DNA of 63,684 nucleotides, counting the filler. It is 3 parts of 3 records of this genome, joined end to end, with 100 filler letters (N's around TTAATTAATTAA, not from the genome) between each part and the next. Parts side by side here need not be neighbours in the genome. Positions count along the whole stretch, not along the records: positions 1 to 26,787 come from SRR20825019_1991; 2 more parts are not named here. One strand, 5' to 3'. This document shows, one piece after another, positions 1 through 63,684 of the stretch. The number at the start of each line of letters is the position of its first letter. Positions within the stretch are counted from its first letter, which is position 1. The notes beneath the pieces were generated by a model. That model searched no databases. It saw only the letters and a program-made list of their open reading frames with translations, and had not been told where the DNA came from. A program made the translations under genes and the position numbers.

Positions 1-26
1 CCCCCCCCCCCCCCCCCCCCCCCCCA
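1..26. repeat. poly-C tract at contig start
   Basis: 26 consecutive C; contig A also ends in a C-rich run (26762-26782). Confidence 0.9.
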
Positions 27-164
27 GCGGTGCGCTAGCCCCCAAGATCTGGTGTAATTCCTGATCACCACAGGTATACATAAATTATAATCCAAGTTGA
101 TATGCAAAGGTGTTCATAGCAACCCCCTTCGAAGAACTTGTCCACTTCATTTAAATACTTTAAA

Positions 165-368
165 ATGCACTACACTGACTTCTACAAGGGTAAGATGCCT
201 CGCTCCAACAGCGTGGAGTTCAAGACCGAGCAGTTCAGCTCCCCCGTCAAGGCAAAGAAGGCTGTTCTCAGCGACGTAACCAACAAGCCCAGTGCCCCCA
301 AGGCCGCGACCAAGGCTTCCCGCAACGCTGCTGACCACCAGAACATGGAGGTCCCTCCCCTTCGCTAA
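165..368 (+). CDS. small basic protein (67 aa) with D-box-like and CDK-site motifs
   Basis: ATG in AAA-ATG context after an AT-rich leader; strongly biased codons (AAG, TTC, GCT); motifs SSPVK and KAVLSDVTN. Confidence 0.55.
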   Translation: MHYTDFYKGKMPRSNSVEFKTEQFSSPVKAKKAVLSDVTNKPSAPKAATKASRNAADHQNMEVPPLR

Positions 369-889
369 ATGATCACTATCATGTGCGTGGCTCGCATGGG
401 ACCGTCGAGACCATTGTAGTGAAGTGTGATCACCATATAACGGTACCCATTGGTTGCCGGTAGCCACCGTGCTTCTGTGTACGGTTCATTGACCTGGCAA
501 CCGTTTCTTTCTGGTGTCTTGGCATGCCGCCTCGACTCAGTTACTGTACTATGATAACAATTAAAAGAACAATCGCCAACATTGGGTGTGCTTCTTCAAA
601 TATTTTCAAAAACAAATCAATATTCGGAACTCTCTTTTATACGCTTGGCTACCCTGCTATGGAATAGGGCACAGGCTGATAGATCGCTGAGCGGTTCCTT
701 GCCAGTAGTTAATGCGTGTGTGAGGCCTCCTCCATGCATCGTGCTAACTTGTGCTGCAAGGTGACTCCATGACGCCGGATGTCCACCCCCTGGTACTAAC
801 CAAGCGATGCCGTCGATGGGCGATGTCGGAGGCGCGCACACCCTCTCAAGAAGTCTCTGGGGCCGTGGACTAAACATCCCTCGCAGTCA

Positions 890-2028
890 TTACACCGCAG
901 TCTTCCTGTCATGCCTATAGATACGGAACTGATACAAGATGATGCAATCCACCACTATCTGGGTCACACCGCACATTGTAAACTGCAAAATGAGGGTGGC
1001 TCAGCCCCGGTGAAATAATAGCTGTTTGAACAGTACCTGCAGAGGTGCCGAGCCCAAAATGAAATACACAGTCTTGAACGAATCTCCCAACAGCCACGAG
1101 ATTATTAAGAATATGCTCAATCCCTCCGTCGACTTGCGCTTATTGTTTGATATCATCTGAACATTGTCGAGCCCATTTAGTTTCATCTCTGCCCACCAGC
1201 TGCGTGGGCCACTCACCTGTGGGACACCCAGAACGGCCTCGATTCCATTCGCAAAGAATCCCAATAACTCCACATACCAGCCCTGACTAAGGAGGGGCAT
1301 GGTCACAAATCCGGTCAATACTGCAAACAAGCCAATGGCCAGTGCTGCATATTTCAGTGAGTCAACGTCCCACAAAACCATCGCGATCGTACCATAACTG
1401 CCAAAGTCATCCCATTTCCAGAAGTTCCCCCGGAGATCTATTCATCGATCATTGGGTGAACCACAAGCACACATCAGAAGTACTCATACCTTGGACATCG
1501 AGACTAAGGTATCTAGGCTGTCTCTTCTCCATAATCCAGATCGGGGTCTTGCCGCTGTTCCGCATACGAATGCAAAGCTGTAGCGGCCACACTTAGAAAG
1601 GAGCTTCTCAAAGCAGTTTTCGGCACGAACCTCCAGCAACAAAAACTGTGCAAATATCATCACAAATGACTGATACAGCAGAATCATATCAAATCTCTTT
1701 CCAAACCTACGGTGAGTCAGTTACCCAAGGGCAAACCCAGCCACGTCTTTGTTCATACCAGAAATACACACGCAACACGTTACAGGTGAGCAATATCAAG
1801 CACACCCGCGTGGAAAATCCCTCAGAGTTCCGTGACTTCAGGATTTCCTGAATGATTATAGAATATAAGCACCAGCAGCAAAAGGGTGCTCGTTAGCGGC
1901 AGGTGCAGGGCACGTACGATATATTGAGGGAGATAGCCCGTGAGAGGGCCGATGACCATCATGATGGTTGAAAAGCCCACAACCACCCACACCGTCCAGT
2001 CCCACAGGCCAAGCATGACTTCGGCCAT
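890..2028 (-). CDS. PQ-loop repeat membrane protein (SLC66A2/PQLC1/Any1-like), multi-exon
   Basis: Manually spliced exons: GYLPQYI|EILKSRNSEGFSTRVCLILLTCNVLRVYFW|FGKRFD..QSFVMIFAQ|..FWKWDDFGSY|..IEAVLGVPQ|MISNNKRKSTEGLS..WLLGDSFKTVYF..APLQ|FTMCGVTQIVVD; two PQ motifs; GT-AG introns. Confidence 0.9.
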
Positions 2029-2576
2029 GTTGGCGCTGAAGGTGTGGATAGGGAGGGAGAGTATGTATTTCTTGTTGTAAGGGCCGGGCAGGGCCCAAAG
2101 GAGTGCCGAAGCGCTTGGCGCGGACGGGCCGTTCACCGGCACGGTCGAGCAGGCGGCGCCCGTCACGGTGTAGGGCCGACGGCGGGCCTGGCGGCGGCAG
2201 CCGGGGCCGCGGGCCGCCCACGTAGCGTCCCGGCCCGGGCCCGCGTCACGGCCGGGCGCGCTTCACGCCCCGGGCCCGGCCCGCCCTGCAGGCGGTGACT
2301 GGCCGGGGGAGGAGCCGGGACGGGCCGCCGAGCCGGAGCGGTCGGAGGGCACCGTGCCGAGACACCCCCGGTCGGCCGGCGGGGCCGCGTCCGCCGGCTC
2401 GGTCGGGCCGCTCCAACCGCCGATCGATTTGGAACGACTCTGAGCGTCACGTGGCGGTACGCCCCCCCATGCCCTGTCAGTCGACCTCGGTAGAGGAGGA
2501 ACTCCTTTGAAATCACCCAGACCCTCACCATCGGCATCTTTCATAGAAGGCATGTAAATGAAAAGAATATGTTTAA

Positions 2577-4988
2577 TCATTCCTCCGTCCCGACGGCTAC
2601 AGAAGACACCACTCCTGACTGGCCACTCTCAAATGTTTCTGAGGGAGGGCTGTTCACCCCGACCTCGTCCGAACCCCCGATAATAGATCCGCGCCCCACC
2701 GCAGGGATGGCTAGAGGAGCAGGTATGGCAAGTGGAGGGGCGGACGGGTGCTCCATAGCATCCACTGCCTCCTCACCGCCGGCTTGAGACCCGGCCTTCA
2801 TCTTGGCCAGATCAGCATTAGTCTTGGCGGCCTGCTCGGCACTCATCTGTTTCTTCATCTCCTCGGCAACTTTGTTATCTACGCCAATCTGTGGCCCCGC
2901 AGTGCTGTTGGCAAGCAGTTGATCCGCCAGTGTGCTGTTCTCCACAGACATCTTCCCCGCGTCAATAGGAGTCGGGTGCAGCGTGGATCCGTTCACCGGT
3001 ACTGTGCCATTGCTGTTGTCGACAACATTCATCTTATCCCATTCGTTCGTATCGTTGGTTGCGCCGGACAGCTGCGGGTTCGATAGAGACGTGTCGTTGA
3101 GACCTGCTTTGAGGTCACCCATCTCATCAGTCCACAGTGTGGAGTTCGCCCCATCCCCGGCAGCCCTGAGCTCCCACTCTGCTTGGTGTTTCTCATCCTC
3201 AGCCTTTTGTTGGTAGCTCTCAATGATTTGCTGCTCCTTCGCGATCTCCTCGCGGATCTCCGCCTGCCTCTGTTCATGCTCAGCCTTGCTCTGCTCATGC
3301 GCTTCCTTCATCTTGACATGGAACTCGGCGGCCTTGCTGTGCATGAGCGTCTGCAGATCAGGCATGCCCTGCTGCAGCTGTTCAAGCTCTTCAACACGTT
3401 TCTTGGCCTCCGCAAGCCGGTCCCTGACATCCAACATCTCCTGCCGGGCGGCATCCGCCATGGCAGAAATCTCCTGCGGCTCATTCTGCGCACGGCGTTC
3501 GTCCTTGCTGGGCGGATTCACCAGGCCCGAGGCCCACTTGACGTGATCTTCAGCCTGCATCTCGCTGTTCTCCTGATCTTGCTGCTCCTGCTTCGACACC
3601 CAGTCGCTCTTGGAGTTTGCCGCCTCGTTCTGGGCCTGCATTCTGGCGAAATCCTTCTCATCCATAGACATCTTCATCTTCATCTCCATTTGTGCGCGCT
3701 TGGCCTTCTGAGCCTCCAAGTCCGATTGGATCATATTCTGCTCTAGCTGCTTGATTTGACTTCGCATATTTTCTATCTTCTTCTCCGCCTCCTGCCGCTT
3801 AGACATGTCCTTCGACCGCAGTGCCTTCATCAGTTGCATCCTCAGCATCATGAGCTTATACTGCTCCTCAGGCATGGTCTTTCTGAGAGCCTTGAGCCTG
3901 TCCATTTCATCAGACAAGTTCTGCACAAAGTCCTCCTGCTTTGCCAGCGCAGCCCGAGCCCTTCCCACCGGGTCCGTGATATTAAACTTGTCACCGTCCA
4001 GAAGCATTCCGGCGATCAAGGGATCGGCAGTGGTGGTTACATTCGTGCCAAATGTACCGTTCACAGGGGTAGTACTGTTCCCTGCGTCGTCGTCGAGACT
4101 ATCACCGTCAGGCGGGGCCTCCGCATCATTTGGGTCCACCTTGCTCCCCAATTTTTCAAGATTTTTGTAGCCATCTGCAGGGTCGATAAGGCTCTTCTTC
4201 TCATTCACACACTGCTCGATGCAGGCTTGGGAAACTGTCCCATTCGCTGGGGCCGCCTTGTCCTCAGGCGCCGCCGCCGCATCGTCCTCCTGCGCCTTCT
4301 TCTTGCACTCCTCTTTGCACATTTCCCTCGCGTCCTCGATCGACTTCGGCTTGACCTTCTGCTCGCTCAGAGGAAGGTCTGCATCTGCATCCTCAGCCGC
4401 CTTCTCCTGTGCGGCCTTCACCTTCTCAGCCTGAGTTGCCTGGGCCTCCTTGACAGCCTCTTCCTGTGCGTTCGCAGGTGGAGCGGCATCGTCGTCATCT
4501 TCGGAGCCGTCAGGCGTCATGTCTCCCTGTCGAGTCTTAAGCTCGTCTTGAACAGCCTTAGCAACGGCGTCTTCGTTCACCCCAATGTTATTCCCAGAGT
4601 TCTTCCCCGCATCCGCGGCTTTCTTCGCAGCGTCACCGGCGCCGGCTTGGGCACCGCCGTCCTTCTTATCGCCGGCTCCATCCTTCTTGTCCCCCGCCGC
4701 TTCCTTTGCATCACCAGCAGGCTTTGCATCACCAACAGGCTTTGCATCGGCATTCGCACCAGCTGCCGCGGCAGGAGGATCGGGGTCGTCACCCGCAGCT
4801 TGATCGGCTGCTTTATCTTCTTCGGGCATAGAAACCGCGTTCTCTGTTCGTATCACACCGCTCGCTGCAACTTGGAGGGCGGCCACCTCCCCCCTCAGAA
4901 GGGAGGGGCGCGGCCTTACACTACCAGCCGGCAGGACAGTGGCCGTCACAAGCAGGACCACCAGCCACGCCTGTAAAGACGAAGCCAT
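2577..4988 (-). CDS. secreted acidic/coiled-coil hypothetical protein, 803 aa, intronless
   Basis: Long open frame; N-terminal hydrophobic signal (WLVVLLVTATVLPAGS); E/K/Q/M-rich helical core; many N-x-S/T sequons; CKEEC and CIEQC. Confidence 0.85.
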   Translation of the reverse strand: MASSLQAWLVVLLVTATVLPAGSVRPRPSLLRGEVAALQVAASGVIRTENAVSMPEEDKAADQAAGDDPDPPAAAAGANADAKPVGDAKPAGDAKEAAGDKKDGAGDKKDGGAQAGAGDAAKKAADAGKNSGNNIGVNEDAVAKAVQDELKTRQGDMTPDGSEDDDDAAPPANAQEEAVKEAQATQAEKVKAAQEKAAEDADADLPLSEQKVKPKSIEDAREMCKEECKKKAQEDDAAAAPEDKAAPANGTVSQACIEQCVNEKKSLIDPADGYKNLEKLGSKVDPNDAEAPPDGDSLDDDAGNSTTPVNGTFGTNVTTTADPLIAGMLLDGDKFNITDPVGRARAALAKQEDFVQNLSDEMDRLKALRKTMPEEQYKLMMLRMQLMKALRSKDMSKRQEAEKKIENMRSQIKQLEQNMIQSDLEAQKAKRAQMEMKMKMSMDEKDFARMQAQNEAANSKSDWVSKQEQQDQENSEMQAEDHVKWASGLVNPPSKDERRAQNEPQEISAMADAARQEMLDVRDRLAEAKKRVEELEQLQQGMPDLQTLMHSKAAEFHVKMKEAHEQSKAEHEQRQAEIREEIAKEQQIIESYQQKAEDEKHQAEWELRAAGDGANSTLWTDEMGDLKAGLNDTSLSNPQLSGATNDTNEWDKMNVVDNSNGTVPVNGSTLHPTPIDAGKMSVENSTLADQLLANSTAGPQIGVDNKVAEEMKKQMSAEQAAKTNADLAKMKAGSQAGGEEAVDAMEHPSAPPLAIPAPLAIPAVGRGSIIGGSDEVGVNSPPSETFESGQSGVVSSVAVGTEE

Positions 4989-5977
4989 GACGGCAGTCGA
5001 GACGGTTGCACCTGAAGGTTGTAGAAGTGCACAGTTCCATATGTATAGCGTGAAGGGGAAAGTTCAGTGCGGGGCTTGTGGGGCCTTTGGCCAAGATGGC
5101 TGCCCCTCTGGGCCGAGCTGTTGCCGTGTGGCGAGTCTGGCGACGGAGGACTAAGCCAAAAAGGGCGGTTCTATTGGCTGCAAAACTGCGCCGCGGCGGC
5201 TCCACCAAACGGGCGGACAGCGGCGCACTCTGGCCGGCGCACCATAGCAACGCGGCCCCGCTCCGGGCGGCCGGCTCGGCGCCGGTCACTGGCCGGGAGC
5301 TGCCGGCGCGGCCGCCGGGGACGACCAGCCCGGCTCGGCCGCGAGTCAGCGCGCCGCGGGGACTGCCGTGCGGCCGGGCCGCGGGCGGCGGGCGGCCCCC
5401 GGCAGCGGGCCGGCGGCGGGCTCGTCCGGCGCGGCGGGGCCCCGCCCACCGGCACTGAGCAAGCCGCCTGCCTACACATTCTGCTATTCTGCTTCAAATT
5501 GAACGAAATCTCAATATAACGAAAACGAGTAGGTGATTTTGTGAAGGGATTGCGTGCCAAAGTCACTGGGCCGTGCGCGACGGCTGACCAGTGGCGGCTC
5601 ACTGCGGTCGTCTGCCGGCGCGCGGCTGATGAGGCGTGCAGTGCCCGGGCCCCCCGCCGGCCGGCCCAGTGCCCCGGGCCCCCGTCTGATGAGACGGGCA
5701 TGGCCCAAGATCGGACTTTGTGCAGGCAGACCATCAAGTTTCGGGCTGGCAAAAGCCCGGCCAAACTCAGAGGAACACCGCAAAAGCCAGGCCATAGACA
5801 GTCCCGCCCTGTCTCCGGCTGCCCAACGGCGACCGCGCAAACCTCCAAGTCAACCCCAGGCGGAGGGTCCTGCGTCCGCACCCACGGCCCCCATTCCACC
5901 ATGCCCTCGACTGGGAGACCGAAACGCGCACACATAAATGTGACTACCGCGCGTGTAAGTTGTGTAGGTGTAGTGCG

Positions 5978-7174
5978 ATGCGGAGTGTTCTAGTTCTCCT
6001 GCTTGTCACGTATGTCGGGCTTGCCTTGAGCAAACCATTGGCGCTCCACAAAGGCGATTCTTCTGCCCTTATTTCGCGCCTCGGCGTCAGGGGGGATACT
6101 CTGCTCTCCCTCCGTGAAGACGCCGCGGAGTTCACGGTGGACCGTGACGTGACCATCACCGGTGACCTCAAGGTGGACGGGACTGTCAGCACCTCGATCC
6201 TCAAGAGCAGGCATGGCCCGGTGGTTGTTGACGATGATATGGAAGTCAGGGGCGCGGTGAAGGCTCAAGTTCTTTCTGTAACTGGTGATGCCTCCATAGC
6301 CGGCAGGCTCATCACGGATACCCTGCGTGCGCCCTCGCGTCTCCTGAAGATTGAGGGTAACGTTGATGTCAAGGGCACACTGTTCGTTCCTACGATCCAG
6401 TCTGAAGGGGGGGTGACGCACATCCAGGACAACCTGGAGGTGACCGGGGAGACGAGGGCGCGTAAGGTGGTGATATCAGGCGGTGAGCTGAACCTGAACG
6501 GCGACATGGCTGTCACTGGTGTTGTGAACGCAAACTACCTCAAGCCCCAGACGGGTCTTGTGACCGTCAAGAGCGCTATCAAGGTAGAGAAGGAGCTTCA
6601 AACACGGCTGATCCGTGCGGAGCGCGTGACAGTCGAGGGTGGGCTCGCGGTCGAGGGTACTCTTGAGACGATGGCTCTCCGCTCCGAAACAGGAATAGTC
6701 GATATCAACGGACTGCAGATCGTGAAACACAACAAGACGACCTTCTTTGAGGATAAGCACTCGCGCGCTGACCAGAAGTACATCGAGTTCCAGAAGCTGG
6801 AAATGGTGGTGGGAGACACGTCGATGATCAACTTGAAGACCACCGTGGTCAACCTGGGAGTGGACAAGGTGGAATTGTTCGCGGGGCACATGCTCTGTCC
6901 GGGCAAGCTCGACGTGGCCGTGCGGGCCTCAGAAGGGAGTTTGGCGGTGTTTACGATATACACGTCATCGTTGGTGGGCGGGGGCCATCAGTTCGGCTCC
7001 AATGGGAATGTGAAGAGCCATGACCATGGCCACTTCGATGTCTATGGTCTGGGGGACAACGTGGTGTACTCATTCAAGTTCTCCCGGACGGACTGCAGGC
7101 TGCGGCTGAATGCGAACAAGGTTACCAAGGGCGACACCACCATCTCTGTCATGCACACCGCATTCAACTTTTAG
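5978..7174 (+). CDS. secreted beta-helix-like repeat protein (bactofilin/tail-spike-like VxGxLxVxG repeats), intronless
   Basis: Signal MRSVLVLLLVTYVGLALS; ~8 repeats of mostly 24 aa, e.g. VTITGDLKVDGTVSTSILKSRHGP and LKIEGNVDVKGTLFVPTIQSEGGV. Confidence 0.85.
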   Translation: MRSVLVLLLVTYVGLALSKPLALHKGDSSALISRLGVRGDTLLSLREDAAEFTVDRDVTITGDLKVDGTVSTSILKSRHGPVVVDDDMEVRGAVKAQVLSVTGDASIAGRLITDTLRAPSRLLKIEGNVDVKGTLFVPTIQSEGGVTHIQDNLEVTGETRARKVVISGGELNLNGDMAVTGVVNANYLKPQTGLVTVKSAIKVEKELQTRLIRAERVTVEGGLAVEGTLETMALRSETGIVDINGLQIVKHNKTTFFEDKHSRADQKYIEFQKLEMVVGDTSMINLKTTVVNLGVDKVELFAGHMLCPGKLDVAVRASEGSLAVFTIYTSSLVGGGHQFGSNGNVKSHDHGHFDVYGLGDNVVYSFKFSRTDCRLRLNANKVTKGDTTISVMHTAFNF

Positions 7175-7325
7175 CCCCTCGCAGTCGCAATAGTGTATTT
7201 TAACATGTTTGTGCTCACGTGAGCCAGTGGGAGCAGTCCGGGCTGGCTCGGTTGCCAAGCCCGACCCGTCACACGGAGGGTCGGTCCACCACGCGAATAA
7301 AACTGCGCAGCAATATGTCGCTTGC

Positions 7326-9095
7326 TCAATCTCTGAATATTTCCTGCACGATGCGGCGATACGGGTTGCTAATGAGTGTGGCATCCTTGCGATAGCAGTA
7401 CATTAAGGCAGACATGGCCGCGGTGAACACCATCACATTTCCATATTGCAGATCCACCAGGCGGCCCTTACGCACGCCATTGCGCCACAAATTGTCGAGC
7501 GCGCGAGGGATGATATACAACGCAAGCTCCTGCCGCCTGGACTTCTGCTCCACAAATATGCCCAGGCCTGCAATGATGCCGCACAGCCAATACTTCGCTC
7601 TGAAGGGGCTCTTGCTGTACATGGCGTTGGTGGCGCAAATCGCTGCCTGATAAATGGAGACGAAACTCCCCAGGAAGGCGCACGACCTCATCGTGCCGAA
7701 TAGAACCTTGGATATGAGCGTGGTGGGCCTGTGATTCACGCCGTATCAGTCCTTAGTTCACCACCGAGACGAACGTTTGCTTACCGTTTGAATATTTGCA
7801 GCGGCTTAAACACAAGTTTGGGGAGGAGGTGGATTGTGCCGTACAACGGGAAGGACTTGCGGCACACGTCGGTAAACACGTTGGACCAGTGAATTGGGCC
7901 GCACCCACTTCCAGGGTGAAGGTACTCGCAGTTGACGGCGACAGTGCTGGCATCGGGAATGGGAATGTTGTGCTTGTTGCAATAGGGAGCAAGTTCACTG
8001 TCGGGGGTTCAGTGGCGCGCGGATCGACAACATACGACAGGATTACCCCAGGCGATGCGGCAGTCCATAGGAGTTGTCGCTCACAGCGTGAAGAATGCTC
8101 TCGTCAATGGGGCCTGGTGCACGGGCGTGTTAGTTACGGTGCCACACCACGAAGGTCACCTGGCTACATACCCATCTTGACAATGAACTTGTAGTACGAC
8201 TTGGGCAGAGTCTCAGGCGCCATCACATAGGAATACATGATCTGAGAAATCACCATGAGATGAGCGGTTTACAACCATCCTCCCTCCGCCCTTGTACCTG
8301 TGCGCTGCATATGGCAAATGCAATGAAATCGGAGTGCGGGATACGAGGAATGACGCCTTGACGGGTCATGTTTCGCAGCACCGCCTCCCACGCACGTGCA
8401 AAGATATACAAGGCCACTGTTGTGCGGTCGGAGGCCGGGGCGGCGATCAACGAGAGGCTTGACTACAGCGCAAATTGGTTAGTATTGCCGATGAGTCCAA
8501 AGGTCCGGGTGTTGCTCATACCACTGCCCCGGCCACCACAGGGTTGACGCTATCCTCCTTCTTCCGGATTTGACGCATCAGGCAGTCTGGCCACACCCAT
8601 ACAGTCAGCACGGCAGCGTGCTGCTTGCAAGCATGCAACTTACCCACTGACTTGAACGACCCACTAAGCAGTCCAATGAACAACCCTGTGCGGACCAGCT
8701 CAGGCTTGCTCAAGATAGCAAGGAGCTTGCGAGGTCTAGAGATTTGCAACGAGTCAGCGACATTCACCCACGCCGGACAAGCCATACTTTTTGTACAGGC
8801 GCTTCGCAACCAACCCGAAGAGCAAAACCAAAGCACCCCTCACGCAGTAACCCATGGCAAAGCCGCGGCCCATTCCCTTCAGCGCGTTAAGATAGCACGG
8901 GTGGGCATGCACACACAGCCCTTGGCGCAGCTTTGGGCCCGACGGCTGGTGTGTAGTTAGTCTCAACACTCTACACCGACTGCGCAAACTCACAGGCGCG
9001 GGCGGTTTCTCCCGACAGGCATCGTCGAAGGCCTCAGAGCACCGGCCTATGGAGGCGAGCTTAATAATATCCTTATCTGGAATCCTCTTCGCCAT
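7326..9095 (-). CDS. TMEM135: transmembrane protein 135 family, multi-exon
   Basis: Exons: CVHAHPCYLNALKGMGRGFAMGY, RTTVALYIFARAWE, AQIMYSYVMAPETLPKSYYKFI, RSCAFLGSFVSIY, EQKSRRQELALYIIPRAL; one intron has a TACTAAC branch site. Confidence 0.85.
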
Positions 9096-10381
9096 GACCT
9101 CACTGTAGCCATTGGGAACCCCCACAATATAAAACCAAGGCTCAATGCACCGACGGTTGGCGTTGGCCTGGCTGCGTTTGGCCTGTTGAAAGTTGCGTGA
9201 GCGACACCAGGCTGGGCTATACGGACGAAATGTCGTGGCCGGTCCGGTCGGTCGGGCCTGACACCTGTCTGTGTCACCCACGAGGGACGACGCGCCGGCG
9301 GACTGCCGCCAGCGAGTTGGGTGGCCGGAGTCCGGTTTGTAGTGCTGCGGGGCCGGGTCGGCGCCGTCAGTCACTCAGCCAGCGCAAGTGTGTTGCGAAG
9401 CGGCAGGGGGGCGCGGGCGGGCCCCGGCCGCCGCCGGGTCCGCGAGCCAGGCCGGACTCGGGCCCTGCGCGGGCCGCCCCGGGTGCCGACTCTTGCCCAG
9501 ACCTGACCCGAACGAGAGGTATCTATATGGACACATGTCCACATAAAATCGAGATATCACGTGATCGTCGTGGTGTCGAACGGCAGCCTGCCGTGCCGTT
9601 CCCACTGCCGTGCTACCCAGCGCCACCATTGAACAAGGAACAGGGTGACGCCACTGGCCGGCCGTCAGTCCTCAGCTTTACTTACCTGACGCACCCGGCA
9701 CCCGTCGCCAGTCCGAGTGCGCCTGCGGCAGCGGATGAGATCGCGGTCCTGCCGGTGGCCAAACTACCGTACGGTACCGGCTGCCCGCTGCCCACCGCGG
9801 CACGCGCAAGAACCACGCTTGCGGTCAGGGTACGGCCGTACCCGTACCGGTACGGTCAGGTCGGGTGAACTGGCCACGAGCAGCACCGTCCGGCAGTGAG
9901 CCGGAGTCAGGGACCCCGTCACTGACTGCCACCCGGCCTCCGGGGCGCGTCAGCCGCGGCGGGGCCGGCACGGGACCCGAGCCCGAGCGGCGGCGCCGCG
10001 AAAGGCCGGGCCGGCCCGGCCTGCCGGCCGGCCGGCCGGGCCCGGCCTGCGTGCCGGGTCGGGCCCACCCGGCCGCCCCCGGCCCGGCCCGCCAGCCGGA
10101 TATCCTCGGTCACGGTAGCTGATCACCGCCGGCCTGCCGATGCCCCCGCCCGCCAGTGAGTAGGCTCGGTTGCTGGCCGTTCATGTCGTGGCCACCACCC
10201 GGCACGCGGCGACTTTCAACAATCATACCGCCCTTGGGCAGTTCCCTCGGTGCTCTGGCCCAGTAGTGTACTGGAAAGGCATTCTGTACTGAGTGGAAGA
10301 GTATATTTACAGGCGCACTGACTATGAGTGTCTACACAGTCTCAAAGGGGTGCACTGGGAACGGTCCATCGACCGAACGCG

Positions 10382-12816
10382 ATGGAGTGGGAGCGACAGG
10401 CCTCCTACACCTTCAAGGTAAGTTGGGCGGTGAGGTTGGCGGCGTGGGGGATAACAGTTTCTCTTTCTTTCAGTTCCTTGAGGCCAAGACTGGGCCGCCG
10501 CGGGTGCAGTTTCAAAGTGCCATGGCCCAGGCGAGAAGCAGTGACCTAAAGTTTAAGCAGAAAAAAGCCGGGTAGGAGTGCTGTGACCTGACTGTGACTA
10601 GCTACTGAGGGTCGTTTCAGGGTTTCGAAAGGTTCGCCTATAGGGGGCCAGGCCGCCCTGCAACGGAGTTCATCTCCCGGAAAACTGCGCATACAGCCAA
10701 GCGCTCCATCGCCCAACACAGGGCTCCCTCCCTTAGTGCAGCGAAGCAAGAATGGCCCAGCTAAGGCAATACCGCGAGCCTCGTTTGGTGTTCTCGGTCG
10801 GAATCTCATGTTCCGTCCCCACATGAAGCTGGGGGCTTCGCCGGACAGGCTGTCGCCAATGCCCGATGGGGCGCTCTGTGGTGTGCAAGAGATGCTGCCG
10901 GGACGGCCGCTTTCAGCAGGCACGGCTGGAGACGCTTGTCTGAGTGTTCCCTTCATTAAGCTAGAGACCTATGATAGCGGGGAGGATCGGTCCACGTCGA
11001 CGAGTTCTGGGTCCTCACGCGTTGATGATAAGGCGTCGGTCTCAGACGAGATCATTGCTCTTCCAAGGCAGTTGCAGGACGGCAGTGCGTGTTCATCACT
11101 GGGTTCTGTAGGGAGCGACGACAGCATTTTATCGCATAGACGATCTGACACCGACGATGGGGATATCAAGACTGCCATGTTCGTGAACACCCTGAGCAAT
11201 CTCACCAACAAAATTGCCGGCATCAAAGTCAGCCCTCACCCCCAGTGGCCCCAGAAGAAGCCTCGACGGCCTCGTGCCATTGACGATTTGCCCGAGGACA
11301 TCATCTGGATGATCATTGGATATCTAAGGTACGACGCCGGAGGGTGTCCTGCACCTACGAAGCCTAACTGATCTTGTGCAGTGTTGGTGACATCCATTCC
11401 CTGGGTCGCACGTGCTCGCGGTTGTGGAAGCTCGCCAGCTCCGACTACGTTTGGAAGGTAATTTGACGGTTGCGCCGTATTGTACCTGTCATGGGTCTGA
11501 CATAGACTTGGCAGCCAATGTACAAGGCGCGATGGAGCACTTGGATACCGGGAAAGGGGAGCGGCCCACGGCAGCGGAAGTGGTTCAACAACTATCGGCG
11601 GCGGTTCCGTTCCTCCCTGCATTGGTTTGAGGCGGATTATGAAGCCAAGCCCCTGGCGGGGCACACGGACTCGGTGCTGGCGCTCTGCAACCGCGAGGAT
11701 GGCATTCTCGCCTCGGGGAGTCGTGATGGGACCTGTCGTCTGTGGAGCTTGGACAAGATGCGCGAAATTAACTGCATTACATGTGAGGAGGAGGCGCGGG
11801 TGTGTTGATGATAGATTTCTGATATTCCGTGGCAGATTCTGAATGCGCGCCGCTCTCAGGCGGGGAGCGATGTTGCCGTGCTGCAATCTTGGACGAGAGG
11901 ACATTGGTGTGCTCATTCGCGGGGGATTTCAGCATCATCCCCGAGTATCGCCGGTGTGTGGGGGCCTGCGAGCCATCATCTATTCGGCTGCGTCAATACA
12001 ATGTTCAAGCGAACGGTAGCGACATCGCGTCCATGTCGTTTTGCCAGGAAAGGAAGGTGATAACAGGAAATATGAGCGGCGGAGTTGCGCTGTGGGATAT
12101 TTCGATCGGGACGAAGGTGGCGGAGTTGGTTGGTCACATGGGGTCGGTGGATGCCGTGAAATGCCAGGATGGTGCTTCGGTCTGGACGGTGTGCGAAGAT
12201 GGCTTTCTCCGCATGTTTGATATCAGAGCATCCAATGCTTGTGTGGTTCAGTTCCAGGCTCACAGTGAGTACCCCGCGGACGGATAATCCCACTGCGCTC
12301 TCTAACTCTTCTTTTATCTCAGAGGGCGAGCTGTCAGCACTAGACATGTGCCGTGATACGATCGCAACGGGAGGGATGGATGGCAATATCCGCACGTGGG
12401 ACGCGCGTGCCTTGACAACCTCTCGAGTAGCGACCGGTCCGACGCCCCTTCTCACGTAAGTACTCGCATTTCATGAGCACATACAGTGATGTTTACTTCT
12501 GGATTGTAACAGATTGGAGGGTGTTCATGGCGACTGGGTGTCTGATATCGTCCTTGACGACGACAAAGTGGTCTCTGGGGGATGGGACACCCTGGTCTCA
12601 CTCCAGGAGATACGGTCGCCCGAGATCAACCAGGACCCCAAGAGGGATTACCGCCTCAACTGGAATGGATTCACCATGCAGGAGAAGAAAGATCGCTCCA
12701 CAAGCGCACAGATGCGGCACCACAAGGGTGCCGTGTATGCATTGCAGCCACTGCAAGACGGTGTGGCGACTGCGGGGGCGGACAACGACGTGTTCGTCTG
12801 CGTGAACCAGCGGTGA
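10382..12816 (+). CDS. F-box/WD40-repeat protein, multi-exon (start approximate)
   Basis: F-box IDDLPEDIIWMIIGYL; WD40 repeats LAGHTDSVLAL..ASGSRDGTCRLWSL, LVGHMGSVDAV..DGFLRMFDI, ATGGMDGNIRTWD, VHGDWVSDI..VVSGGWD; disordered Ser-rich N-terminus. Confidence 0.85.
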
Positions 12817-12864
12817 TCGCCTGCGAATCCCTCATCATTTTGGCACTGCACCTGGCCCTGGCCC

Positions 12865-13683
12865 TCATGTGTCGCCTTTGGGCGCCGGCCTGGACGTTGC
12901 TGGCTCCAGCAGTGGCGACAACGTCACAAGAGTGTGAGCCGGAGTAAAGGCTCGTCCGAGCATCCTTTCATCAATATTGTCGTTATCCCGCCCCAACTCT
13001 TCACCCAGGAGCCCAGCACCGTGCCCGTGTCCACGCCCGCCGCCCCCACTACTGGGGACCAGGTCGTCGAACAGACCGCGGATGTCCAGTGTATCGCCCC
13101 CGAGGGTGACCTGCACTTCAGGCACCTCCGCATGCTCACCAGCAACGCCAGGACGTATGGCGTCGCGGGCCGCGGCCATCGCCTCCACCGACTCCGTTAC
13201 CTGCCGTGACTTGGTTGCATTCTGTAACGTCCTTCGAAGCAGCTTCTCTTCCCATATGAGCCTCTTAAGCTCGCTCTGCACGCGGTTCTGCATCCGCTGC
13301 AAGATCGCTTCCTGCCGCTGCAGTCTCCCAAGGGAACCTGATACAGTCAAAACCAGTCAATAACCACACGCCCCGACCCCTGCTCCACTCACTGCGAAAG
13401 GAGTCAAAGCCGATGTTTAGAGTCTGCATAGGCTTTGTACCCTTGTCCTTCCGGGAGGGGCCGGGCCGCCTCGTGCTGTCTCAGTGTTAGTGCCTCACGC
13501 TTTGCACTGTCTCTTTACGCACTAATATGCTCTCTTAGGACTTGCTCCCGGCGAGGTCTTCTCTATTGACTTTCGGCTCCTGTAACACACGAGTCACCAT
13601 CATGCAGAGACCACGCATGGAACCAGTTCGCACCCTGGACTGCGGGGAGGGGATGGCACGGCAAACTGGGTCTTTTCCGTCAT
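12865..13683 (-). CDS. coiled-coil protein with a SNAPC5 (SNAP19)-like helix, 4 exons
   Basis: Three GT-AG introns splice in frame from ATG at 13683 (MTEKTQFAVPSPPRSPG...) to LGRLQRQEAILQRMQNRVQSELKRLIWEEKLL. Confidence 0.6.
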
Positions 13684-14443
13684 TACCGCGCGCTCGACTT
13701 GGTCCGCAATGCTGAACAGAGAGTGTTATATCAACCCCACGACAGTGCTCCTCACACCACCCCACAACGTTACGGTGGCGTGCCCGCAGCTTGGTGCGGC
13801 GGCGGCGTCGGCGGGGGCATAGGCAGGCCCCCCGGCCGGATGCCGGGCCCGCTTGGCCAGCGCCGGCCCGCTGCCCGGGCCCGGCGCCCCCGCGTAAAGC
13901 CTGAACGGGTCGTCGCCCTCCCTCGCCGGCAGGCAGAGCCCGGGGGCGCCGGCGCGTCACGGGAATTCGGCTCATGTAAGGGTACAACCGCGAGCTCAGT
14001 AGAGGGCCCGACCTGCCATGCTCCCTGTCACTCAACACTCACTGGTAGCTGGGGATGAAGTTCCGTTCCGGCTCTCCCCAGTGGCCCGGCGGTGCCAAGA
14101 ATAGACACCCTTACTTGATCTGGGCCCTATCATTTCCGGGCGGGCCCGGCCGGGGCCCGGCGCGCCCGGCCGGCGCCCGCGCCCGGCCGGCGCGGCCGGG
14201 CTGCTCTGCACGGATGATGCCGTGCATGCTGGGGACGTAGGAGCCACGACTTCACACATCCGCTAGTAGTGTCGGCCGGTCAGTCGCATGCCACGAGCGA
14301 GCCGGCTGTTATTGCTGTGTAGAAACAGACTCCATTCCCGAGCAGACTGGTCCTCCGCGGCAGTAGCGCCACCTGCACTCCACTGGGCCCTCTGTACATA
14401 TGTGGGACATATGGAGTACTGCAACAACTCAGAACGACAACAC

Positions 14444-15432
14444 ATGGCGTCCTTAAGGAACGCGATCAAACGGAAGACGCACAAGGAGCGCTCGCAGCCC
14501 CAACACCGCGCCAAGCTCGGCCTCCTTGAAAAGCACAGCGACTATGTGGAGCGGGCACGGAACTACCATGAAAAGGAAAAGCGGCTTGGTATTCTGAAGG
14601 AGAAGGCGGTGAACCGCAACCCGGATGAGTTCTACTTTGGAATGGAAAAGACTGGAACAAAGGTACTGGCAGGTGTTGTACGGGGTTAAGTGTCGTTGCT
14701 GACTAGGCTCCAGGATGGTGTGCATATGCTGGCAAATGGAAAGAGTCTCACGGCAAAACAAACGAAAAACCTGAAAACGAGCGACTTACAGTATCTCAAA
14801 ATGAAAACAGCCGCAGAGAATAGTGTATGTGTGCCGAGGGGGGTGGACTGCTGAGACTGAAGCGAAATTTGCAGAAAATATCCAAGCTACAAAGTGGGCT
14901 GCATGTGTTGGCCACCGAGGAGAAACTGAACAGCCACACTATATTTGTGGACGACGAGCGAGAGGCCCGGGAGTTCGACCCCGTGAAACACTTTGATACT
15001 GTGGAAGAGCTGATTGACTGCGCACACAATAGGCCGACGGTGGAGGTGCTGCAGGTAAGTGTGGTGAAGCCGGTGGCACATTGAATGTGACTGGGGGGTT
15101 GAATCTAACTTGGGGTTCGAGTCTAACTTGGCGTTGTGCAGAACGCAACGGTGCTTGGGACTACAGACAAGAGGTCGCTGAAGAAGATTGAGAAGATGAA
15201 GTCGCGGTCTTATCGCGAGTTAGGGGAGAGGGAGAAGAGGAAAACGGCATTGACGGACCTGGAGGCGGATCTCCAGCTGCAAAAGAACTTGTTGGTGAGT
15301 CACTGCCTGGCCGGTTGCCACGGGGTGCTGATGCAGGCGTGCTTGTAGGGTAAAGGGAAACGGAAGAAGGTGTCGGATGGAGTCAACGGGGGCCCCGCCG
15401 TGTACAAATGGGCCAAGCAGCGCAGGCGATAA
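14444..15432 (+). CDS. UTP11: U3 snoRNA-associated protein 11, multi-exon
   Basis: [46 protein letters not shown]-terminal [10 protein letters not shown]. Confidence 0.95.
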
Positions 15433-15439
15433 CCGCATG

Positions 15440-15480
15440 AAGCGGCGCACACAAAGCGGCGCACATAAAGCGGCGCACAT
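15440..15480 (+). repeat. 14-bp tandem repeat x3 in the UTP11 3' region
   Basis: AAGCGGCGCACACA / AAGCGGCGCACATA / AAGCGGCGCACAT. Confidence 0.85.
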
Positions 15481-15650
15481 CCTCATCACATCTCCAAGGT
15501 TTTCGTGATTTTATTTCGCTTTTTTTCGTTTCTAAAAAGAGGCCGCGGACGCTAATCAACTAGCCAAGCCGTCCCGGCAGCACCGCGGGCACACGCCGTA
15601 CCCGCGGCGAGCCATCACCATTCAGGCCGAAGGGCTTGCGGGGGTTGCCA

Positions 15651-16689
15651 TCACGCCTTGGTCGGGGTGGAGGGAGGGTTGGATTGGACCGACGGGCGGC
15701 GGCACTTTGGACACTTCCGATCACCCATCTCCACCCCATCCAGAGTGGGATACATATGGCTCACGGGCATAGTGCGCGGCGACCTGAGAAGGGTTTGGCG
15801 GACCGCATTGAGGAACTCCTGGGAGGCATCCTTGTACTTCTTGAACAACTTGATCGAGTAGATCGCATCCATCTCCGGATTGTGAACACCATCCTGGATG
15901 TCCACGTCGAGAAGCCACAGCACCTCATGGCGCAGAGAGAACCAAATCGCGTTCTTGCCCTTGTCATTTTCAATACGGAACATGAACGCAAGGTCCACAT
16001 AGCTGTGGAAGTCCTTCCCGATCTCAAGCGACAGCCACTCGATATCCTTCTGAATGCCCTGGCCTACCAGCACCGCATTGCTGGGAAGCACTTTCTTCAC
16101 ACCGGCCAGCGCCTCCTCCAAGGGGATTCCCTTCTCAATGTCCTCTGGGGTCAGCCCTATAACAAAACTCAGTCACAAACTGGCTCACGAGCCCCACCCT
16201 CATAGGCATACCGGTTATGGTTGTAAGGCATGAGAACACAGGCTCAGAAGGCTTCACGACGACTGAATAAACGACCTCCTCGTCAAAGTTCGACACCGCC
16301 ACCCGGGCCACGGCGCGATCACAGTGGTGTGGGCCAGTTGCCACGCTCTCTACGTCAACGGAGAAGAAGGGGCCATCCTTGTTGTAATCTACACTGCAAG
16401 CCACCGGCATCTTGGAGACGATCAGCTCCATGTCGGCACCTTCCTGCTTCTTCTTCTCCGGGGGAGGCGCAGGGGCACCCTCGTGGGAGAACCGGCACGC
16501 CGCTCCGTTTTTGCACGCTCCCTTCAAAAAGAACCGACACACCTTGCTGTCAGACGGCGCCGCGGGCTTGACTGGGCTCGGGGGGCCTCTGTTCGCAGGC
16601 GGATCAACGTGAGCAAACGCACAAGCAGCTCCCCGGGAGCAACCGCCCTGTTGAAAGAACCTGCATGGTATTTCTGCGCGTGCGTCCAT
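15651..16689 (-). CDS. tandem CCCH zinc finger plus DEDDh (REX4-like) 3'-5' exonuclease, 1 intron
   Basis: Two C-x7-C-x5-C-x3-H fingers (CRFFQQGGCSRGAACAFAH; CRFFLKGACKNGAACRFSH); ExoI SVDVESV, ExoII LVGQGIQKD, ExoIII HNPEMDA; intron ~16157-16209. Confidence 0.9.
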
Positions 16690-17751
16690 GGCTACAGTTG
16701 GATGGCAAGCCTTAGCGGACGTTACAGACGGGCATATTTGTTTGTTGTGATCACAGCGATCACACGAGGCCTTGCGGTGATCTCACATAGTCCGAACTCG
16801 GGCAAGAACGGCCTGGGAGGTGTTCACGTGGCGAGGAAGCGACAACTGAGCTCGATGAGACAAATGCAACAGGCTCGGTGTGGGTGTTGGGCGTCACACA
16901 ATGATGGATGCTCGGCGGTCCGGAGGAGGCCACACTTTGACAAGGCACGCGAAGCCATCCCCTCCGGCCAGCGGCCTCCCGCGGTCGGCCTCAGCACCCC
17001 CTGAAGGGCAACGGGGCGGAGTGGCAGGGCCAGCCGAGCAGCGGGCCAGCGCGGGCGGGCGCGCCGGGCACCGCCCCGACCGGCACCGGGACCGCCCGGC
17101 CGGCCGGCCGAGCCGGACTGCCCGGCCGCCGGGGATCGGTGTGTCACCCGGCGCCGGAGACAGCCTGCCCGGCCTCCCGCGGCCCGGCCGGCGGCCGCGG
17201 CGCGGCGCTTCGTCGACACCGGGCGGGCCCGGCCGGGCCCACCGGCCCGGCCGGGCCAAGCTCGCATCGGTCCGGCGGTGGCCCACCAGTTTGGCGCACA
17301 TCCTGGCCGTCCGGTCGCCGGGGCCGCCAGCAGGCCGGCCTGCCGTGCGGCTGGGCCCGGTCAGGTCCGTCGGGCCAGGTCGGGCTTGCCCTTGGCTCCC
17401 GCCGAGTCGCCGGGCTTGCCGGGTGGTGCGACAGTGCGGACCCAGACGATCGGACCACCCGCCCCAGACGGATCGGATCTGAATCCACCAGGCGGCCGGC
17501 CCGTGCCGTGGGGGACTGATCGTAGGTCCCGGTCCCGATCAATGGTTTCCTGTCGATCAGACCTGGCCATTGCACCGGAGTACAACCGTGGGTGGGGGCA
17601 GTCACGTTTCATCAGCTTGACGCCAGCTCTCGGATCATGGCAGGTTCACTCAACCGGGCTTGCCTGAGGTGATAGGGGATCGTGCCAGCTCACACGAACC
17701 AAAACGAATAAGAAAAGCCTGAACACGCACAGTTTGAGATACAATTTGGCG

Positions 17752-19777
17752 TTAGTTAGCCACTTTGATCTTCTTGGTGACAGAGGCCTTGATGCTGCCC
17801 TCCGCCTGTCTCTTTCCCGTCTTTCCAGTCATGTCCGTGCCTCCACCATTCTCCTCTGGGTCAATCTGACGGAGTTCCGCGTCAATCGCCTCGACCTGGG
17901 GTCGCTGGACGTAGCGACGAATCTTCGAAAGAAGATGCCTGTTGGGCTCAAATACGATCTTGATGCCCACAAACTAATCCACAATCAGACAAAACATGGA
18001 TTGATGTTCCGGCAACTCACCTCCAGCACGGACGATGGCTTGAGATGCCGCACCTTCTGTGGCGGCACGGTGCGTCCATTCAACGTGACGCTGTGTTTTC
18101 CTGTGTTCTTGATGTAGAATTGGCCGTCCCTCTTCAGCTTCACCACAGCCTGCTTCCTCGAGACGGATTTGAGGGATTGATTATTGTCCTGCAATGCCAT
18201 CAGTCTAAATCTCCGAATAAAATTGTCAACCTAGTTGCGCCTACTCTTGTTAAGTCGACATCCGCCTTAACGTGTTCGGAGGACCGTCCTATCGAGATCT
18301 CCTTGGACTTCATGAACACCTTCAGATTCGTTCCCTTAAACATCGCAAGAGAAGTCCGGGCCTCCTCCCCGTCCCAGTCACCATTGATGTCTGCTGTTAG
18401 CTGAGCAACATGGCGGCGGTGCCGTCTTTCCATGCGCTTAAGGCCTTAAAGTAATTCTTAGTTAGCCATATGCAATGTCAGTAGATGTATCACGTACTCC
18501 GGCCAAAGTTCTCTGTGTCTTCCGATGCTAGATGTTTGAATATGGACTGCGGGGCCTTGAATGTGTGGTGGCTCTGTCCGGTCGTGAATTCCAACGCAGC
18601 GTACGGAACGCTCAGGGAGTCATCAACAGCCTTCATCCTCCCAAAATGCTCCTTCAGGCTGCATTCAGGTCAGCGCAACCGCAAATCGAAGTGGGGACAT
18701 GTCCTACCTATCAGCCGTGCGGGAGCAGTGGAAGTTATTGCGGTAAGCGGTCAAAATCGCTTCAAAATCAATACTCCCCGAGGAGTTCTGGAAGCATCAC
18801 AGTCAGCCAACACCAGCCACAAATCTACATCTAATTCATCAGACCAGTTGCTCCAGTGCCGCCGTACGCAGCAGTTCCTCCTCGAGAACCCCAAATGGAG
18901 CGCGAGTGTTTGTCACCTTGACGCCCCTTCCCTTCAGAACCTCCTTAATCAGCCCTCTGCGGCCAAGTTAGACGCGCTACACTGGCGAAACACGCTTACT
19001 AACGCCGTATCATCTCCGTATAAGAGGGCGTGCCACCTGTTGATAATGTTGTCTAGAGAATAGTTTCGGGAGAATTTCACCTACAAGAGCCAGATTCAAT
19101 GCTCCTGACCGTCTAGCAAATCTATGACAAGTGCCCTCGGTATCAGCGTACCTGCTCAAATACTGCCCGCATATCTTGCAAGTGTTCCACGGACTGCTTC
19201 AAAAGGAGATCGTCCTTCACCGTCCATTTTCCAGTGGCAGTAGCAGCGACTGTGTGGCACAAGCAAAGTTCAGGGAGCCCACTCAATACAAGAAAGTAAT
19301 GCTTTCACGTCACACAACGATGAGAGTAAAACGAAAGAAATGAAAACAAATACAAAACCCCCCGATAACATGAAACTCCAAACAAAAAAAAGGTTAAAAG
19401 AAACAGAAGAAATGAAATGTGAAAAATAAAAGAAAAAACGAATTCTTTTTCCCAAAGAAAATCAAAGAGAGAAAAAAACAATTCCAATTCAGAAACCTGT
19501 TTCCTGGCATACCTTCCACCTTGTCTTCCTCACCATGCTTCCGGGCGTCGGTAAAGTGGAGCACTTCGGCTTTCTTCCGGGCTGGGGTACCGCCGAGGGC
19601 ATCAATATCCTCGATTTTGCGTTGCACACGCACTCTCGTGCTCTGCCGCACCGGTGCCGCAACCTCGGCTTTCTTCCGGACCCGCTTCGGTTTATCAGCA
19701 GCATCGTCCGCCAACTTGGGCTGCGAGCCTCCAACATCCATGGGCTCCGCCTGGCCAGTGCTGTCCTGTGGCTCCAT
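17752..19777 (-). CDS. MCRS1: microspherule protein 1 (MCRS_N plus FHA), multi-exon
   Basis: WTVKDDLLLKQSVEH..VKFSRNYSLDNIINRWHALLY (MCRS_N); FHA region EISIGRSS..VDL..VSRKQAVVKLKRDGQFYIKNTGK. Confidence 0.88.
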
Positions 19778-20811
19778 CCCCAGATATCTGACACCAAATA
19801 TTGACCCCTAGTAGGGGCGGCATTTATCTCAGTAGTGCAGCAATAGTGAGGTTTTCGAGTCTGAAAGGTGCTGAACTAGGCGAGCTTCGGACCTCAAACT
19901 AGCGTTGTCCTTCCGCGAAGTCACCGAGTGAAAGTGGCTGCAGGGAATCTCAAGGGCATGACTGCAACCCAAGCAAGTGGCGACGCGTTCCGCCTGCGGC
20001 GGCCGCGACTGGACGGCCATGGCGAGAGTGTGAGGCCAGCCTCCCCGGCCCGGGCGTCGCCGCTCGGACGGCGCGCCGGGCACTCTGGGGACTGCCGGGG
20101 CCGGGCCGGGGGCGTGGCGGCGGCTCCCGGCTCCCGGCGGGCTCGGTGCGCCCCGGCCCGTGCATCGGGGGGGGCCGCCCCGCCGCGCGGCCGTCCTGGA
20201 ACCGGACCAAAACTTGAAAACCAACGGAACATTCCCAACTGGGGATACAAAATTGTAGAATGTTTACTCAGTCACCGCTGCATTCATTGGTGGCATGAAC
20301 CAAGACTGACGACTGAGGGTTTCGAACGAATAAATCCTTTGTTCAGTTCTTAGACCGTCGTGAGCTGGGCGCCCTCAAGCGCTGTAGTTGAGGGGACGGA
20401 CGGAGAGCGCGGAACTTCCGGAACTTCGCACGAGGCCAGGCTGGTGTGGGCATGAACCGACATCCCCGGGCCGGCGGGCGGGTCCTCGGGCTCGGGCGCA
20501 GACCGGGACCGCGCGAGGGCCGGCCCGGCCGGACCCGGCAGCCAGCTGGGGCGGTGTCGGGTCTCATCGGCGGCTCCAGCCGGCGGCCGCCCCCGCCAGC
20601 CCCCGCCCGTCGGGAGCCCAGCCTGACCACGACGCGTACCGGATGGCTCCTGCATGCTGCCGTAGTGAGAACCAGCCCCGCTTGCAAAGTTCCGGTTGGT
20701 CCCGCAAGGGCATCGAACCGGCGGACGCGCCCCCACCGACATACCGACGCTTAATTCCTATAAATACAGTGTTCTGAGAGGCTCTTCTACAGGTCTCGGT
20801 ATTAAGTTAAT

Positions 20812-22254
<1,443 letters not shown>

Positions 22255-22849
22255 AAATGCCGTCCACCAGCACGGTCCCCACCGTCGCAGGTGGGCCTCT
22301 GGTTATTCGTGCTTTACCTTATTCAGTTACCTATCACTCGGCTGTCGCTTCAGTTCAACCGTCCGCGGCGTGGCAAACGTCAGTGACGACAACAATGAGT
22401 TACCTATATATAGTATACACACGTACACAGAATGTCCGATTGTAGACTCTCGGATTGGGAGCCGCAGGGCGGCCAGTGCGGTCGGACCCGGGAGGTCACT
22501 GCGGCGGCCGTCCGGTCCCCCGGTCGGCCCCCGGGCCCCCCGGGGCCCGGGCCCCGGCGCCCGGCACACCGGCGCCGCCGCGCGGCCGTGGTGGGAAGTA
22601 GTCCAGCCCCCGCCCCGCCTGGCAGGCAGGGTACCGGCGGCCCGGCTCATGAAAGCGATATGGCCTAGCTTCGTTGCCGGCTCACGCCGCGGCTCCCGTC
22701 CCCCGCAGCCCTAGGCTACTACAGAACTGGGCCGGAGCTGAGTTGGCAAGCCAACGTGAAGCCGTCCCATCTTTAATTAATCTGGCCGGACTAGCAAAGT
22801 AACATAGTGTGCCGTAGCCACAGCACGCGCCTAGTCGTGGTGTGGGGAT

Positions 22850-25288
22850 ATGGAACGCTCACCAGGCCTCTCGCCGGCAAAAGTGAAACAGATGGAGGAC
22901 GTCCTGGGGGCTGGTGTTGGAGCTCAGCTGGACCGCTCTCCGGGCCTCCGGGCACGGCCAGGTCGTGCCGCGGACGGCATTATGACGTCGTATGGAGGCG
23001 GGCTGGAGAGCGAGGCGGAGGTATTTGGGGCCCGACAAGTTGGGGATGGAAGCGACCCCGATGTGGACGACACTGCCTCCAAGGCGCGGGCCTCGCCGCC
23101 CCCCAGCCGCGCCCGCCTGTCCAGTCTAGTGATAGGTCATGATGACGAGGACCTGAGCCTAGTTCGGAGGAAGGAGCTATATGCGTGGCTCAGCTATGAG
23201 TGGGCCGCCGCGCCGTTCGTACGTTGGTGACTACAGTGTCACGGTGCCTGCTGACTCATTGTTATTCTAGGGAGCCTCGGTCCTGATGGCATATCTCGCC
23301 CCGTACGTCACAAACCTTGCCGAGGCGAGTGCCGACGATGACGGGATGGTGTACGTGCTGTTTCTGCGTAAGTGACCCCCCTCTAGTAGCGGACATGTCT
23401 CGGGGTATTGACTCGTCCCCAGCTGTCCATTACAAAAGCTACTACCAGTATTGCTCGAGCCTCTCCGTGGTGTGCCAGCTGGTGTTTTACATCTTGCTAT
23501 CGGGGGTGTCTGACTATGGCCACAACCGGAGGAATCTGTTGATCGCCTTCTCCTTTCTCTCTGCAATCGGCTGCCTGATGCTGTCGTGCGTGGTGACGGA
23601 GGTGTGGCAGGCCGCGGGCATCATTGCGATCGTGACGAATGTGCTGTACGGAAGCTCCTTCGTCATGTTCAATGCCTACCTGCCCGTCCTGGTCCGATCG
23701 CACCCGAGTATCGTTCGGGCGAGTACCCTGGGCTTCTCGTGTGGCGTTGATACCGATGATGACGGAGATGTGGAGGAGGGAAAGCTGGAGCAGGCGGCCA
23801 AGGCCCAGCGTACCTTGGCAGATGTGCCGGTATTTGTCGACGACGACTTTTTTGACGGCGATAAAGAAAAGGGAGCCGAGATTCCAGGGGCAGCGAAGGC
23901 ACCTGCTGGTCTCAGTGCCGTAGATGTGATAGCGGATCGGGGCGCCGAGATGCTGGGGACGACGGATGATGAACCCGCGGTGAATGTGCTGCACGTGGAT
24001 ATGACCCCGCCCGAGGGGGGGCGCCTTCAAGACGAGCCACCTACCGAAGATGAAGAAGGCAGCATTAGTGAGGATTCCGGCAATGACGGGGTTGGAAACA
24101 AGGCAGCGAAGGGCCCTAGGTCTAAGCGTGGTCGCACCAAGGTGACCACGGAGGATGTGGCGGTGGAGACGGGGAAAGGCGGCGTCAAGCGACGGCATCC
24201 CCTCGCGCCCAAAGAGTCTGTAGCACTGTGGGATGTGCAGCGCGAGATCGAGGCGAAGCTCTCGACGTATGCAGTCGTTGTGGCATTCTGTGGGGCATTC
24301 GTGATGCACATCATCACACTCTTCATCTTTCTGATTCTTGGCACGAACCCCATGCTCGCGTTCAGGGTCAATTTCATAATTGTCGCTGTTTGGTGGCTGC
24401 TTGGAATGCTGCCACTGATGTACCTCCGCCCACGCCCGGGCCCGCCGTCTCCGCCCCGTGCGTGGCTTCACGGTTTCACTCGTTCCCGGAAGACGCTTAG
24501 CCACTGGCGGCGCCTGCCCCAGACATTTCTATTCCTGGCAGCATTTTTCCTTTATTCCGATGGTTATACCACGGTCGCGAATGGGGCGTCAATGTTTGCA
24601 ACGGAGGAGGTGCTTATTTGTTCCAGGCGCAGCTTCATCATCTGACTTGTTTTTTTAGATCAAAATGCCTCTTATCTACCTCGCCATCCTTCAGTTGGTT
24701 GTTCAGTTAAGCGCGCTTGCCGGAAGTCTGATATTTCTCAAGCTGTCCAAGATTATTGTATGTTGACTATTACAAGCGGTCGCTTGACCCATTAACGTGT
24801 TCCGCTACAGGGTCCGCAGACAGTCGTTCTCATCAACATGGTCGGGCTCGGGTTCGCGCCAGCATATTCGGTCCTGGCACTGACCACCACATGGGAGTGC
24901 TTCGTTGTGGCCTTGATATATGCGTTCAACATAGGCAGCATCGTCTCATTCACCAGGGCCATATACTCCGCCATCATCCCCCCAGGGCGTGAGGCGGAGT
25001 TCTTCAGTTTCTACGCCATCACGGATCGTGGCACATCTTGGCTGGGTGAGAGAGGCGGGTGGTGGTTCATGGTGGCGGAGCGCTGACGAATCCGTAGGCC
25101 CGCTCGTGCTCGGGGTAGTGAATCAGGTGACAGGATCATTCCGCTGGGGCTTTTTCTCCATCATCATATTTTTTCTTGTGGGCGGGCCCCTCCTCTACAT
25201 GGTTGATATTCACAAGGCCAGAGAGCAGGCCCTGGCATTTGACAAGGAGCGACGGCCGGTCGGGAAATCCAAGGCCGAATCACAGTAA
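22850..25288 (+). CDS. ATG22: Atg22/UMF1-family MFS transporter, multi-exon
   Basis: KELYAWLSYEWA; SGVSDYGHNRR; FNAYLPVL; FLFLAAFFLYSDGYTTV; PPGREAEFFSFYAITDRGTSWLGPL. Confidence 0.88.
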
Positions 25289-25881
25289 TGAGCAAAGTTG
25301 GAATACGCCAACGGGGCACCTTCTGGGAGATGGCGGATCTAGCGTTGGTCAACCAAGTTAGAGGCCTGCCGGGGACTGCCCTCCGGGTCCACTAATTCCT
25401 CTCTCGGCACGGCAAACAGCACTTGGCCTACCCCATCGGTAAGCCCCATCGCATGACAACAACGCGTTCGTGAGAACATACCAGTGACATTGTACCGTGG
25501 CTTGCCTAGGTTGGGCACGGCGCCCGCGGCCCTCCTGCTGTGCAGGGTTAGTACAGTCCATGTCCCTGAAGCAGCAAACGCACCTCTGCCGGGAAGATGA
25601 GTCAGATTCGTTCCAGTCTGGCTTGCGGCGCCCAGGGCTCGACTGGGGTCGAAAAGCACGCCCCCGTGACAAAACCCTGGCCTCGCGTGCCGGTGCCGGC
25701 CCCGCGCTGGCCGGGCGGTGCGTAGTGGTTGATGCCGCCTTGCCACGCAGTGTTGCTGATAATGGTCGCGTGGGTGGAGCGGGGATGCGGACTTTGGGAT
25801 GGACCGTTTGCTTGATTCCTAGCAGCAGGCACTGCGGTCTCACGGCGTCGGACTGATAATTATCGGAGTGTGAATGCTCAA

Positions 25882-26450
25882 TCATGTGTCAACACTAATG
25901 TTGCTCACGTGGACCCGCCCAAATCGGTTCGGTGCATACATGCCCTCTCTTGCCGCCAGCCACGGGCGTTGGATCTCGTTGCGAATCTGCAGGGCCTTGA
26001 CGTCTTCGTCGAGCCAGGATATGTTGGTCTTGGCAGTGACTTGTACGCGGTCAGCAGCCCCTCTCCCATACCCAACATGCAACCACACTCACTATTCTCC
26101 CGGGCCTGTCGGCGCCGTGAAAGACCGAGCCGGGTCTTGTATACATCTTCATAAAACCTTACGCCCCCCTCCAGAGCCTGGTCCCGTCCGTGTCTGCACC
26201 AAAGCATGGGTGTTCTGCCTCTCGAATGACAACTCACCACCACCTACCTAAACCTACCGACATCCTCTTCATGGTCCAATACAACCTTGTAGTACGGCGG
26301 CGGGCGGCACTCACATGACTTTGGTCCGCGCGGACGGATGTTGAGGCAGTAGCAACAGACCGTGGGCACAAACCTGTCACGGCCCCCGCCACCCCCCCGC
26401 GGGACCCCTCTCCGCTGAAGTGAGTGGCGGTTGTTGTCAATACTGAGCAT
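25882..26450 (-). CDS. hypothetical Cys-cluster protein, multi-exon (ends uncertain)
   Basis: Exons joinable via GT-AG introns: ..VCCYCLNIRPRGPKSCEC..|TPMLWCRHG..|TAKTNISWLDEDVKALQIRNEIQRPW; GC island upstream. Confidence 0.4.
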
Positions 26451-26787
26451 GTGTCTGACTCTGCCTGCAACCTGTGGATTCGTGCAAGGTGACATGGTGA
26501 CATAGATCTAGTGGATCGCAGATGGTCAGGCTGCTAGGGCAGGTGGGGCCACAAAATGACCAGCTCACTACACCAGCCGCAACTGGGCGAAGTGAGCGGG
26601 CCGGGCTGAGCCATGTCAGTGTCGTCCTGCGCGGGTCGGCGGCGTGGCGATCGGGGGCCCGTCCGGACCCGGGCCGGGCGAGGACCCACCCCAAAGTTGA
26701 CGTCGCCGGCGGGGCGGCCGCGGCCGCAGCCAGGGCAGCGGTCACTCCGACTCCCCACCGGCCCCCCCCTCCCCCCCCCCCCGGCCC

Positions 26788-26887
26788 NNNNNNNNNNNNN
26801 NNNNNNNNNNNNNNNNNNNNNNNNNNNNNNNTTAATTAATTAANNNNNNNNNNNNNNNNNNNNNNNNNNNNNNNNNNNNNNNNNNNN
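26788..26887. other. artificial contig spacer N44-TTAATTAATTAA-N44
   Basis: All-frame stop linker; composition switches from eukaryotic GC-rich to bacterial AT-rich. Confidence 0.98.
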
Positions 26888-29746
26888 CATTTCAGCGATA
26901 TAAGACAACTCATTAATATTAATCGTAACAATTTCCTTATTCTTATTGTTTCTGAGTATGTATAAGATTAAGTTCATGAATCCCAAAATACACCCAATTC
27001 CAAGCGGTGCATAACTTGCCGTAATAATTGCCACATGGATCATCAACCAGTATGACTTCAAGACAGGTTGTAATGGTGTTATGTCTGGATCCATCAGGTT
27101 CATTTCTGTAACAAAGATCATGAAGAACGCAAGTACTGCTGTACCGGCCAATAACGCCGCATTTTTCCGAGAAAAGAAGAAACCAAACGCCATTGTTGCC
27201 CATGCGATGAACACAACGGCTTCATATCCGTTACTCCATGGTGCTCTACCAGTAATGTATCCACGCATGAAAACACCAGCGCCGTGATATACAAACACCA
27301 CTAGCATCAGCATTGAGACAACCTGCGAAATTCGCTTGTAGATTGGGTGAGGCTTGACAAAAATTCTGACAAAGAAAAAGATCATCAAAACGAAGCCAAG
27401 AGAAAGGTACATCATCCATGAATTTTTGAAGATGTCCATTTTATTATAGCGGACTTCCATATTTACTCCACTTGCTGTTGGCACAAACGTCCCTCCCACT
27501 TCTCTCTGGTACGCTTTTATTTTGTTCAGAGTATTGATTGCTTTTGCATAATTTCCTGATTGCGCAGCATCATCTACTTCACTAAAATAACTCACCAACA
27601 TCATAGAAGTTGCCGAGTCCAACTGCATTCCTCCATATTCAATCGGGTCAAACCACGTATTGTTTGGCGCTCCCTTCACAGGAATAATTCGCATTCGCTT
27701 CCATGTAAAAACCTCCCATGCAACTTGATACTTCTCTACAAGCTTAATTAATTGCTTCTCATACTCTCCACGACGCGACTCGAGCATTCGGTGAGCTCTC
27801 TTGTACTCATTTGCAAAAATAAACTCACCTGTACTTCGCACGGTTAAATCATTTAATGAAACGTACGATTGATCATTCAGTTTTTCACGTAAACCTCCTT
27901 TTGAAGAAACATAAATGAGTTTCTCGTCCAACCAGTGATCTGGGTACATGTGCATACTTAACACCGTTTGAACTGCATTGTATCCATTGTATTTCTTCCC
28001 TCGATGAACTTTACGGAGAACTTCATCACACATCGTGTGCATCGGAATGATTCTTCCATGAAAATCTTGTACAAGGAGCGTAGCTAATTCATTCGAATGC
28101 GCTTCTGTAATTACTTCAAAACGCGTCGCAACTGGTGCAGCTTGATCGTGATTGTGTCCGTCGTGTGCATGATGTCCCTCTGGAAGTACTTCCTCAGAAG
28201 GTTGTTCCATTTCGGCATGATTGTGTCCATCGTGCTCGTTATGCTCGTGATTATCAGCAACCTGAGCATTTATACCAAACGAAAGAGCAAGTACTAAAAT
28301 GGAAAGTAATTTGTTTCGTTTCTCCGCCAATTTTTTCAATTTACTATTCAACTCTCTAAATCGTCCATTTCTAACGAATAATGAAAGTAGCATCCCTATC
28401 GCCATAATTAAATATCCAATATATGTCGTAAGCGTACCAACCGCATCATAATTTACGCTAAGAATTGTACCTGTTTCATCCGGGAAATAGCTTGATTGGA
28501 AAAAGCGATATCCTCGGTAATCAGTCACATTATTCATAAAAACTCTTCGTCTATCTTCGTATCCATTTTCGGGATCGATAATGGAAATTTCACTAGCGAA
28601 GGAAGATGCGCTTTCGGAGCCTGGGTATCTGTCCAATTGGAAATCATGACATTGCACAGAAAACGGCAATTGGATTCTCTTAGATCCGTATTCCATTTCG
28701 TACGTGAGACCATTCAATTCAAAAACTTCCTTTTCCGGAATCGCCTGAATCCCGCCGCGTAATGTTACCAATTTAGATTTATCCCCATCCGTTAACTTAA
28801 GCGTTAGGTAATCTGCTCCTTCGTTCTTCTTTTCCGCTGGTATGAGTTTTTTTCCTGCGTTGCGCTTTAAATCTTTAAAGACAAACTGAACTTCTCCAAC
28901 AGCGTAGAGTGTCGCTTTTTCAAGGGGAATAAGGGTATCGTTCGGGATTTTTCGGTACAGTGAATCGGCAATTTGTGGATTTTCTCTGTCCATTTTTTGC
29001 AGTTCCGACATTGGTAATGCCGTTGCTCCCATAGCTGAGCGCATCAGAATTTTTCCTCCTTCACGCTCAAACTGGATTCCAGGCATCGCGTCGGACTTCT
29101 CAAAAGAAACCGCGAGTTCATCCCAAAATATAAAACCACCTTCGGTCACATACTCAGACTTTCCAGCTCTGATAAACTCCAAAGCTGAAGTTTTAATGGA
29201 TTTATCGATCACGAGGCTGTCGATCATATTTTTCTGAAAATCTACATACTCCACCTCCACTTCGTTCTTATGTCCAGGAAAGGATATATCATGATCAAAA
29301 CCATTCCATGCTTTAAACTCAGACATGTAGACTTTTTCATCATAAACGTATTGCATTTTTCCATTATTCACTCTCATCCAAACGTGCGGTTCTGATGAAA
29401 ATATATAATTCACTTCTCGTCCTTCTGGAATTTGCATTGAACCTTCGAAGCTCACGAATCGTGTGATTCCGGCCCCGATTAAAATGACAATAAAGGATAT
29501 ATGGAAAAGAAATGTCGCCCATTTCTTCTCTTCAATCATTCGGAATTTTACAATATTGACAATCAGGTTGGTTCCTAAGTACACCAAAAGCAATTCAAAC
29601 CAAAGTGCATTGTAGATGTACAATTTAGCTGTTTGCGTATCATATACTGACTCCATTAATGTTGCTGTACCGATCGCAGCAAGAAAGAGAAACAATCCAA
29701 GAGTCATCATACTCATGGAGAAAAATCGGCGCACAAAATTGTCCAT
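26888..29746 (-). CDS. ccsA: system II cytochrome c biogenesis protein (ResB-CcsA fusion), 3'-truncated by contig end
   Basis: FLFHISFIVILIGAGITR, FMNNVTDYRGYRFFQSSY, APWSNGYE, PLQPVLKSYWLMIHV. Confidence 0.92.
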
Positions 29747-29890
29747 AAAAGCTTTTTCTAAAACACGACAAATATAGTCATTTGTGACGGTCTAATTTCT
29801 CCAAAAAGCGTTAATATCCTTCTATAAAACTAGATGCTGTTGGATAAAACTCTGCTGTTCCCTAAAACAATTATTACTTTTAATGGTTCT

Positions 29891-30463
29891 ATGAAATCCT
29901 TACTGAGCTCCATAACTAAATGTGACACTTGTGCAGATCATTTGCCGCTTGGTCCCAGACCTGTCGTGAAATGCTCCGAGAACAGTCGGGTTTTAATCAT
30001 TGGGCAAGCTCCTGGTACTAAAGTTCATGCTTCGGGAATTCCTTGGGATGATCAGAGTGGAATTCAACTTCGGAAATGGTTAGACGTTGACACTGACGAT
30101 TTCTACGATACTTCTCAATTTGGCATTATGCCTATGGGGTTTTGTTATCCCGGAAGAGGAAAATCAGGCGATTTGCCACCAAGAAAAGAGTGTGCTCCAC
30201 AGTGGCACGCATCGCTCCTCGAAAAAATGCCTGATCTAGCGTTGATTCTTTTGATTGGAAAATATGCGCAGGATTACTATTTGGGAACAGAAAGCAATCA
30301 AACATTGACTGAAAATGTTCGCTCATACACCACTTTTTTGCCTCGTTACTTTGTTCTCCCGCATCCATCGCCAAGAAATGCTATCTGGCTTAAGAAAAAT
30401 CCGTGGTTCATTGACGATGTAATTCCAAGTTTAAGAGCTGAAGTAAAAAAGGGCTTGATTTAG
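29891..30463 (+). CDS. uracil-DNA glycosylase family protein
   Basis: IIGQAPG, MGFCYPG, PPRKECA, LPHPSPRN; second Met is the likelier start. Confidence 0.9.
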   Translation: MKSLLSSITKCDTCADHLPLGPRPVVKCSENSRVLIIGQAPGTKVHASGIPWDDQSGIQLRKWLDVDTDDFYDTSQFGIMPMGFCYPGRGKSGDLPPRKECAPQWHASLLEKMPDLALILLIGKYAQDYYLGTESNQTLTENVRSYTTFLPRYFVLPHPSPRNAIWLKKNPWFIDDVIPSLRAEVKKGLI

Positions 30464-31267
30464 TCACCACCAGACTACAAAAATCCTACTAAAAGAATGT
30501 TCTTTGTTTTTAATCCAAACGAGTGGAGAACGATTTATCGCAAGGTGCGTTTCTAGTTCCTTCAAAAAAACAGTACGTGACAACCATAAAACACCCGTGC
30601 ATTCACGTATCATCCATTGCTGTTTTGGAGGAATGAAAAATTGTTGATTTGAAAATTCTTCACTTCGGATTTGCTCACTTGTCAACCAATAACCATCCAC
30701 TGTTAATTGCGTCTTCTCCGAAAATCTCCACGGAACAAAACAGTTCGCCAAAAACAACAACTCTTGTTCCATCTTCTCGACTCTGAATCCTTGCTTCTCA
30801 AGATTTTTTTTGGTTACTGGATCCCACAAAAGCGGGAATTGCTTCTGTTCTAACTTCTCTAATTTTGAATGTAAATGATCCTTTCGATTCGGACCAATCC
30901 ACTTCTGAATCTCTTCGCCTTCTAAGCTCGGATCGAACAGATAAAACTTGTACACCAACTCCAAATGAACAATGCGCTCCTTTTCTTGAATGATAGCATC
31001 CAACTCACCAAGTGTGATTCCACTTTCTATGATCTGTATATTCTCAGCTTGAATTTTTCTTGAATCAAACCTTTTGAGATAAATTGAAAAAAAACGCTCA
31101 GCCTTCTTTCCAATAAGCATCGTATCTGTTATTTTCTCATCTGAAAAATTTGTGTTATTTTCATAGAACTGAGGGCTCCAATTGAAATCCTTCACTCCTA
31201 CTCGCTCACCTACTTTGAGTTGGTTAGAAGCTAAAAAACCGTTAAATTGATCCTGAATAGAGCACAT
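30464..31267 (-). CDS. DUF1853 family protein
   Basis: GKKAERFF, TLGELD, HLELVYKFYL, WIGPNRKD. Confidence 0.8.
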   Translation of the reverse strand: MCSIQDQFNGFLASNQLKVGERVGVKDFNWSPQFYENNTNFSDEKITDTMLIGKKAERFFSIYLKRFDSRKIQAENIQIIESGITLGELDAIIQEKERIVHLELVYKFYLFDPSLEGEEIQKWIGPNRKDHLHSKLEKLEQKQFPLLWDPVTKKNLEKQGFRVEKMEQELLFLANCFVPWRFSEKTQLTVDGYWLTSEQIRSEEFSNQQFFIPPKQQWMIRECTGVLWLSRTVFLKELETHLAINRSPLVWIKNKEHSFSRIFVVWW

Positions 31268-31351
31268 GACACTAATAATACTAAATTCCTTCCACCATTC
31301 TCAAATGATATGATTCCTTTAACTAACTTTAGTTTCAAATTTGCTAAATAA

Positions 31352-31882
31352 ATGAAGAAAATTATCGCTTTAGGAGCATCGAACAGTAGTACATCCATTA
31401 ATAAAAAGTTGGCAAGCTATGCCGCAAGCAAAATTCAAAATGCGGAAATTAATTTGCTAGACCTCAATGATTTTGAAATGCCGATGTTCGGAGTAGATAA
31501 GGAAAGAGAGAATGGAATTCCTGCTAAAGCGAAAGAATTCAAAAAACTAATTGAACATGCACATGGGATTATTATTTCATTTGCTGAGCACAATGGAAGT
31601 TATTCAGCGGCTTTCAAGAATTTAGTCGATTGGACTTCAAGACTTGAGGGTAAATTATGGATGGATACACCAATGCTTCTTATGGCAACATCTCCTGGCG
31701 GTCGTGGTGGCGCATCCGTTTTGAATCATGCAGTTAGCAGCTATCCCCATCTCGGAGCTCAAGTGATCGAATCATTTTCGCTTCCTTCTTTCAATTTAAA
31801 CTTTGAAAATGGAGCAATTATTGATAACGAATTGGCACAATCGTTGAATAAAAAAATCGAACTTTTCATCTCAAATCTATAG
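31352..31882 (+). CDS. NADPH-dependent FMN reductase
   Basis: ASNSSTSIN, AEHNGSYSAAFKN, ATSPGGRGG. Confidence 0.9.
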   Translation: MKKIIALGASNSSTSINKKLASYAASKIQNAEINLLDLNDFEMPMFGVDKERENGIPAKAKEFKKLIEHAHGIIISFAEHNGSYSAAFKNLVDWTSRLEGKLWMDTPMLLMATSPGGRGGASVLNHAVSSYPHLGAQVIESFSLPSFNLNFENGAIIDNELAQSLNKKIELFISNL

Positions 31883-31892
31883 AACACAATTT

Positions 31893-34766
31893 ATGAAAAA
31901 GGTTATCAAAAAGATTCTAAAATGGACAGGGATTACCCTGTTATTAGTGATCATCGCATTGATTTTAATCCCGATCTTCTTTAAAGACCAGATCAAGGAC
32001 TTGGTTATTAACGAGGTAAATAAAACGTTGACAGCAAAACTGAGCTTGCGCGACTTCGACCTTACGTTTATTAGTACATTTCCTAATATGACTGCGGTTC
32101 TCTACGACACCAAATTACAAGGAACGGACAAATTCAAGGATGTCACTTTAGCAGAAATTAAAGAAGTTCGTGCACATGTTGGTTTCTGGAGTATTGTTGG
32201 TGGAGATAAAATTGAAATTGACGAAATACATATTATAGAACCAAAATTCGACGTTCGTGTGCTACAAGATGGATTAGCGAACTATGATATAGTAAAACCT
32301 GACTCTGTTAAAACGCCAGAAGAAATTGAAGAACCTTCTAGTTTCAAATTGTCGCTGAAAGAATACAGTATTACCAATGCGACGATCAAGTACGATGATG
32401 ACGCATCTAACATGTCTTCTGAAATCGTTGGTCTTAATCATACTGGCAGTGGTGATTTAACCGCTGACGTAATCGACTTCTTAACAAAAACAACCATTGA
32501 GAAACTTTCATTTAATATGGAAGGTCTCAGTTATATGAGTCAAGTAAAAACTGATGCAACTATTAATCTTTTGATGGAATTCAAAGAAGCTTCTTCGAAA
32601 TTCACGCTGAAAGACAACTCCATTAAATTGAATGAATTAGGCTTTTCTATTGACGGATTCTACGAAATGCTTAACGGCTACGACAATATGGATCTGAAAC
32701 TGAACGCTTCTCAAGCTACATTTAAACAGTTTTTGTCCTTAATTCCAAGCTTTTATCATTCAGGATATGAAAGCATGGTTTCCTCTGGAACCTTAAAATT
32801 GAATGGCTTTGTTAAAGGTCGAATAGATGACAAAGCATTACCAGCTTGGGATTTCGGAGCGAAAATCGGCAACGCTTCAATCAACTACCCAGATCTCCCA
32901 GGAAAGATTTCCAATATTCAAGTCGACGCGAATTCAGCATTCCCTGGAGGAACTAACTTGGATAAAATGACCGCCGATGTGAAAAAGTTCCACGCCAACT
33001 TTGGGAAGAATGTCATTGACGGAAACTTAATGCTCCGATCTTTAATGACAGATCCATTTATTCAGTCTGCAATAACGGCGAATGTAGATTTATCGACCCT
33101 GAAAGACTTTGTTCCAATGGTTGAAGGAGAATCATACTCAGGAATCCTTGATGCTGACATCAATGTAAAAGGTAAGATGAGTACTTTGGAAAAAGAAGAT
33201 TACGAATCATTTACCGCAGAAGGAAACTTGTTGATCTCAGACATGATTTACAAATCCCCAGATCTTCCCCAAAGCGTAGAAATTTCCAAAATGGGATTTG
33301 CGTTTTCTCCAAAAAACTTGTCTCTCACAGAACTGAAGGCGAAAACAGGGAAATCTGATTTCGAAGCAAGTGGAAGAATCGACAATTATTTTGGTTACTT
33401 ACTTCGCGATGAGATTCTAAAAGGCGCATTTGTTCTCAATAGCAACTATTTGGACTTGGATGAATTAATGAATCTAGGATCTACCGAAGGAACGGCAGCT
33501 GCAACTCCAGCGACTCCAGCAGAGCCAGCGTCAACATCAGGATCGGAAGAACCGTTACTAATGCCTGGAAATGTTGATTTTCAATTGACAACAAACATTC
33601 AGAAAGCTCGCTACAACGGAATAGATGTCCAAAATATTACTGGTCAAGTAATTCTTAAAGATGAAATCGCGCAGTTAAACGATTTGAATCTGAAAGCAAT
33701 GGGTGGATCAATTGGACTAAAAGGTAGTTACAACACTCAAAATCATAAGACTCCAAAATTGGATTTCGCTTATAAATTAAAGGAGATTGACATTCACGAA
33801 TTGGCGACCAACTTCATAACGGTAGAAAAACTTGCACCAATTACGAAATACGCACGTGGAAAAATCTCTTCTGAATTAACGATGAAATCGGATTTAACAG
33901 CTTCGTTTGAACCAATTTTAAGCTCGCTTACGAGTTTCGGTGATATTCGATCAAGCAGTTTGAAAATTGAAGGATTCGAACTTTTTGATAAAATTGCGAA
34001 TACTACGAAGATTGCAAATATCTCAAATCAAACACTGAAGGATTTCTACACTATTTTCAAAGTGAAAGATGGTAAAATTGAACTTTCTCCTTTCAATACA
34101 ATGTTAGGTAAGAAAATCAATACGAACATTTCAGGATTTACAACCCTCGATCAAAAAATGGACTACACCATGAAAATGGATGTTCCGAAAGAGGAAATTC
34201 CAAAAGAAATGATTGCTTTGGTAGAACAAGCCATGAGTAAGTTAAATTCAATTTCTCCAAAACTTAATGTAGGAGGATTACCAGCAATGATTCCTGTAAA
34301 CGTGTTTGTAAAAGGAGATGCGAAAAAGCCACAGATCACCACAGACTTTAAAGAATCTATCTTAAAAGCAACGGGGAACTTCAAAGACGAATTAATCAAC
34401 AATATTAAGGAAACGGCAAAAGATACTGTAAAAGCGATTGTTGGTGAAAAAATCAAAGAAGTAAAAGAAGATTTCACTGCGAAGAAAGCTCAAATTATGG
34501 CGGACGCTAAAAAAGAAGCTGATAAAATACGGGCATCTGCTAAAAAAGCAAATGATGATGCGAAGAAAGAAGCAGATCGACTGTACAATGAAGGTGTCGC
34601 TGCTGCGGGATCAAATCCATTGAAGAAAAAAGCTGCTGAAGTTGCAGGAAGTAAAGTGCGCGATGAGGCATACAAAAAAGCCGATCAAGCCGAAGCCGAA
34701 GCAAATAAGAAAGCTGATGGTATCATGCAAAAAGCACAAGAACGAGCAGATGCTTTAGGTAACTAG
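31893..34766 (+). CDS. AsmA family protein
   Basis: N-terminal TM anchor, DGLANYDI motif, long beta-rich body, helical C-tail. Confidence 0.85.
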   Translation: MKKVIKKILKWTGITLLLVIIALILIPIFFKDQIKDLVINEVNKTLTAKLSLRDFDLTFISTFPNMTAVLYDTKLQGTDKFKDVTLAEIKEVRAHVGFWSIVGGDKIEIDEIHIIEPKFDVRVLQDGLANYDIVKPDSVKTPEEIEEPSSFKLSLKEYSITNATIKYDDDASNMSSEIVGLNHTGSGDLTADVIDFLTKTTIEKLSFNMEGLSYMSQVKTDATINLLMEFKEASSKFTLKDNSIKLNELGFSIDGFYEMLNGYDNMDLKLNASQATFKQFLSLIPSFYHSGYESMVSSGTLKLNGFVKGRIDDKALPAWDFGAKIGNASINYPDLPGKISNIQVDANSAFPGGTNLDKMTADVKKFHANFGKNVIDGNLMLRSLMTDPFIQSAITANVDLSTLKDFVPMVEGESYSGILDADINVKGKMSTLEKEDYESFTAEGNLLISDMIYKSPDLPQSVEISKMGFAFSPKNLSLTELKAKTGKSDFEASGRIDNYFGYLLRDEILKGAFVLNSNYLDLDELMNLGSTEGTAAATPATPAEPASTSGSEEPLLMPGNVDFQLTTNIQKARYNGIDVQNITGQVILKDEIAQLNDLNLKAMGGSIGLKGSYNTQNHKTPKLDFAYKLKEIDIHELATNFITVEKLAPITKYARGKISSELTMKSDLTASFEPILSSLTSFGDIRSSSLKIEGFELFDKIANTTKIANISNQTLKDFYTIFKVKDGKIELSPFNTMLGKKINTNISGFTTLDQKMDYTMKMDVPKEEIPKEMIALVEQAMSKLNSISPKLNVGGLPAMIPVNVFVKGDAKKPQITTDFKESILKATGNFKDELINNIKETAKDTVKAIVGEKIKEVKEDFTAKKAQIMADAKKEADKIRASAKKANDDAKKEADRLYNEGVAAAGSNPLKKKAAEVAGSKVRDEAYKKADQAEAEANKKADGIMQKAQERADALGN

Positions 34767-34789
34767 ACTGCTTTCAATAACAGATTTAT

Positions 34790-34822
34790 GCGGTTGTATC
34801 TTATGGATGCAACCGCTTTTTT
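34790..34822 (+). terminator. intrinsic terminator
   Basis: GCGGTTGTATC-ttatg-GATGCAACCGC followed by a T run. Confidence 0.85.
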
Positions 34823-35224
34823 GTTTCCTTAATCACCTCAATTCTTTGAGTTTTTCAACTCAGAAAATTGATCGCAAAGAGAAAATTGCATCGATTTTCT
34901 TCATTTATTCCCTTTCTACGTACAATCCTCACCTCAAAATGAGAACATAAATTCGCCCAACGCCCAAAAAACCTCGTTGAATTTTCAGCTCTGAAAAAGG
35001 AAAGGTGTTAAAAACTTAAACTTCAAAATACGCATTTTATAAACAAATATGTGCTTCGATATTTAAGACCTCAGTAGTAAAACGGTTTTGAGATTGCGCA
35101 CTTTGGATTATTTTTTTGCACAACTAAAATTATCACAACAATAATGCCATAACTTTTTGTTTGCCAAGGTGTTAAACGAGTTAAAAATAAATCTACATTA
35201 GGCTAAAATCTAACTATTAAATTA

Positions 35225-36061
35225 ATGATTATGAAAACAAAAGTAATCTTACTCGCAGGCAGCTTAGTAGCTATCGCGATGGCATGTAACAAGCAAGAGA
35301 GCAAAGTAATGACCGAAGAACGTTGCGTCGATTGTGCCACAGAATCTTACATTTCCCCAACTGGCAGTATTGGAGAAGTAAAAACTGGAATGTTCGATGA
35401 TCGAGTTATTAACTATACCGACGTAGATGGACTTCACATTATGGAAGGTGACGTTTTATTAACGGATGAACAATTGAAAGGGTATGATGAAACGAAAGGA
35501 ACCATCACTACTAGCTCAGTTAAAATCTGGCCAAATGCTAAAGTATATTACAAATTTGCTTCTGGATTAAGCCAATCGAACAAGGATAAGTTCCTTGCTG
35601 CTGTGGCACATTGGGAGAGCGTTACAAATATTCGCTTCTTCGTACGAACAACACAATCCAATTACATCAACGTGATGAGTGGTTCTGGATGCTATTCTTA
35701 CATCGGAATGATTGGTGGAAGTCAAGATCTAAGCATCGGTTCTGGATGTTCAACTGGAAATACAATTCATGAGATCGGACACGCTGTTGGTTTATGGCAC
35801 GAACACACTCGTACAAATCGCAATAGCTATGTAACGATTAACTACGGAAATATTCAATCAGGTAAATCGGGCAATTTCAATATCTGTTCAAGCTGTACTT
35901 CGAACGGAACGCTCGATTTCGGTTCTATTATGATGTATGGATCTTATTCATTCTCAAGTAATGGACTTCCAACGATTGTTAAAACAAATGGAACGACGTT
36001 TACCGTTCAAAGAAATGCATTGTCAACCAACGATAAAGCTATTATCGCCACTAAATACTGA
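35225..36061 (+). CDS. astacin/flavastacin-like M12A metalloprotease lipoprotein
   Basis: Lipobox-like AMAC; propeptide EGDV; HEIGHAVGLWHEH; Met-turn SIMMY. Confidence 0.92.
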   Translation: MIMKTKVILLAGSLVAIAMACNKQESKVMTEERCVDCATESYISPTGSIGEVKTGMFDDRVINYTDVDGLHIMEGDVLLTDEQLKGYDETKGTITTSSVKIWPNAKVYYKFASGLSQSNKDKFLAAVAHWESVTNIRFFVRTTQSNYINVMSGSGCYSYIGMIGGSQDLSIGSGCSTGNTIHEIGHAVGLWHEHTRTNRNSYVTINYGNIQSGKSGNFNICSSCTSNGTLDFGSIMMYGSYSFSSNGLPTIVKTNGTTFTVQRNALSTNDKAIIATKY

Positions 36062-36125
36062 AAAAAATAGTTCTCGGAGCGCTCGAACTGCCATTTGAGC
36101 TTTCGATGAACGTCAACCAAACTAA

Positions 36126-36156
36126 GTCCCTCTGTTTAATTACGGAGGGATTTTTT
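36126..36156 (+). terminator. intrinsic terminator
   Basis: TCCCTCTGT-ttaatt-ACGGAGGGA followed by T6. Confidence 0.8.
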
Positions 36157-36202
36157 CGTTAAACTAACGATCGTTTAGCTAAATATCAGTGATTGGAATT
36201 GG

Positions 36203-37153
36203 TTACAAGCTTTCCAAATACGCATCCACATTCTTTTGGATTCGTTCTTGAATATTGTTCGTATCCGCGCGTTGAAAATCCATTCCTGTAATTTTCTCGT
36301 AAAGCTCGATGTATCGATCTGTTACAACTTCCACGAAATCATCTGGCATTACAGGCATTGTTTGTCCTTCCAATCCTTGAAAATTATTCTCAATCAACCA
36401 TTGGCGAACGAATTCCTTCGAAAGTTGTTTTTGCGGTTCATTCTTCGCTTGTCGCTCTTCATACCCTTCTGCATAAAAATAACGCGAAGAATCTGGCGTA
36501 TGAATTTCATCAATCAAATATACTTTCCCATCACGCAATCCGAATTCATACTTCGTATCTACGAGAATCAAACCGTGTTCTGCTGCGATTTCTGTTCCTC
36601 GTTGGAATAATCTACGTGTGTAATCTTCCAATTGGAGATAAATGTCTTCTGGAACAATGCCTTGGCGAATAATTTCTTCGCGAGAAATATCTTCATCGTG
36701 ACCTTCATCTGCTTTCGTTGCAGGGGTAATAATTGGTTCAGGGAACTTGTCGTTCTCTTTCATTCCCTCAGGCATTGTAACTCCGCACAATACTCTTCTT
36801 CCGGCTTTATACTCGCGAGCTGCGTGTCCAGACATATATCCGCGAATTACCATTTCCACACGAATCGGATCACACGCCAATCCAACGGCCACTGAAGGAT
36901 CTGGAGTTGCAATTAACCAATTCGGAACGATATCTTTCGTTGCATCCAAAAAAAGTGTTGCGACTTGATTCAACACTTGTCCTTTGAAAGGAATTCCTTT
37001 TGGTAAAATGTGATCAAATGCTGAAATTCTATCTGAGGCTACCATAACGAGTAAACCATTGTCCAACGTGTACACATCACGTACTTTTCCATTGTATACG
37101 TTCGTTTGACCCTTAAATGTAAAAGTGCTTTTGGTAATTGCGTTACTGCTCAT
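36203..37153 (-). CDS. purC: SAICAR synthetase
   Basis: [44 protein letters not shown]. Confidence 0.97.
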
Positions 37154-37349
37154 GATAAACCGATTAAATGTTCCGCAAAAATAATCAAAGTGTGTGAAGT
37201 GGACATAAAACCCTTGCGAGTAGTTTTCAACGATTTGCTGATATTTTCACAGTGCAATTAGAATTCATTAAAGCGATTTAAAATCACGGATATACTTATC
37301 TTCGACTCTAAAATGTTAATTACAACACTAAATAATCAATGTTAGCATC

Positions 37350-37751
37350 ATGATCATCCCAAAAGATTGCCCTTGCGGAAGAAAAAAACAGTACGTGAAC
37401 TGTTGTGGAAAGTCACATCAAAACGTAGCAAACGCAATAACTGCTGAAGACCTTATGCGATCGCGCTATTCGGCCTTTGTATTAGCGGATGGCGATTATT
37501 TAATGGAAAGTCATCACAGCACAACACGACCTTCGGCTAGAAAAAAAGAACTCGTTCAATGGGCGAAATCCGTAAAATGGTTAAACCTAGAAATCATGAA
37601 CACCACTGGCGGATTAGAAGATGATTCGGAAGGAACAGTTGAATTCAAAGCTCATTTTAAAGACAAAACAAAGCCACAATTCATTCATCAGAACGCGAAG
37701 TTCGTTCGAGAGTATGGACGATGGGCTTATTTGGATGTTGTAGCAAACTAG
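37350..37751 (+). CDS. ychJ: YchJ family SEC-C metal-binding protein
   Basis: CPCG..YVNCC, TAEDLMRSRYSAF, GTVEFKA. Confidence 0.9.
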   Translation: MIIPKDCPCGRKKQYVNCCGKSHQNVANAITAEDLMRSRYSAFVLADGDYLMESHHSTTRPSARKKELVQWAKSVKWLNLEIMNTTGGLEDDSEGTVEFKAHFKDKTKPQFIHQNAKFVREYGRWAYLDVVAN

Positions 37752-37781
37752 CTGCGTTTTCCACAATTCGAACAGGAACAA

Positions 37782-38465
37782 TCAAAAAGAATAATACACC
37801 CCAAGATTGAGCTGTCCTTGCAATTTGCGTTTTGGAATCGTAAATAATGGATACACACCTGTCATTCGTGTATTAAATGAAAACGCTTCATTGATTTTCA
37901 CAGTGTAATTGAGGTACGGAAGAAATTCCAAAAGTGAATAAGACTGAACGCTTGATCGATTATTTGAATATGCTTGAACACTTGCCCCAACATACGTCGT
38001 TGACGTATCCGTATATTCATATCTAGCCGAAAGATATTCGCCATGTGCTCTTCTGCCAAGAGACCAAGTGGCACCAAGATCCATACCTACTGCGAGTTTA
38101 TGATCTTCTTTTTCAAAAACATCCACCCCAATTCCCGCTTGAAATCGGATCATTTTTTCTTTTCTGTATAATTCCGCAGCTTGAAAACCTCCAAAAGGCA
38201 GCGTCGCATAATATTCTATGATACTCGTATCAAAAACCACTTCCTCTGAACGGTTATATTCTCGCTCTGAATATGCAATTCCATACTCATGGTACCATTT
38301 CGAATTCTCATTAAACCGAAATTGACCGAAGACACCAACATTCCATCCGTGCTCTTTCGAGGAGAAAAAGTCATATCCCGCCTGAATTCCGAGCGCTCTT
38401 TCTCCATTTTGAGCAATGGAGCTCGAAGTAATAAATAGTAGAAATAGAAATTGCAGTTGTTTCAT
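37782..38465 (-). CDS. hypothetical outer-membrane beta-barrel protein
   Basis: Signal peptide, alternating beta strands, C-terminal GVYYSF. Confidence 0.7.
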   Translation of the reverse strand: MKQLQFLFLLFITSSSIAQNGERALGIQAGYDFFSSKEHGWNVGVFGQFRFNENSKWYHEYGIAYSEREYNRSEEVVFDTSIIEYYATLPFGGFQAAELYRKEKMIRFQAGIGVDVFEKEDHKLAVGMDLGATWSLGRRAHGEYLSARYEYTDTSTTYVGASVQAYSNNRSSVQSYSLLEFLPYLNYTVKINEAFSFNTRMTGVYPLFTIPKRKLQGQLNLGVYYSF

Positions 38466-38570
38466 CAGTTAAGTTTTAAAGCACTAACGGTCAATCTATC
38501 GTGATCGCATAGGGATCCATTCTTTTTAACATTTCCCAAAATAATCAGTAGAGAACAAAAAAACAATCAA

Positions 38571-38741
38571 TTATTCTGCAACATCTGTATTGGAATTATC
38601 AGAATCCTGATCTTTCATTGTGAGCATTATTTCTTTGCGCTTCAGCTTGTTGAGTTCTTGCTCACGTGCCTTTTTACTCTTCTTCTGCTGGAGAAGTTTA
38701 GTGTGCTTCTTTTTATTAACGGCGTTCTTTTGCTTTGTCAT
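38571..38741 (-). CDS. small Lys-rich hypothetical protein (56 aa; not in ORF track)
   Basis: MTKQKNAVNKKKHTKLLQQKKSKKAREQELNKLKRKEIMLTMKDQDSDNSNTDVAE; co-oriented downstream of phoH; AT-rich leader. Confidence 0.65.
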   Translation of the reverse strand: MTKQKNAVNKKKHTKLLQQKKSKKAREQELNKLKRKEIMLTMKDQDSDNSNTDVAE

Positions 38742-38803
38742 TTTATTGTTTCATGCGAAAATGAATGAAGTTCAACCGACATTCCGATAATCAATGAGGA
38801 AAC

Positions 38804-39775
38804 TTATTCTTCTCCTTTCTCCGCTTTTTCCTTCTCCTCTATTTTTTCAAATGCCTCAATAATCTTCTTTACCAAGCTATGACGAATAACGTCGGCTTGT
38901 CCCATCCGAACAATTCCAACTTCCTCAACTTCTTTCAAAGCATCAATCGCGTAAGCAAGTCCAGAGCGTTGTTTTCTTGGTAAATCAACCTGTGACATAT
39001 CTCCTGTAACGACAAATTTTGCGGTCATTCCCATTCGGGTCAAGAACATTTTCATTTGCATCGTTGTGGTATTCTGCGCTTCATCGAGAATCACAAATGC
39101 TTTATCGAGCGTTCTTCCACGCATAAATGCCAATGGAGCAATTTCTATGATTCCAAATTCGATCATATCTGCCAACTTTTCCGGTGGAATCATGTCGCGC
39201 AGTGCATCGTACAACGGCATTAAATATGGATCCAATTTTTCCTTTAAATCTCCCGGAAGGAAACCCAAATTTTCTCCTGCTTCTACCGCTGGACGCGTTA
39301 AAATGATTCGTTTAACCTCTTTGGCTTTCAACGCGCGAACTGCCAATGCAACGGCAGTATACGTTTTTCCAGTACCAGCAGGACCAACAGCAAAAACCAT
39401 ATCGCGTTTGTTCACAAACTCCACCAATTTTCGTTGATTGATCGTCTTCGCCTTAATCTTTGCACCCTGATTTCCATGAACGAGTATTTCTGAACCGTTT
39501 CCAGAATGCAGAAGCTTCGATCCATCATCCAACATCAAGTTATCGATATTGTTTTCAGTAATGTGATTGTACTGATGAAAATGCTGGATGATTAACTCAA
39601 ACTTTCGTTCAAATTGATCCATCATTTCTTCATCTCCAGCAATGGTAACTACATTACCTCTCGCTGCGACTCTTAATTTTGGGAAGAAGGTCTTAATATG
39701 GTTCAAAGTGTCATTATTCACTCCGAGCACTTCCACGGGATTGATTCCTTGGATTTCAATTTTTCTTTCTAACAA
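38804..39775 (-). CDS. phoH: PhoH family ATPase
   Basis: GPAGTGKT, RPAVEAGENLGFLPGD, MRGRTL, DEAQN. Confidence 0.95.
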   Translation of the reverse strand: MLERKIEIQGINPVEVLGVNNDTLNHIKTFFPKLRVAARGNVVTIAGDEEMMDQFERKFELIIQHFHQYNHITENNIDNLMLDDGSKLLHSGNGSEILVHGNQGAKIKAKTINQRKLVEFVNKRDMVFAVGPAGTGKTYTAVALAVRALKAKEVKRIILTRPAVEAGENLGFLPGDLKEKLDPYLMPLYDALRDMIPPEKLADMIEFGIIEIAPLAFMRGRTLDKAFVILDEAQNTTTMQMKMFLTRMGMTAKFVVTGDMSQVDLPRKQRSGLAYAIDALKEVEEVGIVRMGQADVIRHSLVKKIIEAFEKIEEKEKAEKGEE

Positions 39776-39944
39776 TAGAAATAATGTTTAGTTAAATTTT
39801 CGCGGTGCAAATCTCCTAATAACTCAGGATTTCTCACCGACATCTTTCCATAACACCTAAAAAGTAGGACTAAATACCGATTTAAGCGTTATTTTTGATT
39901 CAAATTTAGAAAATAATTTGCTCCGTTAGAGGGAATTTATCAGG

Positions 39945-40802
39945 ATGAAAGTTATAACACTCACAACAGACATGGGATTAAGCGACCACTACGTGGCATC
40001 GTTGAAAGGAACAATCCTCCGTTTGGCGAGTGACGCGAGTATTGTTGACATCACCCATTCTGTTCGTCCTTTTGATATTTCCGAAGCTGCATTTCATGTT
40101 CAATCGTGTTATAAAGACTTTCCTGATGGAACGGTACACGTAATTGGTGTAGACAGCGAGCCTGTTGTGAATTTTGGAGGTTCCGACGGAAGTTTTCCAA
40201 GTATTATGGAATTCAACAATCACTATTTTATTTGTTGTGACAATGGATTTTTCGGTGCTTTTCTAGGAGAACATCGTCCAGATGGATTTTGGCAAATTGA
40301 CAATGTGCTTTCCAATCCAAAACTGTTCAAATTTCCGACAAAAAATATTTTATTGGTGGCTGCAGGACAACTTCTTAATGGAGAAAAACCTTCAGATATC
40401 GGTTCTCCAATAGAACGGTACAAAAATGCACTTTCGCCAGTAGCAATTTCAGAAACGAACTTAATTAAAGGGTACGTGGTACACATCGACAGCTATGGAA
40501 ATGCTATCACGAATATTAATCAAGAATTATTTAATCGTTTTGGTAAGGACACGCCTTTCATCATTTATTTCAAGCGAAAGGATTATTACATCGATGTGAT
40601 TTCAGGAGCCTACAACGAAGTTCCTCAAGGTGAGCGCGTGGCTATTTTTAACGAAAATAACTTTCTCGAAATCGCAATTAATCGCGGAGCAAGCGGAAGT
40701 ACGGGCGGAGCTGAACAACTTTTTGGCTTGCGTAAAAACGACATGATTCGCATTGAATTTACTCCGCAAGGTTCTCGAGACACTATCGATTCTTTATTCT
40801 AA
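39945..40802 (+). CDS. SAM hydroxide adenosyltransferase / halogenase family (DUF62)
   Basis: ITLTTDMG, VDITH, FPDGTVH, DNG, HIDSYGNAITNI, LEIAIN. Confidence 0.9.
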   Translation: MKVITLTTDMGLSDHYVASLKGTILRLASDASIVDITHSVRPFDISEAAFHVQSCYKDFPDGTVHVIGVDSEPVVNFGGSDGSFPSIMEFNNHYFICCDNGFFGAFLGEHRPDGFWQIDNVLSNPKLFKFPTKNILLVAAGQLLNGEKPSDIGSPIERYKNALSPVAISETNLIKGYVVHIDSYGNAITNINQELFNRFGKDTPFIIYFKRKDYYIDVISGAYNEVPQGERVAIFNENNFLEIAINRGASGSTGGAEQLFGLRKNDMIRIEFTPQGSRDTIDSLF

Positions 40803-40807
40803 ACGTT

Positions 40808-41116
40808 ATGATTACACGAATAGTCAAACTCGAGTTTCAACAAGATAAAATTGACGAATTCTTGGCATTTTTTGAAGGAATTAAGGATGTCGTGAATACC
40901 TTCCCTGGCTGTCTTGGAATGAAACTCTATCGAGATATTGATCAACCAACGATTGTGATGACCTACAGTCATTGGGAAAATGCAGAAGCGCTTGAGAACT
41001 ATCGCATCTCAGGAGCATTTGGAAAAATCTGGCCAACCATTAAACCTTGGTTCTCCGCACGTCCGCAAGCGTGGAGCGTTCAAGCGCATTTTGATGGGTT
41101 TAACATGACCAACTAA
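40808..41116 (+). CDS. ABM-domain (putative quinol monooxygenase) protein
   Basis: FPGC..TYSHWENAEALENYR. Confidence 0.85.
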   Translation: MITRIVKLEFQQDKIDEFLAFFEGIKDVVNTFPGCLGMKLYRDIDQPTIVMTYSHWENAEALENYRISGAFGKIWPTIKPWFSARPQAWSVQAHFDGFNMTN

Positions 41117-41124
41117 GCATATAA

Positions 41125-41838
41125 ATGAATTACTTTTTACCTATTATCTTCGCTTTTATTTCAACATTGACAACCGCTCAAAAAAATGTGGTTCTCGTCA
41201 TTATTGATGGATATACCAATGAACCAATCGAGAATTGTGACGTTCAGATAACCGGAGACAAGAAGATTCGTAAAGAAACAACTTCAAAACAAGGTTTATT
41301 AGAACTAGACCCGAAGGTGATCCAGAATGCTAAAATTGAGATTAAGAATAACGAACTTCAAAAGCTGTTTAATTCAGTTACACTGGGTGAAAGCACCTCA
41401 GATACGCTAATAGTATACATGATTCCCACGCGTGAATACGAAGAGAAAATGTTTGCTCTCGAAGATGAAAAATATGGAGTTTCACGTTCGAAGACAGACG
41501 TTTACAAAACAGACACACTAGGTTCAGAGAACGATTCCTTATTTGTTGCTGCTATTTTTGGAAATGGTTCTGCCGATATGCAAAGTCATATCGCAATGAA
41601 CGTAGAATACCCTGAGATTTCGAAAATAATGGGAGATCAAGGTATCGTATATAGTGAATTCATTGTTGAAAAAGACGGAGCAATTACTCACGTTGAAACG
41701 TTACGGTCTGTGAGTAGTGAATTAGACAGTGAAGCAAAAAGAATTATTCGATCAATGCGTTTTTGGACTCCGGCAGAATATGATGGTCAAAAAGTGAGAA
41801 CGCGTTGTACCTTACCGATTAGATTTGTACTGGATTAA
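41125..41838 (+). CDS. TonB C-terminal domain protein
   Basis: VEYPEIS..QGIVYSEFIVEKDG..LDSEAKRII..WTPA..LPIRF. Confidence 0.85.
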   Translation: MNYFLPIIFAFISTLTTAQKNVVLVIIDGYTNEPIENCDVQITGDKKIRKETTSKQGLLELDPKVIQNAKIEIKNNELQKLFNSVTLGESTSDTLIVYMIPTREYEEKMFALEDEKYGVSRSKTDVYKTDTLGSENDSLFVAAIFGNGSADMQSHIAMNVEYPEISKIMGDQGIVYSEFIVEKDGAITHVETLRSVSSELDSEAKRIIRSMRFWTPAEYDGQKVRTRCTLPIRFVLD

Positions 41839-41979
41839 TCCTTTTTTTACTGTAACACTCTTTGCAATCAGTCGTTATTAAAGCCTCCCATTTAATAAAT
41901 CATTCGCTCACATCATCAATTCCGAGTCGAGGATTCAAAAGGAAATCTTATTTTTGATGTTCAATTCTGAGAAGCTAAT

Positions 41980-42717
41980 ATGCGCGCACTTTATTTTAAA
42001 GAAATTCGAAGTTTTTTAAGTTCAATCATCGGCTACGTTTTCATCCTGATTTATCTTATTGCTTCAGGATTATTTCATTGGGTAATTTCTGGAGAAACAG
42101 GAACAAACTTACTCGAAGGTCAAGAGGCGGACATGATCCCGTTTTTTAACCTTTCTCCCGTTATTTTCTTAATTCTTATTCCTGCGATCACGATGCGTTC
42201 AATTGCTGAAGAACGAAGAACAGGAACGATTGAATTGTTGTTTACTCGTCCGATTTCCGATTTAAAAATCTTATTGGCCAAATACTTCGCTGGAGTGACC
42301 TTGCTTATTGTTGCACTTGCACCCACAATCGTTTATTACGTTTCCATGTACTATCTTGGAAATCCAGTTGGAATTATTGACGCAGGAGCAACATTTACTT
42401 CGTATATAGGATTAATTCTCTTGGGAGCAACGTTTGTGGCAATTGGGACTTTTGCATCCACATTGACGAGTAGCCAAATTGTTGCCTTTATCCTAGCCAT
42501 GTTTCTTTGCTGGCTATTTTACGACGGATTTGCCCTTCTTGGATCTTTTAACCTAATGGGTGGATTCGATTCTGTGATTCAATATTGCGGAATTTCATTC
42601 CATTATGACGGTATAAAACGCGGAGTTTTTGACACGAAAAATCTCATTTACTTCATCACTGTTATCTCAATGTTCATTTTCGCTGCTCTAACGGTGATTA
42701 AATCTCTTAAAAAGTAA
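41980..42717 (+). CDS. gldF: gliding motility ABC transporter permease
   Basis: KEIRSFLSSIIGY, PAITMRSIAEERRTGTIELL; followed by gldG. Confidence 0.92.
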   Translation: MRALYFKEIRSFLSSIIGYVFILIYLIASGLFHWVISGETGTNLLEGQEADMIPFFNLSPVIFLILIPAITMRSIAEERRTGTIELLFTRPISDLKILLAKYFAGVTLLIVALAPTIVYYVSMYYLGNPVGIIDAGATFTSYIGLILLGATFVAIGTFASTLTSSQIVAFILAMFLCWLFYDGFALLGSFNLMGGFDSVIQYCGISFHYDGIKRGVFDTKNLIYFITVISMFIFAALTVIKSLKK

Positions 42718-42721
42718 GGCA

Positions 42722-44509
42722 ATGGCAAAAGAGAAAAACATTTCGAAAGGAATTTACAATTGGTCATTTTTACTAATCGTAATCGTTGGGGTGATCATTG
42801 TGAACATCATCTCATCCTTGGCTTATCGCAGGGTAGACATGACCGAAGATCAGCGTTACTCGTTAGCGGCTGGCACAAAGGAATTTTTAGAAAACGAAAA
42901 GAATTTCCCCAATCGTATAAATATTAAAATTTATCTGGATGGAAAACTTCCTGCTGAGATGAGTCGTTTTCGTAACTCATTGGAAGATAAATTAAAAGAG
43001 TTTAAGCTCTATGCTGGGAAACGAATTGAGTATCAGTTCATTGATCCAAATGCCAACAGCGACGAAGAGAATCGTGAACTTCAAAGAGAAATCTACGCTG
43101 AAGGAAAGGGAATCATTCCTATGGATATCATCTATATGAAAGATGGTACACAGAGTCAAATGACTGTTTTCCCTGGTGCAATTATAGAATATGAAGGATC
43201 AACTGTTGGTTCTGTTCAGCTACTTCCTGGCTCAAAATTGGGAATGCCTTATCAATTGAGTGCATTGGGAGACGTAATCCAAAATTCGATCAACAATCTA
43301 GAATACATGTTGATCAGTTCGATTCGTCGTTCTACTCAAGAATTCAAACCGAGAATCGCCTTTTTGAGCGGTCATGGTGAATTGCAGTTCCAAAACACGC
43401 AGCGCGCTAGATCATTAATCTCACCTTACTTTTCAATCAGAGATATAAATTTAAACGACTCTATTCACGCTTTGGATGACGTAGATGGATTGGTGATCGC
43501 ACGTCCAACACAGCCGTTTAGCGATAAAGATCTGTACATTATTGATCAATTTGTAATGCGCGGAGGACGATTAATGTGCTTTTTGGACAAGCTTGAAATG
43601 AACGAAGATTCATTGAATGCCAACGGAGAAGTGCATACAACACGTAGAGAATTGCGCCTCGATAGAATGCTGTTCGATTACGGATTAAAAATCAACGACA
43701 ACTATTTACTGGACGCTCGTTGCGCGGCAAAGCAGGTTCCATTCGCAAAGCAATCGCTCGTGCCGTGGTTTTTCCACATATTGGCAACACCAACCAATCA
43801 TCCGATTGCAAGAAACGTGGAGCCGGTTGCATTAAAGTATGTGAATGAGATTCAATTTGTGGGGAAAAGTGAAAAAATTGCCCTCACTCCTATTTTGACA
43901 ACAAGCAGCAATTCCACGGCAACTGGACTCGCTCCACTTGTAAACTTGGCAATGCCATTGAATTACGGTGACAACCCGCAGTTAGTTCCGAATCCTCAGA
44001 ATGAAGCAAACAAAAAATGTATTGCAGGACTCGCTGAAGGATTATTCGAATCGCATTTTAAAAGTAGAATTGTAGACGAATTCGCGAACAATCCAGATGC
44101 TAACTACCTCAAAGAAAGCAAAGAAGAAGGAAAAGTACTTTTGGTTGGAAATGGTCGATTTATAGAAAACAAATACGATTCCATGCCGAACAAGCAAGGA
44201 ACGGGTTACATGTATCGCCCTAGCCAGTTAAATGATCTTCAATACAGCGAAGACATGGTGAACCTGAAAATTCGTCACTTTTTTGGAAATCAAGAATTTT
44301 TCCAAAACATGACGGATTATATGATGGGCGACAATTCTGTGCTCGACATTAGAAGTAGACAGATTGATATCCACGCGATTGACAACGAAAAGGTAAAAGC
44401 GGATGCGACATTCTATAAAGTTGTGAATGTTGGATTGCCGATTTTAATCGTTCTTTTGGTTGCTTTCGGACTCAACTTTATGCGTAAACATCGATTTGCA
44501 AAATCGTAA
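42722..44509 (+). CDS. gldG: gliding motility ABC transporter accessory protein
   Basis: DMTEDQRYSL, NNLEY, GHGEL, DQFVMRGG, GNQEFF..IRSR. Confidence 0.92.
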   Translation: MAKEKNISKGIYNWSFLLIVIVGVIIVNIISSLAYRRVDMTEDQRYSLAAGTKEFLENEKNFPNRINIKIYLDGKLPAEMSRFRNSLEDKLKEFKLYAGKRIEYQFIDPNANSDEENRELQREIYAEGKGIIPMDIIYMKDGTQSQMTVFPGAIIEYEGSTVGSVQLLPGSKLGMPYQLSALGDVIQNSINNLEYMLISSIRRSTQEFKPRIAFLSGHGELQFQNTQRARSLISPYFSIRDINLNDSIHALDDVDGLVIARPTQPFSDKDLYIIDQFVMRGGRLMCFLDKLEMNEDSLNANGEVHTTRRELRLDRMLFDYGLKINDNYLLDARCAAKQVPFAKQSLVPWFFHILATPTNHPIARNVEPVALKYVNEIQFVGKSEKIALTPILTTSSNSTATGLAPLVNLAMPLNYGDNPQLVPNPQNEANKKCIAGLAEGLFESHFKSRIVDEFANNPDANYLKESKEEGKVLLVGNGRFIENKYDSMPNKQGTGYMYRPSQLNDLQYSEDMVNLKIRHFFGNQEFFQNMTDYMMGDNSVLDIRSRQIDIHAIDNEKVKADATFYKVVNVGLPILIVLLVAFGLNFMRKHRFAKS

Positions 44510-44521
44510 ATACATTATCCT

Positions 44522-45568
44522 ATGAAAAAAATTATCATTCTAATCGTTTCATTAGTTATCGTTACCGGATTGGGGTACTATGCGTACAAACTCCTTGGTG
44601 ATAAGGGGAAATCAGACACTGAGTTAATCGAATTTGCTGTTCAAGACATTGAATCTGTTGACAAAGTGATTATTACGGATCGATTTTCTCAAATGATTGA
44701 ACTGAAAAAAACAGATGATGAGTCTTGGACAGACGAGGATGGAAACTGTGTAGTTCAAGAAAATGTAAACTACATTCTCGAAGCAATCAAAACCATCGAG
44801 TTCAAAGGGTACGTTCCTGACAACTCCTTGAAGCGCTACACGAATATGATGTCCTCGCAACACGTTAAGGTAGAAATCTTTCAAAATGGTTCGTGGACAA
44901 AAACGTGGTACATCGGTCCAGCATCCCAAGATCACCTTGGACAAATTATGCTTCTCGATTCAAAAGAACTTGGAAAAAGTGCTTTCCCTGTTGTCATGAA
45001 GCTCAAAGGGCACCATGGAATTATCGATGCTCGTTTTTACACAGACAAACGTCAATGGGCGTGTACCAATATTTTCTCGTTAGACCCGAGTAAAATCTCT
45101 AAAGTAAAAGTTGATTTCAGAGAAATTCCAGCAAAAAGCTTTTCTGTAGAGAAAAAAGGGACAAATATGAATGTGTATCAGCAGGGACAATTATTAGCTA
45201 ATGTGGATACAGCCAGTATTTTTAGATACTTGTTAGGGTTCAAGAAAGTGCATTTTAACTCAGCAAATTACGAGTTAAACCACAAGCAATTGGACAGCTT
45301 AAAAAGATCAAAGCCATTTGCTGTACTGAGTGTAACAGAAACGAACAATAAGACGACTCAATTAAAGTGTTACCGTTCTTTCTACAAGATAGAAACAGAA
45401 GGAGGATTGAAGCTCGAAGAAGAAATGGATTTAGATCGATTTTGGTGCGAACTTCCGAATGGAACAGTTGTTAAATGTCAATATTTCGTATTCAATCCAC
45501 TCCTAATGGGTCAAGTTTTCTTCCCGATGAATCTTACTGGGTTAACCGAGGAGCAGATCCTATTTTAG
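44522..45568 (+). CDS. DUF4340-like membrane-anchored protein
   Basis: N-terminal TM; position after gldFG. Confidence 0.6.
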   Translation: MKKIIILIVSLVIVTGLGYYAYKLLGDKGKSDTELIEFAVQDIESVDKVIITDRFSQMIELKKTDDESWTDEDGNCVVQENVNYILEAIKTIEFKGYVPDNSLKRYTNMMSSQHVKVEIFQNGSWTKTWYIGPASQDHLGQIMLLDSKELGKSAFPVVMKLKGHHGIIDARFYTDKRQWACTNIFSLDPSKISKVKVDFREIPAKSFSVEKKGTNMNVYQQGQLLANVDTASIFRYLLGFKKVHFNSANYELNHKQLDSLKRSKPFAVLSVTETNNKTTQLKCYRSFYKIETEGGLKLEEEMDLDRFWCELPNGTVVKCQYFVFNPLLMGQVFFPMNLTGLTEEQILF

Positions 45569-45641
45569 ACATTTGAAAATCCTTGTTAATAACTAAGGAA
45601 AAAAACGGCGCGTTTATTCCATGAGTTCCTAGTGAATTTGA

Positions 45642-45649
45642 TAGTTTTG
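45642..45649 (+). promoter_or_regulatory. Bacteroidota sigma70 -7 element
   Basis: TAGTTTTG matches TAnnTTTG ~20 nt before dnaN; similar TATTTTTG at 39890 and 41949. Confidence 0.55.
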
Positions 45650-45668
45650 GATGATAAATTAACTTCAG

Positions 45669-46784
45669 ATGAATTTTGTTATATCAAGTGCAACCTTACT
45701 CAAGCATCTCCAAGGAATTTCAGGAGTTCTAAGCACGAGTAACACCTTGCCTATTCTAGATAACTTTCTCTTCGAGATTGCCGAAGGTCGCCTTACTGCG
45801 TCTGCTTCAGATCTTGAAACAACCATGCGTACTTCTATGGAAGTAGAAGCCAAAGAAGGAGGGAAAATCGCTATTCCAGCTAAATTATTGTTGGATGTGT
45901 TGAAAAACCTTCCAGATCAACCATGTACTTTTTTAATCGATGACGAGAATTTCTCAATTGAAATTGCTTACGACAACGGTAAATCAAAAATGGTTGGATA
46001 CAATGGTGATGATTTTCCAAGAACGCCAGGATTAGAAAATTCTAATTCTATTCGTATTTCTGGGAGCATTGTTTCTAACGCCATCAACAAAACACTTTTT
46101 GCAACTGGTGTAGATGATTTACGTCCCGTAATGAGCGGTGTATTTTGTCAATTCTCTCCAGAGAACATTACATTCGTAGCTACCGATGCACACAAATTAG
46201 TTCGTTACACGCGAACAGATTCTCAAGCATCAGGAAGTTCTTCGTTTATTCTTCCAAAGAAGCCTTTGAACTTGTTAAAAACAAATTTGAAGGGTGACGA
46301 AGAAGTTCAATTAGAGTACACTGATTCGAATGCGGTATTCACGTTTAACGACGTTGTACTTATTTGTCGCTTAATTGATGGGAAATACCCAAACTACGAA
46401 GCGGTAATTCCAAAAGAGAATCCAAATGTACTTACGATAGATCGCTTACAGTTTTTAAGCTCTATCAAGCGTGTTAGTATTTTCGCGAACAAAACGACTC
46501 ATCAAATAAAATTAAAACTCGCGGGAGCCGAATTGGCACTTTCAGCGGAAGACATCGACTTTTCAAACGAAGCAAATGAGCGATTGACGTGTAACTATGA
46601 CGGAGACGACATGGAAATCGGGTTTAACTCACGCTTCTTAATGGAAATGTTGAACAATATTGATTCAACGGAGGTTAAACTCGCAATGAGTGAGCCAAGC
46701 AGAGCGGGAATTTTAACGCCTTCTGTATCTGATGAAGATGAAGATATCTTAATGCTCGTGATGCCGGTGATGTTGAATCGCTAG
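45669..46784 (+). CDS. dnaN: DNA polymerase III beta clamp
   Basis: TLPILDNFL, ASDLE, RPVMSGV, VATDAHKL, LIDGKYPNY, IGFNSRFL, LVMPV. Confidence 0.98.
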   Translation: MNFVISSATLLKHLQGISGVLSTSNTLPILDNFLFEIAEGRLTASASDLETTMRTSMEVEAKEGGKIAIPAKLLLDVLKNLPDQPCTFLIDDENFSIEIAYDNGKSKMVGYNGDDFPRTPGLENSNSIRISGSIVSNAINKTLFATGVDDLRPVMSGVFCQFSPENITFVATDAHKLVRYTRTDSQASGSSSFILPKKPLNLLKTNLKGDEEVQLEYTDSNAVFTFNDVVLICRLIDGKYPNYEAVIPKENPNVLTIDRLQFLSSIKRVSIFANKTTHQIKLKLAGAELALSAEDIDFSNEANERLTCNYDGDDMEIGFNSRFLMEMLNNIDSTEVKLAMSEPSRAGILTPSVSDEDEDILMLVMPVMLNR

Positions 46785-46810
46785 GAACGAAGAAATTAAG
46801 TCAACCAATA

Positions 46811-46840
46811 AAGTCTGTCGGAAACGATGGACTTTTTTTT
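46811..46840 (+). terminator. intrinsic terminator
   Basis: AGTCTGTCG-GAAA-CGATGGACT followed by a T run. Confidence 0.75.
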
Positions 46841-46843
46841 GTC

Positions 46844-49312
46844 CTAAAAATCTTCCGTTTTCCTTTCTCTACGACGGAAGTAAATAGCATCGATATACAC
46901 GAGTAACTTAGCCGAGATGCTATTGATTTGCGGTCGCTCGAATAATGTGTCGAAAGTGTCGAAATAACTAGGAAGAAGTTCTGATTGAGAAGCGAAAATA
47001 TTGTTTTTATAGACCACTCGAATTTCACTTCCAGGGAAAAACACCCATCGGTAATTGACATCTAATGTGAAAGCATTAAAACTTGTGTTGTGCGCAGAAC
47101 TTCCGTCATTTTGTAGTGGATAATAATCACTGCTTTCGAGCACACCTTTATCATGTAAGGAAACAAAATAAGAATAATCCACTTGTTGCCAATAGTGACG
47201 TAACTCAAGACCGACACCCATGCGTTTCGTGAAAATATACTCCATGTTGAGTGAATTTTCTACAATCTCTCGATTTCGAACACCAAGTATTAGATCATCG
47301 GAAAAATTATTATCTAAAATTCGAACATAGCCAAAGTCATGAATGATAAAGTCCAACGTACTTTGCCAAACAACAAAAACACGGTCAGACAGTCGAACTC
47401 TAGGGCTCAATGTTAGACTCACTCCTTTCTGTGCAGAATTAAAGAATTGTTTGTAGGAAGTTCGCACATCCAACGCAACTCTTTTACTATAATCACTCGA
47501 AATAAAACCACCGATTGTAAAATTCTCGTCGAATCGAACTTCCTTTCCAAATTTTCGTGATTCAAAGTGATCTACTTCCCCAAATGGGTTGACGTTTCCG
47601 TTTACTCCAAGTGTTAAGAAATTCTTAAGTGTTCCTGTGGCATCCCAACCAATATTTGCATACGAAAACAAACGCGGTTTGTACAGTTCTTCATAATATG
47701 CGCCCACACCTCCCCATTTTCGTAAAAAGTGCTTCCCAGGCGTGAAGTCATTAAAGCTTGCGTAAGCGGCATAATACCGAGAATTGTTATTGTACAAAAA
47801 GCCTAAATCATTCGGATCATAATTATCCGATTCTTCGCCGTATTCAATATTGTATCTGAAAGTACCACTTACCTTTTCAAAATTCTGATACGTTGAATGA
47901 CCAATATCTGCCTTCCCGTTCATGAAAATTGAGGAGATTTTTACGGTAGAAGTAACGCTGTATTTTCTATCAGCAGAAAACAGATTTGCTTGTCCAACAG
48001 TAACATTTGCATCCGGATCATTCCCTTGACGCATAACATTTGTATTCACAAGAGAAACAGTGCTATTATTTTTAAGCGATTGAGAAAGTACGAACACATT
48101 GTAATTCGTTAAACTATGTGTTTGAATACTTCGAGTATTCCCTATACTATCACGAATTTCTGCGAAGGCTTCACCTTCAATTGCGTTAAAAACACCGATT
48201 CCGAGTCCGCTGTTTGTTCTTCCCGAAACTTTCGTAGCATTCAGTAAAGGTGCAATGGATGGATTACTCACCATTTCCTCTCCTTTCGAATCATCTAGCT
48301 CATCGTAGGCATCATTAAAATGATATGGTTTCGCACCAATTCGCCTTGAATAGAAGACACTTCCGATGCTAAATAAATCCGTTCCTTCCAGAAAAAATGG
48401 TCTATTCTCTGCGAATTGAACTTCAAAAGGACCAAGATTCAGAATCTGACGATCAGAGACCGTTTGTCCAAAATCGGGAATGAGCGTCATGTCGAGCGTA
48501 AACGCGTCATTTAACCCATATTTCAAATCGAGCCCACCGTTTATGCGTTGTCGCCATTCTTTCTCATTCGTTAAATTATTGGTGTAATTCTCCAAATACC
48601 CTGTAACATAAGGCGTTAAAGATAAACGCAAGGGCGATTTTACCTTTTCTATTCCAACCAACTTTCCAGCTTGTGTAATGTCGCCAAAAATTGTTGGATC
48701 AATAGGATTCCAGTAGGATTCTTCCCGATTTCTGCGCACACTTCTCGAAAGGTTAATATTCCATTCTTGAACATTTTTATTCGGGAATCGAATTGCAGAA
48801 AACGGAATTCTCATTTCAAAAGACCAACCGTCATCTCTTCGTTGAGTTGCGCTTTTCCAAACGGAATTCCATGAAATATCTATGTCATTTTGAAATTCCA
48901 TCGCGTCCCATTCAACACCCGCAGAAGTCACTAGAAAACTAAAAGCATTAACATTGTTCGCGTAAGGATCGATTGTAATTCCAAACCAATCAGCATTGCC
49001 GGTATCATCTCGCTGTGAAAGCGTATAACTCACAGAATCTGGGGAATGATCGTATAAAATACCACCGATGTAAATCGCATCATTATCATAATACAAATAT
49101 ACCTTGGAAGGGAACGCTGAAGGTTCTCCGGCATTTGGATATCGTACGGTAAAATTATCAGCCAATTCAGCCTCAGCCCATTGTGGCTCTGTTAGTTCAC
49201 CGTCTATTTTTGCTTCAGAATTTGACTGTTTGATGTGGTAAACCCGTTGCCCGAAAGAACATCCAATAGTGAGGAAGATTACAAGGGGCAGTATGAGAAA
49301 TCCATTTTTCAA
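46844..49312 (-). CDS. CBM9-like plus DUF5916 protein
   Basis: IDGELTEPQW, WSFEMRIPFSAIRF, GLDLKYG, PDFGQ, ENRPFFLEG, FYSRRIG. Confidence 0.88.
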   Translation of the reverse strand: MKNGFLILPLVIFLTIGCSFGQRVYHIKQSNSEAKIDGELTEPQWAEAELADNFTVRYPNAGEPSAFPSKVYLYYDNDAIYIGGILYDHSPDSVSYTLSQRDDTGNADWFGITIDPYANNVNAFSFLVTSAGVEWDAMEFQNDIDISWNSVWKSATQRRDDGWSFEMRIPFSAIRFPNKNVQEWNINLSRSVRRNREESYWNPIDPTIFGDITQAGKLVGIEKVKSPLRLSLTPYVTGYLENYTNNLTNEKEWRQRINGGLDLKYGLNDAFTLDMTLIPDFGQTVSDRQILNLGPFEVQFAENRPFFLEGTDLFSIGSVFYSRRIGAKPYHFNDAYDELDDSKGEEMVSNPSIAPLLNATKVSGRTNSGLGIGVFNAIEGEAFAEIRDSIGNTRSIQTHSLTNYNVFVLSQSLKNNSTVSLVNTNVMRQGNDPDANVTVGQANLFSADRKYSVTSTVKISSIFMNGKADIGHSTYQNFEKVSGTFRYNIEYGEESDNYDPNDLGFLYNNNSRYYAAYASFNDFTPGKHFLRKWGGVGAYYEELYKPRLFSYANIGWDATGTLKNFLTLGVNGNVNPFGEVDHFESRKFGKEVRFDENFTIGGFISSDYSKRVALDVRTSYKQFFNSAQKGVSLTLSPRVRLSDRVFVVWQSTLDFIIHDFGYVRILDNNFSDDLILGVRNREIVENSLNMEYIFTKRMGVGLELRHYWQQVDYSYFVSLHDKGVLESSDYYPLQNDGSSAHNTSFNAFTLDVNYRWVFFPGSEIRVVYKNNIFASQSELLPSYFDTFDTLFERPQINSISAKLLVYIDAIYFRRRERKTEDF

Positions 49313-49461
49313 AAGTAGAAGAAGTAGCGAAAATAGTGAATGACGCTTTCTTTGAAGGGAATTGCAGAGTATTTTATGACTTTTTAAGAAAATAAACTTT
49401 GAAAAATGCGATCTGCCAGAGAATTAAAAGGTCAGAATTGAGCTACAAATACACAAACATC

Positions 49462-49561
49462 NNNNNNNNNNNNNNNNNNNNNNNNNNNNNNNNNNNNNNN
49501 NNNNNTTAATTAATTAANNNNNNNNNNNNNNNNNNNNNNNNNNNNNNNNNNNNNNNNNNNN
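49462..49561. other. artificial contig spacer N44-TTAATTAATTAA-N44
   Basis: Same linker as at 26788. Confidence 0.98.
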
Positions 49562-49981
49562 AGCGATATGTATTGGGCGGAAGATAGAGTGGGCGCAGAG
49601 CGAATGAAAGGTGCCTATGCGTATAAAACTCTTCTAGAAAAATCAGGAAAAATTGCTTTAGGAACAGATTTTCCTGTAGAAAATGTAAACCCAATGTACA
49701 CTTTTTACGCTGCTGTTGCTCGAAAAGATTTAAAAAATTATCCTGAGAATGGTTTTCAGATGGCGGGTGCTTTAACACGTGAAGAAGCATTACGCGGAAT
49801 GACTATTTGGGCTGCGTATGCCAATTTTGAAGAAAATGAAAAAGGAAGTATTGAAGTAGGAAAGTTTGCAGATTTTACCATTCTGGATAAAGACATTATG
49901 AAGGTTGATGAAAGTGAAATTCCGAATACAAAAGTAATTGCAACGTTCATTAATGGTGAAAAAGTCTATGAAAAAGAATAA
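49562..49981 (+). CDS. amidohydrolase-3 (YtcJ-like), 5'-truncated
   Basis: GTDFPVE, EALRGMTIWAAY, KGSIEVGKFADF. Confidence 0.9.
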   Translation, partial: SDMYWAEDRVGAERMKGAYAYKTLLEKSGKIALGTDFPVENVNPMYTFYAAVARKDLKNYPENGFQMAGALTREEALRGMTIWAAYANFEENEKGSIEVGKFADFTILDKDIMKVDESEIPNTKVIATFINGEKVYEKE

Positions 49982-50475
49982 TGGAAGAAATTCTAAAACA
50001 ACTTCCACAGCAAGCAAAAGAAGCTGAAAACGAGAATAAAAAGTTTTTTGCGAAGCTAAAGAAACGTCCGCCCAAACATTTAGACACTTTAATGCAAGAT
50101 TTGCATGACGAAGAGTTTACAAAAACGGATTGTTTAACCTGTGCTAATTGCTGTAAAACCACGGGACCACTTTTTACCGATAAAGATGTGGAGCGAATTT
50201 CCAAACATTTTCGGATGAAACCACAGCAGTTTATTGAAAATTATTTGCGAATCGATGAAGATAAAGACTATGTTTTGCAAAGCGTTCCATGCACTTTTTT
50301 GGGAGCAGACAATCTGTGTAGTATTTATGAAGTTCGTCCGAAAGCCTGCCGCGAATTTCCACATACCGATCGTAAAAAGTTTCAACAGATTTCAAACCTT
50401 ACACTAAAGAATGTTGCTATTTGTCCAGCGGCGTTCAATATAGTAGAAGAAATGAAACGACTTTTGAATAAGTAG
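49981..50475 (+). CDS. YkgJ family Cys-cluster protein
   Basis: CLTCANCC, CTFL..CSIYEVRPKACREFP. Confidence 0.9.
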   Translation: MEEILKQLPQQAKEAENENKKFFAKLKKRPPKHLDTLMQDLHDEEFTKTDCLTCANCCKTTGPLFTDKDVERISKHFRMKPQQFIENYLRIDEDKDYVLQSVPCTFLGADNLCSIYEVRPKACREFPHTDRKKFQQISNLTLKNVAICPAAFNIVEEMKRLLNK

Positions 50476-50544
50476 TAGTTGGAAGTTGCAGTGCCCTGTT
50501 GAGGTGGGCAATTAAGAACTGCATACTGCATACTGCCATTTTTT

Positions 50545-51822
50545 TTAAGGATAAAGTAAATATTTCTCCCTAGTTTTCTGGAATTCTGAAAGCCCTTCTT
50601 TCCAAGAATCTCGAATTTCTTCAGCTGATACACCTTGCTCAATTTGTTGTTGCAATTTTTCTGTTCCAGCAAGTTTCACAAAAAATGAATTGAAAAAATC
50701 TTTCTTTTTTCCGTTTGCATTGTACGCATCAATTAGCCATTCTAAATTTAACTTGTTCAATCTCGGCTCGTTTCGAAGGTCTTTTCCTTGGCAAAGTTGT
50801 CCTTTAAATTTTGGACTTTTAGAACCTTCGTTAGATTCTGGGGTATATTGAAAAGGATACTTTGAAGCTGGCAAATTGGGCGCGCCAAAAATCTGAAATT
50901 GCATTTCTGTTCCACGACCGGCGTTTATAAAGGTTCCTTCAAAAAAACAAAGGCTCGGATAGAGGTTTATAGACTTATCGTTCGGTAAATTAGGCGATGG
51001 TTTTATTGGTAATGCGTATTGAGTTTTATGTGTGTAATTTTGCATTTCAATCACCGTTAGCTTGCATTTCACTTTGTTTTTTAACCAAGCTTCGCCATTT
51101 ATCATTGTTGCGTATTCGCCAATCGTCATGCCATGAACCACAGGAATTGGATGCATTCCCACAAAACTTTGGTTTTTAGGCTCCATAATGGGGCCGTCAA
51201 TATAATGTCCGTTAGGGTTCGGGCGGTCGAAAACAATTACTGGAATTCCTATCTCGGCGCAAGCTTCCATTACGTAATGTAGTGTAGAAATATAAGTGTA
51301 AAACCGAGCACCGACGTCCTGAATATCAAAAACAACAACATCAATTCCTTTTAATTGTTCATGGGAAGGTTTTTTATTGCTTCCGTAAAGTGAAATTAAA
51401 GGCACGCCCGTTTTTGCATCAACACCATCTTTTACGTGTTCGCCAGCATCTGCAGTGCCACGAAAACCGTGTTCTGGCGCGAAAACTTTTGTAACGGAAA
51501 CTTTATTTAACAAAAGATAATCCACTAAGTGCATTGGCATTTTAAATTTTTTTGCATCTTCTTCAGCAGGGTCATTTGCTTTTTTTAAAGTTACTTCAGA
51601 AGTCTGATTGGCAACAACACCAACATTTTTACCTTTTAACATTTCAGAATAAAGGTGAAATTGTTCCGCTCCTACGATGATTTGCGCGTCTCGAGTCTTG
51701 ACTTTTGCTTCTTGCTTCTCTTTTCTCACTTCACTTTGTTCTTTTTTTTCTGTAGAACTTCCACAGGAAAAAATGGTTAAAACAACCAATAAAACTGTAT
51801 TTTTGAAAAAAGTAAAGCCCAT
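50545..51822 (-). CDS. namZ: exo-beta-N-acetylmuramidase (DUF1343)
   Basis: FAPEHGFRG, FDIQDVGARFYTY, DRPNP, HGMTIGE, PSPNLP; lipoprotein-like start MGFTFFKN..IFSC. Confidence 0.9.
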   Translation of the reverse strand: MGFTFFKNTVLLVVLTIFSCGSSTEKKEQSEVRKEKQEAKVKTRDAQIIVGAEQFHLYSEMLKGKNVGVVANQTSEVTLKKANDPAEEDAKKFKMPMHLVDYLLLNKVSVTKVFAPEHGFRGTADAGEHVKDGVDAKTGVPLISLYGSNKKPSHEQLKGIDVVVFDIQDVGARFYTYISTLHYVMEACAEIGIPVIVFDRPNPNGHYIDGPIMEPKNQSFVGMHPIPVVHGMTIGEYATMINGEAWLKNKVKCKLTVIEMQNYTHKTQYALPIKPSPNLPNDKSINLYPSLCFFEGTFINAGRGTEMQFQIFGAPNLPASKYPFQYTPESNEGSKSPKFKGQLCQGKDLRNEPRLNKLNLEWLIDAYNANGKKKDFFNSFFVKLAGTEKLQQQIEQGVSAEEIRDSWKEGLSEFQKTREKYLLYP

Positions 51823-51831
51823 AAAACTCAC

Positions 51832-53067
51832 GTGAATTTCGAATTTTTCATCGCCCGGCGCATCATTGCTTCCAAGGACTATAAAAGTAGTATTTCGGCA
51901 CCGATAATAAAAATTGCAATTACAGCAATTGCAATTGGAATTGTTATGATGTTGATTTCCATTGCTGCTGGCGTTGGACTTCAAAATAAAATTCGTGAAA
52001 AAGTTTCTGCTTTCAATGGCGATATCATTATCACCAATTTTGACACTAATTTTTCCAACGATTCACAAAACCCGATTTCAAAAAATCAAGAATTTTATCC
52101 TTCATTCAAAAACATTGAAGGTATAAAACACGTACAAGTTTCTGCTTCAAAAGGAGGTATAATCCGTACTGAAACCGATTTTGAAGGCGTTGTGGTAAAA
52201 GGAGTTGGCGCAGATTATAACTGGGAATATTTCAAGGATTATTTAGTTGATGGAAAACTGCCAGATTTTATGGGCGATTTGAATCAAGATATTTTAATTT
52301 CAGAATACCTTGCAAATCGGTTACACTTTAAAGTTGGTGATAAAGTAACTACCTTCTATTTAAACGATGAAGTTTCCAAAACACCGCGAAGCCGAGGTTT
52401 TAATATTGTAGGAATTTACAATAGCGGTTTTCAACAATTTGATGAGCAATTTATTATTACAGACATTCGTCACATTCAGCGATTGAACAAGTGGGAAGAC
52501 GACCAAATTGGTGCTTTTGAAGTTTTTGTAAATGATTTTGATGATATAATCCCAATCGGAAATGCGGTGTATAATGAAACGGGTAGCACGCTAGATACCC
52601 AAACCATTAGAACAAAATACGCTTCTATTTTTGAGTGGCTCGATCTTTTCGACTTCAATATTATTATGATAATTGGCATCATGATTTTGGTAGCTGGCAT
52701 CAATATGATTACAGCACTTTTGGTACTTATTTTAGAACGTACCCAAATGATTGGCATTTTAAAAGCTTTGGGAAGCAGCGATTGGAGCGTGCGCAAAGTA
52801 TTTTTATACAATGCGATGTATTTAATTGGGGTAGGGCTTTTCTGGGGAAATTTGATAGGGATTGGTTTGTTGTTAATTCAGAAATACGGAAAACTTTTCC
52901 CATTAAATCCAGACACTTACTATGTAAATGAAGCCCCTGTTTATTTGAGTTTCGATTATATTTTAATCCTAAATGCAGGAACATTTTTACTTTGTCTTAT
53001 CATGCTTTTGATTCCTTCATTTATTATTTCTAAAATTTCTCCAGTGAAGGCAATAAGGTTTGACTAA
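51832..53067 (+). CDS. LolC/E-FtsX family ABC permease
   Basis: FFIARR, ILERTQMIGILKALG, PVKAIRF. Confidence 0.9.
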   Translation: MNFEFFIARRIIASKDYKSSISAPIIKIAITAIAIGIVMMLISIAAGVGLQNKIREKVSAFNGDIIITNFDTNFSNDSQNPISKNQEFYPSFKNIEGIKHVQVSASKGGIIRTETDFEGVVVKGVGADYNWEYFKDYLVDGKLPDFMGDLNQDILISEYLANRLHFKVGDKVTTFYLNDEVSKTPRSRGFNIVGIYNSGFQQFDEQFIITDIRHIQRLNKWEDDQIGAFEVFVNDFDDIIPIGNAVYNETGSTLDTQTIRTKYASIFEWLDLFDFNIIMIIGIMILVAGINMITALLVLILERTQMIGILKALGSSDWSVRKVFLYNAMYLIGVGLFWGNLIGIGLLLIQKYGKLFPLNPDTYYVNEAPVYLSFDYILILNAGTFLLCLIMLLIPSFIISKISPVKAIRFD

Positions 53068-53092
53068 CCATTGACAAACCCATTGGCTTTTG

Positions 53093-53100
53093 TACCTTTG
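53093..53100 (+). promoter_or_regulatory. Bacteroidota -7 element
   Basis: TACCTTTG 17 nt upstream of ATG 53118. Confidence 0.7.
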
Positions 53101-53117
53101 CACTTCTAAAAATAGGT

Positions 53118-54476
53118 ATGGAATACGCAGAAAATATATTAGGCACCATCGGCAACACGCCAATGGTAAAAATTAATAAAATAATTGGGGATATTCCCGC
53201 TTTGGTGCTCGCCAAATACGAAACTTTTAATCCAGGAAATTCTGTAAAAGACCGTATGGCAGTAAAAATGATTGAAGATGCTGAAGCTAATGGAAGCTTA
53301 AAACCAGGTGGAACAATTATAGAAGGAACTTCTGGTAATACTGGAATGGGACTTGCACTTGCTGCAATCGTGAAGGGCTATAAAATGATTTGTGTAATTA
53401 GCGACAAACAAAGTAAGGAGAAGATTGATATTCTGAAAGCCGTTGGCAGTAAAGTGATTGTTTGCCCCACGAATGTTTCCCCGGAAGATCCACGAAGTTA
53501 TTATTCCACTTCAAAACGACTTTCCGAAGAAACGCCGAATAGCTGGTATGTAAACCAATATGATAACCCTAGCAATGCAAAAGCACATTATGAAAGTACA
53601 GGTCCAGAAATCTGGAAACAGACTGATGGCAAAGTAACGCATTTTGTGGTTGGCGTTGGTACTGGTGGAACCATTAGCGGTGTGGGAAAATATTTAAAAG
53701 AACAAAACCCAAATATTAAAATTTGGGGAATTGATACTTACGGAAGTGTTTTCAAGAAATATCACGAAACGGGAATTTTTGATGAAAATGAAATCTACCC
53801 ATACATTACAGAAGGAATAGGCGAAGATATTCTTCCGAAGAATGTAGATTTTAGTGTAATTGATGGCTTTACAAAAGTGACTGACAAAGACGCTGCAATC
53901 TACACGCAGAAACTTGCAAAAATGGAAGGTTTCTTTTTAGGAAATTCTGCAGGTGCTGCAATTAAAGGATTGCTTCAGTTGAAAGATAATTTCACCAAAG
54001 ACGATGTTGTAGTTGTTCTTTTTCACGATCATGGAAGTCGTTATGTAGGTAAAATGTATAATGACGAATGGATGCGCGAACGTGGTTTTGTTGAAGATGT
54101 GGCTAAAAATGCTTCCGATTTAATAAAAGAACATCAAGACAAACCATTAATTACTGTAAAAACCGAAGAGCTTGTTGGTCATGCCATTGAGCGCATGAAA
54201 AAATACAATATTTCCCAGATTCCTGTAGAAGACACTACTGGGTTTGTAGGTGCTTTAGACGAAACTGATTTGCTTCGAAAATATTTAGAAAACAAAAATG
54301 TGGCAGATCTTCCTATAAAAGAAGTGATGCATAAACCTTTTCCAATAGTTAAAGAAAGCACACCAATTGAAGAAATTTCAAAACTAATTCACAAAGAAAA
54401 TAATGCCGTTTTAGTAGATTTAGGAGCTGGTAATTTTAGTATAATAACAAAGCACGATATCATTAGAGCGTTGTAG
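53118..54476 (+). CDS. cystathionine beta-synthase family PLP enzyme with CBS domains
   Basis: NPGNSVKDR, TSGNTG, GTGGT, EGIG; C-terminal CBS pair. Confidence 0.92.
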   Translation: MEYAENILGTIGNTPMVKINKIIGDIPALVLAKYETFNPGNSVKDRMAVKMIEDAEANGSLKPGGTIIEGTSGNTGMGLALAAIVKGYKMICVISDKQSKEKIDILKAVGSKVIVCPTNVSPEDPRSYYSTSKRLSEETPNSWYVNQYDNPSNAKAHYESTGPEIWKQTDGKVTHFVVGVGTGGTISGVGKYLKEQNPNIKIWGIDTYGSVFKKYHETGIFDENEIYPYITEGIGEDILPKNVDFSVIDGFTKVTDKDAAIYTQKLAKMEGFFLGNSAGAAIKGLLQLKDNFTKDDVVVVLFHDHGSRYVGKMYNDEWMRERGFVEDVAKNASDLIKEHQDKPLITVKTEELVGHAIERMKKYNISQIPVEDTTGFVGALDETDLLRKYLENKNVADLPIKEVMHKPFPIVKESTPIEEISKLIHKENNAVLVDLGAGNFSIITKHDIIRAL

Positions 54477-54498
54477 TTTACTTTTTGAATAGTAAAAT

Positions 54499-54535
54499 AA
54501 AACCCCGCTTCATTATAAATGGAGCGGGATTTTTA
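54499..54535 (+). terminator. intrinsic terminator
   Basis: CCCGCTTCAT-tataa-ATGGAGCGGG followed by ATTTTT. Confidence 0.8.
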
Positions 54536-54551
54536 TTAATTTTAAGCTGAA

Positions 54552-54935
54552 ATGAAAGAAAACACAAAAAAACTATTCAAATTTTTACGCACAAAGCCAG
54601 TGCCAGCTAATACAAATGAAATATTAGCTTTGGAACGCACCAAACTGGCTAATGAGCGCACCTTACTTTCCTATATTCGCTCTTCGCTTTACCTACTTTT
54701 AGGTGGAATTGCAATACTTCAGCTCAAAGATTTTAGAAACATTCATTGGCTTGGGTATGTTGCTCTTGTAGTCTGTATCGTGTTTTTAACTGTTGGAATT
54801 TTTAGGTATGTGCTTTTATACCGTCGTTTGCACAAGTGGAATCGGGTTCTTTTTGTGGATACTATTTCAGAGAAAGTAAGCAAACAAGCTGATAATCAAG
54901 AAAAAGAAGATAAGGAAACAGCAAAATCTGAATAA
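54552..54935 (+). CDS. DUF202 (YidH-like) membrane protein
   Basis: LALERTKLANERTLLSYIRS. Confidence 0.88.
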   Translation: MKENTKKLFKFLRTKPVPANTNEILALERTKLANERTLLSYIRSSLYLLLGGIAILQLKDFRNIHWLGYVALVVCIVFLTVGIFRYVLLYRRLHKWNRVLFVDTISEKVSKQADNQEKEDKETAKSE

Positions 54936-54983
54936 TTCTTCCTACCTTACCTTCTATAAGACTCCCCGTAAAATAGTTGTAAA

Positions 54984-56279
54984 ATGAAAGAGGATTTTCT
55001 GCACTACGTGTGGAAACTTCAGAAATTCGATGTGCGTGAATTTCGAACTTCGAATAATGAAAAACTATACGTAAAGAAACAAGGGAGTCATAATTTTAAC
55101 GCTGGGCCAGATTTTTTTAATTCCCAAATTGATTTGGATGGTCAGTTGTGGGCTGGAAACGTTGAAATTCACATAAAATCTTCCGATTGGTATGCGCACG
55201 GTCACGAGAAAGATGCTGCGTATGATAATGTTATTCTTCATGTAGTTTGGAAACACGATACCGAAATTTATAGAAAAGATGGTACCGTTATCCCAACTTT
55301 AGTTTTAAAAAAACACATTCCGAAAAATACCTTAGAAAAATACCAAAAGCTATTTTCAAAAGAAAAAAAGTGGATTAATTGCGAAAATGATTTTGCTGAA
55401 GTTGATCAATTTATCATTGAAAATTGGTTGGAACGACTTTATTTTGAAAGACTTCAAAAGAAAGAAAAATTGATTTTAAAAGAATTAGAACAATCCCACA
55501 ATCATTGGGAAAGTTTGCTCTTTAGAATGCTTTGTAAAAATTTTGGGTTATATGTAAACGGAGAGTCATTTTATAGTATTGCAAAATCTGTGGCTTTTTC
55601 AGTTGTAAAAAAATGTTGTCAAGAACGTCAAGATATTGAAGCGCTTTTAATGGGGCAGGCTGGTTTTTTAGAAGGAGATAAGGAAGATTGGTACTTTAAA
55701 ACATTAAAAAAGAATTACCAGTTTTTGAAGCATAAGTTTAGTTTGGATAATGAAAATGTAATTACTCCAAAGTTTTTTCGGCTTCGACCACCTAATTTTC
55801 CTACAGTCCGTCTTGCGCAATTTGCAATGCTATATTATAAGCGAGACAATTTATTTTCACAACTTATAGCAGCACAAACACTACCAGATATTTATGAGAT
55901 TTTTAATTTATATGGAAGTGAATATTGGGAAGAACACTACAATTTTGGAGTTTCTTCACTAAAACGCAAAAAGCGAATGACCAATAAATTTGTAGATCTT
56001 TTGGTTATAAACACAATTATACCAGTTAAATTTTGCTATGCGGTACACCAAGGTCGCGACATTACAGAAGAAATTTTAAAACTTGCTTCGGCTGTTTCTT
56101 CGGAAGAAAATACAATTGTAAATAAATTTAATTCACTTAAAAAAGTTTCAAATAACGGATGCAAAAGCCAAGCGTTACTTCAATTGAAAAATGAATATTG
56201 TGATAAAAATTTATGCTTACAATGTGCTGTAGGGAGTTCGATTCTTGTTTGTGATGTAAAAATAAATCAAAAGCTATAA
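54984..56279 (+). CDS. DUF2851 family protein
   Basis: GPDFFN, WAGNVEIH, WYAHGH, VILHVVW, RLRPPNFPT, C-terminal Cys cluster. Confidence 0.88.
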   Translation: MKEDFLHYVWKLQKFDVREFRTSNNEKLYVKKQGSHNFNAGPDFFNSQIDLDGQLWAGNVEIHIKSSDWYAHGHEKDAAYDNVILHVVWKHDTEIYRKDGTVIPTLVLKKHIPKNTLEKYQKLFSKEKKWINCENDFAEVDQFIIENWLERLYFERLQKKEKLILKELEQSHNHWESLLFRMLCKNFGLYVNGESFYSIAKSVAFSVVKKCCQERQDIEALLMGQAGFLEGDKEDWYFKTLKKNYQFLKHKFSLDNENVITPKFFRLRPPNFPTVRLAQFAMLYYKRDNLFSQLIAAQTLPDIYEIFNLYGSEYWEEHYNFGVSSLKRKKRMTNKFVDLLVINTIIPVKFCYAVHQGRDITEEILKLASAVSSEENTIVNKFNSLKKVSNNGCKSQALLQLKNEYCDKNLCLQCAVGSSILVCDVKINQKL

Positions 56280-56344
56280 TGCAATAGTCTAGTATTACTT
56301 TGGTAGATTTTTTTAATTTAAACGAAAAATAGTATTTTGCAGCA

Positions 56345-56575
56345 ATGTTACAAACCATTTATTCTTTACGCCATTATCTTGAAAAAAGAGGTTTTTATGT
56401 CTCATCTCGTTTTGCAGATAGGCTAGGAATGCGGGCTAAGAGTGTTCGTCTTTTTTTTATTTATGTTTCTTTTGCTACTTTAGGAGCTGGGTTTGCAATA
56501 TATCTTACACTTGCATTTTTATTAAAACTTAAAGATCTTGTAAATACAAAGCGGACTTCTGTTTTTGATTTATGA
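56345..56575 (+). CDS. PspC-domain small membrane protein
   Basis: FADRLGMRAKSVRLFFIY..YLTLAF. Confidence 0.75.
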   Translation: MLQTIYSLRHYLEKRGFYVSSRFADRLGMRAKSVRLFFIYVSFATLGAGFAIYLTLAFLLKLKDLVNTKRTSVFDL

Positions 56576-56753
56576 TTTTTTTAAATTTCAAATTTGAATA
56601 TTTAGCTTGTTACAACCAGATAAAGAGTGTTATAATTAAGCACAGAGTTTAAGAGTTCGTTAACAAATTTCTGCTCAATTCTTTGAAATTGTAAAATTTT
56701 TTAAGCATCTTGCTTCGTTTTAATAAAAAAACGTTTCATTTTAAATCTCCACC

Positions 56754-58379
56754 ATGAAGAAATATCTTCTTTCGCTAATTACATTATTACTCCCTTTTTT
56801 GACATTTGCTCAGGAAACAACAACTTCAGAACAAATAGACACAATTTTTAAAAAGTATACAGGTTGGTTTGTAGATGGTATATTTTATGAAATACCCTTT
56901 TCTGAAACATTTCAAATCCCATGGGTGCTTATTGTATTGATAGGTGGTGCTGTTTATTTTACAATTTATTTTAAATTGATAAACTTTACAGGCTTTGGTA
57001 CTGCAATTCGTGTTGTAAGAGGTAAATATGAAGATATAGAAAAACACGGAGCCGATACACTGTATGGTGATGTTACCCCAAACGAACAAGAAAACCTTAT
57101 TGAAACAATTCGTGATGATAGCGCAGATGGAGAGGTTTCACACTTTCAGGCGCTAACTGCAGCATTATCTGCTACAGTGGGTTTAGGTAATATTGCGGGT
57201 GTTGCAGTAGCACTTTCTATTGGAGGGCCAGGAGCTACTTTTTGGATGATTGTTGCTGGATTATTAGGGATGGCATCCAAATTTGCGGAATGTACTTTGG
57301 GTGTAAAATATAGAGATGTGGGGCCAGATGGTACTGTTTATGGTGGCCCTATGTATTATCTGAAAAAAGGTTTGAAAGAAAAAAAGATGGGTGGACTTGG
57401 AAAAGTTCTAGCCGTTCTTTTTGCAATATTCGTTATTGGAGGTTCTTTTGGTGGTGGAAATATGTTCCAAGCCAATCAAGCAGCTGCACAATTCGTGCAA
57501 CTTTTTGAACTACAAGGAACAAGTGGAGCAATGTGGTTTGGTATAGTTATGGCGCTTATTGTTGCTGTAGTAATTATTGGAGGAATTAAGCGTATCGCTA
57601 AAGTAACCGAAAAAATTGTGCCTTTTATGGCAGGTATATATGTGTTAGGCGCGGTAATTATTTTGGCTGCAAATTATATGCATATCGGTGATGCTTTCGC
57701 ATTAATATTTGAAGGTGCTTTTTCTGGTCTTGGTATTGCGGGTGGTTTAGTTGGTGTGTTAATACAAGGTATTCGTAGAGGAGCATTCTCAAACGAAGCT
57801 GGTGTTGGTTCAGCAGCAATTGCGCACTCTGCAGTGCGTACAAAATATCCAGCTTCTGAAGGGATTGTAGCTCTTTTAGAGCCTTTTATTGATACTGTAG
57901 TTATATGTACAATGACAGCGCTTGTAATTGTAATCACAAATTTTGACAACAATATTATACAATACGGGGTAGAGGTAAAAGAAGGTGTGGAGCTTACCGC
58001 TACTGCTTTTGATAGTGTAATACCACATTTCTCAATCGTATTAACAATTGCCGTTATTCTTTTCGCTTTTTCAACTATGATTTCTTGGTCGTATTATGGT
58101 ATGCAAGGTTGGGTGTATCTTTTTGGAAGAGGAAAAGTTACCGAGCTGATTTATAAGTTGTTATTTTGTATCTTTATCTGGGTTGGTTCTGTTATAAGCC
58201 TTGGCTCTGTTATCAACTTCTCCGATGCAATGATTTTTGCAATGGTTGTACCAAACATTATAGGTGTTATTATATTAACACCAGTGGTTAGAAAAGAACT
58301 AAAACGGTATATGAGCGCCATCAAAAAGAAACACGACGCGCTTGATGAAGGTCTAGAAGATATGCAGAAGCATATGTAA
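56754..58379 (+). CDS. alanine/glycine:cation symporter
   Basis: SHFQAL..ATVGLGNIAGVA..GGPGATFWM, GGPMYY, FSNEAGVGS. Confidence 0.95.
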   Translation: MKKYLLSLITLLLPFLTFAQETTTSEQIDTIFKKYTGWFVDGIFYEIPFSETFQIPWVLIVLIGGAVYFTIYFKLINFTGFGTAIRVVRGKYEDIEKHGADTLYGDVTPNEQENLIETIRDDSADGEVSHFQALTAALSATVGLGNIAGVAVALSIGGPGATFWMIVAGLLGMASKFAECTLGVKYRDVGPDGTVYGGPMYYLKKGLKEKKMGGLGKVLAVLFAIFVIGGSFGGGNMFQANQAAAQFVQLFELQGTSGAMWFGIVMALIVAVVIIGGIKRIAKVTEKIVPFMAGIYVLGAVIILAANYMHIGDAFALIFEGAFSGLGIAGGLVGVLIQGIRRGAFSNEAGVGSAAIAHSAVRTKYPASEGIVALLEPFIDTVVICTMTALVIVITNFDNNIIQYGVEVKEGVELTATAFDSVIPHFSIVLTIAVILFAFSTMISWSYYGMQGWVYLFGRGKVTELIYKLLFCIFIWVGSVISLGSVINFSDAMIFAMVVPNIIGVIILTPVVRKELKRYMSAIKKKHDALDEGLEDMQKHM

Positions 58380-58390
58380 AAAAATAAATT

Positions 58391-59275
58391 ATGGAATTAA
58401 AATCCCACTTCACGTTCAATAAACAACAACGAAGTGGGATTTTGCTTTTGTTGCTTCTTATCATTTCGCTTCTTTGTGTTTATTGGTTTGTAGATTTTTC
58501 CGAAGAAGACACTTTTAATATTTCTTCTGCTGAAATTGTTGTTATTCAAAAAGAATTGGATTCACTTCACCTTATTGAAATTGAAAACCGGAAACCAAAA
58601 AAATATCCTTTCAATCCTAATTTTATAACAGATTATAAAGGCTACACTTTAGGAATGTCTAACGAAGAAATTGATCGTTTACTTCAGTATCGCAAAGAAA
58701 ATAAATGGATAAATTCTGCCGCAGATTTTAAAAAAGTTACAGGCGTTTCAGATTCGTTGTTACATGAATTAAGTCCTTTTTTTAAATTTCCAGATTGGGT
58801 TGCCAATCCAAAGCCGAAGCGTGATTTCAAAGATTATAAAAGTGAAAAAGGTTTTTCTGAAAAAACGTATGCTCAAAAAACGGATCTTAATATAGCAACC
58901 GAAACGCAGTTGCAACAAGTTAGCGGTATTGGTGAAGCGTTAAGCAAACGAATTATTTCATATCGTGAAAAAATTAATGGCTTTTCAACCGACCTTCAAC
59001 TTTATGAAGTTTATGGATTAAATGCGGAGGTTGTGCAACGAACATTAAATCTTTTTACTGTAAAAACCCCAAAAGAAATAGTAAAAATGAATTTCAGCAA
59101 AGCTTCTGCTTCCGATATTTCAACCATTCCAGGAATTAATTTTGAATTGGCGAAAAAAATCTGGGAATATCAAAGACTTCGCAAAAAAGTAACAAGCTTT
59201 CAAGAACTAGAAAAAATTGAAGGAATGACGGAAAGAAAGTTACAGCTAATTCAGTTATATTTGTCCATTGATTGA
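58391..59275 (+). CDS. ComEA-like helix-hairpin-helix protein
   Basis: FNPN, DLNIATETQLQQVSGIG, IPGI. Confidence 0.85.
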   Translation: MELKSHFTFNKQQRSGILLLLLLIISLLCVYWFVDFSEEDTFNISSAEIVVIQKELDSLHLIEIENRKPKKYPFNPNFITDYKGYTLGMSNEEIDRLLQYRKENKWINSAADFKKVTGVSDSLLHELSPFFKFPDWVANPKPKRDFKDYKSEKGFSEKTYAQKTDLNIATETQLQQVSGIGEALSKRIISYREKINGFSTDLQLYEVYGLNAEVVQRTLNLFTVKTPKEIVKMNFSKASASDISTIPGINFELAKKIWEYQRLRKKVTSFQELEKIEGMTERKLQLIQLYLSID

Positions 59276-59322
59276 ATTAAAAAAGTCACCTAAAACCTTA
59301 TAAATAATAGTTTTATAAAAAT

Positions 59323-60489
59323 ATGGATAATTTATATTTTACAGAAGAACACGCGTTTTTTAGAAAAAGTTTTCAAGATTTCCTTCAAAAAGAAGTTGTT
59401 CCACACATTGATAAGTGGGAAAAAACAGGGCAAATAGAACGTTTCATCTGGGAGAAATTTGGTGAAATGGGTTACTTCGGGATCTATCAGCCCGAAGAAT
59501 ATGGAGGTTTGAATTTAGATCTTTTTTATACGGTTATATTTTTAGAAGAACTTCAAAAAGTGAATAGCGGCGGTTTTGCTGCTGCCATGTGGGCACATGC
59601 CTACCTGGCAATGACGCATCTTAAAAAAGAAGCGAACCACGAACAAAAAGAAAAATACCTAGTTCCAAGTATTACTGGTGAAAAAATTGGGTGTCTTTGT
59701 ATTACCGAACCTTTTGGTGGTAGCGATGTTTCTGGTATGCGTACTACTGCAGAGAAAAAAGGAAATAGCTATATCTTAAACGGTTCAAAAACGTTTATTA
59801 CCAACGGAATTTATAGTGATTATTTAATTGTTGCTGCCAAAACAGCTCCAGAATTAGGCAACAAGGGTATCAGTATTTTTGTTGTTGATAGAGACACAAA
59901 GGGTATTACATCATCAAAGCTTGATAAATTAGGATGGCGCGCTAGCGATACTGGTGAAATAGCTTTTGATAATGTAGAAATTCCGCTTACAAACTTAATG
60001 GGTGAGGAGAATGCAGGATTTCCATATATAATGCAACATTTTGCTTTAGAACGCTTAATTATGGGTATCAATGCGCATGCTCGTAGCGAATTTGCATTGG
60101 AATATACCATTCAATACATGAAAGATCGTTTTGCATTTGGAAAAAGTATTTCTAAGTTTCAAGCATTACGCCACCGTGTTGCACAACTTGCAAGTGAAAT
60201 TGAGGTTAGCAAAACATTTAATTATGTTACCGCAAAACGTCTTAATGATGGCGAGTATGTTGTGAAAGAAGCAACAATGAGCAAGCTTATTTCTACAAAA
60301 GTAGCTGATGAAGTAATGACCGAATGCCTTCAATTTTTAGGTGGTTATGGTTATATGGAAGATTACCCGTTGGCGCGATTACTCCGCGACAGTAGATTGG
60401 GACCAATTGGTGGTGGTACTTCGGAAATTTTGAGAGAAATTATTTCTAAAATGGTAATTGAGGGAATAGAGTATAAGCCAGCTACCTAA
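59323..60489 (+). CDS. acyl-CoA dehydrogenase
   Basis: ITEPFGGSD, LNGSKTFITN, KLGWRASDT, QFLGGYGY, IGGGTSEI. Confidence 0.95.
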   Translation: MDNLYFTEEHAFFRKSFQDFLQKEVVPHIDKWEKTGQIERFIWEKFGEMGYFGIYQPEEYGGLNLDLFYTVIFLEELQKVNSGGFAAAMWAHAYLAMTHLKKEANHEQKEKYLVPSITGEKIGCLCITEPFGGSDVSGMRTTAEKKGNSYILNGSKTFITNGIYSDYLIVAAKTAPELGNKGISIFVVDRDTKGITSSKLDKLGWRASDTGEIAFDNVEIPLTNLMGEENAGFPYIMQHFALERLIMGINAHARSEFALEYTIQYMKDRFAFGKSISKFQALRHRVAQLASEIEVSKTFNYVTAKRLNDGEYVVKEATMSKLISTKVADEVMTECLQFLGGYGYMEDYPLARLLRDSRLGPIGGGTSEILREIISKMVIEGIEYKPAT

Positions 60490-60526
60490 AAAAGTACTGT
60501 TTAATTTTTAAATCTATTTTCCGAAA

Positions 60527-61945
60527 ATGAAAAATCCTAAAATGAAACATTTTCTTACGTTACTTATTTTTTTAGTTGGGGCAACTACCTTTGCTCAAAC
60601 AGAGCTAAGAGGTAAAGTTGCCGATTTTTTAACGTACGAACCTATTGAAAGTGCTAGTGTTTATATAGAAAATACAACCATTGGTTCCATAACAAATACG
60701 GATGGTAATTTTATTTTAAAAGTACCTCAGGAACATTTAAAGGATACTTTGGTTATTTCATCAATTGGGTACAAAAGTTTTAGGGTTGTTATAGATGGGT
60801 TTGAAAATAATTCAGATATCTATTTAGAAGAAGATGTTGCGTCTCTGGATGAGGTTGTAATCGTTTCTGATCCACGGCCAACCACCGGAAATGAAATTGT
60901 AGTAAAAGCAATTGAACGTTTACCGAGAAATTTGCCAGAACAATCCTATTTACAAAAAGGGTTTTTACGCCACAAAGAACGAAACAAAAAAGAGTATAAA
61001 TGGCTTATAGAAAGTGCAATTACGTTGTATGATTCTAGTTATGCTTCCGCAGCAAAAAATGAATTAAAAATAAATGTGGACGAAACCAGAAAAAGTTACG
61101 ATTTAAGAAACATTGATACGCTTTTCACCTATTCCGCTTATCTTAAAAGTATTGGTTCAAAAGCAGGAAATTTAAACCGTAATTCTATAAAAACCGCTAC
61201 TTTAATTGAAGCCATAAAATGGAACGATACTCGTGTTAATGGTTTGGAAAATCTTTTCAAAGGAAAACTTAATTTGATACGAAATTCAAATGTTACAGGT
61301 GCTTTGTTTGGAAATAATATGCTAGAAAAGCATCAATTTAAGTTGGATACGATTCTAGTAGATAATGGTAGAAAAATATATAAAATTGAAATTTCAAAAG
61401 GGACAGATTTTGTAGGCTTAAACACTCCAAATATTTATAATGAAGGCTTTGAAGCAAAAGGATGGATTTATATTTATTATGACAATTACGCGGTTAAAAA
61501 AGTAGAATACGAGCTTATAGCTTCGTCTGATGTTCAGAAAAAACGTAGTAAAAGCCTTTATGACACGCAGGTTATTCATAAGCTTATAGTAGGGTATAAG
61601 GAGTATGATGATAAAATGTATCCGAATTACATATATTATGAAACCCCCAAATTGGTAAACACTGGCGATAGGTCTTCCGATAGATTTAAAACCGAAGCAG
61701 AACCAGGTTTTGACAAAGGAGAGCAATATTACTATACCATTCAGGAAATACTTTTTACTGAAATAATTAAAGATCCAGAGCTTTTAAAGCAAGAATTGCA
61801 ACAAAATGATTGGTCGGCAGATATATTTTCTAGCAGACCTTATAATGAGTCATTCTGGGAAAACTACAACGTATTGCTAGAAAGTAAAGAAGAAGCAAAG
61901 TTGATTCAGGATTTAACTCAACGTGCAACTTTATTTAAACAATAA
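60527..61945 (+). CDS. carboxypeptidase-like regulatory domain-containing protein
   Basis: GKVAD..EPIESASVY..GSITNTDGNF..ISSIGY..LDEVVI. Confidence 0.8.
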   Translation: MKNPKMKHFLTLLIFLVGATTFAQTELRGKVADFLTYEPIESASVYIENTTIGSITNTDGNFILKVPQEHLKDTLVISSIGYKSFRVVIDGFENNSDIYLEEDVASLDEVVIVSDPRPTTGNEIVVKAIERLPRNLPEQSYLQKGFLRHKERNKKEYKWLIESAITLYDSSYASAAKNELKINVDETRKSYDLRNIDTLFTYSAYLKSIGSKAGNLNRNSIKTATLIEAIKWNDTRVNGLENLFKGKLNLIRNSNVTGALFGNNMLEKHQFKLDTILVDNGRKIYKIEISKGTDFVGLNTPNIYNEGFEAKGWIYIYYDNYAVKKVEYELIASSDVQKKRSKSLYDTQVIHKLIVGYKEYDDKMYPNYIYYETPKLVNTGDRSSDRFKTEAEPGFDKGEQYYYTIQEILFTEIIKDPELLKQELQQNDWSADIFSSRPYNESFWENYNVLLESKEEAKLIQDLTQRATLFKQ

Positions 61946-62007
61946 TTTTTTTCACTTAAAAATTGAAAAAAAATAATATTCATTGTTTATTATCCATTAA
62001 TAATTTA

Positions 62008-62038
62008 TAATTTTGCCGTCCTAAAGAAAGGAGGTGAT
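62008..62038 (+). promoter_or_regulatory. rpsU -7 element (TAATTTTG) and extended Shine-Dalgarno AGAAAGGAGGTGAT
   Basis: Directly visible; the SD ends 6 nt before ATG 62045. Confidence 0.85.
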
Positions 62039-62044
62039 GACACT

Positions 62045-62239
62045 ATGTTAATTATACCAGTTAAAGACGGAGAAAATATCGACAGAGCGCTAAAGCGTTT
62101 CAAGCGTAAGTTTGATAGAACCGGAACTATGCGCCAGCTTCGTTCCAGACAAGCTTTTACAAAGCCATCTGTTAAAAAGAGAGCGCAAATTCAAAAAGCG
62201 CAATACATACAAGGCCTTAGAGATCAGGAAGATATTTAA
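62045..62239 (+). CDS. rpsU: 30S ribosomal protein bS21
   Basis: GENIDRALKRFKRK..FTKPSVKKR. Confidence 0.97.
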   Translation: MLIIPVKDGENIDRALKRFKRKFDRTGTMRQLRSRQAFTKPSVKKRAQIQKAQYIQGLRDQEDI

Positions 62240-62263
62240 TTATCTTTTGATTGCTAAATACAC

Positions 62264-62298
62264 AAAATCCGTTGGAATTATTTCCAACGGATTTTTTT
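62264..62298 (+). terminator. intrinsic terminator
   Basis: AAAATCCGTTGGAA-ttat-TTCCAACGGATTTT followed by T. Confidence 0.9.
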
Positions 62299-62364
62299 GT
62301 TGCTATTACTTTAGCAAGCTAATATTAATTCAGTAATTTTAGCTAACAACAAATAATAAAAAAA

Positions 62365-63249
62365 ATGTCCTTCAAAGGCTTTGTGGATTATCTTCAGCTA
62401 GAGCGCAAGTATTCGTCAAATACGGTGACTGCCTATTTGAAAGATTTGGAGACTTTTCAAGAATTTGCTTCAGAGGAATACCAATACGCTGAAATTGATG
62501 TTGTTAATTATTCAATAATAAGAAGTTGGATAATTTCACTTGTAGATTCTGGAATTTCTAACCGAACTGTAAATCGAAAAATTTCTTCACTTAAAACCTA
62601 CTATAAATTTCTTTTAAAGATTGGGCAGATAGAAATTAATCCTTTGGCAAAGCACAAAGCACTAAAAACTTCAAAGAAGATTCAAATTCCTTTTTCTGAA
62701 AAAGAAATTGAAGGTGTAATGGAAATGCTTCAGACTGAAAATAATTTTGAAGCATTGCGAAACCGATTAATTGTCGAGCTATTTTATGCTACCGGAATAC
62801 GAAGGGCAGAATTAATAAATATAAAAGTGGCTGATGTTTCGTTTGCGCAACAAACAGTTAAGGTTTTAGGAAAAAGAAACAAGGAGCGCATCATCCCATT
62901 ACTACCTACAATTATTAAAACGATTACTGATTATATGTCATTTAGGAATGAGTTGGAAAATATAAAAGACGGCGAAATGCTTTTTCTTACAAAAAAAGGG
63001 GTTAAAGTTTATGAAACCCTTGTCTATAGAATTATAAATTCTTACTTTAGTAAAACCTCAGAAAAGGTGAAGAAGAGTCCGCATATTTTACGGCATTCTT
63101 TTGCAACGCATCTTTTAAATGAAGGAGCTGATATTAATGCAGTAAAGGAGCTTTTGGGGCATTCAAGTCTTGCTTCAACACAGGTTTATACTCAAAATAG
63201 TATTGCTAAATTAAAAGAGGTGTATAAAAACGCTCACCCACGGAATTAA
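62365..63249 (+). CDS. xerC: tyrosine recombinase XerC-type
   Basis: YATGIRRAEL, GKRNKER, SPHILRHSFATHLL, LLGHSSLASTQVY; rpsU-xerC-hpf synteny. Confidence 0.88.
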   Translation: MSFKGFVDYLQLERKYSSNTVTAYLKDLETFQEFASEEYQYAEIDVVNYSIIRSWIISLVDSGISNRTVNRKISSLKTYYKFLLKIGQIEINPLAKHKALKTSKKIQIPFSEKEIEGVMEMLQTENNFEALRNRLIVELFYATGIRRAELINIKVADVSFAQQTVKVLGKRNKERIIPLLPTIIKTITDYMSFRNELENIKDGEMLFLTKKGVKVYETLVYRIINSYFSKTSEKVKKSPHILRHSFATHLLNEGADINAVKELLGHSSLASTQVYTQNSIAKLKEVYKNAHPRN

Positions 63250-63312
63250 AAATTTAAATAAAGCCTATGGCATAAAAATACATAATATATTAACTGTTTA
63301 AAATAATATAAT

Positions 63313-63615
63313 ATGAGAATAAACGTGCAAACCCCCAACTTTGCAGCTAAGGATGAGCTATTGGTATTTATTGAAAAGCGATTATCCAAACTGGAACAGT
63401 TTTACGACAAGATAGTTTTTGCGGATGTTTTTTTAAAAGTCCAGAAAACAAGTGAAAAGGAAAATAAGATTGTAGAAGTTTTATTAAGTATTCCTGGAGA
63501 TGATGTTATGGTGAAAAAAGAAGCGAAAACTTTTGAAGAAGCTATTGATGAAGTAGTTAAGACTTTAGAGCGTCAATTGAAAAAAAGAAAGCAAAAACAA
63601 AAAGCATATTTGTAG
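63313..63615 (+). CDS. hpf: ribosome hibernation factor HPF/RaiA
   Basis: KRLSKLEQFYD..FEEAIDEVVKTLERQL. Confidence 0.9.
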   Translation: MRINVQTPNFAAKDELLVFIEKRLSKLEQFYDKIVFADVFLKVQKTSEKENKIVEVLLSIPGDDVMVKKEAKTFEEAIDEVVKTLERQLKKRKQKQKAYL

Positions 63616-63657
63616 CAATATTTTTTAGAAAAAGTTTTGTAGAAAAAATATTTTTTC

Positions 63658-63665
63658 TACATTTG
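63658..63665 (+). promoter_or_regulatory. Bacteroidota -7 element for a downstream (off-window) transcript
   Basis: TACATTTG followed by CA. Confidence 0.55.
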
Positions 63666-63684
63666 CAGTCCGTTAGAAATAGCG

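Follow-up and report, generated by a model that had tools for sequence, protein, structure and literature searches.

The window, by which we mean the whole stretch of DNA analysed here (63,684 nucleotides), consists of three contigs joined by N linkers. One contig is eukaryotic nuclear and carries the locus described below, and the remaining two are bacterial. On the plus strand of the eukaryotic contig, we found an intronless coding sequence at 5978..7174, which begins with ATG at 5978, runs for 398 codons and ends with TAG at 7172-7174. It lies within a stop-to-stop frame of 458 codons (5798-7171), in which the ATG at 5978 is the first. When the 26.8-kb contig was simulated 30 times with a first-order Markov model, no run produced a frame of this length, the longest having 409 codons. 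The GC contents at codon positions 1, 2 and 3 are 0.595, 0.387 and 0.729, and those of the adjoining ATG22-like ORF are similar (0.598, 0.46 and 0.679). The same contig holds Utp11, WD40, CCCH zinc-finger and PQ-loop exons, together with TMEM135/Tim17-like exons and an ATG22-like gene that is distributed across three frames, and intron-containing, eukaryote-specific genes flank the ORF on both sides. Based on the Utp11-type eukaryote-only neighbours, the split genes and the coding-type GC values, we took the gene as eukaryotic. A tblastn search for a paralogue within the window returned only the self-match. As a separate observation, the codon composition of the ORF matches that of its host contig.

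We also compared the locus with public sequence contigs. Two contigs from one sample cover the ORF, X1 record 2 at 5966-7127 and X2 record 5 at 6649-7603, both with zero differences and zero gaps. This colinear coverage indicates that the ORF has no introns, as the first-pass annotation had claimed. In addition, X1 record 3 jumps from 7729 to 7786 and leaves out 56 nt, which read GTAAG...CAG on the minus strand. We regard this skip as a spliced intron of the neighbouring gene, which means that the sequencing run holds RNA-derived sequence. The ORF is a genuine, transcribed, intronless nuclear gene of a GC-rich microbial eukaryote. At its 5' end, X1 record 2 starts at 5966 after a 22-letter loose end, which is presumably the end of a cDNA template-switch oligo, and a TATA-like ATAAAT occurs at 5934-5939, approximately 27-32 nt upstream of 5966. 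There is thus a hint of an RNA start near 5966, although contigs by themselves cannot prove such a start, and of a probable 5' untranslated leader of 12 nt (5966..5977, plus strand). The stretch 5014-5965 has no public-contig cover, and absent cover was not counted as evidence.

It could be argued that the ORF does not encode a host protein at all, being a chance ORF, an assembly artefact or a contaminating bacterial, phage or viral gene. The assembly is mixed, with two of the three contigs of the window bacterial, and the repeat protein described below has almost no relatives and carries repeats that look like those of phage fibres. However, the ORF lies inside a 26.8-kb contig with intron-bearing eukaryote-specific genes on either side, more than 19 kb from the nearest N or linker, and its codon-position GC matches that of the neighbouring genes. 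Moreover, the contigs that cover it without a single difference come from the run that also holds the spliced sequence of the adjacent gene. We therefore consider an origin outside the host genome to be highly improbable.

The first-pass annotation had described a signal peptide, beta-helix-type repeats and a separate beta-rich C-terminal part, and we recognized a signal-like N-terminus, repeats and a repeat-free C-terminus in this order. The N-terminus consists of MRS, a 14-residue hydrophobic run VLVLLLVTYVGLAL and S-K-P. No other 15-mer of the protein is as hydrophobic as residues 3-17 (Kyte-Doolittle 2.55), and a run of 14 residues is short for a membrane anchor. On the basis of hydrophobicity, we assigned a putative signal peptide to residues 1-19 (5978..6034, plus strand), with a likely cleavage site between MRSVLVLLLVTYVGLALS and the following K. 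The product would enter the secretory pathway by means of this cleavable signal peptide. Plastid targeting was considered and rejected, as nothing downstream of the signal peptide points to a plastid. A short segment follows at residues 20-51 (6035..6130, plus strand), in which we noted by sequence reading a half-repeat-like stretch, ISRLGVRGDTLLSL; this segment was left out of the trimer model presented below.

Unit parsing and self-comparison delimited a repeat stalk at residues 52-264 (6131..6769, plus strand). It starts with a single extra hexad at residues 52-57 and continues with nine units, namely 58-81, 82-98 (17 aa), 99-122, 123-146, 147-170, 171-194, 195-216 (22 aa), 217-240 and the degenerate 241-264; six of them are exactly 24 aa long. 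All six units quoted in the first-pass annotation as regular units of about 24 aa were found verbatim. That annotation had counted approximately eight units at 6149-6720; the repeats are real, but the array is slightly longer, with nine units at 6149-6769. Each unit is built of hexads in the order A (h-x-h-x-G-D/N), B (h-x-V-x-G-x), C (h-x-small-x-x-h) and D (polar, x-x-x-x-G-x). In most units, positions 1 and 3 of hexads A and B are hydrophobic and position 5 is Gly, and hexad C has one hydrophobic and one small residue. In hexad D, polar residues (K/R/Q and E/Q/S) occupy the positions that would face the core, and this hexad is absent or shortened in the 17-aa and 22-aa units. At lag 24, the BLOSUM62 self-score of residues 52-264 has z = 7.4 and that of residues 99-194 has z = 7.2, and this level was reached at any lag from 1 to 60 by none of 1000 residue shuffles. 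The corresponding values were z = 3.1 at lag 6 and z = 2.5 at lag 18, and hydrophobicity autocorrelation was likewise strongest at lag 24, with 0.34, the values for lags 6 and 18 being 0.20 and 0.19.

Next, we searched for relatives of the protein. Among 1.84 billion representatives there were five weak matches (E-values from 2.8e-5 to 4.3e-4), all confined to the repeats; the matched proteins are long (312-3852 aa), come from metagenomes and belong to the bactofilin, tail-fibre or Peptidase_S74 types. Four of the five reached E <= 0.01 for Pfam Bactofilin, and three of these scored above the 27.9-bit cut-off. Another domain, Peptidase_S74, which is the chaperone of triple-beta-helix fibres, is also present in relative P0004, and relative P0005 matches phage tail-fibre and structural PHROGs with E-values down to 1.7e-22. 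The repeat protein itself showed weak similarity to PHROGs (phrog_529, tail fiber, E 1.5e-3; phrog_36281, E 0.016; phrog_4549, E 0.036), and a tblastn search of 50,697 phage records gave one non-significant match (E 0.7), to the 'long tail fiber proximal subunit' of a jumbo phage. A word-index search of 5.8 billion clusters, covering lengths of 218-697 aa, returned nothing at E <= 1e-3, and the exact protein sequence is absent from a collection of 15 billion proteins. Back-translated scans with P0001 gave 168 pattern matches in metagenome contigs, 7 in viral contigs and 95 in prokaryote genome contigs, none of which was confirmed, and scans of viral contigs with P0006 and P0005 detected no relatives. 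NCBIfam contained no family for the repeat protein, its C-terminal part or the neighbour. A search of the PDB with a 24-column profile of the nine units yielded two chance matches only (cocaine esterase, E 1.8). None of the relatives was close enough for a tree. We also considered a remnant of Peptidase_S74, given that in a BLAST alignment (E 0.002) residues 180-310 lie opposite the part of P0004 where the repeats give way to the chaperone. In this extension, M232 and E237 stand at the positions of the Ser/Lys dyad, so that the dyad is not kept, and PF13884 (Peptidase_S74) gave no match at E <= 10, whether the query was the whole protein or residues 225-311, 241-398 or 265-398. This candidate was therefore rejected.

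In Pfam, the repeats passed the Bactofilin profile (PF04519, DUF583; E 6.1e-7), where residues 52-145 match profile positions 7-90 of 98 in two stretches. The score of 30.0 bits exceeds the gathering threshold of 27.9 by a margin of 2 bits. This introduces the question of whether the gene encodes a genuine prokaryote-derived bactofilin homologue, one that polymerises end to end in the secretory lumen or outside the cell as a counterpart of HalB. Like bactofilins, the protein has beta-helical repeats whose corners are rich in Gly. Among eukaryotes, bactofilins occur in stramenopiles and ascomycetes, and PiBac of Phytophthora forms filaments (bioRxiv 10.1101/617639). The first-pass annotation had stated that described bactofilins are cytoplasmic, which does not hold in full: in archaeal HalB, a Sec signal peptide accompanies a bactofilin domain that is described as extracellular (PMC11459167), so that such a domain can sit outside the cell. 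However, the Pfam score is marginal. The period here is 24. The windings of bactofilins comprise approximately 18 residues; an 18-residue core plus a 6-residue loop could be accommodated within a 24-aa unit, although lag 18 reached only z = 2.5. A phmmer search of all PDB chains, solved bactofilins included, gave no match at E <= 10, and none of the five relatives (312 to 3852 aa) is a short canonical bactofilin. Bactofilins are described in 10.1101/617639 as cytoplasmic proteins with an N-terminal membrane-targeting motif that polymerise head to head and tail to tail. In contrast, the repeat protein has a signal-peptide-like N-terminus instead of a membrane-targeting tail and a 134-aa domain after the repeats, which would block one of the two polymerisation faces, and it is predicted to intertwine as a trimer rather than to stack end to end. 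Judging from its sequence, the repeat protein is not a canonical bactofilin, and we regard the reading as a genuine bactofilin homologue as improbable.

To examine the quaternary structure, we used ESMFold2 to model three copies of residues 99-398 without an alignment. The ipSAE values were 0.78, 0.82 and 0.78, against 0.00 for the best of three controls, with a partner pLDDT of at least 76 (76-81) and at least 95% of contacts shared between runs. The model contained approximately 1300 contacts, and nearly every residue of 99-237 was at the interface in all three copies; the confident three-chain interface comprised residues 99-237 and 241-249. The 25 lowest-error pairs joined residue i to approximately residue i+6 of the next copy (e.g., 123-129, 129-135 and 147-153). 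Such an offset suggests that the chains intertwine as a triple helix in which each face takes up six residues, and side-by-side solenoids would not fit it. In calibration, 21 of 30 proteins solved as same-chain pairs attained the ipSAE mark, whereas none of 23 single chains did; these counts were obtained with two copies and hold only roughly for three. For eukaryotic proteins, the mark was reached by 17 of 29, by one of the seven among them without an older solved relative, and by none of 30 single chains. A pass may reflect solved look-alikes that the model has memorised, and it indicates likeness rather than binding. The trimer is a single alignment-free computational prediction.

Based on this model, we propose that the best reading of the gene is a secreted trimeric fibre with a binding head, to which we assign a probability of about one half. 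In the repeat region of approximately 190 residues, three chains would wind around a common axis as an intertwined triple beta-helix and not as a lone solenoid. The helix would be of the narrow hexapeptide type, as in the shafts of phage tail fibres and tailspikes and in the stalk of MYRF. Each hexad may form one face of one layer, with hexads A, B and partly C pointing two side chains, one residue apart, into a triangular core, and every six residues the chain would shift to the next face and one layer up. If the chain advances in this manner, a winding need not coincide with the 24-residue evolutionary repeat of four hexads. With layers spaced 4.8 A apart, the stalk would measure approximately 11 nm for residues 99-237 and approximately 15 nm for residues 52-245, with three C-terminal beta-sandwich-like domains at its tip. 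The first-pass annotation had proposed a filament- or spike-forming protein, as a putative extrusome, scale, hair or adhesin component that may have a prokaryotic or viral ancestry. Of its structural alternatives, the trimeric phage fibre or spike is favoured by the ipSAE values (0.78 versus 0.00), alongside a weak match to phrog_529 (E 1.5e-3), but the canonical bactofilin is not.

Several observations argue against a trimeric fibre. Although roughly three of every four layers fit the hexapeptide pattern with two inward residues, hexad D is polar at the core positions and is missing or shortened in two units. A polar hexad of variable length reads naturally as the loop of a single-chain coil of 18+6 residues, and the strongest period of 24 (z = 7.4), rather than 6 (z = 3.1), is what stacked single-chain coils would give. 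In addition, the C-terminal domain lies outside the confident interface, and we found no intramolecular chaperone domain, although not every triple helix has a C-terminal chaperone domain. These points introduce another possibility, namely that the protein is a single-chain right-handed parallel beta-helix in which one 24-residue unit makes one coil, with strands A, B and C and a polar loop D. It would then be a monomeric secreted protein of approximately 4 nm in length with a C-terminal beta-sandwich, like beta-helix adhesins, glycan-acting enzymes and ice-binding proteins. The loops of solenoid coils are often absent or shortened, as hexad D is in the 17- and 22-aa units, and the Pfam Bactofilin family, whose cut-off was passed, is itself a single-chain three-sided helix. 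An AF2 monomer of the whole protein, built without an alignment, also aligned best with single-chain beta-helices: phi29 gp12 (3gq7_A; Z 8.3, rmsd 5.6, 298 aligned), PfbA (3zpp_A; Z 8.2) and a Det7-like tailspike (6f7k_A; Z 8.1). However, this model has low confidence (pLDDT 42.1) and was not used as evidence for the fold, and these Z values, including that of 3gq7_A as the best match for the pectin-lyase-like right-handed beta-helix fold, are close to the best values of 7 to 8 that are typical for models without a true match. Like phi29 gp12 (3gq7), PfbA (3zpp) and the A-domains of Candida Awp (7o9p), the repeat protein would be a secreted or surface protein with coils of approximately 22-25 residues, but the matches to this group are at background level (Z 7.0 to 8.3), and we found no sequence similarity to these helices and no catalytic or ligand motifs in the repeat protein. 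Moreover, the three-copy model reaches a much higher confidence (pLDDT 76-81) and has intertwined chains, and the relatives that share the same repeats include one with Peptidase_S74. We view the single-chain solenoid as the main rival, a possible but less likely reading. If it were true, the protein would be one more relative-less secreted beta-solenoid of modest interest, as well as a warning that near-cut-off matches of eukaryotic proteins to Pfam Bactofilin are not bactofilins.

Phage fibres, tailspikes and cell-puncturing spikes have triple beta-helices as shafts of great stability. We compared the predicted trimeric fibre with solved examples. Like T4 gp12, T4 gp34 and the endosialidase endoNF stalk, the repeat protein is predicted to be a homotrimer with fully intertwined chains, and, as in phage fibres, the rod is followed by a globular C-terminal part. 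In T4 gp34 and gp12, the triple helix has a width of 2 nm, an aliphatic core and turns made of Gly, Ser and Asn (PMC5537660). The solved MYRF stalk is described as being built from hexapeptides in which the two core residues stand 'one residue apart', with six per layer (PMC8326128). The predicted pattern of the repeat protein, in which a face takes up approximately six residues, a hexad supplies two core residues and the turns contain Gly, Asn or Asp, resembles the T4 and endoNF shafts (PMC5537660, PMC8326128). On the other hand, the repeat protein has a regular 24-aa super-repeat, whereas the gp34 helix is reported in PMC5537660 to have no clear sequence motif. Unlike phage fibres, the protein is encoded on a eukaryotic nuclear contig, has a signal peptide, and carries neither a virion-attachment domain nor a Peptidase_S74 chaperone. 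Significant sequence homology to any of the solved fibres was not found.

Eukaryotic triple beta-helices are known from the membrane transcription factor MYRF (PMC8326128). Like the phage-derived MYRF and Dictyostelium MrfA, the repeat protein would be a eukaryotic protein with a hexapeptide trimeric beta-helical stalk of phage type (PMC8326128, PMC3742443). However, MYRF is a transcription factor of the ER membrane, and its stalk is short, partly intertwined and dependent on a self-cleaving ICA domain. The repeat protein has no ICA domain, DNA-binding domain or membrane span, its predicted stalk is approximately 32 hexads long, and it appears to be secretory. A literature search, with most subscription journals outside its scope, revealed no description of a secreted eukaryotic triple-beta-helix fibre or a secreted eukaryotic bactofilin. 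If the trimeric fibre is real, no earlier example of a secreted, cellular fibre of this type would be known from eukaryotes, as far as the searched literature goes. A new cellular role would be added to a fold so far associated with viruses, injection machines and MYRF, eukaryotic cells would be shown to be able to fold and export such fibres, and the compact 24-residue repeat would be available for the study and engineering of triple-helix folding. The most likely function of an extracellular trimeric fibre would be that of a rigid spacer for three binding heads, as in an adhesin, a lectin, an opsonin-like factor or a surface or coat fibre. More speculatively, a free-living microbial eukaryote may have recruited a trimeric receptor-binding fibre of phage or virus type into its own secretome, combining the intertwined shaft with three new beta-sandwich heads and replacing the viral chaperone with the ER, perhaps to capture bacteria as prey or to assemble a fibre at its surface; we propose this scenario only tentatively.

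Finally, we analyzed the putative head, a beta-rich domain that periodicity and family searches delimit at residues 265-398 (6770..7171, plus strand). It shows no periodicity (872 of 1000 shuffles scored as well), no Pfam or NCBIfam family was found for it, and it is covered by none of the five matches from the 1.84 billion representatives. Low-confidence AF2 models suggest approximately eight consecutive beta-hairpins in this part. The model of residues 241-398, built without an alignment, had a pLDDT of 41.6 and was not used as evidence for the fold; with this model, Foldseek gave no match at E <= 0.001 and a VIA-wide structure search gave only tied, generic jelly-roll or beta-sandwich matches (Z <= 7.4). 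A bacterial outer-membrane barrel or autotransporter, hinted at by the C-terminal ...F-N-F and the short hairpins, was rejected, since the contig is eukaryotic, the strands are too short and there is no family match. The arrangement of a stalk with a beta-sandwich head of approximately 135 aa resembles C1q/TNF-type heads, such as the phage C1q-like proteins and complement C1q. In a comparison of language-model features for residues 255-398, the nearest entries were phage clusters with PF00386 in 30-43% of their members, at a score of 0.80 that is also reached by a third of shuffled proteins, and Atlas scores <= 0.80 serve as leads only. C1q heads are also among the tied structural matches of the low-confidence model (pLDDT 41.6), with 5hba_A at Z 6.8 (rmsd 3.5, 98 aligned) and another at Z 6.4. 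Unlike C1q, the repeat protein has no Pfam C1q match even at E <= 10, and its head is not part of the confident trimer interface. If the trimeric fibre is correct, this domain would point to a new binding head in an unsampled protist lineage. It contains two cysteines (307 and 373), residues 246-398 are basic (pI 8.56), and one N-x-T sequon, N252, occurs just upstream of it.

The target gene is a 398-codon ORF that runs from the ATG at 5978 to 7174 on the plus strand, and this ATG is the first in a 458-codon stop-to-stop frame. A frame of that length was reached in none of 30 Markov simulations of contig 1, in which the longest was 409. The GC contents at codon positions 1, 2 and 3 of the ORF (0.595, 0.387 and 0.729, respectively) are close to those of a neighboring ATG22-like ORF. 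We also found the stretch containing the ORF in two public runs, both from one sample. Public contigs lying on 5966-7127 and 6649-7603 showed zero differences and zero gaps relative to the window; therefore, the ORF is colinear with them. A third public contig covers 7098-7729 and continues with letters exactly matching 7786-7815, leaving out 56 nt (window 7729-7785) whose minus-strand sequence is GTAAG...CAG. This 56-nt GT...AG stretch is an intron that has been spliced out of the convergent TMEM135/Tim17-like gene (minus strand), and its absence from the third contig means that the run contains RNA-derived sequence. The skipped intron also directly supports the presence of very short spliceosomal introns in this organism.

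The joins at 26788-26887 and 49462-49561 consist of N runs flanking the six-frame stop linker TTAATTAATTAA, so that the window comprises three contigs rather than one molecule, and features across these joins must not be read as continuous. Contig 1 (1-26787, approximately 60% GC) is eukaryotic nuclear DNA, in which we found a Utp11 exon (E 5.3e-31), WD40 and CCCH zinc-finger exons, a PQ-loop exon and TMEM135/Tim17-like exons. The ATG22-like vacuolar effluxer gene of this contig (23287-25285, plus strand) has at least three exons in differing frames (23287-24642, 24796-25083 and 24935-25285), which match positions 67-317, 364-437 and 436-481 of the Pfam ATG22 profile. The other two contigs (26888-63684, approximately 37% GC) are densely packed with genes of bacterial type, including a ResB/CcsA fusion (26840-29746, minus strand), AsmA, a GldG-like ABC auxiliary protein (ABC_transp_aux), DUF5916 with CBM9, CarboxypepD_reg/CarbopepD_reg_2, a Na/Ala symporter and a cystathionine-beta-synthase-like PALP+CBS protein; this gene content is Bacteroidota-like. 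The assembly is thus a mixture of a eukaryote and bacteria. That the ORF itself is an artefact or a contaminant seems very improbable.

By inspection, the protein begins with a short signal-like segment (residues 1-19; MRS, a 14-residue hydrophobic run and S|K). Residues 52-264 consist of nine repeat units: six are exactly 24 aa long, one has 17 aa, one has 22 aa, and a further, final unit is degenerate. The repeat self-score at lag 24 gave z = 7.4, and none of 1000 shuffles scored as well at any lag; the same test detected no periodicity in the C-terminal 134 residues. Each unit can be divided into four hexads: A (h-x-h-x-G-D/N), B (h-x-V-x-G-x), C (h-x-small-x-x-h) and D (polar, Gly-ended). 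The 17-aa unit lacks D, and the 22-aa unit has a shortened D. The C-terminal part has a basic pI (8.56), two cysteines and, at its start, one N-x-T sequon. We found no membrane span, GPI-like tail, enzyme family or nameable motif in the protein.

A word-index search with the protein gave zero matches, whereas HMMER against 1.84 billion representatives gave five (E 2.8e-5 to 4.3e-4), all inside residues 22-192 and none covering the C-terminal domain. These relatives, unnamed proteins from metagenomes, are 312-3852 aa long. Four of the five matched Pfam Bactofilin at E ≤ 0.01, three of them above the 27.9-bit cut-off; one also contains Peptidase_S74, and one is labeled at its source as 'CcmA (bactofilin family)'. 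One relative, P0005, strongly matched phage tail-fibre and structural PHROGs (E down to 1.7e-22), whereas our protein matched the same PHROGs weakly (phrog_529, E 1.5e-3). No PDB chain matched it at E ≤ 10, no NCBIfam model matched it, and no relatives were found in metagenome, viral and prokaryote contigs. It exceeds the Pfam Bactofilin cut-off by 2 bits. However, it is improbable that the product is a true polymerising bactofilin, because this score is marginal, the repeat period is wrong and a canonical relative is absent; moreover, Deng et al. (10.1101/617639) reported eukaryotic bactofilins from stramenopiles and ascomycetes only, and discounted other matches as repetitive sequences. No family membership was established by these searches. 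The closest small relative, P0006 (312 aa, metagenomic, encoded on a 135.7-kb contig), lacks a signal peptide but is otherwise laid out in the same way. Approximately 130 aa of similar repeats (BLASTP, 29% identity across 135 aa with a pairwise E of 2e-12), some of them 26-aa units ...VCGTLSVDTLDSKTPLGPITVTPDFN..., precede a beta-rich C-terminal part that is unrelated.

Next, we considered structure predictions. AF2 without an alignment gave pLDDT values of 42.1 (full length) and 41.6 (C-terminal part), and this low-confidence monomer resembles a single-chain beta-helix, with a top match to phi29 gp12 at a Z of 8.3 that lies inside the stated background range. ESMFold2, run on residues 99-398 in three copies, reached ipSAE values of 0.78, 0.82 and 0.78 (best of three controls, 0.00), which lie above the mark of the method. 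Of the proteins solved as same-chain pairs, 21 of 30 passed this mark, compared with 0 of 23 whose solved form is a single chain. However, the mark was calibrated on two copies rather than three, only one of seven eukaryotic proteins without an older solved relative passed it, and a pass may reflect memory of look-alike structures. The partner pLDDT was 76 or higher, and the runs shared at least 95% of contacts. Almost all of residues 99-237 of all three copies lie in the confident interface, and the lowest-error pairs join residue i in one copy with approximately i+6 in the next. Given this pairing and interface, we read the predicted stalk as three chains intertwined in a triple beta-helix, each face of which takes up six residues. 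With every hexad, a chain would move to the next face and one layer up, so that the four-hexad (24-aa) duplication unit need not equal an 18-residue turn. The predicted pattern fits published descriptions of the MYRF stalk, with hexapeptide repeats, two core residues one apart and six per layer (PMC8326128), and of T4 gp34 and gp12, with a helix 2 nm wide, an aliphatic core and Gly/Ser/Asn turns (PMC5537660). At 4.8 Å per layer, the stalk would be approximately 11-15 nm long.

Based on the confident three-copy model, the hexad A/B pattern and the fibre-type relatives, we propose, with a probability of roughly one half, that the product is a trimeric fibre. A single-chain solenoid is a distinctly less probable but serious alternative: period 24 is stronger than period 6 (z = 7.4 versus 3.1), hexad D is polar, dispensable and loop-like, and the Bactofilin profile is matched. 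The C-terminal domain is not part of the confident trimer interface; its low-confidence models show approximately eight successive hairpins with tied, generic jelly-roll/beta-sandwich matches (Z ≤ 7.4), and C1q-like heads of phages emerged as a weak lead from language-model features (score 0.80). Phage fibres and C1q-type proteins are trimers that combine a stalk with a head; by analogy, the trimeric fibre would most likely be extracellular and present three copies of a binding head, and it may serve as an adhesin, lectin, prey-capture factor or surface/coat fibre. The candidate fold types are already known, as is a eukaryotic triple beta-helix in MYRF. In the limited literature covered, we found no secreted protein from a eukaryote that has such a long, regular stalk and lacks a chaperone domain.

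The divergent neighbor gene (2577-4988, minus strand) is intronless and has 803 codons, and 989 bp separate the two start codons. The encoded protein, which is acidic (pI 4.62) and Glu/Lys/Ala-rich, likewise has a signal-like N-terminus (MASSLQAWLVVLLVTATVLPAGS); it contains 13 N-x-S/T sequons and four Cys and matched no family in Pfam or NCBIfam searches. The contig of the target ORF has a loose end immediately before 5966, which we take to be the end of a cDNA template-switch oligo, and the public contig of the neighbor stops at 5013 with this oligo-like end in reverse complement. These loose ends hint that the two mRNAs start 12 nt before the ATG of the ORF and 25 nt before that of the neighbor, although RNA ends cannot be proven from contigs. 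Upstream of 5966, at a distance of 27-32 nt, there is a TATA-like ATAAAT. Co-regulation of this putative pair is possible. On the other side, the last coding exon of the convergent TMEM135/Tim17-like gene ends approximately 150 nt from the target-gene stop codon and the contig on 6649-7603 spans both genes; therefore, the 3' ends of this pair may overlap.
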